This document shows positions 1 to 64,000 of a stretch of DNA of 64,000 bases, piece by piece (within the stretch, counting starts at the first letter, position 1; every line of letters begins with the position of its first letter). The notes beneath the pieces are model-generated. The model was not told where the DNA came from and made no database searches. It saw nothing but the letters and a program-made list of their open reading frames with translations. The position numbers and the translations under genes are program-made. The stretch is from Ramazzottius varieornatus (taxonomy: Eukaryota > Animalia > Tardigrada): contig BDGG01000007.1 in the NCBI GenBank assembly GCA_001949185.1, positions 1,880,730 to 1,944,729 of the forward strand. The letters run 5' to 3'.

Positions 1-118
1 AATATTTCCAGATCCGTAAATCATACACGATGAAAATCCATCCAGAAGTTACTGAAAAAAACAGCCGTCCGAATTATGTCCCAAAAACGGGTACGGCCGA
101 ATTATGTCGTTTACCTCG
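1..118. mobile_element. Right end of a TA-targeting MITE, same family as 34331-34670
   Basis: Ends GAATTATGTCGTTTACCTCG followed by TA, identical to the right end at 34651-34672. Left end lies outside the window. Confidence 0.7.
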
Positions 119-228
119 TACACTTGATTAACGATTAGTCCTTGATTGAAGGTAATAGATATTTTCTGTCCCCGCCACGTGACATTTGAGAACATGTCAC
201 GTGATTGGGCAGAACTATCAAGGGAATA

Positions 229-344
229 CTGTGTACTCTCCCGAAATTCACGTACGTCAGTCCATTCAGAGTGTATTTTCGTCACGGTAAGACCCCAATG
301 ATTTGAGAGTCAGTGACGTACGTGAATTTCGGGAGAGCATACAG
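229..344. mobile_element. MITE, 116 bp, pogo-related TIR
   Basis: TIR CTGTGTACTCTCCCGAAATTCACGTACGTCA with its reverse complement (2 mismatches). TA on both sides (227-228, 345-346). Confidence 0.8.
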
Positions 345-595
345 TACAGTACTGATGGTTACTGTCTAAGACCGTATCCTAATGTCCGAAAGGAGAGTGT
401 TCTTCTGTGTTTGCCAGCTGCACAAAGCTGTCGCCCCGTTTTGAGAGTCTCTTGGAGGCACCATGGATCACACTCGTTTAAACGATTCTAATGCTAGGTT
501 TGTCATAGCAAGTCGAAAGATTGGCGATTGTGGGCACGTACCACACCTTCTCGTCCACCACGCTATAGCTAGCTGTCAAGCGATAAACGGAAGTA

Positions 596-2256
596 CAGTC
601 AGCGCCATGGGTCATCGTCTGGCCAGCTTATTTTCACCATTCTTGGTGTCAGTTCCGATCCTCCGGACGGATATGCAAAATTGTTTTTTCCCCTGACTCG
701 CAAAACATCATTCTTCATGATGCATATACATTAGAACCAAAGATTCAAGTAAAACAGTAGCTTTGCTTTGGAGACCCAAAAACTGTCAGAATCGGTAATA
801 CCCATCTTCACCGTCATCGGAAATCCAAAAATCAATAACATAGTGACCACAAGTCTGCCCAACGTGAAATTTTTTCTGCATGTATTAGGATGTACGGAAC
901 GTGTTTTAACGCGTTTGGAACAGTCGATTTCTTTCTCTCAAACTTTAGCAAAAGATCGTTAGAAATGTCTCCCCAGAGATCTGAACACCCTCTTGAAATT
1001 CGAAAACTTGTGATTTACCACCATCGGAATCACGTGGGAGCCAGTGAAATAGCTCCTCGAGCATGTCTTCCAAGAAGTACAGTTCGAAGTATGATCGAAA
1101 AGTTCGAGAAGACTGGATCAGCGGAGGTGAAGCGGCGGTCGGGACCGATTCGGAAGACCACGGCTATTATTGATCGGACCATTGTGCATAAGGCGCAGAA
1201 ATTTCTGCAAGTAAGATTCAAGCAGAGATCAAGGCCCATCATTCCGTCGACATTTCAAAGACGACAAAAAGGCGCCGGATTCATGAACGAGGTATGTTTG
1301 GAAGAGTAGCTCGAAAGAAACCCTTCGTGAGCTATGCCAGCAGAATGAAGCGTTTGAAATTCGTCATGCGGTACGGGAAAAAGCCACAAACGTTTTGGGA
1401 TAACGTGCTGTGGTCGGACGAGACCAAAATCAACTTGTTCGGGTCGGACGGAATAGTGAGAGTGTGGAGAAAGCCGGGTGAGGAATGTGCGCCAAGTTGC
1501 ACGGTACCAACGGTAAAGCATGGCGGCGGTCGGCTGATATTTTGGGGATGTTTCAGCGCAAAAGGTGTGGGAAATTCGGCTGTAATCAATGGAAATATGA
1601 ATGGGCCCATGTATCGAGACATTATGGACAAGAACGTGCTACAGTCGGCGAAAAAACTGAATTTGAAGAAGGGATGGCATTACCCGCACGACAACGATCC
1701 CAAACATACTTCCTTCGTTGCCCGAGATTGGATCGTTGAAACGAAGCTTAAAGTGTTGGAGTGGGCTCCCTATTCACCGGACCTCAACCCTATCGAGCAT
1801 TTGTGGTCTGAAGTCAAGGGACAGCTGAAAGAAAGACATCCTTCGAACCTGGAAGAGCTGGAAGGAACCGTCAAGAAAATCTGGTATGGGATGGATCCGG
1901 CAATCTGCGCAAAGTTGGTCCGATCCATTCCAAACCGACTTCAGAAGGTGAAAGGAAACCGGGGCTTTCCAACGAAGTATTGAGATACCGGCGCGTAACG
2001 AGAAAGTTTTGTGAAAATAATTTTTATCGGGAGGTAATAGAAGATTTCCTAGGTGGCTAATTTTCAGAGCTATTTGGAAAAATAATATTTTTCTCTTTCC
2101 CAGTTTAGCTTTCCTGCTTTGTCTTAACATTCCTAGATGGGAAATAGTTTGAACTAACTGTACGTAAAGTTTCAAGCGATTTGAAACTCCCGTCGTTGAG
2201 CTTTACCAGAAATAGCGGAAACAAGCGGGCCTGACGATGACCCATGGCACTGAGTG
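596..2256 (+). mobile_element. Tc1-like DNA transposon (DD34E), about 1.66 kb
   Basis: Imperfect TIRs CAGTCAGCGCCATGGGTCATCGTC... and ...GACGATGACCCATGGCACTGAGTG. TA duplication at 594-595 and 2257-2258. Internal transposase present. Confidence 0.93.
965..1983 (+). pseudogene. Tc1 transposase, frameshifted between the HTH and DDE regions
   Basis: N-terminal HTH (MSPQRSEHPLEIRKLVI...KRRSGPIRKT) is in one frame. WSDETK...HDNDPKH-x-SPDLNPIE (34 residues between the second D and E) is in another. Frameshift lies around 1190-1294. Confidence 0.9.
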
Positions 2257-2287
2257 TAGCTGGCCTAACATGCGTAGCACACACACT

Positions 2288-2372
2288 AGGCTTGACTTTN
2301 NNNNNNNNNNNNNNNNNNNNNNNNNNNNNNNNNNNNNNNNNNNNNNNNNACGGATAAGATAAAGTCAAGCCT
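2288..2372. repeat. Inverted repeat flanking the 50-N assembly gap, probably a MITE
   Basis: AGGCTTGACTTT before the gap (2300-2349) and AAAGTCAAGCCT after it. Confidence 0.5.
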
Positions 2373-2373
2373 G

Positions 2374-2412
2374 TATAAAACGTTTTACCCCAAAACCTGA
2401 AAGACATTCAGT
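2374..2412 (+). promoter_or_regulatory. Putative core promoter of the ALF-like gene
   Basis: TATAAAA at 2374-2380, Inr-like CATTCAGT at 2405-2412, GATAA motifs just upstream, ATG at 2467. Confidence 0.45.
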
Positions 2413-2466
2413 GTCCACTCGCCTTTCCAGATCGGATAGTTTCGACATTTGTTCTGTCTGTGCAGC

Positions 2467-2916
2467 ATGGCCCCTAAGCTTCTCGCTGCTCTTCTGGCCG
2501 TATGTCTGTTCGGAAGCTCGTTCGCCAGGTACAACGAGGCCGCTGTCCATAACGCAGTGGCTGTACAAGAGGATGGTAGAGTTGGGGGAGACTACAGTCC
2601 AGAGATGGCAAATCCATCAAACATGGCAAGCCGAAGCTTTGCGGTGACGATCAGCACTGCCGGACTGATCCTTGGACTGGGACAAGTTTCTGGCCTCATC
2701 GGCAACACCGCCTACGGCACCGTCTGCGGACAGCCCTGCAGTTTTCGACGAGCCACCCAAATCTGCAAGTGGGAGTGGACCTACAAGACCCACCTGCGAT
2801 GCCCCACAGCCGAAACCAACGCAAACTGCAGGAGCTCCAGACAACGAGCAGACAACGACGCTTTCCAAGCCGTCGTTGACCAGCTCAAGGCCCAAGGCAA
2901 ATGCCAATCCTATTAA
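2467..2916 (+). CDS. Secreted anti-lipopolysaccharide factor (ALF)-like protein, 149 aa, intronless
   Basis: Signal peptide MAPKLLAALLAVCLFGSSFA, acidic pro-segment, hydrophobic helix, C-x20-C-P loop CSFRRATQICKWEWTYKTHLRCP, then RSSRQRADNDAFQAVVDQLKAQG. Collinear with horseshoe crab/shrimp ALF as recalled. Confidence 0.78.
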   Translation: MAPKLLAALLAVCLFGSSFARYNEAAVHNAVAVQEDGRVGGDYSPEMANPSNMASRSFAVTISTAGLILGLGQVSGLIGNTAYGTVCGQPCSFRRATQICKWEWTYKTHLRCPTAETNANCRSSRQRADNDAFQAVVDQLKAQGKCQSY

Positions 2917-3054
2917 CAATCTTTCCTTTTACAAAGTCAAAGTCTTCCTTTCAACCTGCTTTTAGCTCAAGTGATTTTTAAGTGATTTCTAAAATGTGTC
3001 TAATTTTACCGTTGCATTCACAGAGTTGGAATGGCTCATAATAATTTAAAGTAT

Positions 3055-3258
3055 ACTAACGATGAGAAATTATGGGACAGTAAAAAGGATGGCACAGGCC
3101 TTTTCGATACGGCGGTACGGAAGCACGCACGCGACCGATTCACAGTAACACACTTTTCGACACTTTTCGACACTTTTCTACGGCCGGATTTAGCATGTTG
3201 CCGTCTTCTGCGCCTGTCCCATAATTTTTACTGTACTATAATTTCCTATTGTACGTGT
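3055..3258. mobile_element. Degenerate MITE (CACG-type family)
   Basis: Inverted AAATTATGGGACAG / CTGTCCCATAATTT. Similar ends at ~29455-29486 and 40394-40598. Confidence 0.5.
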
Positions 3259-6200
3259 GGGATGAGTGTCTTACCGACAAATGGCCGAGAGTTCCTTTTG
3301 CCGTGACGGACAGGCGAAGTGACAGAAAGTTGGCGCTAGGAGCCGTCACTCGCAACACCAAATCCGTTTGATACGTCTGTACCGCATACGGCTTGAAGGT
3401 AAAGGTAAAGTCCAGACTGTCATGGCTGATGAGAAGTCCACTAGAGGGCGACACTTGCAGGTACCGTCCGACCGTATCGAGGACGTACCACTTGTACCTC
3501 AAAGGGAACGCCGAACCACTAGATAGCTCAAACGGTAGCTGCGACGTCAAATTCAGAAAGGTGTCGGGAAAGATCAAGGTGTCGGCCATAGTGACGCGTA
3601 TCTCCGAGTCGTCGAAAGCGCGAAACTGGACGGGGAATGTGGCATCACTGTCTTCGTTATCGTTCAGTACGAGGGACAGCTCCTTCGATATGAGGGCCTT
3701 CGGCCGGCATGACGAAAGGTAGGCTACGATGAGGCGATGGTCACCGGGCTCCATGACGCCGAAACGAGGAGAAATGAACAGCGACCTGCAAGATGCCATC
3801 GATGTAAATCATGCTTTTGACCTCAGCTCAGACCAGAGTACAATAATTGCACAGAAAACCCGGCTATACTTTTCTGCATCCTTTTCCAAACGGTACATGA
3901 CAGTGTTGGCCGTTGGGTTTGTCACCACAAACGTGGCGAACGATCGACCATTTGCTCCAAACTGGCGGAAGGTGATAGGAGGCTTGATGTCGATGTAGTG
4001 CAGGGAGGGACGCAGATCCCTCCGTGCATTGAAGGTGGCACAGTGACCTACCAACGGCCAATTGTTCGATAACTGTGAGGTTCATTTCCTCCGGGTGTCC
4101 GCTTACCTGATAGGGACAGGTTGAGACAAAATGGGGGGATGACTTGGAACTCTTCCACAAGCTGGAAGCTGGACAGGAATTCGTACATCAGGTGGCAGGT
4201 CGCTTGCCATTGGAAGAATAGATTGCTGCTGTCCTAGAAAGCATTAGGCGTTGATTAACGGCACTTGAGAACGCTGGCGTGAAATATTTCATACTGGTGA
4301 GAACGTGACGGTAAACCCTACTGCTCCTCGCGGTGGCAAAAGCGTGCTGGCGGGCTCGACACGGAAGATAGCATTCTGCTGGGTTGTCCAGTTGACGATC
4401 AATGGCTCGTTTGCTTGGCTGGTCATTTTGACAGTCTGAAAGAAACAGTTACCGCAAAACGTATCAACGGCAAAGGTCTAGAAGTCATTTCATATATGAA
4501 AGCTCAATGTCGACATTTGCATGGTTGGTCTCGGTGATGCCACTTACTCTTGTCAGGCTGCATTCGGCAGAGACGTAACCGAAGAGAAGTTCATCTTTGT
4601 CAAGCGTCACTGGCCTTTCAATACACTACAGTCAAAGTTGGTTTTGGCCAAACTTGGCCGGTACTTCTGTTTTTTTACAACGCACTTGAGGCAAATGACT
4701 AACCTGGGTGACTGCGTCTTGCTGTGGAGAAAACCAAGCTTGATACGGTAACGTTTCGGCCTCGAATCGTTCCACCTGACCGTTTTCGTCTGTTTTCACA
4801 GAAGCTCCGGCAGCTTGTTCAGGACCTCGAACAACTCTCTCCAGGATGTGGTTGGTGTGAACGCGAAGAATTCCACACTCCACTTGGTCCTTCAGCATCT
4901 GTTGGTGTTAAAATTAGCACACTGACGGTGATTTGTCAATTGTGGTGCTATCAATAAACATCGTCGAAAAGCCAAATGATCTAGGGTGTCAGTCAATCCG
5001 AACCTGCCTTTTTCGTTTTAACCGCACTGGTTCTTGGCATCATGCAGCCAGAAAACGTTACACCAGCTGCTGATTTTCACCCAGGTCAATTTGGAAGTTC
5101 GCACACAAAAGCCAGATCAATGAAGAAAAAGGAGCTAGTTACCCGTGGTCCCATGCTAATCAGCTCTTTCATCTCCTGCTTGCTAAAGGTCTCCAAATGA
5201 CAGGGTTCAAGCAAAGGGGGCTGAACTAGACTGGAGTGACACGTTCCAATGACGTCGATGGATATAACGCCCTCGTTGTGAACTAAACATCGGAGCAGCC
5301 GCCGATACAACACCGGCCATAGCGGATGAAAGTGGACAGTGACCAACACCGATTGTCCTGCAGCAATGTTACCACCCAGTGGCTCCACTTGAAAGACATC
5401 CGTAGAGCCGGCCCAATCAAACTGGAAGAAGGTGGAACTCAGTCCCTGGTTGTCCAACTTGAAATGAAGCGAAGAAGATTGGTGGAGAAAGACTAGGCCA
5501 AAGTTCAGCAAGTCCACCGATGCGCTGACCGATGATGACTCGACCTGGCCGACACAGCGAATGGTCATTGAGGCATCTTGTATTTCCGAGGAGAAGATAA
5601 AGTTCTCGACCAGTCCGGTGTCACCGTTGGTGGAGTCATCTGGACGAAAAGCAATCTACAAACAGCACGAAGACCATATTATAGCGCCAAATTTTGCGCG
5701 ACTTTTCAAAGCTGAATGATATTACCTTTGTTTTTCCACAATTTTTACACAACAGTATTGTAGCTGGAGTTTGTCATATTTCTATGGTCTGTCAAGTTTT
5801 CACATAAAAAAACAGTCTGTAGTATTCTTGTTACGTCATCTTGTTCACTGGGCACAAACAGTACACGCACGAAGGGAAAGTTTGGAACAGTACACGCGCC
5901 TGGCCTAAATGTGGGTATGGAGCGAAAGCGGCACTGGCCAGTTGAGGTTGACCAATCAATTAAATCAATCGAAGCACAGTCGCTTTCGCTCCGTTCCCCA
6001 CATTTTTGTCCATCCCCACATTTAGGCCAGGCGCGTGTACAAAGTTTGGAACAGGCGGAAAAGACGGCAACTTGAGAATTCAACCGTAGAAAGTTGCCAG
6101 AAAGTGCATTGTTGCGAATTGCACACGTACGTACGAACTTCCGTTCCGCTGGTCCGCAATCGCTTGTTCCAAACTTTTTACTGTTCCGAACTTTCCCTTC

Positions 6201-7487
6201 GCGCGTGTACAGAGTTAAACCGAGTCCTTACCGGTATCTCGGTCCATGTTTGGCCCTTGAGGGTTCCCGAAGTGCTTCCCACAGGTTGAAATGCGTGTTC
6301 CATCCCCACGTCCGCCCACTGACACTGCAATGGTCCATTAGCGCCTTGGCCATAAAGTTTTCGTTGGAACAAAAACGGTACATTGACGGCCAGCGTGTTA
6401 AATACAGCGAATGAGCGGACAGCAGTCTGCTTCTTGGCAATGACACCAAAGTCGAGGTCGATGCGATTGCTCGGCCCAGGAGATGGCTGGTAAAGGAGGT
6501 ATACAGCACATCGGCCCCATCCGCGCAGCTCAATGGACAGAGACTTGGGTAGGGAGTCGGGGTCGTCGTCTTCGCAGACCGCCACCGCCCTCCGTTGGTA
6601 TTCGGCCACGTTCTGTCAATTCAAAAAATACAATTACCAGACTCAGCTGGAAAACGTCATGAAGTATCTTACGAAATTTGTGCAGTTTTGTCAAGTTTAC
6701 CGACGGGTGAAAAGTGACTTCGATGGCGAGAGCCCGTCCCGGGTCCACTCTTCCTTGGGCAGGAGACAATGTAAAGGGCGCCTCCATGCTCCATTTAAAC
6801 CGAAGAGACAGCTCTCTGCATAGACAATTACGGGTGTATTGGGTGCTGCAGTACTTTCCCTTACGTAAAGAAATAAGGCAAGGGTACGAGACTTTACCCA
6901 CAGTTAATAATCTGGAAATGCTTGTGCATGGTCATGCCGCAGGGTCTCTCCTGGAAGTCGACCACTTGCTCGCTCAGCCGTACAGCCAGGCGCGGAAGGT
7001 CAGCTCGTAGAGATACAGTCACAACGGTATCTTGGACGAAGAAAAGCATAACGTCCTCATACAACTTCTTCTTCGTCGGTTCGAAGGTCACCGCCACGCG
7101 GAAGGCATTTCCGGTGAAGAGGTCGATCCTCTTGGGGAACGATGTTTTAAATTCAGGAGTAGCCGGACATCTGTTAGCAGGCCAGTGCAGAGAATAATTA
7201 GCATGTGCATTCAAGTCAAAAGAGGGTGTGATCAATTGACCTTCGGTAGTAACTCACGTGTAGGTTACGCTAATGGGATCAGTGCCGACATTCTTCAAGA
7301 GGATATTGCGGCTGGTGCTCTGACCGGGCAGCCAGTTATGGAAGGTTAACTCCTTCGTCATCATCAAGCCTTCCGCTGTGGTTATTGTGTGCATTTTCGC
7401 AGCCTTCCGTTTGTCGGCCTCAGCTTTCTGGCGACATAACGCGACAGGATCGTTCCTGCACGACAAGTGATTGACATTGTTAAACAT
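3236..7487 (-). CDS. CFAP65: Cilia- and flagella-associated protein 65 (CCDC108)-like, multi-exon, apparently N-terminal half only; boundaries approximate
   Basis: Successive Ig-like ASH/MSP exons in the expected order: ELTFHNWLPGQSTSRNILLKN; VTFEPTKKKLYED; FKWSMEAPFTLSPAQGRVDPG; LDFGVIAK...NTLAVNVPF; RLLRCLVHNEGVISIDVIGTCHS; LQVSPSSGLL...FTFTFKP. Confidence 0.85.
5864..6207. mobile_element. MITE in a CFAP65 intron (outer element)
   Basis: About 47-bp TIR CACGC(A/G)CGAAGGGAAAGTT(T/C)GGAACAGTA(C/A)AAAGTTTGGAACA once the inner insertion is removed. TA flanks at 5862-63 and 6208-09. Confidence 0.85.
5893..6037. mobile_element. 145-bp MITE nested in the left TIR of the outer MITE
   Basis: Perfect TIR CACGCGCCTGGCCTAAATGTGGG / CCCACATTTAGGCCAGGCGCGTG. 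TA duplicated at 5891-92 and 6038-39. Confidence 0.88.
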
Positions 7488-8076
7488 GATAAGCCACGGC
7501 TCACCACAAGATCACTTCTGTCAACACAGAAATGAGGGGCAGATAAACGGAGTGCTAACAGCTACGATCGCACTGACAAGGCAGCAGTTATTCTCATTCA
7601 AAGTTAAGATGATGACATGGGTCTAATCACGTATGACGTGTGTGCCACCGTTACCATGTCACCCTAGCCATTTATAATTCGTTCGGTGATGAAAGTCTTT
7701 TAGCCGGCTTTAACGTCTCGACACGACCCATGGCGCGCCGTATTGGCACCATACTCTCAACGCAACCATAACAGCGAGCGCCGACAAAAAACTTCGCTTT
7801 GCCTCGACTGCTTAACATACTGTTCAAAAGCAAGAACACCCAGAAGAAACCGTATCACTGATCGCCGAAATGGACGGGTTGCCCCTAATCGGACCAGGTG
7901 TGGCTACTCAGTAGACGGCTTAGCTTAAACAACACGGCAAATCTTTTCTTCTTTCTTTTCCTTAAATCAACTGGATTATACTGATTACAGCCATGCACAA
8001 AACGCGAGCCAATTTGCAAAAGCATAAAGAGGCCCGGTAGTACCAGACCCCAAAACAATAAAACTATTCAAATCAG

Positions 8077-8250
8077 CTAAACATCTCGGTTATTGACATC
8101 GACAATAGAATAGATCTCCTCCAAACCTCTATGACTAGAAAAGGTTCCGAAAACAGAGGCAGCGTTACCACGTTGAATATCTATACTAAGTTTTTTCTTC
8201 AAAAACGAGAGAGATCTTGTTTCGCCGGTAGCTTCTGCTTTTCTTTTGCC
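8077..8250 (-). mobile_element. 3' fragment of a CRE/RLE-type non-LTR retrotransposon
   Basis: ATGETRSLSFLKKKLSIDIQRGNAASVFGT matches the conserved C-terminal FL.QRLS.AIQRGNAAS..GT motif. The element is 5'-truncated. Confidence 0.75.
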
Positions 8251-8917
8251 AAATGAAACGGGGGTCCACATGACCCGGAAGAAAAGTTGAACTAGACATG
8301 AATGTTTAAATTATCCGTTTTATACAGGCAAATATCTGTACACGCGGCTGGCCTGATTATTGGCCTGGACAAAATTTCTGGCCAGACGGGCTGGCGGCAG
8401 TTTAACGCAGAGATTGTTATGTCGTAGCAGAAACTAGCCCTGTGATGTCAACAAGGAACATTTCGCAGTGCAGTATGCGGAATACAGTGTCATTCCAGAT
8501 TTCGTTTCTTGTTTCGTACTTCTTTTCCCATCTTGAGGAAGGTTAGCCTGGAATATGCCGGAAGGCCTTAAGAGCAAGAGACAGCGAAAGTATTCGGAGG
8601 GTAGCCTGAAGGAGGCAAATCGTGCGGTTGCCTTCATAAGTTGGTGGATTACCTAATTTAAAGCCTTTCCGGCGAGAAAGTTCAAGTTTTTAACGTCGAT
8701 TTACCATCAGAGCTGCATTTGGCAAGCAAAATAACCAATCATATAGAAAGAAATCAGATCTACGATGATTAAGAAGATCTCTGCGAACGTTTCGTTGTTC
8801 GTGTAGGTAAAGCGGTAATGTGTGGTGAAACTAGTTCTGTTTCAGCCGCAAGCAAATACAGCTGGCAGAGCCGGTGATTTGGAAATCAGTGGCCAGAAGT
8901 TGTGTCCAGGCGAATAA

Positions 8918-9452
8918 TTAGGGCAGCCGTGTGTACACTTTAGCGCCACGAAATGCCAAGTTACGCGACTGGCGACGACCATCGTTAGCGTGTCCGAAAC
9001 AGGAAACGGGATGCATGTAGCAGGGTAGCAAGGTCCTGCTGTGTGGATGAGGGGAAATGACTTCTTGGGTGGCAGTTGCTGGCATAGTAGGTGTTTCGGC
9101 CTGATCCACAACGTCACTGTCGGTCGGCTCATCTGTCGTAGTGTTAGCCGGTGTTTTTTTCAGAGCCCACTTAACCCATGGCGGCATACCCATTCGCTTC
9201 AATACTCGCCCCTGACACAAATAAATCGCTCATTTGTAATGATGTATCCTGGTGGTGGTTACACTCGAATTTATGTACAGTAGTGCAAGTGTACAGTACC
9301 TGTTGGATGGAGTTGTCCCAATGGCGGAAAACTTGCTCCGGATGATGGGCTTCAACGGCATTTTCGGAACAACGTACTTCATGGAAGGCAAAGCCTGCCA
9401 GCAAAATGGAACTGCTAAGGAGGATTAATGTGGAATGTGGGCAAACAGCCAT
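8918..9452 (-). CDS. Allatostatin-C-family neuropeptide precursor, 148 aa; exons 9452-9300 and 9211-8918
   Basis: Signal peptide, phase-0 GT-AG intron joining IQQ to GRVLKR, C-x6-C-F core CYMHPVSCF (compare AstC CYFNPISCF), and basic sites KR, KK and GRR. Confidence 0.75.
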
Positions 9453-10179
9453 AACTGGTCAGGTCGCCAGGTAAGTTATCCACCGAGCAGGGACGTCGAC
9501 AGATCCAGAACCGGTGCGTGGCATACAAGACAACATCACATGCTTTTGAAATGAGATACTTCGCTCCTTAGTGTTTGAATTGGAGAATCAAGCTGGTGTT
9601 CCTGTGTGCCGTAACCCGAGTTCTTATATCACTTCTGAATCATGACACAAACATTCGGCTGCTGGGCGTCAACACAAAACAGCAATGAATATTACAGTAA
9701 TCTGTCAGAACAAAGTGTAGCCATTGATTTGTGTGTTACTGGAAAAAAGTACTCTTGATTGGGCTGACCTCTGGCGGCTGATGAGGTAGGTGTGTCTCCC
9801 GTTCGCGGAAGGTCATTTCTTACACCAAAACATGCATTTTAGTCCAGATCACTGATGGTGTAATCTTTGCAGAACCCCGCCGTTATCCTCGTTGGACTTG
9901 CAGTTCCAATGTTGTGACACCAAAGTTCCGGACATGCTCCGCGAGAAAGCAACTGATCACGAACGTACGTCGTTAGTTCGTCCTCTGCATTTTGTTTAGA
10001 GGCGTGACGACATTCAGATGTAAGTCAAAAAAGCAACAAACAGAAAGAAAAATTAAGCAGATCACTTGTTTAATGTGAGAAAACGCATCATGCGTGCTGG
10101 CCTTGCTTTATAGGAGAGGTGAAAATGAGTTCTGTTTATATCTGATAATATGCAGTATGCATTGTAGGCCTGATAGATT

Positions 10180-11831
10180 GTGAGTCACATTAGACTGTCC
10201 CGTACAGCTCATTCGGCATTGGCGGACAATGAAACTCGAACTAATCAATCTGAGGCAACCATTGAAGATGGGTTTCCATACAGCAGGCGCTATAGACATG
10301 AATGTCTTCGTCGCTGCTGCTGGTCTCTGCTAGGGTACCTGCTCAAAAAATCGTCTGAGCTCAATGCCGTCCATGAATATTATTTTGACCAGGCATGTGA
10401 CTAACTGATGTATATCGTCTGCTCACATTTCCGGTGGTGCAGAATGCCGATTAGTTATTGGGCCATATCCACAATCTACAGAAGATTCGACGATGCACGG
10501 AAAAAAAGAAGGAGAGTTCGAGAGTGTGACATCCAACGAATCGCTCTACAGGTATCCGAAGAAAGGGGTACAAAGACTTTAAACCCATGAGGGGCTGGCT
10601 TTACAGGTACCAGAAACGACACAGCATAGTGCAGCGGTCTCCAACACGCGTAGGGAGGAAATTCAGCATGACCGACGAAGACATTGTAAGCTTATGTTTT
10701 GAGACCAAATAGTGAATATACCGTGACGTCAAGAATAAATAACAGCAGGCTGTTTACCGTCCTCATTTCTTTCTATCTATGGCGTGAAGTCTTGTGTCTG
10801 CGAATTGCCTATTGTAATCTTAGTAAAACGAGGCTCAGTTTCTGGATATGGTCGAAGAAATCGTAACCTTGAACAATAAATACCCCGCCCTGCAAAATGA
10901 TCAACTTCGACGAAATCTCCGTGAAGCTCCAGAATTCTCCCAAGATTATTTCGCCGAAGGGAGTAAAATATGTGACCGTGATCGATCCGAATGCACCGAA
11001 AGAAAATTTCACAGTGGCCCTGGCCATTGCCGCGGATATAAATTTCCGGCCGTGGTGTTTTTCAAGACTGGCAAGCTATTCTGGAAAAGCTTGATATTCC
11101 CGTAAAAGGTGGTTTTCAGTACAAGTACGGCTTTTTCTTTGTTTTCCTTCAAACAGCGTTTCCAGTCGAAAACCAATTCGACTGTAATATTAGGTTATCG
11201 TGTAATTGCAGCTTCGGGTTGGTGGCAGTCCAGCTTAGATATCCAGTGGATTGAGTCCACGTTTGACGAGAAAGAAAAAGGTAGTTACCTTTTTCGAGAC
11301 CACGCACCCGCGCACCTAAGTTACGAGAGTCAAGCTTTGCTGGAGAAGAAAGGAATGGAGCAAATTTTTATTCCTAAAGGGCTGACGGGCAGGTACCAGC
11401 CTCTTGATTTTGGACTTAACTATCCGTTTAAGTGTTACCTAAAGAAATCCTACCACGAGTGGAGGGACAAGTGCACGGAAATCACCAAGAAAGGGTACTT
11501 GAAGAAGCCATCACGCCAAGAGTTTCTCTACTTCGTGTCCGAAGCATGGTCTAAAATCAAAACGTCCACTGTTGAAAACTCTTTTGTCGCCGCAAGTATC
11601 TTGCCTTAGTCACTCTACATGCTAGCTGACGAGAATGTTGAGGATCTGGACTGCACCTTTGAATGTAGTTTCACTTTTGTAGAAGACAACTAACCTGCTG
11701 CGCTGAATATTTCCAGCGGTAGCTGAGTGTATGGCGGATTGTTGATTCGACAGAGTGTGAAAAACTGATGCCCGGCGGGTGAAGTTTACGTGTACGATCA
11801 CGTGAGTCGCCAAGTCCATGAAGCATTACAG
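10180..11831 (+). mobile_element. Decayed pogo-like transposon (CENP-B-type HTH plus DD35D); left end not located
   Basis: DFKPMRGWLYRYQKRHSIVQRSPT at ~10575-10650, NFDE, KENFTVALAIAAD, and RDHAPAH...QPLD with 35 residues between the Asps. Several frameshifts. Right TIR ...GAAGCATTACAG ends at 11831. Confidence 0.88.
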
Positions 11832-11850
11832 TGCACTTCCTTTTGCTGTA

Positions 11851-12142
11851 CGAGGTAACCTGCATGGAGACTTCAACTCGAGAAATCCGGCGTGGAGGTT
11901 ACAGCGCTACATTTTTTTGCCCGCTTGATTGCCTGATCATGGTTCCACTCATAGGCTCGTCAACACTGCGCGACAACCCTCTTTTTTAACGCTCACATTT
12001 TAGCAACTTGACTCCTGTTTTGCCTACTCAAAGTTTGTAAAGAATTGAAACTAGTTTTTCTTAATTTACAACACCAAGAAAGGCGAGTTTGAGGCAGCGA
12101 AAATCGAGATCAAGACTTGTAATCACCACGCCGGATACCTCG
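11851..12142. mobile_element. MITE with CGAGGTA termini
   Basis: TA-CGAGGTA...ATCCGGCGTGG at the left and CCACGCCGGATACCTCG-TA at the right. Confidence 0.65.
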
Positions 12143-12287
12143 TACATCTATTACTTTTTAAATAATTATTGATTAATCATCTTTTCTGGCAGTACTTGCA
12201 GAGTGCCAAGTTTACCATAGCGGCAACGGTTAGCTGCTATTTGCCGAATATTCGAATATCACCGTAACCTGAAGTACACATGAAACA

Positions 12288-13300
12288 CTAACGGTCGAAG
12301 CAAGGACTGAAAATAGATGTGGCTGTGGCTGTTAGTAGTCCCAATGCTGCAGATGGAGTGGTACTGTTCTTGTCCACAGTCTGGCCTTTGTCACAGCTTT
12401 GAACGTCTAGAGCTGTGCCGTGGACGCCGTTAACGTTATCAGCCGGGTTGTTGCTGGGATCACCACTTCCAGTTGCTGTGGGGACACTGGGACCTTTAGA
12501 CGGGCTGGAAATGATGGCTGCACCAGATGGAGCCACGCCTTGGTTAATGTCGACGCTGTTGATGGGCACAACGAGACTGTGCATGGTTGCCACCATGGTC
12601 TTGTTGGATAAGATGCAGACCTACAAGCACAAGGCCTTGCAAGGACGCTATATTGGCATGCTTTCGTACAGTTGCTCAAGCAGTGCGCGACTTGTAAGAG
12701 AAGCCTGCTCAGGTGCGAGTCTTTGTCGACGGTGTTTGATAGGCTTTTCGAAGTTTATATGTGTATAAGCAGCTTACCACGGTGATGCCGGGGGGATAAG
12801 CGGATGTGGTACATTGTCCGTCGGACACTTTGTGTCGTATCTTGTTATCCTCTGCCACGCAGTCACGGTATACTCGAGTCGCAGCTCGAACACGACACAC
12901 CACAAATTAACAAGAAACACAAGGTTAGCCGATAGCAAAGTTAAGCATCATCAGACTAATTTCTGACCTGTAGTGTCAGCATTTACGGTAAAGCCAACGT
13001 CGCAGCCCGTATGGTGCCACTTTTGAAGACACACAGCTGTTCGAATTTGGCCAGGACGTTGGGGTCGGTGCTGGCACAATCGGACTGGTTCTGACTTGCT
13101 GCAGGGATGGAAGCGTCCTATCCTCCCGTCACGCTGGACCGCCGCTGGTGTCACACATGTAACAGGAGATTGCTGCTGCAACCATAATACAATACCATAG
13201 GCTGTAATCACTCTAAGAAGACAACTGTCCTCAGTACCAGATGGAATGAACCATGCGTTGCAAGTAACGAACAGACTATATACCGTAATTTGATCCTCAT
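12288..13300 (-). pseudogene. Ly6/three-finger (quiver-like) secreted protein, copy 1
   Basis: ISCYMCDT followed by an in-frame TGA and frameshifts; DCASTDP...TGCDVGF; YRDCVAED...DGQC. The terminal CxxxxCN segment is missing. Ser/Thr/Pro stalk present. Confidence 0.7.
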
Positions 13301-13491
13301 TGCGAAAGGAGTATAACTAGGGACAGGGTAGCCAAGGATATCACAGATGCGTAGTTGAGTGTACTTCCCATTTTTGGAACGATATGCACCTTGTTGTTGA
13401 GTTAAACTTATTCAAATAATCGCACTTCTCACGCGTGGGCACATTACGCTTTAGTGCGCAACTTACAGGAAGGTTGCCACGGGACGCTGTA

Positions 13492-14512
13492 CTGTAATGC
13501 TTCTTGAACTTCTCGAAGTAAGTCACCGTACGCATGAAAATTATCCGCAAGCACAGCCATATGAGATTTCGAACTGGGTTGTTTGTTTGATAGTTTCGTT
13601 ATTATTACGATAACATCGAACTGATAAATTGACTGAGAGTTTATTGGGCTATCGAACATACGTAACAGAAGTCCTGTCCGACAACCAGCAGAAAAGTTAT
13701 GGAAGGAAGAAGACTGGGGTCCAGTTACTACTGCTTTATAGACTATGCATGACGTCAGTGTACGCGCGAAGCATCTCCTAGGGAGTGGGTGGGAACTGAT
13801 ATCTGTACTGGGTCAGTCTTTGCGCGTGCGATGACGTCATGCGTGAAGCTAAGGAAGCCGTAAAAGGTAGATAGAATTGCCCATTCTAAAATCCCACAGA
13901 AGTGAAAATTTTGAAAATTCATTTCTCCAAATCTAGTCATGTCATTTCGTGACAGTTGGTACCATGCGATAGCCCTGATAATTCTCTACAACTTCACGTC
14001 AAAAAAGCAGGATTCGGAATTCTCGCGAAAAAAAGGGAATCTTATTTGACAAAACCCATTTATCGTTACGACTTATGAGCTTTTCTTCTATCAGACAAAT
14101 CCTACCACGGTCCTGAAGCAATCCTACCAGGAGTGGAGGGACAACTGAACGGCATTCACAAAGAAAGGGCATTTGAAGAAGCCATTATGTCAAGATTTTC
14201 TCTACTTCATGTTTGAGGCATGGTCCAAAATCAAAAAATCCCCTATGGAAGACTCTTTTGTTGCGCGCATATCTTGCCCGAACCACTCTACACGCTAGCT
14301 GAAGAGGATGTTGAAGATCTTAATTGCACCTCTGAGCTCTACCTCAAAAGCTTTACCTCTGTGGAAGATGACTGATCTGCCAGGCTGGATTTTCCAGCTT
14401 TAACGGGGTATATGATGGATTTTTGATTGGCCCGACTGCGCTAAACTCGTACCCGACGGGCAAAACTTACGTGTATCATGACGTGATTCGCGAAGTTCGA
14501 GAGGCATTACAG
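13492..14512 (+). mobile_element. Non-autonomous ~1-kb derivative of the pogo element
   Basis: TA-CTGTAATGCTTCTTGAACTTC... and ...GAAGTTCGAGAGGCATTACAG-TA. Region 14115-14512 is homologous to 11441-11831. Confidence 0.85.
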
Positions 14513-14657
14513 TACTGTACGTTCTTATAAAACGTTGAATCAATGAGATTTAGAATAAATCACGAAAGAAAAGTTTTAAATTAAAGTAAGAAGAGGACAA
14601 GATAGGTGTCTAGACTCGAGGGAAATAATGAGTAATAGGAGCGAGGTTTTACTCTGC

Positions 14658-15360
14658 TTAGCGTACAACTTTGCTCATATGCGTGACGCCTACGTCACAA
14701 AGCCTAAGAAACCTGCGCATAGCTCGTGACGTAGGGTGAGCAAAGTTGAACGCTGAGCAAAGACCCTGCTCCTCGTACAGTGAGTGTTGAAATGCGGAGT
14801 AAACAGGGCGCCAGACGCCATCCCTCTGGTCTATGGCTTGACCTTTGTCAGTACCTCGGTCGTGAAGGCCTGTCCCACCTCTGCCACCGTTGCCTGCGTT
14901 TTTTCTTGTGGAGATCTTGGTTTCTTTGTAGCGGTATGAGATGACTGTTACGCCGGAGGAAGCGATGCCTTTACTGATGTCGACTGTGTTGACGGGGACA
15001 ACAAGGCCGTGCATGATGGCCAAAAAGGTTTTGTTCGTGAAGATAGCGTAACCGTCTTAGGCATCACATCCGTCCGTTCCGCAAATGCAGATCATTGTGA
15101 CGCCGAAAGGGTAGTTTTGCGGTCCACAGTCTCCACACTGACCGTCAGCTACTGTAAATATTCGCTGCATCCGCGCAGTACGTACACGTACGTGAGGATG
15201 CACCCTCGAAGGGGGGGGGGGGGCAGTCCGTGAAACTGGACCGCGGCTGTACTTCACTTGTACGATGACGCGCTGCGCGGATACAGCGAATATTTACAGT
15301 ATTCCTCGCTTTTGCTTGTTCTCTTCGGCCACGCGATCAAATTTCGTCGTCAAGCCCCAG
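14658..15360 (-). pseudogene. Ly6/quiver-like copy 2
   Basis: With the MITE removed it reads DRVAEENKQKRGIADGQC...ICICGTDGCDA*DGYAIFTNKTFLAIMHGLVVPVNTVDI, with an in-frame TAA. The 5' exons are not recognisable. Confidence 0.75.
15152..15299. mobile_element. 148-bp MITE inserted in the exon of Ly6-like copy 2
   Basis: TIR CTGTAAATATTCGCTG(C/T)ATCCGCGCAG. TA duplicated at 15150-51 and 15300-01. Removing it restores the reading frame. Confidence 0.88.
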
Positions 15361-15593
15361 CTCTCGATCAGATTTCGTTCACCAAATGCCTCAATGCCGT
15401 CACGTCAGAGGGCTGAGAAATTCTGCCTAGTACCCGTTTGTCCTGGCAAAGCAGCATCGTTTCCTTCTGAATGAATTCAACGAAACAGTCCGGCAGTAGC
15501 GGACAAGGAGAAAAAACAAACTTGCCGTTGTTTGATCCGCACAAAAAGAGGAGTATCAGCAGCGATAAATTGTTGGAGGTTGCCCCAGGGGTA

Positions 15594-15937
15594 CGAGGGA
15601 AAGGTTGTAAAGTTAGCCGCCCCATACCGGGTTTGTAAAGTTAGCCGTCTAAGTTCGCCGTCTAAGTTCGCCGTCTAAGTTCGCCTGTTCTCTACTACTC
15701 AATCCCAAACTTTTAAGGATAGATCGAAAGATAAAATAATGAGCTGTCGAATGGTAATAGGCACAGTCAACACGAGAAGTCAGAGAACCAAAGAGATCCG
15801 CAATTAAAAGAACGTTGAAATCTCATGTTAAACAGCCAAGACTGACAATCAAATAGTCAATCAAGCAATAGGCGCCACAGCCGTGGCTAACTTTACAAAC
15901 CCAGTATGGGGTGGCTAAGTTTACAACCTTTACCTCG
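15594..15937. mobile_element. 344-bp mariner-type MITE with an internal 13-bp tandem repeat
   Basis: TA-CGAGGGAAAGGTTGTAAAGTTAGCC... and ...GGCTAAGTTTACAACCTTTACCTCG-TA. GCCGTCTAAGTTC x3 at ~15644-15682. Confidence 0.85.
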
Positions 15938-16134
15938 TATAGTTGATAGCATTTCCCATTTTCCTAACGGTTCGTCGACCGCTGGGTTATCACTGAGTAA
16001 TCATACTTTGACTTCTGACTAGAACGCTGCATTTCACTGCCAATCCAGAAGAAAAAGTTGCCGCGGGAAACCATACCTTGATCATCGTACTTATGATAAA
16101 TCAACAAAACAACCGAATCGTAACAAGCGCAGTA

Positions 16135-17162
16135 TCACAACAAAGAATTCAGCAAGGGCAACAAGAAGCCAAAAAACAACAATCATATCGTGATAATTAC
16201 GTCCGCCCGAAGGTCAGTAGCAGAGGAGTTTTGGCTACATCCGTTTGTACCGACATTACCGGCACGCGCAGCGACATCTGGTTCAGCATTAGGATCTAAG
16301 GCGTCTAACAAACCGGAACCATCTCCCTGACCAGTAGCGGTGTTACTGCTCCCTCCTGATCGAGCCGATCCTGCCGACCGGCCGGGTCCACCTGTTGTCG
16401 CCGTTCCTGCGTCAGCTGTAGTGGTAGTGGGAGGGGGCGGGGTAGGACCCATAAAGTTAGCATTGGCTGGAACGACGTCCATGGTGTTGACGGGCAAGAG
16501 GAGACCGTTGACAGTAGCCATGATGGTACCGTTGCTCAGCGTGGCAAAGCCGTTGTGGACGTTACATATGGCCCCGTTGCAGACGCAAATCCATTGCATG
16601 CCCGGCGGGTAGGCGCTATAACCGCACTGGCCGTCATCCAGCCTTCGTTGTTGCTTGTTGACCGGGCTGACGCAATCTCGATATGTTCGAGTCACGGCTG
16701 CAACCAAGCTAATTGAATCACCCAAAGTTTCTGCTATGGTCTATCCCTTTCTCCGGAAGTTCAGAATGTAACCTTGCAAGACTTCACAATCCAATCCATC
16801 TTCTACTTTTACCAACAATGCCTTACTTTTGTTGTCTGCAGATAGGGCAAAACCGGTGTCGCAGCCGGTCTTGTCAGAGTCGCACTGGTACTTGAACATT
16901 TCGAGGACGGCCGGATCACCGCTAGCACAATCGGGGGGCTTGCAGGTTGGACTTGGGTATAGCGGCGTCAGCCCCCTGCGTAATTTCCGTGTCGCACATG
17001 TAACATATCACACCGGCTGCAAACCAAAATACAGTGAGGATCGTTGTTGCTTATTGTGTCGTCTTCAGACTAAAGGTGAAACGTACCACTATGAACTTTT
17101 GCCGGTTGAGCCAGGAGTATCACAGAGTAGACAGCGATCAGCAAGCAGTTCCTCACTTCCGT
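16135..17162 (-). pseudogene. Ly6/quiver-like GPI-anchored protein, copy 3 (near intact)
   Basis: Three exons: signal EVRNCLLIAVYSVILLAQ, then VICYMCDT...DCASGDP...QCDSDKTGCDTGF, then YRDC...DGQC...ICVCNGAICN with stalk and hydrophobic tail. Lesions: ACG at the expected start, an extra base in the G6 run near 16933-16938, and TGA within the tail (VIITI*LLFFGFLLPLLNSLL). Confidence 0.75.
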
Positions 17163-17506
17163 TTCGGCGGTAATGCTCTTCCCCGTTCGGAACGAAAACT
17201 TGCAATGAATTGCTGTGAACGCAACAAGTGATGAGTATATCGGTTAGTGATGGAGTATATCGGTTGAGTAGGGAATAAAATGTCAATTTAGGAGATGTCA
17301 CTGCCCGTGTGAGACGGTTTGCGATGCTTTACCAACTATCACGCCTCATTCATAACATCAAGTGTGTAGCTTTTGGCGCGTTTCCATAGAGAAAATGAGA
17401 TGATACTATAGTTAAAATCCGGGCTCGTTACAACACAGTGGGAAAAACCAGTTGACGTTTAATTGGTGGTTTTTTTTCTGTCAAGCCACGTCGCGGTCAG
17501 ACGGCG

Positions 17507-18616
17507 TCAAAGCCACCAGAAACGCAGTTTGTCGAAAATGACCTTTCCTTGCGCAGCATTACCCAGTACAATGAGGACAGGATCGATGACTGTGGTCAAG
17601 CTCCGGATGGCATCAACAACCAAGTAGACTTCCACCACACCTCTGTCTGTGATCATTTGCCAAGTGAAGTATATGTCGTTGGGCATCAGACACAAAATGA
17701 CACTGATCGTTATCAAGGTCAGCGTGACGAAGCCAGTGCGGCTGCCGTTGAGTGCTCTTCCGCAGACCCGAAGTCCCTTTTCGCTTGCTGCAAACGCGCT
17801 GCCCGATACCGGTTGCCCTTCTCCCGCTGCCACCGCGTTCGATCGCGTGATAGCGCTGGTTCCGCTGGCTTGTTGACTGCGGGCCGCGGTGTTGACCGAA
17901 AGCGGCATGATCTGCTGTCTACGCTTAGTGAAAAATGGTTTGTAGCAAAAGAAGGGGTACGACAAGACGATACTGAGAAGCGGCAGATCGAAGAGAACTA
18001 CCTCCAGCACTGTACTCCACCAACCGACGTTTTCAGGCTCGATAGTGCAGTCAGGCGTTAGATTGTCAGAGAGATGAGGCCGAATTAAAGACACCAGGAT
18101 CGCAGTCGGAATGGTGCAGGCATTGATAATAACCCAATTAGACACGCAAAGGGTGATGGCGATCTTCGTCGTATGCTGTGAGCGGTACGAAAAGGAAAAG
18201 GTCACCGCCCACATACGATTGACGGGCCAATATAACGAGGTCGGGAAAGGCATAGCCAAAATAATTGTAATACTGGCAAGCCTTGTAACTTATGGAGCAG
18301 TTGAGTGTGTACTTTTCTAAAACATTGAGCGATCCATGGAAGATAGCGGAGAAAAAGTCGACCAGCAGTAGATTGACTATGTGAGTGGTTAAAGGGTTGA
18401 CAAGTGTGCGTCGAGAAGCAAAAGTGGCCAAAACAGCCAGGTTGAATATTCCGCCGACAACTGTGGCAAAGAGGGCCACAAAAGCAGACAATTACCAATT
18501 AGGTTCTCGGGTGTTGATGGTACCATTCAATGTTTCGGAGAACTTTGAATGGATGGAAACGCCGGAGAAAAGGACGAACGGTCGATCTGGAACCCTTCAG
18601 GTGCGGCCATACTCAT
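17507..18616 (-). pseudogene. Orphan class A GPCR, copy A
   Basis: Paralogue of 18676-19878. TAA in W*LSA and a frameshifting deletion of the HFLIA region before VNRMWAV. Confidence 0.85.
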
Positions 18617-18675
18617 AATCAATAGAATAGTTTAATTTAACTCGTTTAGTCTAGCGCGACTGCATCCCTGCACGG

Positions 18676-19878
18676 TCATCCAGGTGGCTCGTTTTTCCGG
18701 TTGCCAGCTGGGAATACCGACGGATAAGCCGTATCGCAACGACGATTGAAGGCGGATCGGCAAAAGGGCAGTCTAGAGCTGACCATCTTCCGTAGTTCAG
18801 TATTTCCCAGTACAATCAGGACAGGGTCAAAGACTGTGGTCAAGCGTTGCATGGCATCAACGACCAGATACACTTCCATCAGGTCGCTGTCTGTCATCAT
18901 CTGCCATGTGTAGTATACTTCGTTGGGTATTAGGCAGACGACAACACTCAGCGTCATCAAGGTCAGCGTCAAAAAAGCACTTGGGCTGCCGTTGAGTGTC
19001 CTTCCGCATACTCGCAGCCTCTTCTCGGCAACTGCCCTGCCCTCGTTGCCGGATACCGGCCCACTCCCACTCACGTGCACCCCGCCCCATGCCGTTGAGC
19101 CGTTGGTGGCTAATCGACTGCGAGCACCAGTATTAACGGAATGCGGCCTTATCTGTTGTCGGCGTTTGCTGAAGAAGGATTTGTAGCAAACGAAAGGGTA
19201 CAATAAGATGATTGCCAGAAGGGGGACATCATACAGAACTACCTCAAGTATCAAACTCCAAGAGCCAGCCTTAGCCGGCTCGATGGTGCAGTCGAGAGTA
19301 AGGTTGTCATCGCTTGAAGGTCGAACGACAGAAACCAGGATGGCAGTTGGTATCGTGCAAAGGTTAACGACTACCCAAGTGGTAGTACAAAATGTGACCG
19401 CCAGCTTTGTAGTATGCTGTGTGCGGTATGAAAAGGGAAAGGTGACGGCCCAGACTCGGTTTACGGCTATGAGAAAATGGGCGAAGATGACCAGGCTGGG
19501 AAATGTGAAGCCAAGATAGTTGTAGAAATGACAAGCTTCCTGGCCGAAGGTCCAGTTGAGAAAGTACTTTTCCAGAACATTTAACGGGCCGTGGACGACA
19601 GCAAGAACGACATCGACAAGCAGCAGGTTGATGATGTAAACAGCAAAAGGATTGAGTAGTGTGCGCTGGTAGGCGTGAACGGTCAGAAGAGCAGTATTGA
19701 GTATTCCACCGGCTACTGTAGCCAACAGAGCAATTGAAGCGGACAGTGACCAGGTAGGTCTCAATACATCAAGTGTAGCAATGGCCGATTCTGACAGATT
19801 CGGGCTTGAGAAGGCAATACAGAGAGTGGATAAACTTTCATTCCAGAAACGATCATTGGAGGAATTGTTATAAGACAT
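18676..19878 (-). CDS. Orphan rhodopsin-like (class A) GPCR, copy B, intronless, ~400 aa
   Basis: Seven hydrophobic segments, N-glycosylation sites at the N-terminus, GGILN, INLLLVD, WTFGQEAC, AVNRVWAV (DRY position), CLIP, FDPVLIV. Confidence 0.9.
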   Translation of the reverse strand: MSYNNSSNDRFWNESLSTLCIAFSSPNLSESAIATLDVLRPTWSLSASIALLATVAGGILNTALLTVHAYQRTLLNPFAVYIINLLLVDVVLAVVHGPLNVLEKYFLNWTFGQEACHFYNYLGFTFPSLVIFAHFLIAVNRVWAVTFPFSYRTQHTTKLAVTFCTTTWVVVNLCTIPTAILVSVVRPSSDDNLTLDCTIEPAKAGSWSLILEVVLYDVPLLAIILLYPFVCYKSFFSKRRQQIRPHSVNTGARSRLATNGSTAWGGVHVSGSGPVSGNEGRAVAEKRLRVCGRTLNGSPSAFLTLTLMTLSVVVCLIPNEVYYTWQMMTDSDLMEVYLVVDAMQRLTTVFDPVLIVLGNTELRKMVSSRLPFCRSAFNRRCDTAYPSVFPAGNRKNEPPG

Positions 19879-20899
19879 GGTACTTTTTGTACTGACTTTG
19901 TCAGCTATGTCCAACTGCGTGAGAGCCCCGCTTGAGCTGAGTGCGGAGGTGCATAGTTAGCAGAGTAGTGCGACTTTGCGCGAGCAGCTCGACAGTCGAT
20001 ATGGTTCGCGGTAGGATAAACGTCCACTCCGATTTATGGATATGTGAGATTTATCGATGGATTCGACAAAACTTTATCGAGATCTCAAGGTATCCTTAGC
20101 TAATTGGGATAGATGACAGCACCTGGATTAGCCTCTATCAATTTTCATGCTGAGCTCCTCGTTGTTTAGATCACGACTTCCCTTCTCTGCGCGAAGTCGG
20201 TACAGGGCCGGGGGACGTCTGCTCAAACACGTCAGGTCTCCGCAATTCTTCGAATGGTGCTAACGTTTCCGGTTCCAGGCCCGCTATACTTCTCCAGTTT
20301 TACAAACATGCTTCTAGCCATTTGCTATTCTTTCTGCTTTTTTGTACTGTCTGACTTGTTATCGAAATCTGATGAATCTTCAAAACAAAGAAACTTTTAC
20401 TCGCCTTTCTCTAAGCTTTCGCTTCGAGGGTTTGTAACTAGGCTCTTGACAGTTGAAGTGTTGAAAAGCATCTCCGAAAAATCGATAACTAGGAGGGCGG
20501 ACCGATGCAGAAGGACGGACTGAACCATCATGGAAACGCAAGCTGCGACGAGAGAAGCTTTAGAAACGCGGTGTTGCTCACAAGGAGATTAACGCAATTT
20601 ACCGCCTCTGAGCCATAAATTAGGATTACCGGTGGATATAGGAGAGTTTCCTTCATAGTCTGAACCAATAACTTAGACCCATTATCGTTCCGACAATAAA
20701 CTACAGGACGCGGAAGCGACGAAAACATGGCACAATCAGAGCAATCAGTCATCAAGTCGGTTATAAAGCGGCTAAATTGTCGCCACTCCGGCGTCCTGTA
20801 ATTTATTCCCGGAACAACAATGGGTCCAGGTTACTGGCTCCGACGATGAAGGAAGCTCTCCTCTATCCACCACAGTGGTCCTAGTTTGTGGCTGGGAGG

Positions 20900-21385
20900 C
20901 GGCTTATTACGTTAATCCCTTGTCGGTACCATCATCCGAGGGTCGACGACAGTGGCTAAACGTTGAAGAATGTCAGCTATATTGACGACGAATAAAGTGT
21001 TTCTCAGCACGCAGTCAGCTACGCTCAAGGTCGTCAAAGTCAGGGCCACAAATCCCGTCCGATTATTTACATGTGAGGATTTCCCACAGATCCGCGGTCA
21101 CGTTCTTTGTGCACCTCCCACATCGGTCGCTGGGTCCATATCATGTGGAGGTACCTTATGTACCCATCCCCCGCGACGCCCTGCGCACGTATTGCCATGG
21201 ACGATCGATGTTCGATCCATCTTTTGTTTACGAACATAAAAAAGCGACTTGTTGCAGCCCAAGGGATACGCAACAATAGCCGGTAAAATCGGAATCAGAC
21301 CCACAAAACCTTCCGAGACGATACTCCAGAGTCTAGTAATGGTCAATCCCACTGAGCGATCCTCATTCGTCTTCACAAGTGTCAC
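20900..21385 (-). pseudogene. GPCR fragment, copy C (TM5-TM7 remnant)
   Basis: IPILPAIVAYPLGCNKSLF and ICGKSSHVNNRTGFVALTLTT match the paralogues. It is 5'-truncated and frameshifted. Confidence 0.75.
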
Positions 21386-22793
21386 TCCATCCGGTGGTGT
21401 ATTTCAAAAATTCGAGGGGTCGGAAATTCTTTCGCGTCGCATGGTACGGTTTCAGTAAGAGGAAAATTTTGAGGGCTCTATAACTGGCCACACCTTCTGG
21501 AGTATGTCAACAGATTGGCTCAGTGCCAACCAATCGTAGACAGCAGGTACGTATGAGTCCTCAAACGCCAGCCAGCTGTATTGAAAGGTAAAGCAACGAT
21601 ATTCAGAAAGTGCATTTGACACCCGACAGAGTTTATGTTCCGCAGCTCGTTTTACTGACGAATACAGTGATCGAATACAGTGTCAGAAACGTAGACTCAG
21701 ACTGCCTGACGAACGTTTCGAAAGATCGACCGCGACCTATAGTTTTCCCCTTATTTATTCAATTTTCGAGCAGGGAAGGCTCGGTGCGGTGCGATGGATT
21801 GTTTTCACCATCCTTTACCGATTTGGCGAAAGTTTCTAATTCTAAACACGAAGATCATTCGACGTTAACGATACTGCCGACCATGCCCACACAGACGGAA
21901 ACGTGCGACTTGATTATTTGATCACCCCTGATAAAGTACGACGTAATGACAGTAATGTACGTGTGACGTGAGTTCAGAGCTCGACTTGCCATGCTGTGTG
22001 GTGAATGGTGAATGTTTAGCAGGCCTTAAACCGAAACCGAAAACGTTTGTATCGGGTGAGAAAGTATGACATGTCTTCTTGCCCTCTGCCGAAGTCAAAT
22101 TTTTTCTGACGCCATACCTCAAACGTTTTGGCCAGCTTATACACCCACACTAGCTTATACGGCACTCCCGAGATATTTTGGAAGACATTTCGCTCCATGG
22201 TTGCGAACGGCTGAAGGAAGGGGTCAAAATTAATAGACTGATACGGTGCTTTTCAAACCCAATTTGGGGAAATTTTTCCTATCTCGCTAAATAAGGTCCA
22301 AGTTATTGAGCGAGTGATAATCTATTAGCACCAGGACCCTACTATAAGAAGGTTGAATGACAAGTTCCAGTTCCGATTTCTGCAGTTTTGCGCAAGTGTT
22401 TTGTTCGGTGCGCACTCTGAAGCAGCCTTGCAACAGTAGCGGGTCCAGTCCGTGAACCGACTACGCCTGTTGAGCGGGAAGGTTTTCCATAAACAATTCC
22501 TGTTCCAGAGCGGTCTAGAGTACCGTTATAGTTTTGCTTGGTGAAAGAGATTTGGGTTTCCGCAGCCCAATTTTGATACGAACATTTTTGCTTTGAAAGT
22601 GCACTTTTTTGACATCAGATTGTTCGAATCTGTGAGTTCTGAGCCGGATAAGCCGTAATAACATCAGGCATTTAGCCAAATAATGCGTCAGGCATTTGGC
22701 CAAATAATAGGTTATAGGGATGCATGGTGCTGGACGAAGATGGAACAAGTTTTGACTTTGAGCAGTACCAAAGTGTTGGTCTCAGTAGGTCAA

Positions 22794-23906
22794 TCAGCGG
22801 CAGTGTATTCGGTTGGCTACTATCTGGCGTAGTTCGCTGTTGCCCAGAACAATGAGAATAGGATCAAACACAGTCGTCAGTCTCTGCAGCGTTTCGGCGA
22901 TGGTGAAAACACCCGGGGGATCAGTCTCGACTACCATCATCATCGTCCAATAGGCTTCGTTAGGCAACAAGCAAATGAGGACATTCAGTGTCATCAAAGT
23001 CAGAGTCACCAATCCGGTTCGGCTTCCAGTGATACTTCTCCCGCAGATACGTCCCACCCCTCCACCCTTTCCCTTCCCACTTCCACCGGCTCGCTGGCTT
23101 TCGCTCTGTTGCGCTCCTTCCGAACCTACGATCCTGACCATGGTTCGTCGACGGGTATCGTTTGCTTCAGAGGCAGCTTGCGGTGCTACACGTTGCTTGC
23201 GATCACTAAAGAAGGATTTGTAACACACTAAAGGATAGGCCAAGATAACTGATAGGATCGGTACATCGAAGATAAGAATTTGGGAAAGCGAACTCCAGAC
23301 ACCGATGACGGTCACGTCCAAAGTGCATTGTGGCGTGCCCTCCGTAGTAGAGTTGGTGATGCCAGCAGTAGCAATGACAGTTGGAATGTAGAGGATATTG
23401 AGAAGGATCCACACCGAGACGCAGAGCAGGATGGCGACCTTGGTCGAGTGGTGTATACGGTAGGAAAACGGGAAGACTACTGCCCAAACGCGGTTGACGG
23501 CAATGAGGAAGTGACCGAGAATGATGTTACCTTCAAAGACCCACGCCAGGTACCAGCGCAATACACAAGCGTTGTGACCCAAGAGCCACTGAGACGCCAA
23601 TTGTTCCAGTAGATTGAATGGCGCGTAGACAAGAGCAATAATACAGTCGATGATAAGCAAGTTTATGAGGTAGATGCCGAAGGAAAAACGAAGGGTAGGT
23701 CGAGAAGTGAAGATGGCCAGTACACTCAAGTTGAAAAGACCCCCCGTGATGATGGCAAACACAGTGACGCAGGCTGAAGTTGACCAAGTGGTGGCCGATG
23801 TATCTTTCGAAGAACTTGAAGTCGTCAAGGACGAAATACTCACATTTTTGGTACTATTCGGAAAAGCACTTCGCGAAACATTTGAACCAAAAATTCTCGA
23901 ATCCAT
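22794..23906 (-). CDS. Orphan class A GPCR, copy D, intronless, 370 aa
   Basis: GGLFN, INLLIID, WLLGHNAC, AVNRVWAV, CLLP, FDPILIV. The frame is open throughout. Confidence 0.9.
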   Translation of the reverse strand: MDSRIFGSNVSRSAFPNSTKNVSISSLTTSSSSKDTSATTWSTSACVTVFAIITGGLFNLSVLAIFTSRPTLRFSFGIYLINLLIIDCIIALVYAPFNLLEQLASQWLLGHNACVLRWYLAWVFEGNIILGHFLIAVNRVWAVVFPFSYRIHHSTKVAILLCVSVWILLNILYIPTVIATAGITNSTTEGTPQCTLDVTVIGVWSSLSQILIFDVPILSVILAYPLVCYKSFFSDRKQRVAPQAASEANDTRRRTMVRIVGSEGAQQSESQRAGGSGKGKGGGVGRICGRSITGSRTGLVTLTLMTLNVLICLLPNEAYWTMMMVVETDPPGVFTIAETLQRLTTVFDPILIVLGNSELRQIVANRIHCR

Positions 23907-25300
23907 TCTAATGGGAAATCGTTGAGTTGTCGAACAAGACCATAAACAAGTTTACTCAAGCGCAGGCACTACGGAAATAACAGCTGCAGTTACCATTTTC
24001 GTTCCTCGAAGGTTTTGTGTCCAGATGCCTTCTCAAGACTTGCTATGCTACACAAAGCGCAGCAAAAAGGTACATTGCAGTTACGCCAGAAACCCGCCTT
24101 GGATCCTGGATCAGCAAAACATTTACAGAGAGCATCAACAGGATTAGCTTTACTGAGCATGATCTTCCGGAAATCCGGAAATCTTAGCATGGTACACCGG
24201 AAATCAAAGACCAGCTTGGTTTCAACGACGCTAATTGGACCGCGAGAGGGTAAGTTAGATCGAACGTCATGAAATTCTGGTCTATGTGCCAGCGAGGCAG
24301 CTGGAGAAATCTGAGCAATAACTCCGCCTCTACCTGGACCGCTACATGATACAGGGCGGAGTGACGGCGCTAAGCGCAAACTCACTCGCCGCCCCATCTA
24401 CTGGATCTAAGTCGGGTGATACTGATACCTGACTTCCCGGCCCTTAGGCCCATTAGCGTTGTTGATACGCAAGCTGTTTTTGAGGAACATATCAGGGATT
24501 TCCGGTATATCGTGAACTAATCTCTTTGATGCTTTCTCTGTAAAGCTGATATGACGCTAATGTATCTCCTATTCATGTTTTTAGCTCATCACCTCTACCA
24601 GCTACCGATCGCACCCAGCTAGTCCTACAGTCTTCATTCATTAAACACAACGTAAAAACCTGGTGCTCCGTCTGCCACGGCTTTTTCTCCTTGCACTGCC
24701 CGTGACCACTGCCTTTCACTGGGTGCACTGCTTTGGTTGCGTGCACGACCTGGATAGACTTCAAAACATACCCTGATGCAACAAGCCTTTCTTTCCATTG
24801 AAATCAAATAAATGTTTCTGTAATTATCCTTCCAGAGACCATCAGCTTCTCAGTGACCCTGAGGTTTTAAGGAGGACCAAGCGTCATACCAGCATAAACC
24901 ATAAAAAAATTCAGACGGTTCTGTAACTCCACCCGACGGAGAGGTGAAGTTTGGTCAGACCAGGTTTTTGATTGGAGAGTATTGCGTGTTTGAAGTGTTT
25001 TGTGATGCCTTGTGTCAAACTGGTGTGTGTATTTTTTGCACTTATGATCTGACAATGGTTTGAAACCTGTGGTTTCTCGTTTTATTTTTTACTGATTATT
25101 CTTTACTCTTAGCATGTATCAAGAAAGGTAAAACTGGGTCAAAGAAAACTCGATATGCGCCAACAGGAACTTGCAAAGTTGGCGATAAACTTTTCTCCAC
25201 CGCTTCTACGAGACGTGGTTCAGACCAAAGAATTCGTTGGCTTAACCTCATGCCCATCAAGCCTATGTCTCATAGAGCAGTGCCCCGCGCAGCTTGAAGT

Positions 25301-28300
25301 TTACACTCTAACGCCACAAACACGAAGGGGATCGGCGACAGCTTGAGCCTTGTCTTTGGTGATGGCTCCCTTCTTCAGAAAGCACTTCCGGTTGTATGCA
25401 AAATGAGTGCATTCGCTGTGTGTCTGGCACTTTGGTCCGCACTGCTCAGGCGGAATATCGTACTGTACAAAGTCTTTTCCGTAGAAGTCACAGTGATGGG
25501 CCCAGTGACCTTGCCAGTGGATAGACGCTGGTGGAGTCTCGTCTCGGACACCACATACCCGCCTCGAATCCTCCTTGTATAACGCCTGACCCTTATTAAT
25601 AAGTCCTCTTTTCAACCAGCACTTGCGATCCTCTGGGTTGTACGCGAAATGGGTGCAGTCTGATGTCCATTGACACTTGGGTCCACATAACTCAGGATCC
25701 GTGACTTCGTGTCGGATGTCATTTCCCCAGAAGTCACAGTTGTGCGCCCAGTTTTTACCATTCCAGTTTATTCTTCCTGTAAAATAACTGGTGTTTACTA
25801 CGGTCGGTCCGTGCGGATCAGTTTTCTTTTTTTGGTTTGCTTACCATCGGGTTTTGGAGCAGGCCCAGGGCGAGTCGAACAGCTGTATAACTTGTTCAAC
25901 TTTGCGATGTCAGTTTCGGACATGCCGCTGTCCCTGCCTCGGCCCAGCGTTTTTCCGAGCTGTATAGGGAGAATGGTAGGTAATCCGTTTTTACTTGCGT
26001 CTTTCCACGCGTAGTGCATAATGGAACCGTAGTCGTAGGAGAAATCTTGGTTGTTGGTCTCTTGCTTGGCGAAATTGTCAGCCATGCCTGTAAATCGGGA
26101 GCCGTTACCAGTACTAGCAAAGACACTGGCTTGGATATCCGTTAACCTCTGTTTTACCGTCTTCTATGTTCTCGAAGAAAATCCTAACGTAGTCATTCCG
26201 GTCCGATCGTGATTGCTCGTGATGAAACCCAAGTGCGTGAAGGAGCTCATGGACAGCAGTCCCCAAACCGCCGCATTTACCTTTCTGGAGATTTAATTCT
26301 TGATTGGGTTTGGCTAAGTAACCGACCCATGACCAGCATCTGTATCAAAAATATAATGTTCGATCGTAGTGCAATACTTGCTACTCACTACTCAGAGTTT
26401 GACCGAAACGGAACTTCAAAATCGCTATGACAGCAAAGACCGAGAAACCGTAAATGTATACCCAAGCGCTGTTCTTTTCTGAGAAATCCAGGATCAGTTT
26501 ACAGTTTAATTATCTTTTAGTAGTGAAACTTACCCCGGTTCTGTATTGATGATCCTCAAAAAATTTGGCTGATTGGTTCTGCGATGAAACGTGATGCAGG
26601 ATTTGTCCGAAATATGTCGCATGGCGCTGTCGACGAATCCTTTTTCGTGGCTGTCTGAAAAGGCGTTACCTAAATGACTGGTGCAAGATTTCATAACCGA
26701 GACCGTTGTGCTTACCGAGAGCTCCATCAATCACGTAGTATACTTTACCATCCGGCCATTTATGGCGCGGGTCGTTGATAGCATTTGCAGATACTCCCTC
26801 CTGGAAACCAGACAAAGATGTTTTACTCTTATCACCATACGGCAGGCCGTCTGCCGTGCCACGTAAGCCGTCGTCTGGTGTTGAGAACAGCCGGGAAAAG
26901 ATAACTAGTACTCTCTCGTCACGGATCGTTCCGGCGCTTTTCTACCGTACCTGCGCTCATTGAGCTGTGGAGTAGGTAAACTCAAACTGGATCAGTTTTA
27001 TTATTCTAAAATCTGTTCACCTACAGATGAGGAGAACGTTTGCCTTTCTGACCACTCAACCGGCCATCTTTTGGGGAATCAGGGACGGCCATAGCTTTTG
27101 CTTAGCGTCTGGCGGTCAGTTTGGCTGTTCCAGACAGTTCCTGATCGGCTCCTGATCATCCCGCTAGCGGGTAAGATCTTCGATCTTTGTTACGTAGGAC
27201 GTACGCTGGAGTCAGTCTCGGGTAGTGGAAACGGAATCTGACGGCCAATCAACAGTTACTGTCAATCATTCCAATTTGATTGTGCTACTTTGGACAATCA
27301 AGTAATCATCGGTACGATGACAGGACCATGTGCGATGTACCATGATTGAGTTCTACTGGGTAACTTGGTTCTTACTTAGTGCTTGACACTCAGCGCATCG
27401 GTCATTCCCGGGGACCGCACCAATGCAGCGTACTACCATGCTTTTGTCGACGACGCTCTGGGCTCCATTCTTGGCAGCGCCCGCGTTGGTAGTCTGCTGG
27501 CTGATACCATTGTGAATCGATTCTTGGATAGCTCGTGGGTTGATAACACTGATTAGCCGTCAGATTCCGTCCCCATTACCCGGGACTCATTCATGCGTAG
27601 GCAGTGTACAGAGGCGTACGTAACGCAGAGCCTGCGTAACGTACGATCAAAGCCCCGGCCGACACGGCCCCGAGTCACCCCCCCCCCCAGGAGCAACCTC
27701 GAAACTTGGGGGGTTGGCACGCTGACTCAGGGTCGTGTCGTCCGGGGCTTTGATCGTACGTTACGCGGGATCTGACGTAACGGGAATGAAAGATAGATGA
27801 GACAGCTTATCAGACCTGGTATCCGGGGAGGCCAAACACATACCGGTAAGTCGGCTGCTTTTGGCAGCATTATGTCGCCTTCAAAAAGATCGGCACGATA
27901 GGGCAGGGAGGTCTCTGGAGCGCCTGCCGGAATGAAATCTCGCCAGTCTGCAGGAAGAAATTTACGAGCTAGACCCATTCGACATGAAATGAATTCGGTG
28001 CACAACTTACTATCCGGTAAGGAGGATCCCTGGATCTCGGGAAACGAGTGAGATGTCTCTGGAGATCCGGCCGGTATGAAATCTCGCCAGTCTGCAGCAA
28101 AAGAAGATTTCAGCGTACCACCCTTTGACCGCGGTATGCTTTCTAAAGATATTCCGTCAGGTTTTGATATTAGGAGGCCTGACCATCCCTCCCCCCCACG
28201 CCAGGCGATTCAAGCAATCAACTGCCTTTTATAACATTGCTGTCAGGTTTCGGGTACCCATCATCCCTCCCTGGGTACCTGACGTCGTTAATGAATGCTC

Positions 28301-28729
28301 CCTAATTGGCATGCTTAGGCGGTGACGTCAGGAACTCAATACTAGACTTCCACTACAGTACATACCCGAAAAGGTGTGGAATAGTGCGAAGTTTGGAGCA
28401 GGCGGAAACGACGGCTAAGGCAAACTACAAAAATGGCAAAAAGTGCCTTGGGCTGAACTGCACACGTATCCGCGTACTCCCTATCCGCTGTTTCGGTTTG
28501 GCTTGGTGCAGATTTCTTATTGCTCCAAAACTACTTTCTCGTGCGTGTACTTCAGACAAACTGCACGAGAAAGATCACAGGAAAGAATCGCTTCCGTATG
28601 ATGCCATAATTTTTACTCACTATCGGGTAGTGAGCTTGCATGAATCTCCAGCACAGCCAAATCCATCAGGAACATCAAACACATTCTGAGGTAGTCCACT
28701 GATACTCCACAATATGATTTTGACCACAT
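25301..28729 (-). CDS. Astacin (M12A) metalloprotease with two C-terminal PAN/apple-like domains, about 8 exons
   Basis: Signal exon from ATG 28729, prodomain FEGDIML, KWPDGKVYY, HELLHALGFHHEQSRSDR (~26200-26251), Met-turn SIMHY, KLNKLYSC. The final exon holds two W-A-x-x-C-D-F-x-G-x-D...C-x3-C-x5-C-T-H-F...C-x-L-K repeats. Splice phases are compatible. Confidence 0.9.
27619..27782. mobile_element. Hairpin MITE in an astacin intron
   Basis: Long inverted repeat GCGTAACGTACGATCAAAGCCCCGG / CCGGGGCTTTGATCGTACGTTACGC. Confidence 0.75.
28361..28547. mobile_element. Degenerate MITE related to 5864-6207
   Basis: Shares AAGTTTGGAGCAGGCGGAAACGACGGC and ends ...GTGCGTG-TA. Confidence 0.6.
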
Positions 28730-29206
28730 TGTAAAACGGGAAGCAACGACAGTGGTCTCAAATCCATACAGGATAGCACCCCATGTTTATTGAGCTGGTG
28801 GACGGTAACATACTGTAGTACTGATCATGAGCTATCGCTGGGGGATTCAAGAAAAAACTTTAAGATGTGGCGCTCGACAGTCCGAAGTACATCTAGATCT
28901 TCAGAACAACCAGCGTCAGATTAGGTTATTCCAGGAAACGAACGCACTTGCACAACAGAGCTAGGAAGTCCAGTCTGCTTGAAAATGCTATTTGTGTGTC
29001 ACCGCAAAAGCCCTTCCCAAAATGTCTACGCCTAACTAGACTTTGTTTGCCCAACATCTTGATTACCTGCTTTGGCCTCTCGAGAACAAAAACCGAAAAC
29101 CGTTCCCGAAGCTTCCTGACTAACTTAGCATGCTTGTGGCTGTGCCGCGCTTTTTACCTTTTGGTGTGTCTTTGGGTACGAGGTGAACATAGCGGACTTG
29201 TCAGTA

Positions 29207-29349
29207 CTGTAATGCTTCTTGAACTTCGCGAACTACGTCATCATACGCGTACAGTTGGACCCCGGTCCGAAAATTTTGTCTTACCAACCCCCTAAGGGAT
29301 GTTTCGCGCGTATGATGACGTACTTCGCGTAGTTCAAGAAGCATTACAG
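29207..29349. mobile_element. 143-bp MITE of the pogo family
   Basis: TIR CTGTAATGCTTCTTGAACT...TACGTCATCATACGCG at both ends, TA flanks. Same TIR as the 13492 element. Confidence 0.88.
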
Positions 29350-29515
29350 TACAATCGCATGACGAAGTTGTAAGCGTCGGATTTCACGAAGTACTGGGCC
29401 GTTTTGCCTGCTACTCGGTTCCATAGATAGAGAAACCCGTATGGACGTTTACCGTACTGATCCCATAATTTCTCACCCTGCGTGTACACGAGAGATAACG
29501 GCGCACAATCGCAGT

Positions 29516-30290
29516 CTATTTCAACCGAGAAAAAGCCAACTCTCTCAGTTGGCTGTTACCCTGCACAATTAGTATCGGATCGAAGACGATGGTCAAACGT
29601 TGCGAGATGTCCACAATCTTGAATAGTCCTGAAATCTTCACGTCCGTCACCGTCAAGATTGTCCAGTACACCTTGTTCGGCATCAGGCGGACCATCAAGC
29701 TCAGTCATGAGAATCAACGTCACGAAACCGTTTAGGCTCCCGGTCAGTTTTCTACCGCACAGCCGCACTCTTTCAGTAACGTTGTGGTGCCGGCTGCTCT
29801 CTTCAATCGCTATTCTTTCCGAAGATGTAGCTAAAATTTTGGCGATGGGTGGTAAAATTTGCTGACAATTGTTGTACGCTGACAGCCTGGGGAGTGACGC
29901 GCAGTTTCCGGTCTGTGAAGAACGGTCTGACGTATTCCATGATAGGGAGGTCGTTCAGGACAACCTGCGAAATCGTACTCCAAAGACGGATCAGCAAATC
30001 AAAAGTGCACTGTTGAGTGCCATCTAGACTTCTAGAGCGGAAGGTGTAATGACCACGGACATGATCGCTGATGGAGTGTGGCACACGCTGAGGACGGGCC
30101 ACGTTCGGCTGCGAAAAACGACAGCGACCTTGGGGCTGTGGCCTATGCGATAAGAAAACGGAAAGTCGACAGTCCACACGCGACCGAGAGCAATCGGGAA
30201 GTGTGCAAAAGACAAGGAGGTTTTCCAACACCCAGGACAGATACCAGCGGCTTACACAGGTTTGGTAGCCTAAAGTCGGTGTCACAACCT
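29516..30290 (-). pseudogene. GPCR copy E
   Basis: CVSRWYLSWVLEN, HFPIALGRVWTV, RLCGRKLTGSLNGFVTLILM and QRLTIVFDPILIVQGN lie in different frames. TM1-2 is missing. Confidence 0.85.
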
Positions 30291-31518
30291 TTGAGGGAAG
30301 CACTCTTGTACAGGCAAATTGCTGATCCGCTAGGCAGATCTCTTGTCCCAAAAAAATTTGAGTAAACATCTATGTTGCTTGTTTTGATTGACAGGATTGA
30401 CTCTTGATCATCCCACGTCCAGGGAGATTTTACCTGATTGCCCGCACGCCACGGCCTGACCCTCACAGTGTGGACTTCGAACTCTACGTCACACAGCCAT
30501 TTCTTGCTCGAACGGACGATAAGTGTTAGAGGACCAGCAGCTATTTCCAGTACAGTCCTGCCTGCGAGATGTGACAGTTCAAATGCCTGATTTGAGTTTG
30601 GGACGGTCCATATGTTCATGGCATTGCTCGCCATGCTATTTCTACGAGAACAGTCGGCTGATCGGATGCCAGCTTGAACATTTGATCAAGCCAAGCCAGA
30701 ATCGGGCGTCGATCAGCTGATTGTGCTGCCATGTGTGGCGAGCAAGCCCGTGCAGAATTGCTGTACAGTCGCAGAAGGAGCAATTGTCACATCTCGCAGG
30801 TAGGCCTGTACGTTGATTGTAGGTTTTGAGGATTTGGTGAGTTTAGATAATTTATTCCAGTGTTTTCTGAGGTTGCTTACATAGTAATATCTCAGCTGCT
30901 GGAAGGTGGATTTGGACCTTCTTGGTATCAAATACACTGTACAGCCACGAAGCTAATGCTTCTACAGGCAGCGATTGTGGTAACAATATTGTAGCTAGAA
31001 GCATCTGAATGAAAGTCAGAGTGAACAGTGTTTATCCACGCGAAAAGTTGATGACGTGTAAACAGCTGTGGTAAGTCAGAACGGTTTGTCGATAGGAGTC
31101 TAAAGTCCAACCTCCGTGAGTCAGACTGTAGCGTGCAGAAAATCAAGCAAAATCTGTCCGGATGCGGGATATTCCCGAAACCCGCCGGGAGCTGTTCAGT
31201 TTCAACTGGCTCACTTTTCTGTCGCTTTGGAACTTCTGAGCTTCATAGGTTAATACATGTGCACACAATATTCCTCGAACTTTTCTGCATACCGTTGTGT
31301 ATACTGTTGCGTTCAGGGTGTTGCCCCGTAACGCTGATATTTTAAAGCGCACTTGTAAGCTCAACCCTAGACATTCTTTGCAGGGGCAAGTCCTCATTCT
31401 TTCGTTAAATGTCTCCAAGAAAGCAATTGTTAACGTATTGCACCGAAATTTGTAAACAAGAATTTAAGTTACTTTTTCACTTTGTACTTTGTTTTTGTTT
31501 TCGTGATTCCAGTGATTG

Positions 31519-32812
31519 ATGGATGCGACATTGAACAAGGCCGACGATAAGATGGCAATACCTGTTGGACTGGCTGAATGCTTCGATATGGACAGGGACC
31601 TGTCTCGCGTCGCTTCGATCAAACTGAACGATCTGCCAATGCATTTTATTCAGAAAACTCTCCACTGCATCGACCTACCTAAGTTGCTGCGACTCCGACG
31701 GTAACTCAAGTCGACTGCTACTTCGTTGTCCAGTGTTTCATGTTGAAAGAATATGCAAATGCAGGTGTGACGATATCGTGCACTTTTCCCTAGAGTTTGC
31801 AGCCAGTGGCGAACTATGATTACGACCTCTGCAGTTTCTGGTCACATTGGCTTTGACATAACAGAAATGCGCAAGAGATTCAAAACTTTGGAACTGAAGG
31901 AACACTTGGTAAAGTACAATATCTGGCAGTACGCAGCGGCAGCTTCCACCATCGTCTTTTACGAAAGTGCCCCTGACTACAGTCTCAGCCCTTTGTTCAG
32001 CTATCCCCAGCACGTTCTGCTCTGCGCCTTCGTTGGTCAAGCCATCAATGAGGACCGTACTCGAATAGTCAACAAGGTCATCTTTGTCAATGCGGTCTTG
32101 AGTATGGAATTTCTGTTGGAAATACTGCAGCTTCCCATCAAGTTTCAGCTGGTGCTGTACCGCAGCAGTATCAAGATGTGGACAGCTGACCTGATCGACT
32201 TTACGGAACACGTGCCCTGGGATCACTTTGAATGGAACGAACCATTGGAAGAAAGTACGCTTTCAGTCAAGCTTGGATCGGACGATTGGTTCACACTGAC
32301 CAGTAGTCATCGACACTTCATAAATACGCAAAAAGATGGAAACCGAACTCTCGACAGAGTATTACAGGTTATCATCGACAACGCCAGTTCGCTGACGGAA
32401 AAAGAAGTACAAGACCTTGACGTGGCCGTCAAAGATTTCCCATATCCCGATGACTTGCTGTACATATTGGAGTATCTCCTGCAGAGGTAAGATGCTATGC
32501 TTTCTGTGGTCAAAGATGAATATTTGATCCAGTGAGTTTGTCTTCAGGTACGCGCCGAAGAGCGGTCAAGCCTTAGAGTACTACATTATGGGAGACTTTG
32601 ACAAGTTCGCCGCTGTTTGTCACCCGTTGACGCTGGTTCTTCTGAGGCACTTCCTACGTACGGTGGAGCAGTTCTTGACCCAGCATGAGGGTGATTCACA
32701 CAGCGAGGACTGTTGCTGCAGCGAGTGTTGTGTGTCCCAAGCTGATGACGATGACAAATGGGAGAACTGTACGGGCGATGGTGACTCGCATGGTGACGTG
32801 GATGTCACCTAG
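31519..32812 (+). CDS. F-box protein, 3 exons (about 31519-31700, 31794-32487, 32548-32812)
   Basis: Splicing yields LNDLPMHFIQKTLHCIDLPKLLRLRRVCSQWRTMI, an F-box pattern. C-terminal region unrecognised, ending in a Cys/Asp-rich tail. Confidence 0.75.
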
Positions 32813-34330
32813 ACCTCGTCGGCAAGTTGAGACTGCGCACTATTCAAACGCCACAACTAGAGTCAGCCATGGTCGTCCATACTGTATTCTGCGACCGATC
32901 TTATGGATTGAGTGATCAGTTGTGCCATATTCGCGCCAAGATTTACATGTCAACTTGCTGGTTGACGTCATCTGGCTTAATTCTCGCCAGGCACGATTAC
33001 CTTATCACTCTTCTCTCTGCTGCAGTTTTCCACTACTGAATAAAAGGTTTCCCGTTGAGATGTTCACTTGTTCGATATATGTATGTATATCCAACTGGCG
33101 TGTTTTGTTTTGTTTTGTGTACCGGACTTGGAGTCCGGTACACAATCTGCCGACCTGCAATCCATAAAAGAACAAGAGTATTTCTCCGGTATTGCTTCTT
33201 GGCTTCCGTGTTTCTGTAGCAGCCACTCGAGTTGATCACTAAATTGCGGTGAAGAAATCGACATCCTTCTCCTGGAAACAAAAACCAGCGGCAATCCAAC
33301 ACGACCATCGCATCCCGTGTTGTGCGCCACCAACCAGTCGACATGGAACGTCAAGGTTGAACCTTCCATCCGACCTGCCTTTGAAAAGCCTATAGTAGAA
33401 CCACTTGTTGCAGACCGTCATCGAGAGTTCGAGACATCGGCCCAAGAGCTGATGGGAACAAGAGCTGATGGGCGTGTCCAGTAGGTCGTGTAGTGGGTAC
33501 GCATTTCGGCCAGCAGCACCACCAAGGCAGAGTGCATTATTAAGCGTTGCATAGGTAATGGACTTTGACGATGGCGTGGCCCAAGTCTAGAGACCCACCG
33601 TCTGTTACAGGTCCGCAAGGAAACAGGCTTGAAATGATTGATAAACCTCTTACCTAACAAGATTGTCTGCCGTCAGTGCGTCTTGAAGCGCTGGATTGGT
33701 TGATTGGAAAATGCTTGACATGTCGCATACTCAGCGACGTTCTGGACATGGCGACAATGGCGTCCAATCATTGTAGGACAGAGGCAGGTGTGGGTGCTGT
33801 TGACGGTGACGTTCTGCGGTAGGGACCATCTTTGCTGCAGGAAACATCAGGAGGTGATTGGCGACGAAGCCGTGAAGGAAGTAGCCGACGTTGAGGTTGA
33901 CTGACTGCCCGCGGAATGGCTGTATCCACCTCCATGTCGCGGGCGTCGCCTTGGAAGCCTCGTTGGATGACCGAACAGCGTCAAGTAATCGAGCCACAGC
34001 TGATCAGCTGTGGCTCGATTACTTGATCAAGCTAACTTAGCATACAAGTGTACGACAAAATAAACCGTTAAAAATGGGTGTTGGATGGAGCCAGATGGCT
34101 AAAGCCAATGAAATTTGCGCATACAGCAAAACCTAATTCTCATTGGCTGAGGGGTAAGTAAGCTCCAGATGGAGTGTTACGCCCATTTATAACGGTTAAT
34201 TTTGTCGTACACTGTACTGTAGCATGGTGTAATCTATGACATATCTGTCATGTAATTTGGCATCTAGTTTAGCCTGCTGTATGGTGAGGGTGTAGTAGGC
34301 CACAAGCTCAAATGGGAAAAAAGTAGAGTA

Positions 34331-34670
34331 CGAGGTAAACGACACAATTCGGGCATCGTGGTTTTTCACTCGTAATTCGGGCATATTTTTTCTCAGCTCT
34401 TGCGGCGCGTAATGAACTGCCTCTTGTTTCCTGAGGTAGACAGGTCCCTCTCCTCGAGGTTTCAATAGGTTTGAGAACGACGAAGCGTTGTGGAGCACGG
34501 GAATTTGGCCTGGGAGAGGGATGGGTCTGTCCAATGTCAGAAAGCCTAATGTTGTATCAACAGGCGTACGATGAGAGATGAATCGTGCGTTAACGATGAT
34601 GTATGAACTTTTCGCGTTGTCCGAATTATGGTGCGCAAATCGGTATGCCAGAATTATGTCGTTTACCTCG
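34331..34670. mobile_element. 340-bp MITE
   Basis: TA-CGAGGTAAACGACACAATTC and GAATTATGTCGTTTACCTCG-TA. Confidence 0.8.
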
Positions 34671-35018
34671 TACATTTCAAACGAGCGGACTGTAATTACA
34701 GTGTAGGCAAATAAGGTACTCTAAAAGGGGCAAGGCCAAAATCGACGTGACGCAGAAAGCAAACAGCTGATCAAGCTGCAATCCAGAGACGTGAACTGCC
34801 GCTTGATCTGCTGATTACTTCGAGCCGGAGTTTCTACGTCACTTATCGAAAACTCGATTTTGCCCCTCCCCCTTTTAGAGTATCTTATTTGCCTACACTG
34901 TATATCAGGCACTCTCACAGTTTCTCATATGGAGTTTTGAAAGAGTAACCTAAAGATGCGCAAGTGTTGGCTCGTCGGCCTGCATTTGGGGGAATCCATC
35001 CTGCAAGAGAAAGGTCAG

Positions 35019-37127
35019 TCAGTGTGTGTCGACAAAGCTATGGTACGAGGCCGGAGAAAAAGAGAATTGCTGACCGTTGGCAGAAGACCACTGGTAGTTC
35101 CAGACGTCCTGGTTCTCCGTCTTCCAGCTCCAATAGATCCATCCGCCAGCCTGTTCCCACACGTCCATCATCAGCTCCGTCCACTTGGTGTTCCACTCCC
35201 TCTGTCCCGCCGCGTCACAGTCGCAACCACTGGGATTGACTTGACGGCACAGTGGGCAGTTGAAGCCGCTGGACCATTCGCCCACCACGTAGGGCAAGAC
35301 CCGGCTGGCCTTTAGCACGTCGTCGGCCACCGTCGTGCAGTAGTAGCGCTCCAGCTCAGCTCGTGAGTAGCCGGCTCGCGGGTCTTCGGCGCCCCAGAAA
35401 GCGGCGTAGAGATGGCCGTCGACCACCTCGCTCGAGTATTTTGTCCGCTTCCAGAAGTCTTGCAGGTTGTGCTGGTTGGCGTCCTGGTATAGATCGTCCA
35501 TGATCACCACCTGTGTCGTGGGTAGCTTCGCCTTTACAGCTTCGTAGCCTTTCTGCAAAACGCAACTCACCCTTCACAGGTCAACGTGGCCAATTCAATT
35601 GAGCTTTTGGACGTCGGCAAATGCATTCGCTCGAAATGTCCCAACTGGCGCACCTTCGTAGCCAATAACAATGAGAGCGTGCGCCACTTGGGAGCCCAGC
35701 AAGATGGTTTCCTCAAGTCGCGTACGGTTAAAGCCAGTATCGTGTTAACGTGCGCCACTTGAGACAAGTTCGGGGCTGCAGTCACTTCGGGGCTTTCATT
35801 CATCGTACGTTATAATATCCCTTCAGGATGCGAACGCTTTGGCCGACAGGCTCATTGATTAGTTGAATAGCCGTGACGTAGTTTTTCAAGTCGCGGTTGG
35901 CCGCGACCTTCTCAGCAATGGCAGTGATGGCCGCCACCGACCGATCGATATTCTCCTGACTCTTGTCCCAAGCACCGGTGCCTCCAGGTGGCCCGGCATG
36001 CCCACTATGATCATTGTTGTTCTGACTTCCCGGTAAGCCGTGCAGGTCTATCCACGTCTTGATGCCCTTGGTGCCGGCGTACTTGACGATGGGTACCAAG
36101 TAGTCCCAGGCACCGGCCACAAAAGGCTCCTCGGCTTTCAAAGGCACCATTGACCAATACCCAATGGGGATTCGAATAGTATTCAGTCCCTGGGCGGCAA
36201 TTTGATCAATGTCAGACGTGGTGATAAAGGTGGACCAGTGTTGCTTCAGACGGCTCAAACACGCCGTTTTGCCCAAGGCTTGACAAAAGGTCCATTCATC
36301 CTCGGCTTGAGACGCCGCGCCGCTGAACAACGATCCCGTCATCCATTTCTCTAGACAAAAATCAATGTCCGAAATCTTCACAAAACTAATGTTTTTGATG
36401 GGCTTTTTTACCCAGAAGAAGCCATCCACCCAGGTTAACGCCTCGAATTTTGTCTCCGCATTCCATCATGTTTCGTCGAGCTGCCTTGATGCCCAGCACG
36501 CCTTCCCTCGAAGTGCCGGTTTTCTTCAAGGAACAGGTCGTGCCGCTGTATTGGTACAAAAAGCACTGGCGATCGTTTGCGCATCTACTTTGGCATTCAG
36601 CTTGTGTCGCTACATTGCCTGCAGTGCCCAGATCCAGACCTGAAAAGATACAACAACCACCGTTACAATTTGAGGGCAAACCAAGCGCGCGAGACAGGCC
36701 TATCAAATGGGGGCCAACTGACCTGTGACCCTCGAGTGAAAAAACTGCTGGAAAGTGCCTTCGGAGGTGACAACGCCGACTGTTCCTCTGCCTTCTTTCA
36801 AGGCCTTGACGTAGCAGTTACCCAGGGTGTAGGAGAGGTAGAAAAAGTCGCAGCTGGTGTTGGAGCGGCATGTTGCCCGGCATGTCTGGAAGTCGGTGTT
36901 GGCCAAAGAGGCCAGATCCTGTCCCGGCAGATCAGCGTAGCCCACAATCTCGAAATCATTATTCAAGTCTGCAAAGTGGCCCAGCGACAAAATCAGTTTA
37001 AAAACGATCAATGGTGGGTTGCTCCGCCCTTACCGCAGCCCGAAGACAGCGCAGAAACCTCACAGAAAGAAACCATCAAACACACTGTCGGCAAAAGAAA
37101 CTGGTATCGCATTGAGAAAGGAATCAT
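35019..37127 (-). CDS. Secreted GH5 exo-beta-1,3-glucanase (fungal Exg1-like) with two N-terminal PAN/apple domains, 5 exons
   Basis: Signal MIPFSMRYQFLLPTVCLMVSFCEVSA; PAN ADLPGQDL...CRATC...C...CYVK and ECQSRC...C...CSLK; KIRGVNLGGWLLLEKWMT, DEWTF, GLNTIRIPIGYW, IDLHGLPGSQN, acid/base INEP, nucleophile VGEWS, GWIYWSWKTE. Confidence 0.92.
35642..35761. repeat. Intronic palindromic repeat family (CAAGTGGCGCAC-N25-GTGCGCCACTTG, ~72-bp period); representative copy
   Basis: Related copies near 46348, 53927, 55330, 56616, 57490, 58510, 59036-59114, 62686 and 63851. Confidence 0.8.
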
Positions 37128-37703
37128 GCTTGCGTTTTCCGTCAGAAAAAGTAGTACAAATATCATCAAGACAAAGTTGCTCTGCAATAGGATAGCACAT
37201 CATGTCGGTCGAACGTCGACGGTTGCCTTTTATACAAGACATTGAAAACCTGTCAGGACAACTTCGATTACGGACTTCCTGATATTGTCGGAATTGGTGA
37301 GCAAACTCATCGAGATATGGCGTGGCTGACAAGGCGCCTAATCTCTTCTCCAGCCTCGCGGCGCCATTCCTGTTAGCATTGCGGTAAATGCGGTTTGCTT
37401 GTTGACCAACAGGGCACTCGTATTTGCAACGGAAGGTCACCCTAATGACCTTGGCAGATTTATGACTATTATGGAACCCCGAATTTTGCTCGCCATTCTT
37501 CCTGCTTCATTTTACAAGGAGTTAAACTACGCCGTACCGAGATAAAATTTGTCCAAGTGAGAAAACCTAAAACTCATTTCGCATTCCGGAAAAAGCAACG
37601 CACGGGAAAACCCTCCTGCATGTAACATCTCTTGCCATTCAATTAACATTCAAAAACGCTGAAATGTATGAAAATGAACGATGTACTCGAAAACAGAGGG
37701 AGT

Positions 37704-39988
37704 TTAGTCTTCATCGGCCGGATTCGCATTGACAATTTCGAAGGTGTCAGACTCGGAGGAGCCACTACTGCGCAGCTTCTCATCGTTATCTTTGTCTTCG
37801 GCGTCGTTGGAGGGATCTTCCAGCTCTGGCATGTCCGCCAGTGCCGGATCATCTTTAGACGTCACATGCTCTTCACCTGAAACAATGCTAACCGATACTT
37901 TCGATAACCTAAACCTATTTGAAAATCTTCTTCAGTGATAACAAGCCAAACAAGTATTACGCGTCACTGAAACGGCTAAATCTGACATGAACCAAGTCAA
38001 GCCGCGCACACATCCGTTTATACGGCCGACAAAGTGCGCGACTAGACCCGACAAACACAGGCTTGACCCCGTTTCCACGGAGCACAGTTTGTATTTAGCA
38101 GCACTTTACCTGTGTTGTCCTCGTCTTCTCTCCTGGCTTCTTTCTTCTTCTTCTTCCTCTGAGTGGGGGAGGAAGGTGACTCTGCTGGTTCTTCCTTCTG
38201 CTCCCCAGCTGGCTCGGCCGTTGCTTGATTACTGTCGCCGTCAGCCAGGGCCTCTTCATTGTCAGAAGTCTTGTCCTTCTTCTTCTTCTTATCCTTCTTC
38301 TTTTTGCTCTTGTCATCTTCCTGACCTTTACGTGTGAGGGAGTAGGCAGGGACGAAGGACTCGAGGAAGCCGCAATCTTCGGTCAAGTTGGGCAAGTACC
38401 AAAAGTAGATGTTGCCGGCGCTGACCAGCCACACGACACCAAAGACCACGTAGCGGACTAGAAGGACAGACAACTCGCTCATTACAAATGACCTCAGGAT
38501 TGCGCAGGATGGGCTTACAGAGAGATGCTCCGATGAGAAGTCCGATGAGGCCGACCATGACCAGGCTGAGGTAATAGACACCTTGACGGACGATCGGCGG
38601 CCACAGTGGAAAGAGACAGGCTCCGATCGACCCCAACACTGAAACAAACATTGTCGTTTTAACTCACACCTTAATCCCATTCTCATAAAAACCTCCAACC
38701 AGTTCGCTAGCTCGTTATACACTTAGAAATGCCGCCGAAGAAGTTCGCCGTCACAGGCTGTGACTCACAGCGGAATCTGTCGAGCTGGAAAAACCAAGAG
38801 GTGGGTACACACTTCAGGTACTTGCATACACAGACCGCATTATCTGACGCCAATGTTTTGTATGTAGGTTCAGGAGAACAGCCTCGTCTTATGGGATATT
38901 CGGTTCGGAAAGACCGTTATCGATTTTTGATCGTCATCCGCACCTTCCACACCATTTCACAAAAGCATAACTATGATAAAGAGCTTACCGATGATGGTTC
39001 CGATGGCAATGTTCTTGATGGAGGTGGGCTCGTAGAACCAAATGTAGGCGTCGTTGCTGTCCAAGAAGACGTTGTCGTAGTGCAACTCCAACCGAATCTT
39101 TTTCTTCTTCTTTTCGCTTTCCTTCGCATCGCTCTTGGGAGATTCAGGCTCATCCTGAGATTGCACAGGGAAACATACATGAAATTAATATCACAATGTT
39201 GTCTGTCAGCTGAAGTTTACCTCAGATTCATCGTCCGATTTGTCCTCTTCCGCCTCCTTCTTCACACTGGCTTTACTTTTATCTTTCTCTTTTTCCTTCT
39301 CCTTTCCCTTGTCCTTTTTACCATCCTTAGTCTTGGAACTTTTGCCTTCAACCTACATGAACAAGTAAATGATTAGGCAAAATCCTCTGCGAAACAAATC
39401 AGAAAAATTAACCTCGGAGGTTTCATCTTTGCCGTCTTTCTTTTTCTTGTCCTTCTTTTCGGGCTTCTTCACCACAATTTTCTCTCCACGAGCAAACAGA
39501 CCTAACTCCAAAAGCCTGCAACAGAAACGTAACTACAGGTAAGATATTCGACAAACAATCTATGGCGTAAAAAGGGACGTTTTACTTGTTGAGATAATCA
39601 ACGCAAGAATTGCGATTGAGAAATAGCAGCTGATCCGTCTTCTTATTGGCCTTTGCCCAAGGCGATTCCAGCAGAGTATCCACCGCACGGGATCCTATCG
39701 CAGAGAATAGGTTTGGTATAGTTCGACTCCCATTTTACGAATATTTTGGGATGATTTCCTTACCGATGAAATAGTAGACTTTATCGTCGAACAGTTTCGT
39801 CTGCTTTTTCGGGCACTTGTTCCGGACGTACTTTGCGATCTCGTAATCTTGCTTGCTGGGCTTGCCTTCGCCTTCATTATTCTACAAGACAAGAGACAAC
39901 CTCTCGCAGTTCAGATATGTGCATGCCAAAGCCAGCCTTGACTTACCGTTTTGTTGTTCTTTCCTTTGCGCTTCCGTACGGTCGACAT
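37704..39988 (-). CDS. SEC62: Translocation protein SEC62, multi-exon
   Basis: MSTVRKRK, IAKYVRNK...KVDYF, AVDTLLESPWAK, RLELHYDNVFLDSNDAYIWFYEP, GACLFPLWP, FWYLPNLTEDCGFLESFVPAY, and an acidic/basic tail. Confidence 0.95.
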
Positions 39989-40393
39989 GATGGACCCGTT
40001 GGGATAGATGAACCAGCGCGGCCCGGTGGAGATGATCCTGTCGGGAGAAAATGTCCTCGGAAGGATGCACAAGGAGAGAGTGGAATACAACTTTGTTGTC
40101 TTGACGTGGCCACGTTGTTTTTGATGGTTATTTTGATAATCAACCAGCTGTGAAGAACAAGTGAACAATCTGAAGCTGATAAGACATTGTTTCCGTGTGA
40201 CGTAGTCACAACCGATGGCTGGGCAGAAAGACACACTCGTCGACGAATTTTGGATAGGAATTTGATTTTGCAAAAAAGAGGTCCGAAGGGGTTCGATGGG
40301 TGGTGTGCTCGCATCGGGTAAGGCAGACACAAAGGCACGCCAGTTGTCGATGAGTCAGCGGAATGGCTCTTCGCTACATTGTATAAGTTTGTA

Positions 40394-40598
40394 CACGTAC
40401 GACAAGTAATTATTGGTCAGTATAAATTATGGGCCAGGCGGAAAAGACGGCAAAATGTAAATTCATAGTTTCATACTAGTGAAAAGGCGAAAAGTGTATC
40501 ACTGTGAATCAGTCGCGTATGTAAGTTCTTCCGTACCGATGCAACGAAGTGGCCTGGTCCACAACTTTTACTGAGCCATAATTTCTTCTCAATGCGCG
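40394..40598. mobile_element. MITE related to 5864-6207
   Basis: TA-CACGTACG...CAGGCGGAAAAGACGGCAA shared with 6052-6070. Ends ...GCGCG-TA. Confidence 0.6.
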
Positions 40599-41419
40599 TA
40601 CGTCAAATAAAAAGTCTGGAGCCTAGAGCGTGAGGTCACTGAGGTAGATTTTTCAGTGTCCTCTCCTACCATTTCCTTTGGAAAGATCTTTCAAATTTTG
40701 TAGGCTGAAGCTTCTGTTTGTGACGGAGATGACGTAGCGCGATGGCGGATGTGAACAACTGGGGATGGCAAGGATCGGCTAGGACCGTACCTCTGGTATA
40801 ATATTGTGATTGATTCGTCTCTCGCTTTCCGGAATGCCTTAATCCAACCAGCACGAAACAGCCCGTAGAATTTGTTTTAATCACCTTTGTTGTGGTGGTA
40901 CTGTCCTACAAGTTAGCGCTTTGACACCTTTTTTGTTCAAAGCTTTGCCCGGGAGGGGGGGGGCACAATATTCGCCAGAACTTCCCAGTCGAAAACAATG
41001 AGATATGTTGGCGAAAGTAAAGGTAATTATTTTGTGAGCATATGGTAGTCTGAATCGAACTTAGGTTTTGACATACCTCTGTAAGGCGCGACATGGAGCC
41101 GGCAGGCCTGGACTTCAGCTCCATAAGTTGCGCTCCGGTCCTTAAGATGTCGGTAGACCACGCTCGATGCCAGCAACCAGTAGCAGATATAAACCCAGAA
41201 AGCAGGTGCTCGACCATCAGTTTAGTCCCTTATCGCCACATAAAATTATTTTGTACTGCGCAGCCTCTTTTAGTCCGCAGAGAAGTACGTCTTACACGCC
41301 AAACAAGTGGGTGCTCTTTCCTGTATAAATTGAAGCTTTATATTCAAGAAGGATACCGTTGTGCGTCAAAGGTGTTCTTGTCTTGCCCCTACCTACTGAA
41401 ACTAGTGTCGTCACTACGG

Positions 41420-43539
41420 ATGGTCGGAATGTCGTCAGCCTTTGATCCGCCAAACGAGAAGACGTCTTTGCGCCTTGGCGAAGCCGTTGCTGCTGATGAC
41501 ATCCCAGCTGTGCTTCCAATCGGTCCATCTTCACAGAATGGAAGACTGTCCAGAATTAGCCCAGCTCTTCATCGTCTGTTGCGACCTCTGGTCAAGAGTA
41601 GCTACCCTTGCCCTGATTGCTCTAGCTCAACAGCACAACGTCTGAAATACCATCTTTTACTTCCGCCTAGCGGCATCGTCGCGCGTCTCATTACACTGCT
41701 TCTACTGGCCACTCTGACATGGGCCGCACTGTGGTCACTTTTTCCGGCAGAAATGCTACGAAAGAGCAGCATTTCCGGCCTGTACCTGCTGCTCTTGGCT
41801 GGACTGGTAGCAGGCTGGTTGGTCGAACGGATCAAATTAGCCCCGCTTCTGGGCATGCTCATCGTTGGCGTCCTCTTCCGCAACGTTTATCCCATTGACT
41901 TTGCAAAACACATCGATCGAAGCTGCAGTGGCGCCATACGGTAGTTTTGTGTTTTGCAAGAAAAACCTTTTTCCCTTTCTCCAAAAAAAAGGTTCGAACA
42001 GGGCCGTGTGCCCTGTACGGCCTTCTTAGCTTTTAATGGTAATATTAAGAGAAAACGGCGTAACAGGTTGAGCGAGTTATTTTGTCATCTTCTTCTTAGC
42101 CGGTTGAATGGACTTTGACTTGGCAGGAATATAGCTTTGGCCATCATCCTAACCAGAGCAGGACTTGGGTTGGAGCAGGAAGCAATCAAGAAGCGCTTTT
42201 GGGCCGTGATGAGTCTGGCCATCGTTCCCACCCTATCCATCACGGCTTTCATCACCCTTGTTGGACACTACATGAACGGTCTGCCCTGGCTCTTCAGTGC
42301 GGCTCTTGGGTTAGACTTTATCCCTTCCCATGACCCCGGCCAATCTAGAGTTTGTTCTGTCTTTTCAGGTTCCTCATCAGCGCCGTGTCGCCGGCCGTTA
42401 TCGTGCCCATTCTGCTGGTCTTCCAGGAGGAGAAGCTGGGTCAAGAAAAAGGTCTTCCTTCCCTGCTCATCGCCGCAGCCATCATCTGTGACGTGATTGC
42501 CATTTGCGGCAATAGCATCTGCCTGGGCATCGCCCTCTCCAACGGTATTGACGGTGGGATATCAATAATTGTAATCGTTCCTCAGGTCAGTCCAATGCAA
42601 CTAGCCAAGTTTGTCGCAAGGTAACCTACAATTCAACATTGCCGCCATCTTCCTCACTTTTATCGCCGGTATTGGCTTTGGCCTCTTTGCTGGATGGATC
42701 TTGACTCATTTCCCGGCCGGCGACGACGTCAGTATACAGCCGATATGCCAGCCATTCATTCAACGATGGTCACTGTCGACATTGTGCTTTCAGGATTGGG
42801 CCACAATATTCAGATTTATTTTGCTGGTTTGCACCGGCCTCCTTTGTATCTTCGGCTCAAAGGCAGTCAACCTGTCGGGAGCAGGAGCTCTGGCAGCGTT
42901 GATCGTGCCTATGGTAGCTGGCCAAGGCTGGCGAAGAAAAGGCTGTAGCGACAGCCTACAAGAAATATCCGTCTCCTTGAAGACTGGTTGGTTCATCTTC
43001 CAGCCTCTGCTCTTTGGACTGATCGGCGCGGCAGTCGACGTTACCTCTCTACAGAGGGATAAAGTCGGTATGGTCTCTTGCCATTGCCTCGCATAGACCA
43101 CCTTCTCTTCTTGAAGAACGATTTTTGACTGGCTTTTACAGGCTTGTTCATGGCCCTGCTCTTCAGCGCCCACGCCCTCCAACTGGCCGCTACCTACGTG
43201 GCCACTTGCAACTTTGGCTTCAACTGCAAAGAGAACTTGTTCTTGGCTATTGGCTTTCTGCCCAAAGCCACCATCCAGGCCGCAATCGGCTCGACGGCAC
43301 TGGACATTGCTACCAAGAACCAAATGGGACCCGACTTGATTCAGCTGGGCACCGATGTAAGACGGTAACATTTCATCTGCGATGAAAACTCAAAGTCTGG
43401 GTGTGTTTTGCAGACGCTAAACTGCGCCGTGCTGGCCATTCTCTTCTTCGCGCCGATAGGTGGCGTCCTGCTGATGGCAACCGGCAGACACCTCTTGGAC
43501 AAGCCCGCCCCAGCCACCCCACAGGCCCCTCGACCATAA
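41420..43539 (+). CDS. SLC9B: SLC9B/NHA-family cation/H+ antiporter (CPA2), multi-exon
   Basis: LAPLLGMLIVGVLFRN, AIILTRAGLGL, SAVSPAVIVP, KGLPSLLIAAA, FQPLLFGLIGA, FLPKATIQAAIG. Confidence 0.92.
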
Positions 43540-44289
43540 TATCCAACAATTACGCAGTGTCAAGCGGCAAACTGCCAGGATAATATAACTATCCTTGGTT
43601 GTGGTCCTCAGTCGAATCGTCCGGCTTGCTTTGACATTGTGAAGGATGAACAATCAGTCAACTGGCTCCGTTCTGCTAATACGTCCATGCGCTAACTCAT
43701 CAGGGGGTGATCCAACCTATCCTTGATTCCCTGAGCATATAACTCTTTGCCCAATCTGACTTGCCAGGATGTATCCCTCACATCGTCTAACATCGGTCGA
43801 TATTAAATGCAACTGTTTTGCGATAGCCGCCAGTAAAAAATATAATATAGGTGGGGACTTTGATGTTGGAATGAGATGTGGAGCTGTATTACTCACTGCA
43901 ACTCTGTGGTATCGCTCCGCCGGGACTTTCCAGCAATTAATTCTAAAAGTCAGCATTAACTGCACCCAAGTCAAAGTTCAGCCAGCACACACAATTAAGG
44001 CAAATACTGCAATGACGAACTCCCTAGTAATGCAAATGGGACTTTAACTGGTCAACCTATTGAAGTGATAACCCATACAATCTCCAGCTGACTGATAACA
44101 GACGATAACCCTTCAAAAGTCAGGCGTTCGATCAGTACCGTCACGCAGCCAGCTTCCAACGTTGCCAGACTTCGAGGCTAACACTGCAAAGCCTTTCGTT
44201 GGCTTTATCGTTGGCGTCCTTCTCTTGCCGGAAACTTTCCTATTCTCCGAGCGAGTAAATCATTGTGACCTTTTAGGTCTTGATCTAGC

Positions 44290-44556
44290 ATGTCTTGGCC
44301 TCAGTATCCCACCAACGTCGGCTACCCAGCGGGAAGTGCCCCTCCCCCATACTATCCTCCTCCTGCCTACCCCGCTGCAGCTGTCCAGCCCGTCTACGCC
44401 GCTCCACCCTTCCAGCCTGTCTACTATCCCCAACCTGTCCATCAGACGGTGGTCTACCGCGATCCCCACTGCCACACCAGCAGCATCGGCGGCGGACTGC
44501 TTCATGGTCTGCTCTATGGTTCGCACCACGACTATCATCATCATCATCACTGCTAA
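44290..44556 (+). CDS. 88-aa Pro/Tyr-rich protein with PPPY motif and His-rich C-terminus
   Basis: Coherent composition and C-ending codon bias. GYPAGSAPPPYYPPPAYP...GGGLLHGLLYGSHHDYHHHHHC. Confidence 0.7.
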   Translation: MSWPQYPTNVGYPAGSAPPPYYPPPAYPAAAVQPVYAAPPFQPVYYPQPVHQTVVYRDPHCHTSSIGGGLLHGLLYGSHHDYHHHHHC

Positions 44557-45221
44557 CCAGTTGTCTCCCTTAGATTTACACGCCAACTATGTCGCCCTAT
44601 AACTAGCTTTCTAATCTTACATGTACTTGGATCCATGCTGAATGCCGACCATGCATTTGGAAAATATTTAATGTATTAGTAAAATTGTTAGCGAGAATCC
44701 CTATGAAGTGTATGCGTGTTCAGGCCACATTACTGTAGGGTGCGCAATTACAGCCCAATCTACAGTGTTTGGACCGCAGATGTACTGGTTGCCAACAACA
44801 GCGGGACAAGGATAAGGAAGTTAGTAAGAAAAACGGAAGCGCAAAGAGAGAATTAATGGCTGCGGAAGACTTCCTTGTCCAGCTTCATATCCTGTTACGA
44901 GTAGGCCGTCGCGTACGCCGACCCTCCATTGATCGATCTGCCTTTAGGTATCAATTATTCTGCCATGCCTTTATCACCGTGTACTGTACTCGACAACTCA
45001 TCGAAAAGTCGTCTGAGACATCTGGTACAGCCAACTTAGGCCTTTGCAACACTAGATCTTTCCCACTCGCACCTTAGTTATATTGAATATTGTCGGTATT
45101 CCGTATTCATACAACGGTCTTGTCTGAAATCAATGCCACGGCGACTAACCCAAGGGCATTTCCGACGACGCGGAAATGAACTGACGAAAGAATGTCTGCA
45201 ACTACCGCATTTCATCCTGCA

Positions 45222-45228
45222 TATAAAA
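45222..45228 (+). promoter_or_regulatory. TATA box of the secreted low-complexity gene
   Basis: TATAAAA 97 bp upstream of ATG 45319, with an Inr-like TCAGC at ~45256. Confidence 0.45.
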
Positions 45229-45318
45229 ACTCACCGTAAAAAATAAAAACCCAACTCAGCACATTCGCTTTCTGCGCATCACCAGTTCCACAGCATTATA
45301 TCGCCCAAGTTTTCCACC

Positions 45319-46748
45319 ATGTTTTTCAAGGTTGTGATCGGTTCGCTGTGCTTGGCCTTGGCCGTTGCAGCTCCCACTGCCCTTATGGGATCCAACTTCC
45401 AGTCCATCCGTAAGTGTCGCTGGACAAATATTGCCCTTACTTCCGTTGTACTGTTTGTAATGTCGATTGCCCTCCGTACGCAGTTCCCAACCAAGGACCT
45501 GAAGTGATCGGTTTCGGCAATGCGGCGCGCTTCGACAAGTTTGGTACTCCGCTGGCCACCAGCCTGGGCTCTGAAGTCCAAGGCTCGCAGCTAGGTGTCC
45601 AGCAAGGCCAAGCCGCTGGCTCGGGTGCCGCAGCCGGCCAGTCCGCTGCCGGTGGCCAGGGCTCGTCCAGCAGCATCAACCAGGCCGACCAACTATCCAC
45701 CGCCAACCAAAGCAGCGTCCAGGCTGTCAGCGCCAACACCGCTCAAGGTATATCCATCGACAAGCCATTTCCCCTACTTTCTTGACACTTCTGATTTCTC
45801 TTCCAGGAACCAGCGGTTCCAACGCCGGCGGAGCGGCTCAGGCCAGCGGTCAACTACAGACTGCCCAGCAAATGCAAGCCAGTATGGGCAAGAAGACTTC
45901 TTCCTTGTTGATGCCTGTCGGTCCACTGGTCAACAGCAACCTCGGCAAGAACCACAATAACTTTGGCTTGAGTGGCATGCAAGCCATCAAACCCATGAGC
46001 AGCATGTCCGCTAAACCTGCCGTCCTTGCTCCCGTTGTAGCTACTCCCGTTGTAGCTACTCCCGTTGTAGCTACTGCCGTTGTTGCCACGCCCGTTGATG
46101 CCACTGCTGTCCATGCCGTTCCCGTTATCGCCACCGCCAACATGCAAGGTGCCACTCTGATTCAAGCTGACCAGTCTGCCGGACAAGGAAACGCTGCTGC
46201 CGCCGGTAAGAAGCTCAGTCCTGCCAAATTATTTGTTTTCAGTGTTACCTTTTTTCTTACTAAGTTGCCACTCAACTAGGTGCCGGGCCCGGCTTATTCA
46301 CGATTTCGTACATAGAAAAAAGGCGAAATTAGTGTGCTCCACGTTCACCAGTGGCGCACGTTGCCAGTTATCTTAGCTACTAGCGTGCGCCACTCGCAAA
46401 AAAACGATGTGTTCAAGTAGGGTTGCCGCGGCGAGCTCTCCACTACCAGTGGTATAACCATGGGCTTTTTGCGACGCTGGTACGTGCAGTTTCGAGCTCA
46501 TGGGTTTTGGGTTTTGTGCAGGTAACGCCGGAGCGGAAGGAAACAGCCAGAGCGCTAGTGTCAATCAAGCCAACCAGTCCGCTGACCAGAGCAAGTCCCA
46601 AGCTTCCGGAGTGAGCGCCAACCAAGCGGCCGGAACCAATCCCAATGCCAACGGAGCTGCGACCGCAACCGCGCAACATTCCTCTGGAGGAAGCAAGTCT
46701 CTCAGTGAACAAAGCCACAGCACCGTCACCGGAACCCACAATGCCTAA
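45319..46748 (+). CDS. Secreted Ala/Gly/Gln/Ser/Asn-rich repetitive protein, 4 exons
   Basis: Signal MFFKVVIGSLCLALAVA, three phase-1 GT-AG introns, two homologous G/A/Q/S blocks flanking (PVVAT)n. Confidence 0.85.
46030..46135 (+). repeat. 15-bp coding tandem repeat (PVVAT)
   Basis: CCCGTTGTAGCTACT x3 followed by degenerate copies. Confidence 0.85.
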
Positions 46749-47344
46749 ACAATGACAAGAGCTCACTTCACATTTGTGCCAAATCTCCTAAGTGTCAGAA
46801 TTTCAAGTTCATTATTACGCTTACGCCACACTGTGATTTATGAGCTTACACAAGAGGTCGCCGTGCCAGTTTCTGTTACTTTAAAGTGCCAATGATGCGG
46901 GACAGGTTTGGGTCCGCGTGCGTGTAAAAAGACCGCGCGGATTGTGGGTGAAATATCCGGTCAACGTGTGTATCGATCAGCTGATCGCTATGACATGACA
47001 CATAACAGCCAAAACGGCGCGTACCGGGGGGATGCTTTACGCGAACCCGGACCAATCTTGTCCCACTTCATCGAGAACGAGTATTAATCAGGTTTTAACA
47101 TTGGCATTTGCCGGACAGATAAAACTGTAAAAGAGACCTTGTCACTTCTGCTTCACGGACGGCACTTTACAGGACATCAGAAGATGCTTTGCGCGAAAAA
47201 AACTGCAGTCGAAATTTGGAACTCCACGCATAAAGTAATTTTAAAATGAGGCTGGTTTTTTTGAAAAAAACCCCGAAAGTGGTTACGAGTCATCTTGCAT
47301 GGAACAGGAGACGAAAAAATAGAAAAGCAAACTGGAGACAAATC

Positions 47345-48626
47345 TCAAGGTACTATCATGACCATAACCATAAACAGGCAGACACCAATCACAGTTCCCA
47401 ATATAATGGCATCCTTCCTCTTCCGAAAATTGATCTTTTGCATTATGTTATTCACAGCCGGAAACCTTCCTACAATGCACAGAAATGACATTGACGAAAA
47501 AACAGCATATACCGCACTGTTCAACCATCCACTTGCGCTTGCTTCCCCAGACTGTGGGGGAGTCTTGCAGCGCTCAAGTTCTTTCTGCCACTTTTATACG
47601 AAATCTCCGTCAAGGCCGTGCCGGCCACATATTCTGACTGCCATTTCGTAGAAAAAGGGCACAACTCACTCAGTGCGCAAAACATCTTCGCCACGACTTT
47701 TGACCATAATACTGGCACATCCTACCTGAAAGAGTTCCCAGGCGAGTTACGACACCACTGATGGTACTCCTCTGCGAGTACAAATTCTCCTTGGTCATCA
47801 TTGCTATCCTGCAGAAGCGAAAAGAAGAAAAGTATTGACCTGTCAAGTCAAACAAGCAACAGAAAACTCAGAGGAAGGAGCACTTTACCCAATTTGCTGA
47901 TCGATCATTCGTTCGGAACTTTTTAAATGATCGTTTTCCTTGGTGAAAGGGTCTCTTCTGGCCGTCAGGACAGGTTTGATGGGGCCGAAGAGTTCTTCCC
48001 TGGCCCTGATCTGTTCCACATTGGCTTTCGTCTTGTGGAACTCTTGGAGGTAATCCTGCAGGATATCACGGTGTCGCTGCAGTGTATGCAGCAAGGCGGC
48101 GCCCGGTGAGGCGTTGAACTTCTCCACACAGTCGGCCATCTGATTATTGACATTATTCAACTGGAGAAGCAAAGGCAACCGTCGGATAAAGAGCAACTTC
48201 CGGACGAGTAAAAACCTTACCTTGGACAGTTGATTTTCAATATCGACGGCCAAAGCTTCAAAGACGAGGTTGTCATCGGTGGCGCTGAGGAGAGGAACGG
48301 TGTCCTGCCTACAGCAGAGAAGAATATTGCCTTACAGCGTTTGGTGGATAGTTGAGCGGAATATTCTTACATGGAAGGACGAGGTAAGCCATAGTCGTCG
48401 GATCTGGAGTTGACTCGGCCACGACGGATGCCAGGCTGCGTGCTCAGCTTGCTAAAGTTGACCAGCTTGGCGTCCACATCGTTCTCCAGCGTCCGGGCCT
48501 GCTTCCGTAAATCTACGACACACCAACAAACCTCACCATCATAACCAAGCTGTAGACCAAAGGCAGAATTGATCAGGATGCAGAAATATAATTACCTTCC
48601 CAGTGGGATGACGGCCAGGTCGACAT
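47345..48626 (-). CDS. GOSR1: Golgi SNAP receptor complex member 1 (GS28)
   Basis: WEDLRKQARTLENDVDAKLVNFSKL, HTLQRHRDILQDYLQEFHKTK, RFPAVNNIMQKINFRKRKDAIILG followed by a TM anchor. Confidence 0.95.
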
Positions 48627-49220
48627 TGATCGGTTCTGCATGGAGCCAAGCGCAGACGATTGGTGATGCTTTAACTCCGGAACAAGTACGTCTGTCGTCG
48701 CTTCAAGGGATCTTCCGCTTAATGAAGCTCGGTGGCATCTAGACAGAGAGATAGAGCTACACGTAAACAGAACCAAAACAAGTTTTACTGACGTTGATGT
48801 TTAGCCATTTTTCTACGAGCCACAACCATGTCAATCAGGTGCTTCCACGTGGAATACCTACTTTCTCCTGCATTACGACACTGGCCTCCACTTCCACCAC
48901 AACGCATCGCCTGTGGAACTGAAACACGAACACGTTTCGTGGTTGATTGACTCTAGTGATTGAGCAAAGTTCGAAATTCTGATTTCTGAAGAATATTTCG
49001 TTTTTACTTACCAATTGCCATTCTCGCTTGGGGAATTCTTTTCTGGGTGTCCTTTCGAAGCGAGCTCAGATAGACGGGAAGTTCAGGAGGAGGACCGAAG
49101 AAGCTTCTGTACACTAAACACTTGGGCGCGGTTGGAGCAGGACGTCAGGAAGGGAAGCGGCTGCAGTCCGTCTGCTATTACTGCTTGCAGTTTGCTTTCC
49201 TGAGGATAATCCTTGTCAGG

Positions 49221-50288
49221 ATGCTGCTACACATCCTCAGCTGGGTAGCCACCTTCATCATCATCCTGGCCGCAACTTTTTCCCTTGGTAAGCTGGTGTC
49301 GGCCTATCCGTTTGCCAGGTGTAAAAGTGCCAGCATTTTGAACCACATGAAGGCATCGTTCAATTGTCATTTGATTCTTGATTGGCTCATTCACCATAAT
49401 ATCCAATCTTTTACACATTTCACCTCCATTCAGCTGTGGCTCTCTACTTCCTGGCGGAGCTGGTGGAAGAAAACTCGGTTACCGCCTCTAAAGTTATCCG
49501 CTGGATGATCATAGTAAGTGTCTGCCTTCACCTACATCGGTGTCTAGTCCGGCAGTTCATGGCTTCATGGCTTGAAGAAGATAGCATTTGAATCGACAGT
49601 TGCTGACCAGTGGTCAAGGTACTTTTTCAGGCAAAAAAGACTTGATGACCTGTTGTGTTTTGCAGATAGATGCCGCCTTGTTCCTTCTCCTTCCTATCTT
49701 CGAGAGCTTTCCCATCACACTGGTCATCAGTGGCCTTGTGGCCCAGCTTTGTCACTACATGCTGATGCGAACCTTCCCCGCCATACAGATCAAGTCTCCC
49801 TGGTTCGCCGGAACAATCAGTAAGTCTTCCCTCGCCAACCTTCTCCCACAAGGTCTTACCATCTGTCGAAGCTGTCAGTCACTTTCAGTTTTCTCTTCGT
49901 TCCTAGTTCTCTTCCTGGTGAACCATTACCTGGCCTTCCGTCATTTCACCGAGCACTACTACGCCTTCAACGAAGCCTTCGCCTTCTTCTTCCTCTTCAT
50001 GTGGCTAGTGCCCATGGCGCTGCTCGTTTCACTGTCAGCTAACGATATGGTCCTCCCGACCTATTCTGACAGTGCTTCTTCTCTGGGAAGAAGTATAAGC
50101 TTCAGCATATGCCTTTCTAGTTCCACTTCCGGTTGGGGTTCTGACGCTTGCCTCTCCTTTCAGGCAGCGAAAATTCTTTTATGAATAATCAAAGGAGGAA
50201 ACAAGGCTCCAGTCTCAAGACTTTTTTGACGTATGTCAAGGAGGAATACTTGCCGATAATAGGCCTCGGCGCCAAGAAAGCTTTTTGA
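49221..50288 (+). CDS. TEX261: TEX261 (Svp26-like) multi-pass protein
   Basis: CGLYFLAELVEENSV, LVNHYLAFRHF, WLVPMALLVSLSANDMVLPT, C-terminal KKAF. Confidence 0.92.
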
Positions 50289-50559
50289 ATTTGCCCTTTC
50301 TCATGAAGTGATTAGTTATCGCCCTTCAAACTCGAATTGCAGCTGTAGATAGTCAACAAAGTGTGGATTCGCTCGTCTGGCAAATTTATTTGGTAATCTT
50401 CTTGGTGAACAGTTTCATCAACGATCCTGCAAATTTTAGCATGATACAGTAGAGCGGAAGTTGCATGAATTTCTGGATGAAGAAGAATAAAAAGCGGAAT
50501 AGAAAACGGATCACGTGTTCGGAAGAAAGATAGAAAGGCTAGTACGAAACAAAAGCTTG

Positions 50560-51702
50560 TCATTCCATATCGACAGAGACGCGGAAGGGGTAGTGGGCGT
50601 CGTCGGTGGAGAAGAAGCCTGGCTTGAGGTCCTGACGGTAAGGATTTTGGTTAATAAGTTGATTATCCAACCAAAGCTGGATATAACCGGACATATCCGG
50701 TCGAAAGGCGGTGTGGATAAGGACTTTAACCAAGCGACATTAAACGTTAAGTTAATTACCTGACGGAAGAGCTGTGCGTGCTGCCACGAGTGCTCACCCT
50801 TGCCTCGGGTTAGCTCGGCGATGATACTGAAGCGCTGACACCCTCGAACGCCCTCCACTTCCTGCTTGCCAGCTGAGTCAGTCAGTGGAATCATGGCTCC
50901 GTTGTCAGCAGCCACGTATGCGTAGACGCTTCCATCCTCGTAGAGCTGGACGGGAAAGTTTACCTTGAGGTGTTTCACGCGATGGTTCATTCGGCTGAGA
51001 TCGAAGCGCCACTCGATCCGCGAAGCCGTAGTTCCCGGCTGTCGAGCCAGATAAGCCTTCTTCCAGTCCTCTTCCACCTTGCGCTGAATGTTTTGCTCAG
51101 CGTAGACCAGGGTACGCCATCCTGAAACGAAGAACCCATCGATCGATGACATCACATTACATCATGGTATACATTTCCTCACCGCATTGAAACATTGCCT
51201 CACGACAACACATTACATGACAAAATATGCATTGGTGCTTGATCGCCTCCGTTTTCTTGATTAGCTTACCTGCAGTTTCCTGGTGGTTTTCCACGGAGCG
51301 GACATACTTGTCCATAGCGGGTGAGTACTTGACCTCCAGCTTCTTCTTGTTTCGTTCAGTGTCAGTGGGTTCGAAGACGAAGCCAACGGTGTCCTGCGGA
51401 GCGTAGGAGAAGCCTTGTTGAGCATGCGGATAGGCTTTGAAGGCTTGAGGCGGATATGGAGAGTAGGCCGCGGCGGCCACAGGAACACTTCCGGCTGGAT
51501 AGCCCGCTGCTAGGCCTCCCACAGCGCCGGCTGGGTATCCGACTCCCCCCAGGGCACCTGGTGGATAAGGACTGCCATGATAGTAAACTTGCCCAGCGGG
51601 AGGCACACTTCCGGCTGGGTAACCGGCAGGCAGCGACGACGTGTTATGGTGGACTTGTCCGTCGGCGAAATAGTTGGGATTGTAGGGAGGATTCCAGGCC
51701 AT
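50560..51702 (-). CDS. Stand-alone PAW (NGLY1 C-terminal mannose-binding) domain protein with a Pro/Gly/Tyr-rich N-terminus, 3 exons
   Basis: VKYSPAMDKYVR, GWRTLVY...NIQRKVEEDWKKAYLAR...IEWRFD, AELTRGKGEHSWQHAQLFRQ, YPFRVSV. No transglutaminase-like core. Confidence 0.85.
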
Positions 51703-52572
51703 TTTCTCCAACGTCTGTGTGAAGCCAGCTGAAACGACAATGACTGAAACTTGCAACCGGAAGTACTGTGTCTACTTAAATACTCAACGATGTGCGAAGC
51801 GGTTATTGATGGGACGTAAAATGAGATCAGAATGGCCGTTGGGTGAAAAACGCAGCCAGAACCCCGTTGATTTCCACGGGGAAAATGCTGACGCACGTTT
51901 TTGTGCTGGGTCGGAGAATGTAAACAAACAATGGAGGGATGCTCCGCCTGGCCAAAGATAGTCATCGAAATAGGCGTGGCGACCCTGTGAAGAAGAACCG
52001 GAAGACCGCTGATGGCGATCAAAGTTCTTTCGCTAGTTGCGCTCTACGTTTCTACGTCATGGCGTGCTTGATCGGAAATGCTCGTCGCAAAAGCCGAAAG
52101 ACGGAAGTGCCAAGACGACCAGTGGTCATTCGGGCATATACTCGCAAGGAAATTTTTGAGACTCAGGAAGGCCCTTGCGCTTCGCCAGTCCTAGCTTCCG
52201 GTTCTAGGTCCTGTTCCAGTAACCTTGTTGCAATTGTGGGCGGAAGTGAAGCAGTCTGGAGGCTGGAGCTGATTTGTGCTTCGATCTCGGCTGACGCTTG
52301 ATTGTGTTGTGGGCTTGATTTGTACAGTTTACTCGCAGATTGAAACCTATATTAATTCCACCCTGTCATCGTAAAAACTTTTCTGGCAGAAAACTTCCAG
52401 GATCGATCTGTCACTGTAAATATTTCTTGCGTGTTGTCGAAGGAAGACATTGGCTTGTTAGGTGGTGGCTGTTTCTCCAGGAGTTCAATGAGGACGGTTG
52501 AAAGGTCCTTCCGCTGATCAAGTTCGGATCCTCTAATCCTCATCAGGAGTTTGACTGATTCCGCGAAACAAC

Positions 52573-54897
52573 ATGCCAGCAACGACGGCGGGTGGAGTTC
52601 TGCTGGACATCCTCAAGTACTATGCCATCTTTGAATCCGCCTGCGCCCTCTTCCTGATCATCGAAGGAGTTCTCAACATCAACTTGGGAGTTCGCAGTAC
52701 TTACGTCAAGTTACTGAAGAAGCTCTTTCAGGTAACCTATCGGACTACTTTCCCTCCTGTGTCCTTTCTTCATGTCTCTTATCGTAGTTTGGAAGTCGAA
52801 GAATCGAGAAGAAGCGAGCCAAGATTGAGAAGACGCAGCAGCCAACCAAAGTATGGACGGCGTTGGCAACCAGCAAGACGCATGTCCTCGAATCGGATGA
52901 AGAAGAAAAGCCCTTCGACGTCCCCTTCATTGATCTTCCGCCTGTCACACCGGGAGACTTCAGGCTGAACAGCATTTTCCCCGTGGTCATGTCCGGAATG
53001 AAGGACATCATTGAGGACGAAGTTACCAAAGCCTTCGATGCGGAAGGTAAGAATTTTACGTCGAAGCTGAACAACACTATTCGTTGGGCTATTCCCGCAT
53101 GACGTATTCAATTCCGCTGGCTGACGCTGCGCTGCTGGGTCACGCGATACTACAAATTACGTCATGCGCAGGTTTGTAGATCGCATTCAGTTGTGTGTCA
53201 TGCTGTGATGTAATGTCATTGTATAACAGACAGTATTACGTACTGTATAAATGCTGTTTTTGTGCGGAAGAGGCGTGGTCGCATTGCATGTTATTCTCAC
53301 TCTTTCTCGCGAAAAGTAATCCAGCTGTAGGTTGTTCAATGGTATGTTCCTTTTTCATAGAGCTTCCTGCGTGGAATATGCTGACAAGAACAAACAAGGG
53401 TTATCAGCACATCAGCTGGCGTCTGTCCCTCATCTGGTTCCTGGGCTTTTTCTTCCGACACTTCATCCTCTTCCCTATCCGTTTCATGGTAGCCATCTTC
53501 GGCATCCTGATGCTGTTGATGACCGCCATGGTCATCGCGCGTCTTCCGGAGGGAAACTTCAAGGTCTCGCTGTCGCGCTACTCCAATACGGTCACTTTCC
53601 GTATACTGGCTCGCGCTTTGAGTCTGCATGCCACTTACCATGACAGGTACGTACCGGCGGTACTACAGACAGGTTTCTTTCTCGTGCTAAACGTTCAATC
53701 TTTGTTGACGTTCGTGCATTATTTCGACAGGGAAAATATTGCCAAGCGGGATGGAATTTGCGTGGCGAACCACACTTCTCCCATCGATGTCGTCGTACTT
53801 TCATGCGACAACGTTTGTTCTTTCGTAAGGTCTTTTTCTGAACTATAATTTTCAATCCACTTTCTGTCTTAGGAACTCAAGGCTACTTGGGAGCTCGGCA
53901 AACAAACCGGAAAAGATTGGTTTTTCCGAGTGGGGCACGCTTTCAGCTAGGCCCAGTAACACGAGAATGTGCGCCACTTGGGAGAACAATCTTGTCGAGT
54001 TTGGTTCATTCTTAGTTTCTTTCCGGCCGGAATTAGACAGTAATCTTCTATCCAGGTTGGGCAACTGCACGGTGGACCTTTCGGGTTTCTGCAGCGAGAA
54101 ATCGCCAAAGCCTTCGCCCACATCTGGTTCGACCGTGCCGAGTCCAAGGACCGCGCTCTGGTGACGAAGCGTATGCAGGAACATGTCTCGGACCCGACTA
54201 AGCCCACCATTCTCATCTTCCCCGAAGGTAAGCTGTATCGCTTGGTGTGGAAGTCCGTAACTTGAAATACGATTGAAGTGTTATCCTTACAGGTGCTTGT
54301 ATCAACAACACGGTGATCATGATGTTCAAGAAGGGCAGCTTCGAGCTGGACTGTCCCATCTACCCGGTGGCCATTCGTTACAACCCCATGTTTGGCGATG
54401 CCTTCTGGGGCCATCAGCCATCGATGCCGGCCCACGTTTACGATATGATCACCAGCTGGGCTATCGTCTGCGACGTCTGGTACCTTCCAGCCATGACCAG
54501 AGAAGTCAGGGACAATTTCTTTGAATAATATGACTACGCAAATTTCAGTTCTGATGTTGTTTGCAGGCCAATGAAGACGCGACGCAGTTTGCCAACCGCG
54601 TTCGCTTGGCCATTGCCAAGAAAGGTGGCATGATTGACATTGACTGGGATCCCCGGTTTCAGGCAGAGTCCAAGAAGCCCGAAGAGAGTCGCTGGAGGAA
54701 GCAGCAACAGAAGATGCTCACCGAGAAGCTGATAACCGGTCCCAAATATCCGCCCGCTGCCGCCCCCACGGCCCCTCCTCCTCCATCGGTAAGTGACTCA
54801 CTCCAATGTCGACCTGCAACATTCAGAACCTTGTTTGCTTGACATTTTCTTCTTCTTCTTGCAGACCGTGCCGGAAACGGAACACAACCGAAGTTAA
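52573..54897 (+). CDS. GPAT3/4: ER glycerol-3-phosphate acyltransferase (GPAT3/GPAT4 family)
   Basis: IIEDEVTKAF, WNMLTRTN, GICVANHTSPID (HxxxxD), LIFPEG, FKKGSFE, MITSWAIVCDVWYLP, FANRV. Confidence 0.95.
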
Positions 54898-56120
54898 GGG
54901 AAGAAGGAACGTCGTTGATAAATCCCTTCAGGATGGCAGCCGCTGCTTTGTACTGTGCCCAGTAATGAATATCTCTCTCTAACATTATTACTGATTTTTT
55001 ATTTTTTGCAACTTTTCTTGTTTTTCTTTTGTGTTCTTTGTCCACAGTAGCTGTAATCTCTCCCAATCTGAAGTACTGCAAAGTTCCTTCTTGATAAATA
55101 TTTTTTGCCCGGGATGAGGATCTCTTTGCGTTTCTCCGTGCGTTGCTGTGTACATCTCTAAAGCTGTCGAAAATTGAAACTGTATTTCCATTTCTGCTGG
55201 ACGATCTGTCAAAAGTTCCCCTGATGTTCTATAAATCTTTCTCGGTGAACATACAGTGCAGAAAAGAAGTTCCTCCTGGCTTCCTTCCCTCCAAGGTCTT
55301 GAACTTGCCTAAATGAGATCCGTTTTCTTAAGTCGCGCACGTTTTCATTGTTATTGGCTGGGAGCGGGCGCCACTCAAGATAATGTCATGTATCTTCTGT
55401 TTGCCGGCCTCCCGTTCATGAAAGACTAAGTTAGTGTTCAATATCACGTTTGGAGAAGCTTGTCGGTTAGAAGTTTGTCGCTTTCGTTACAGATTCTACA
55501 ATCTAAAATGAGATTCCCGCTTTCGATGTGGCCAGTTGGACGGAGCATGTTGGAAGGCTGGACAAGGTGTTCATTGCCGTCATTGCTCGTTACCTCCTTT
55601 AGGAAGCCGACGATGGAGAGATACCTGGAGCGCCGCTTCCTCTTTCGAACAAGGTATCCGCCCGAGAAGCTTTCTTCGAGTATTTCCCCACCGTATGAAT
55701 GCGAGATTGTCCAGTAGGAATTTTCAACTGATTCCATTTCGCTTTTCTGCGTTTTCTCTTCGTATCTGGTTGTTCGGTCCCTGCCATTTTTCCTGCCTTC
55801 TTATACTGTACTTGAGCTTCTCCTTCTCAAAGCGGTCCAAATTGTTCGGTAAGACCAACTTGTAAAAGTTTGATGTCGCTGTTGGACGGTGTCAATTCCG
55901 TAAATTACATTTCTGCAACAGTGCAACTTCAAACCATCGATATTCTACTAGACATTTTTCCGGCGAACTTCCTAGCAAGAATATCAGATGAAACAGTACC
56001 ATGCATAGATCAAGCCCGCCTTTCCCGCAAATTAAGATTCTAGAAAAATCGAAATGTAAAAATGTATGAGAAATAAACGAGAGAGATTTAGGATGAAACA
56101 GTACTGTGCATGGATCCAGA

Positions 56121-56226
56121 AGAAACTCCTGGACCATTAAACTCCTGGACCATTAAAACAATTAAACCATTAATTAAACCAATTGGACCATTAAACAAAG
56201 AAACTCCTGGACCATTAAAACAATGG
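56121..56226. repeat. Low-complexity imperfect repeat
   Basis: Repeated (CTCCT)GGACCATTAAA units just downstream of the coiled-coil gene stop. Confidence 0.7.
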
Positions 56227-56244
56227 AAAACTGGGATCGAGTCT

Positions 56245-59200
56245 TCAGAGACTACCGCTCCTATCCGCGTCATTCGCTCCTTCTTCCTCTTCCTTGAGCG
56301 CTGCCTTGCCGGTGACTCTGGGTGTTGCTAACTTGAACTGTAACGCGTCTTTCTCTTGAGCCAGCATCGTCGAACGCCGACTCAGCACTTGAATCTCTTC
56401 CTCCTTCTCTCGCATGTCCGACCTCAGCTTCCTTAAAATAATCACATAAAATCAGGACACATCAACAAACAATCCCAGCTGTCAGAAGCAGGTCAGCAAA
56501 TCGTCAGCAAATCCTCAGCATCACAGGAAAAAATCTTCAACTATCGTAAACAAAATTACCGAAACTGTTGTCTACTGAAAATCGGCATCAAAGTAAAGTC
56601 AATCATTCTTCCTGCCAAGTCGCGCACCTTATACCATAATCGTAACGATCATGTGCGCCACTTGAACTGAATGTGGGATGTTTCGGTCAAGCGGCGCACA
56701 TTTACTTGACGGTATACAGGTACTACTGTCAACCATGGGGAAGTGCGCCTCTTCCAGTACAAAATTCGTCAGTTACCACAAATAACTTTGCACATACTTC
56801 TCGGTGGTGGCCAGAGCTTGATTACGGACCGTCAAGTCTTCAACCTTCATCTTGACATTGGCGTTCTCCTTCTCGACGGCTGTCAGGCGTTCATTGTGCA
56901 AGCGGACATCGGCCAGCTCCGTCTGTAGCTTCCTCACTTCTGCCGTCTTTATTTCCAGCGCACTGTGCCAGCTGGCGGCTTCCTTCTCCGCCTCTTCGGT
57001 CTTCTTCAGCAGAGCAGCCTTCTCCGACAGCAGCTCTTCCACCTCGGCTAGATGCTTGGCCTTCACAGTCTTCAACTGCTGATCAAGTTTCTCCGCCTTA
57101 CCCTTGGCTTCACCCCAACTCTTATCCAGCCTGCTCAACTCAGCCACCTTCTCAGCGAGAGACTTTTCTAAGGCCTGTACCAAACTCTCTAGTGTCTGTA
57201 TTCTGCTGGTATATTGCTGCTCAATGTCGGCACACCTACGGTCTCGCTCGCTCAAGTCTCGCTCTTTGGACTGTAGAGTCTCCCTAAGGCCTGCTTCCAG
57301 CTCGGCCACCTGACAGTCCAAGACCTCCTTCTCGGCGGAAGCTGTCTGCAGCAGCTTGTCTTTAATAACCAGCTCGTTGCGAAAACCGGACAGCTCTTGG
57401 TGTAAACCTAACACAACCATAAAATCAATTAAAACCAGAATTAGAACGACTTGGGAGCTCGGCAAACGAAACGTACACGACTATTATTTCAAGTGGCGCA
57501 CCCTTCCAGCCAAAAAAACTGAAAGCGTGCGCCACTCAAAAATTCAAACATGGTCTCTCCCGAGTGGCGCAGGCTTCTGTCCAATCACAATGAAATGGTG
57601 CGCCACTTGACATAACGACCTTGTGCCTTTTTCTCTGGCGAATCTCCCCACGGGTAACTATTTGTAAATTTGTGCGTTCTTTACCTTCGGTCTGGCTGGC
57701 GATCTGAGCGGCCAGCTTACGTTCAGTCTCCAGCTGGTCGCGAAGGGACAGAAGTTCGCTTTGGAGAGCCGCCGTGTCAACTGCGGCTTGAGGAGGCGCC
57801 GTAGGGCTGACGTCATGAGAAAGACAAGGACCGTCGTCCAGCGAAGGCTGCTTGAGTTTTTTCAGGGCCGAAGGACCCGGAACCACGCTGTGACTGTTGG
57901 CTGGTTCGGAGTGAACTTCCGCAACGTAGCCGACAACCTCGTCGCTCTCCTACAATCAATCAAACACCGTTGAAACTCCCCGCCAAAAAATGTTCGCAAA
58001 TGGAATACGAATTTTACCGGCACGACATTGTCCACGCCTGACTGGCTGGGAACTTTGGCACGGAGCTGTGAGGTGGAACCTGAGAAGCTGTGAGGAAGAG
58101 CATTGAGGTTGGACTTATTGACTCGCGAGACGCGCGTCATGGTGCTTGGAGGGCGCAAGCTACGCTGGCTCTGTCCTGAAATAGAGGGGGGAAAAACATT
58201 CAGTGAGAAAAACTCGTCCCACAACCAGCCAAAAACTGGCAATTATGGTATCACACTGAGACTTGTTGTAAAATCGAGGTGTCGAAAACGCCAGTCGAAA
58301 TAGACCGTCTGACATAACCCGAAAGTCTAACCGTAAACTTTTTGATCGATCCATTTTTACACCTTTCAACGTACAGTAAACCTAATTTCCTTCACGTGAA
58401 CGATTTTATGGTCTACTTCGTGCATTTTTCTCTTGTGATGAGTTCAAGGTACATCTCAAACCAAAAGCCATCTGAGAGCCCGGCGAACAACGTGACAAGA
58501 TTGTCCCCACAAGTGGCGCACGCTTCCAGCCAGTAACACTGAGAAAGGGCGCCACTTGCGAAAACAGGCTGTATGAATCTGTTTGACCAGCGTCATCTGG
58601 TCGAACTGGTATCGCTCTACCTGAAGGTGTGGCCATAACGCGGGCATTATCGCCTCGAGTTTCGGTGGTGATTGTGGCCTTCCGAGCCAGACCGTTGTCC
58701 GAAGGCATCCTCGAGGGAGCTTGATGCGGGGTGGCTGTTACGGCCGCCACATTCCCACGAGACGAGCTGCCGCTTTGCAGGGGCGTAGCGCGAGGAGGCT
58801 GTAACGAGTGATCACCTCGTGATATCCCTGATGGAGTCGAGATCACTGCAAGACAAAGAGAGCCGTTAAGTCAGTGGAGGATCAAGTGACCCAACCATCA
58901 TCCAATTTCAGGCTAAGTTCCCTACTTAGCATAATTTGACGCAGAGCGACTGATAAAGTCAACGCACCGGTGCGCCAGATGATCGCGTTACTGAGCAAAC
59001 TATCAAACTTCCCATTTCGGATATTCGACTTGAGGGTGGCGCACTTTGGATGCAAAACTAACCGTAGTGCTGCGCAACGTCAGTAAAACACATGGCAACG
59101 ATCAAGTGGCGCACAGCGACATACACTGCCCCACCGAAAGTACGCGAGTGAGGAAGGAAAGGGCGAAAGTAACTCATGTGTTTTTGCGGATGTCATAATG

Positions 59201-59297
59201 GTCAGATTTGCTCACCGTCTTTTTCTATGGCAAGCTTCTTATTGGCTCGCGGAGCAGGAACCTTGACTCGAGGCACAGGAGTGCGCGGAGGAGGCAT
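56245..59297 (-). CDS. MTUS1/MTUS2/CCDC69 (toucan)-like coiled-coil microtubule-associated protein, about 6 exons
   Basis: Basic P/S/R/T-rich N-terminus with SxIP-like SRMP, then a long coiled coil. EAASWHSALEIK...KVEDLTVR...LAQEKDALQFKL aligns with recalled MTUS1 ELESLKAVLEIK...ENEELKAR...LSMENEELLWKL. Confidence 0.65.
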
Positions 59298-62138
59298 GGT
59301 AGAAGGTGGAGGAGCGTTCGACGAGGAAACCAAGGACGCTTTATCTGCAAAATAGAAAAGCCCACAAAATTATTCATTGAAGCAGTTATAACTTAACGAT
59401 GAGTATGGCAGCCTTTCAAGTGCCCGAGCAGCTTTTTACGATCAATAAAATCCGCCAAAAATCTCTTCTATCGATCGGGAATCGAATGACAGCCTGAGCC
59501 GACGGAAGCGATCGCTATCATCGATTTTTGTTCTCAATTCAATGCTGCAGGATACGCGCTCGTTTATCTGATTCTCTCCGCTTCCTTTCAGCAGTCTGTC
59601 TTTGTGGACATTTGCAAGTCAAAGGCCTCGGTGCTGGTAAATTACCTTCGCACACAAAGAGAGAGTTTCTGCGACGAGGAAGTTTCGCTGGACAACGCAG
59701 CCGTTGACTTTCCCACTCAATCAAGCTAGCTACCTAATCAACTGGCTGAAAACTTCTACGGATGAAGAGGTAAAACGACCGATCAGGTATCAAGCAATCA
59801 GCCTGATCGCTTAATGCTGATCGGGCACTCAGGTGGTCGCTAAAGCAATCAGCCAAAATCGAACTTTTCCCGATCGGTCCAGGCTGGCAGCGTTTCAACC
59901 AATCAGCCCAGCGTTCAGTTTGCCAACAAACACGCTTCCTGATCCTGAATTCGTGATGGGTGCCCCCCCGGCTCAGGTCGCACGGTCCTAGATTTATTAT
60001 GATCAACGTTGACTCTGCTATGGGTGCTATCGAATGGAATGGACGGCGCTATTTGCGATGGCTGCTCTCTTTGAAAGTGATCCGAAGCACTAGAAGGCCT
60101 AAAGTAAACAGAAGTGAAACGGCATGGTCGACACCTGCTTTCTCCATTAAGCAAAGAATGGCTGGCGCGACTTTGCAGACTGGTTTTCTACCTGTCTGAA
60201 TCCACATGACAAGGTCCGACAACCGGCCTGGGCCACAATAGGAATGATAAGATGGCTTCGTCGATGAGTGACAGGCACCTTTGGCCCCACACAATCGAAA
60301 CAAAGTGGACAGAGAGTACCCGTCAACACGGACAGTGCGAGAAGAGACGTTTACAAGTCGATTAAAAGGTATAGTGACTTACTCGAGGCACTGCTGGACA
60401 CCTTGGGTATCTTGATGGAGGGCAGCGTCGTCAATGCAGAAGATAATTTCGCCTCTGTCGCTGGCTTCCGACGAGATCGTGTAATCCGTGAAGGTGCGGG
60501 GGAAGCAGCCATGTCCATGTTGAGGGGCTCCTGGTTTGATTGTCTTATTAGATGACGGTGTAATTTTGCTGACGGCAGTATTGTGGTACAGCTCCTAGGA
60601 CAAAGCAAATACAGGTAACGCAAAGGTTAATTATCAGGATGTAATGAACGCTTACCAGCGCTATCTTACATGGCATCTGGCAAAAAACACGCGGATCATG
60701 CTGTCAAATCCTGGAGGCGACGGAGAGCACGAGGAAAAGGAGCAGAGTGAGACGCATATAAATTCTCAACTTGAAATCTGGCGCCAAAGCCGCAATGTAA
60801 ATATCGGGCAGTATATTAAAACTTTTTCTGCCTCGAGGCTTCAAGTCTTCAACCACTTGCTCGATCGAGCGCGCGTGAATGGCGGTGATCCATGCTGGTC
60901 CTGCCTCTTTGTCTACACTGCGGTTCCTCGACAGATGGCAGCAAGCGCGCGCCGCTAACGAGCCACGGCAGAATCTGAAGGAGAAGAGTGCCCGGAAGAC
61001 TTCTTCGTCGTCCATGCGAGAGAGGACAAGTTCCTGGTGGCGCAGGAAGACCCAGCATCGGCAGCTATCCACGGGAAGCGTTCGCGGAGGACCGCCCCAG
61101 TATGGAAACTTCTGGGGAGAATTTTTCGCAAGTTACTGTTTTTGGAAGAAATTAATTTCTGGAGCGAAGAGCAGAGGGAAAGATGTCAAGAGAACATCGT
61201 ACCGCAATCCGAGAACAAAAAGGAACAATGCCGGGAACTACCACACCAAGACACCTGCCTCGTCATTCTTCGAGGAGTGGGAAGGGACAAAGATCGCAGA
61301 GGATGAGAGCAAGAAAACGTAAATTGGAGAAAACTGATTTCGCAAGCACGCTGTCCAGAAGGATATCTTCGAAAAAGAGCAATCTGAATGATAAATGGTG
61401 CACTTGTCCGTGATTGGCCATGCACGCCGATATCTACGCTCTGCACATGTCCATTATCCACTGGTACAGGGCAAGCTGGCGCACTTTCATATTCTCGTCA
61501 GTGTGCCGGTGCTTGATTGCACGGACGTCGGATACCCGGAAGTTGCAACGAAAAACGGAAGTACATCCTGGAAATACGGATTATTATTGGTCCTATATGT
61601 TCTTAGTATTCACTCCCGAACAATTTTCAGCTATGCGTCTCCGGAATAGAGGAATGTACAAGCTAGAGAGCATCGTAGGCTGGTGACTGGTCAGGGCAAA
61701 CTCGCAGGGAATTAAGTACTTCCGGTCGAAGAGGAGAATTTCTTCTCGTCAGTAGCTCTCTTCGTTTTGGCAACTTTTCGGGAACACAGTCCATCACGGC
61801 ATCAAAGCTCCAATATTCGTGTGCCAATGATTTTTACGTTCCTCTTCTCCACACAAAGAATAACACAACATCATTCGAAATACGTAATATGTCAAACGCA
61901 ACCGTGATACAGAAAGAAAATCTTCAGAGTCGATTTTTCTACAGTATGTACAATGACTGTATAAATGATGAATGAAGACTAAAACGTCAAAGAAACGAGG
62001 ATCACAAGTCAAAGCAAAAGTTTCAAAGTTCAGAAGGTGTCACCGAGAAGCGAAAGCGTTGAGGAATTGGGAGGAAGACTGCCGATGAGAGCATTTGCAC
62101 TGTCCGCTACCAGTCCGAGATCATTTCTCTCATGTCTG

Positions 62139-63680
62139 TCATACATCAATGTGTTTACTGGGCGAGGTGATGTTGGGATGGAGCAAGTCGATGCCCGTCC
62201 ACATTCTGCGCAGGTCACCCTTCAGGTAGGCCATGACCAGCAAGGGCAGAAGTGTGAAGGGCACCAGGTACAGAAGAGCCGGCTGGGCCGCCTTGAAGAG
62301 CTCCGACGAGACGGTGGCCGTCAGCAAACCTGTGGCAACCAAGGAAGACAAACAAATGAACTGCCCTAGACCTTTCCACTGCTGACAGAAATTAACGGAG
62401 AAGGAGTGAGCAAGTTTACCGAGGAAGTATCCGATCAGGGCGCAGTGAAAGTACTTGACGCGATCCAGCGAACTGGCCGGTCCCGGAATGCCGCACTCGC
62501 CGTTCTTCAACTGCAGCTTCTTGTGCGCATCGAAGCGAAGAACGAAGCACAGCAAAAGACCCGGCATTACCTGCAGGACACAATATCCACAATTTCTATT
62601 GGGTTCCTTCAGCAGTTTTCCCTCTGACAACGTTGACGTATTTCAATGAGGAACTGGGTAAACGAACTCGATGAGACTGTCTCCACAAGTAGCGCACATT
62701 TACCGTCTTATTGGCCGACAAAGTGCGTTGTTTGGCAGAAAGATTTCCCGGCTTTGTCTGCCAAGCAAACAATCTGCTCTATTTTAGCCAGATATTCGTA
62801 AGATTTACAGTTTCATGGCCAAATTTCCCTCGCTCAACTGCATCAAGATTTTGACAAAAACGACCACAAAGATGTTGAAAGTCTCCGTTTATCTTTCGAG
62901 CGGAACCATCAGTCTTTCATTGTAAAATCTGACAGCTTGCACTCCCTAGCTGGCGACAAAGAAGACCAAGGCTGGTGAAGAAAGGTATTGATAGTTGTAC
63001 TGACTAATTTGCTTGGCTATTGTTGACTGAAGCCATCGAGTGTTGGCCAAACAAAGACAGGGTGGTGCTTTGCTTGGCAGCTGGAAGCCGATACTTCAAG
63101 GCTTGCTGAAGATGCCCATCCTTACAAGACGGTACTTGCAGTCGTACTTACAATGTCTCCGAGTCCCAGCATGGAATACTGACCGGAAGTCTTGATACTA
63201 CAAAGACAAAGAGGAACAAGCACTTAATCAGAGGCCTGATTTAACGGTTGAGACTGAAGTTGATTGGGGGTAGAGCTACCTGGGAAAGACCAGTTTGCCC
63301 GGAAGACTGAGCTTGGGCGCGTCGTTGATCATGTTGTTGTCGACGTTGAGCCTCCTGGCTAAGGCTCTCATGGGATTGTCGGCCGAGCGGGTGGCCACCC
63401 GCACCATGACGTTGGAGTTGAAGATATAGGAAGAGAAAAAGACCCAGAAGACATCATAGAGGAGGAGACCTGTCAGCAGGAGGGTGGAGACTTTGAGGGA
63501 GGGCAGGCGGACCAGGGCGATAAAGGCCACGCACAGCCCCATCCCCAGCGCGTCCATCAGCAACCAGTGACCCGTTAAAGTCCACACAAAGACGATCGAG
63601 ACGGACAGCGCGAAGGACACCAGCTCTGGAGCGGAAAAACGCCCACACAACGGCAGTGACGACAGCCGACTCAACCTACG
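62139..63680 (-). CDS. SPPL3: Signal peptide peptidase-like 3, 3' exons; the 5' end lies beyond the window
   Basis: [59 protein letters not shown]. Confidence 0.95.
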
Positions 63681-64000
63681 GAAAATCATTTCCTTTTAAC
63701 TCTGATGTCAGTTTCCGTGCAAAGCCTTTAAGTTGTTCCGCTTGATCATTTCTCTAACAAATCTTCACAAGAGATGTGATCGCCTTCGTATCCTGTACAG
63801 CCCTGTCAACAGCTGGGACGTCGGCCGAGATTTCACCAGCATCGTCAGGTCAAGTGGCGCACTCCTCCGGTGTGATTGGCTAAATGAGTGCGCCACTTGG
63901 TAAAGCGATCTTGTCGAGTTTCCAAGTAGCGCACGTTCTCACTGTTAATGGCCGAAGCGTGCGCCTCCTGAAAACTATTTATATTAATAATTTTGCAGCT

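Follow-up and report, generated by a model that had tools for sequence, protein, structure and literature searches.

The window, i.e. the whole stretch of DNA that was analysed, comprises 64,000 nucleotides of the tardigrade Ramazzottius varieornatus (NCBI GenBank assembly GCA_001949185.1, contig BDGG01000007.1, positions 1,880,730 to 1,944,729 of the forward strand). The host assembly has 55.8 Mb in 200 contigs. Near the start of the window a short gene for an ALF-like protein is located between a transposon and a convergent exon of a CFAP65-like gene. The features are collected in Table 1.

Table 1. Features of the window (amino acid positions refer to the ALF-like protein).
Feature	Position	Strand	Basis or remark
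Inverted segmental duplication of ~9.5 kb, part within the window	1-4140		genome self-match
Tc1/mariner-type element, directly upstream of the ALF-like gene	594-2258		copies at 72-97% identity on many contigs
ORF of the Tc1/mariner-type element	1294-1983	+	matches DDE_3, E 1.7e-13
Gap of 50 N	2300-2349
TATA box TATAAAA	2374-2380	+	sequence; 32 bp upstream of transcript start 2406
mRNA, unspliced, polyadenylated	2406-3094	+	cDNA-type contigs, four studies
5' UTR	2406-2466	+	contig 5' end
CDS of ALF-like protein, 149 aa	2467-2916 (stop codon included)	+	ORF reading
Predicted signal peptide	2467-2526 (aa 1-20)	+	K4, hydrophobic core, small-residue c-region; cleavage after SSFA
Acidic spacer, candidate pro-segment	2527-2634 (aa 21-56)	+	net charge -2, pI 4.9, ends with R56
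Hydrophobic N-terminal region of ALF-like domain	2635-2724 (aa 57-86)	+	mean KD hydropathy 1.12
Cationic amphipathic loop C91-x20-C112	2737-2802	+	net charge +4; counterpart of the ALF LPS-binding domain
Predicted C-terminal helix	2839-2892 (aa 125-142)	+	AlphaFold pLDDT 86-89; inside the PF11630 match
3' UTR	2917-3094	+	poly(A) junction
Poly(A) signal variant AGTAAA	3079-3084	+	10-15 nt before the CA cleavage site 3093-3094
CFAP65-like exon ORF, convergent with the ALF-like gene	3236-3799	-	CFAP65-type Ig-like domains, E 4e-7
Dispersed repeat, ~270 bp	7980-8250		91-95% identity, several contigs
Repeat, ~600 bp	8335-8937		>30 genome copies, 84-92% identity
Dispersed repeat, ~1.3 kb	10473-11841		74-89% identity, several contigs
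Cluster of three rhodopsin-type GPCR ORFs (7tm_1 / Srx-like)	17507-23906	-	many R. varieornatus paralogues

The open reading frame at 2467-2916 is a real, expressed gene and not a chance ORF. Contigs from four runs, which belong to four separate studies, were colinear with 2406-3094 and the genome ran on past both ends. The contigs started at 2406, 2408 or 2420 and ended at 3066, 3093, 3094 or 3148. The runs carried only the label "RNA? (a guess)". In one contig (run X1) position 2406 was preceded by the letters GCAGTGGTATCAACGCAGAGTACGGG, which we take to be the SMART template-switching oligo; this identifies the 5' end of a cDNA. A second contig (run X5) continued after 3094 with a 24-nt poly(A) run. 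On the strength of these two marks the runs were counted as cDNA. The cDNA contigs contained zero joints; therefore, the gene is intronless. The ATG at 2467 is the first in the mRNA, with A at -3 and G at +4. An identical 149-aa sequence is already held by NCBI/UniRef as a predicted protein without a Pfam domain on record.

The gene is part of a duplicated block. C7:1875356-1884869 matched C7:1202047-1192400 with 98-98.7% identity in inverted orientation, 690 kb apart. Besides the ALF-like gene, the duplication comprises the transposon and a part of the CFAP65-like gene; the 3' part of the CFAP65-like exon lies inside the duplicated block. The second gene copy (C7:1193617-1194063, minus strand) codes for an identical protein, and its CDS differs at three sites, all of them synonymous. 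In both copies of the duplication a gap of 50 N immediately precedes the ALF-like gene. The inverted duplication may be an assembly artefact. In one cDNA contig (run X12) we observed a T at 2511, i.e. the state of the other copy, together with the window bases at the other two copy-specific sites. The T at 2511 points to transcription of the other copy, too, or of an allele; the contig may stem from a third haplotype or from gene conversion, or it may be a mosaic made by the assembler. A third copy at C7:519513-519846 (minus strand) is degraded. Its signal/spacer and C-terminal parts are in different frames, it contains one TAA, and the entire Cys-loop region is missing (~40 aa deleted). Downstream in the window, the first ~47 bp of the repeat at 8335-8937 also match in inverted orientation at the ends of the copies, and this points to a MITE-like element bounded by terminal inverted repeats.

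Relatives and layout of the protein

Relatives were searched exhaustively with HMMER against 1.84 billion representatives and, in addition, by word-indexed searches. Very few were recovered, i.e. the window protein itself, P0002, P0003, P0004, P0006 and P0007. P0002 (149 aa, 50-53% identical to the window protein) and P0007 (142 aa, 43% identical) were derived from ENA contigs of short length. The Logan gene call P0003 was 77% identical over the first half and then shifted frame; by its sequence it resembles a close, Ramazzottius-like orthologue that was called with a frameshift. The two relatives from Hypsibius exemplaris, BV898_06250 (OQV19709.1; P0004) and BV898_06245 (P0006), are on one scaffold and are named "hypothetical proteins". 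By locus tag these genes are neighbours; in R. varieornatus, 690 kb separate the two inverted copies. P0004 matched the window protein with a library-wide E-value of 1.5e-9 (1.84 billion representatives); in BLASTP the E-value was 3e-14 with 39% identity over 61 aa and all six cysteines aligned. P0004 and P0006 share with the window protein the architecture, the six cysteines, the 22-aa loop and the acidic spacer, yet overall identity is just 27-29%, compared to 39% over the core. P0006 (169 aa) contains an internal tandem duplication which comprises the spacer end and the N-terminal helix segment, so that EEVRATGIVEAVI...QVIGTRWRD occurs twice. A scan of JGI metagenome contigs for relatives yielded none. 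P0005 (334 aa, E 6.6e-6) was rejected; this repeat protein of bacterial type has Pfam hits to unrelated families and matched the spacer only.

The family alignment is shallow with five sequences. Invariant in all five were C87, G88, C91, Q98, I99, C100, W102, T105, Y106, K107, T108, C112, N120, C121, A132, L140, G144, K145 and C146. The loop has 22 aa and a charge of +3 to +5 in each of the five homologues, and the charge of the domain is between +3 and +8. The spacer varies in sequence and length (32-56 aa); its charge is -2 in the window protein and -5 to -7 in the four other homologues.

From the letters alone, the original prediction had proposed a signal peptide, an acidic spacer of ~35 aa ending in R, a hydrophobic helix, a cationic 22-aa C-x20-C loop followed by P, and six cysteines in the mature protein. 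The sequence elements it quoted were all found at the coordinates given there, the loop exactly at 2737-2802. The first 20 residues are signal-peptide-like by sequence features. At the junction to the spacer, SSFA/RY, the tetrad FARY is also kept in P0002 and P0007. The spacer measured 36 aa with a pI of 4.9 up to R56. Within the spacer we looked for a dibasic or furin-type site and found none; one basic residue close to its end is kept throughout, as R56 in the window protein and as R or K in the other homologues. That the acidic spacer is cleaved off as a propeptide is a hypothesis.

The region that follows (aa 57-86) is Gly-rich and devoid of charged residues. A short turn, C87-G-Q-P-C91, leads into the loop, which has a net charge of +4 and is followed by P113, C121, a polar helix-prone stretch and C146. 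The stretch RSSRQRADNDAFQAVVDQLKAQG is present in the window protein. In the strand 101-111 the residues K/E/T/K/H/R form one face and W/W/Y/T/L the opposite one; in strand beta-3 polar and aromatic residues alternate. The six cysteines of the mature part are at 87, 91, 100, 112, 121 and 146 and, as the alignment showed, all six are invariant. A disulfide C91-C112 is the canonical pairing and, by analogy, is predicted here. The pairing of C87 with C146 and of C100 with C121 is a guess from strand geometry.

The proposed hydrophobic helix was confirmed as to its hydrophobicity, but a helix was not, because AlphaFold modelled this segment at a pLDDT below 50. Could it be a transmembrane helix at aa 60-78 instead of the N-terminal helix of an ALF, i.e. 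is the protein anchored in the membrane? The best post-signal 19-residue Kyte-Doolittle window is located exactly there, and its value of 1.62 is borderline. Yet the corresponding segment of P0004 and P0006 is charged and amphipathic, that of P0007 is not hydrophobic (mean KD -0.16), and the P0004 segment aligns with the ALF N-terminal helix. Further, a transmembrane helix at this position would put the six-Cys domain in the cytosol. On account of the properties of this segment in P0004, P0006 and P0007 and of the cytosolic six-Cys domain this reading was rejected; we consider it highly improbable.

Comparison with the ALF/scygonadin family

Few host-defence proteins of invertebrates are as well studied as the ALFs, which also serve as a template for anti-endotoxin peptides. 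The corresponding Pfam family is PF11630, Anti-LPS-SCYG (DUF3254), with a curated gathering score of 25 bits. The window protein matched this profile with 19.5 bits (E 1.2e-3; aa 84-143 on profile positions 26-87 of 100), i.e. under the cut-off; PF11630 was the sole Pfam family it matched. All five homologues matched PF11630, which was the only family, out of 24,736, that was matched consistently. P0004 scored 27.1 bits (E 5e-6), above the cut-off, and its match covered profile positions 7-80 including the N-terminal helix. In the public annotation P0004 carries a precomputed automatic PF11630 tag. Because P0004 is above the cut-off and its homology to the window protein is unambiguous, membership of the window protein in the ALF/scygonadin family follows transitively.

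Sequence searches against the PDB pointed in the same direction. A profile of three homologues retrieved one match among 177,635 chains, the shrimp ALFPm3 (2JOB), with an E-value of 1.1. In this alignment C91 and C112 were placed on the two cysteines of 2JOB and G88 on its Gly. With a profile of five homologues 2JOB was one of two matches (chain residues 15-89, E 0.17). These matches are consistent with homology; by themselves they are non-significant. Two other sets of hits were dismissed. A single-protein phmmer search of the PDB returned PIT54 SRCR and fungal antifungal proteins (E 0.1-2.6), i.e. compositional or Cys-spacing noise, and a match of the A4 profile to V-ATPase subunit G fell in the spacer and hydrophobic part.

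A full-length AlphaFold model from a two-sequence alignment had a pLDDT of 38.9 and was discarded. The model used comprised the 98-aa domain (aa 52-149) and was built with five sequences. For aa 78-149 the pLDDT was 82-89, and four antiparallel strands (79-86, 89-100, 103-111 and 116-122) and one C-terminal helix (125-142) were predicted. In the model the beta-hairpin 89-111 sets C91 opposite C112. Among 350,542 PDB chains the best Foldseek match was again 2JOB (probability 1.00, TM 0.54/0.52, E 0.056), with an rmsd of 2.0 Å over 65 columns. In VIA-align 2JOB had the longest aligned length (77 residues) and a Z of 6.3, and several dsRBDs reached Z 6.0-6.7. Because dsRBD folds scored level with 2JOB, structure alone is not decisive; the modelled fold is compatible with an ALF, but unspecific. 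In the ESM Atlas an ALF cluster was the best structural neighbour of the window protein model (TM 0.62). For P0004, the two nearest clusters by ESM language-model features were both PF11630 (score 0.86, 179 shared features); on this scale genuine family members usually share 170 or more.

The resemblance to dsRBDs consists of a similar alpha/beta geometry, and dsRBD clusters also appeared in the ESM Atlas structure lists. Yet the window protein had no match to the Pfam dsrm profile (PF00035) at E-values up to 10, and it has a signal peptide and six conserved cysteines. This indicates an extracellular, disulfide-bonded protein; thus, the dsRBD likeness is one of fold only, and identity as a dsRBD was rejected.

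Is the protein then possibly unrelated to ALFs, a tardigrade-specific Cys-rich secreted peptide in which a cationic disulfide loop arose by convergence within a common alpha/beta arrangement? The sub-threshold Pfam score of the window protein itself, the non-significant PDB sequence matches (2JOB at E 0.17-1.1), the dsRBDs level with ALF in VIA-align and the mere handful of relatives are in line with such a peptide. However, P0004, whose homology is beyond doubt, passes the PF11630 threshold, the five members unanimously choose this family, and the Cys register is that of 2JOB. Moreover, an ALF came first by three independent methods, i.e. sequence profile, Foldseek and ESM features/structure. 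We consider a non-homologous origin improbable. Homology of the window protein to the ALF/scygonadin family is, in our assessment, very likely.

The original prediction of a divergent ALF branch was thus upheld by the profiles (PF11630), Foldseek and the ESM features, and none of the refuting outcomes it had listed was obtained. It had named a profile search and a superposition on an ALF structure as checks. The former succeeded via P0004 and the match of five out of five homologues, but not directly, because the window protein remained below the cut-off. The latter brought up 2JOB at the top in Foldseek, but with dsRBDs as a tie in VIA-align.

How close is the similarity? Like ALFPm3 (2JOB), the Limulus/Tachypleus ALFs and those of crustaceans, the tardigrade protein is small and, as predicted here, secreted, with a hydrophobic N-terminal region ahead of a beta-sheet. 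Both have a cationic amphipathic C-x20-C hairpin which is followed by Pro, with the cysteines in register with 2JOB, and a C-terminal helical part with a SxR...A..F/V....K..G-like stretch. As in ALFs, a signal peptide and an N-terminal hydrophobic segment are present, with the spacer between them as an atypical element. By sequence, C91-x20-C112 appears to be the pair of cysteines which in ALFs closes a basic/hydrophobic loop of ~20 residues. There are also differences. Identity of the window protein to ALFs is 14-18%. Classical ALFs have just two mature cysteines, whereas the tardigrade proteins have six invariant ones. Unlike ALFs, the latter have an acidic spacer of 32-56 aa between signal peptide and domain. 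Two C-terminal helices exist in ALFs and a single one is predicted in the window protein. Its N-terminal hydrophobic segment is Gly-rich and poorly modelled, in contrast to classical ALFs; in the H. exemplaris proteins P0004 and P0006 the N-terminal helix is more amphipathic and charged than in the window protein. The intronless gene of R. varieornatus is to be counted as another difference from ALFs.

Proposed function and possible evolutionary meaning

Taken together, we regard it as probable that the locus holds a transcribed, intronless two-copy gene for a secreted, divergent member of the ALF/scygonadin family (PF11630) in R. varieornatus. That this protein is antimicrobial or binds LPS is suggested by analogy, and we lean towards such a function with considerable reservation. 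The mechanism may then be drawn along the lines of ALFs (PMC11767717; PMC7017220). After removal of the signal peptide the protein would be secreted, and, until its cleavage, the acidic spacer may cover the cationic domain within the same molecule. The disulfide-closed hairpin C91-C112 would be the active part, as in shrimp and Limulus ALFs, and would bind anionic microbial amphiphiles such as lipid A/LPS, possibly also lipoteichoic acid or beta-glucan. Binding would result in neutralisation, permeabilisation or opsonisation. The other four cysteines probably pair as well, and these two disulfides would stiffen the small fold.

A true homologue with the ALF fold might serve elsewhere, as a secreted structural, reproductive, egg-shell, cuticle-associated or signalling protein. 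An identity to ALFs of only 14-18% fits with this, and the extra disulfides and the spacer suggest a remodelled protein. PF11630 also includes scygonadin, a reproductive-tract protein. With scygonadin and SCY2 of mud crabs the tardigrade protein shares the family profile, secretion and a disulfide loop. Scygonadins are anionic proteins of the male reproductive tract; by comparison, the tardigrade domain is cationic (+5). What is best conserved, however, is the lipid A-binding part, i.e. the exact loop length, the cationic charge and the amphipathic strand, and this argues for a retained ligand chemistry. We consider a non-antimicrobial role unlikely.

The original prediction had tied its novelty to a host that is neither a crustacean nor a chelicerate and to a gene that is not yet annotated as an ALF. 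R. varieornatus is a eutardigrade, so the first point holds. The second holds for the window protein, which has no Pfam record, but does not extend to its H. exemplaris relative with the automatic PF11630 tag. In the searchable literature we found no paper that joins ALFs and tardigrades and none that names the H. exemplaris accessions. According to reviews, ALFs are confined to crustaceans and limulids (PMC9409781; PMC11767717). A comparative study reported no ALF homologues outside Malacostraca and designated the family "malacostracan-specific" (PMC5437397). A survey of tardigrade immunity noted that Tardigrada are without much of the canonical Toll/Imd machinery, and it ended with the question whether tardigrades have antimicrobial peptides (PMC7056985). 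The family as such is known; new are its occurrence in Tardigrada and the cysteine framework, and this novelty is tempered by the Pfam tag in H. exemplaris.

We tentatively suggest a wider reading, which is possible, though doubtful as a whole. The ALF-like proteins of eutardigrades, with their six Cys and spacer, might have descended vertically from an ALF of the panarthropod ancestor, with repeated losses of the family, e.g. in insects and branchiopods, and might operate as LPS-binding antimicrobials with an inhibitory anionic pro-segment. If so, they would be the first known immune effectors of Tardigrada that are anchored by homology. A tardigrade branch would place the origin of the family at least as far back as the tardigrade-arthropod ancestor, unless an old horizontal transfer took place. 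Structure-function work would obtain a version of an LPS-binding scaffold that is naturally stabilised by three predicted disulfides. Tardigrade immunology gains a concrete, expressed candidate effector.
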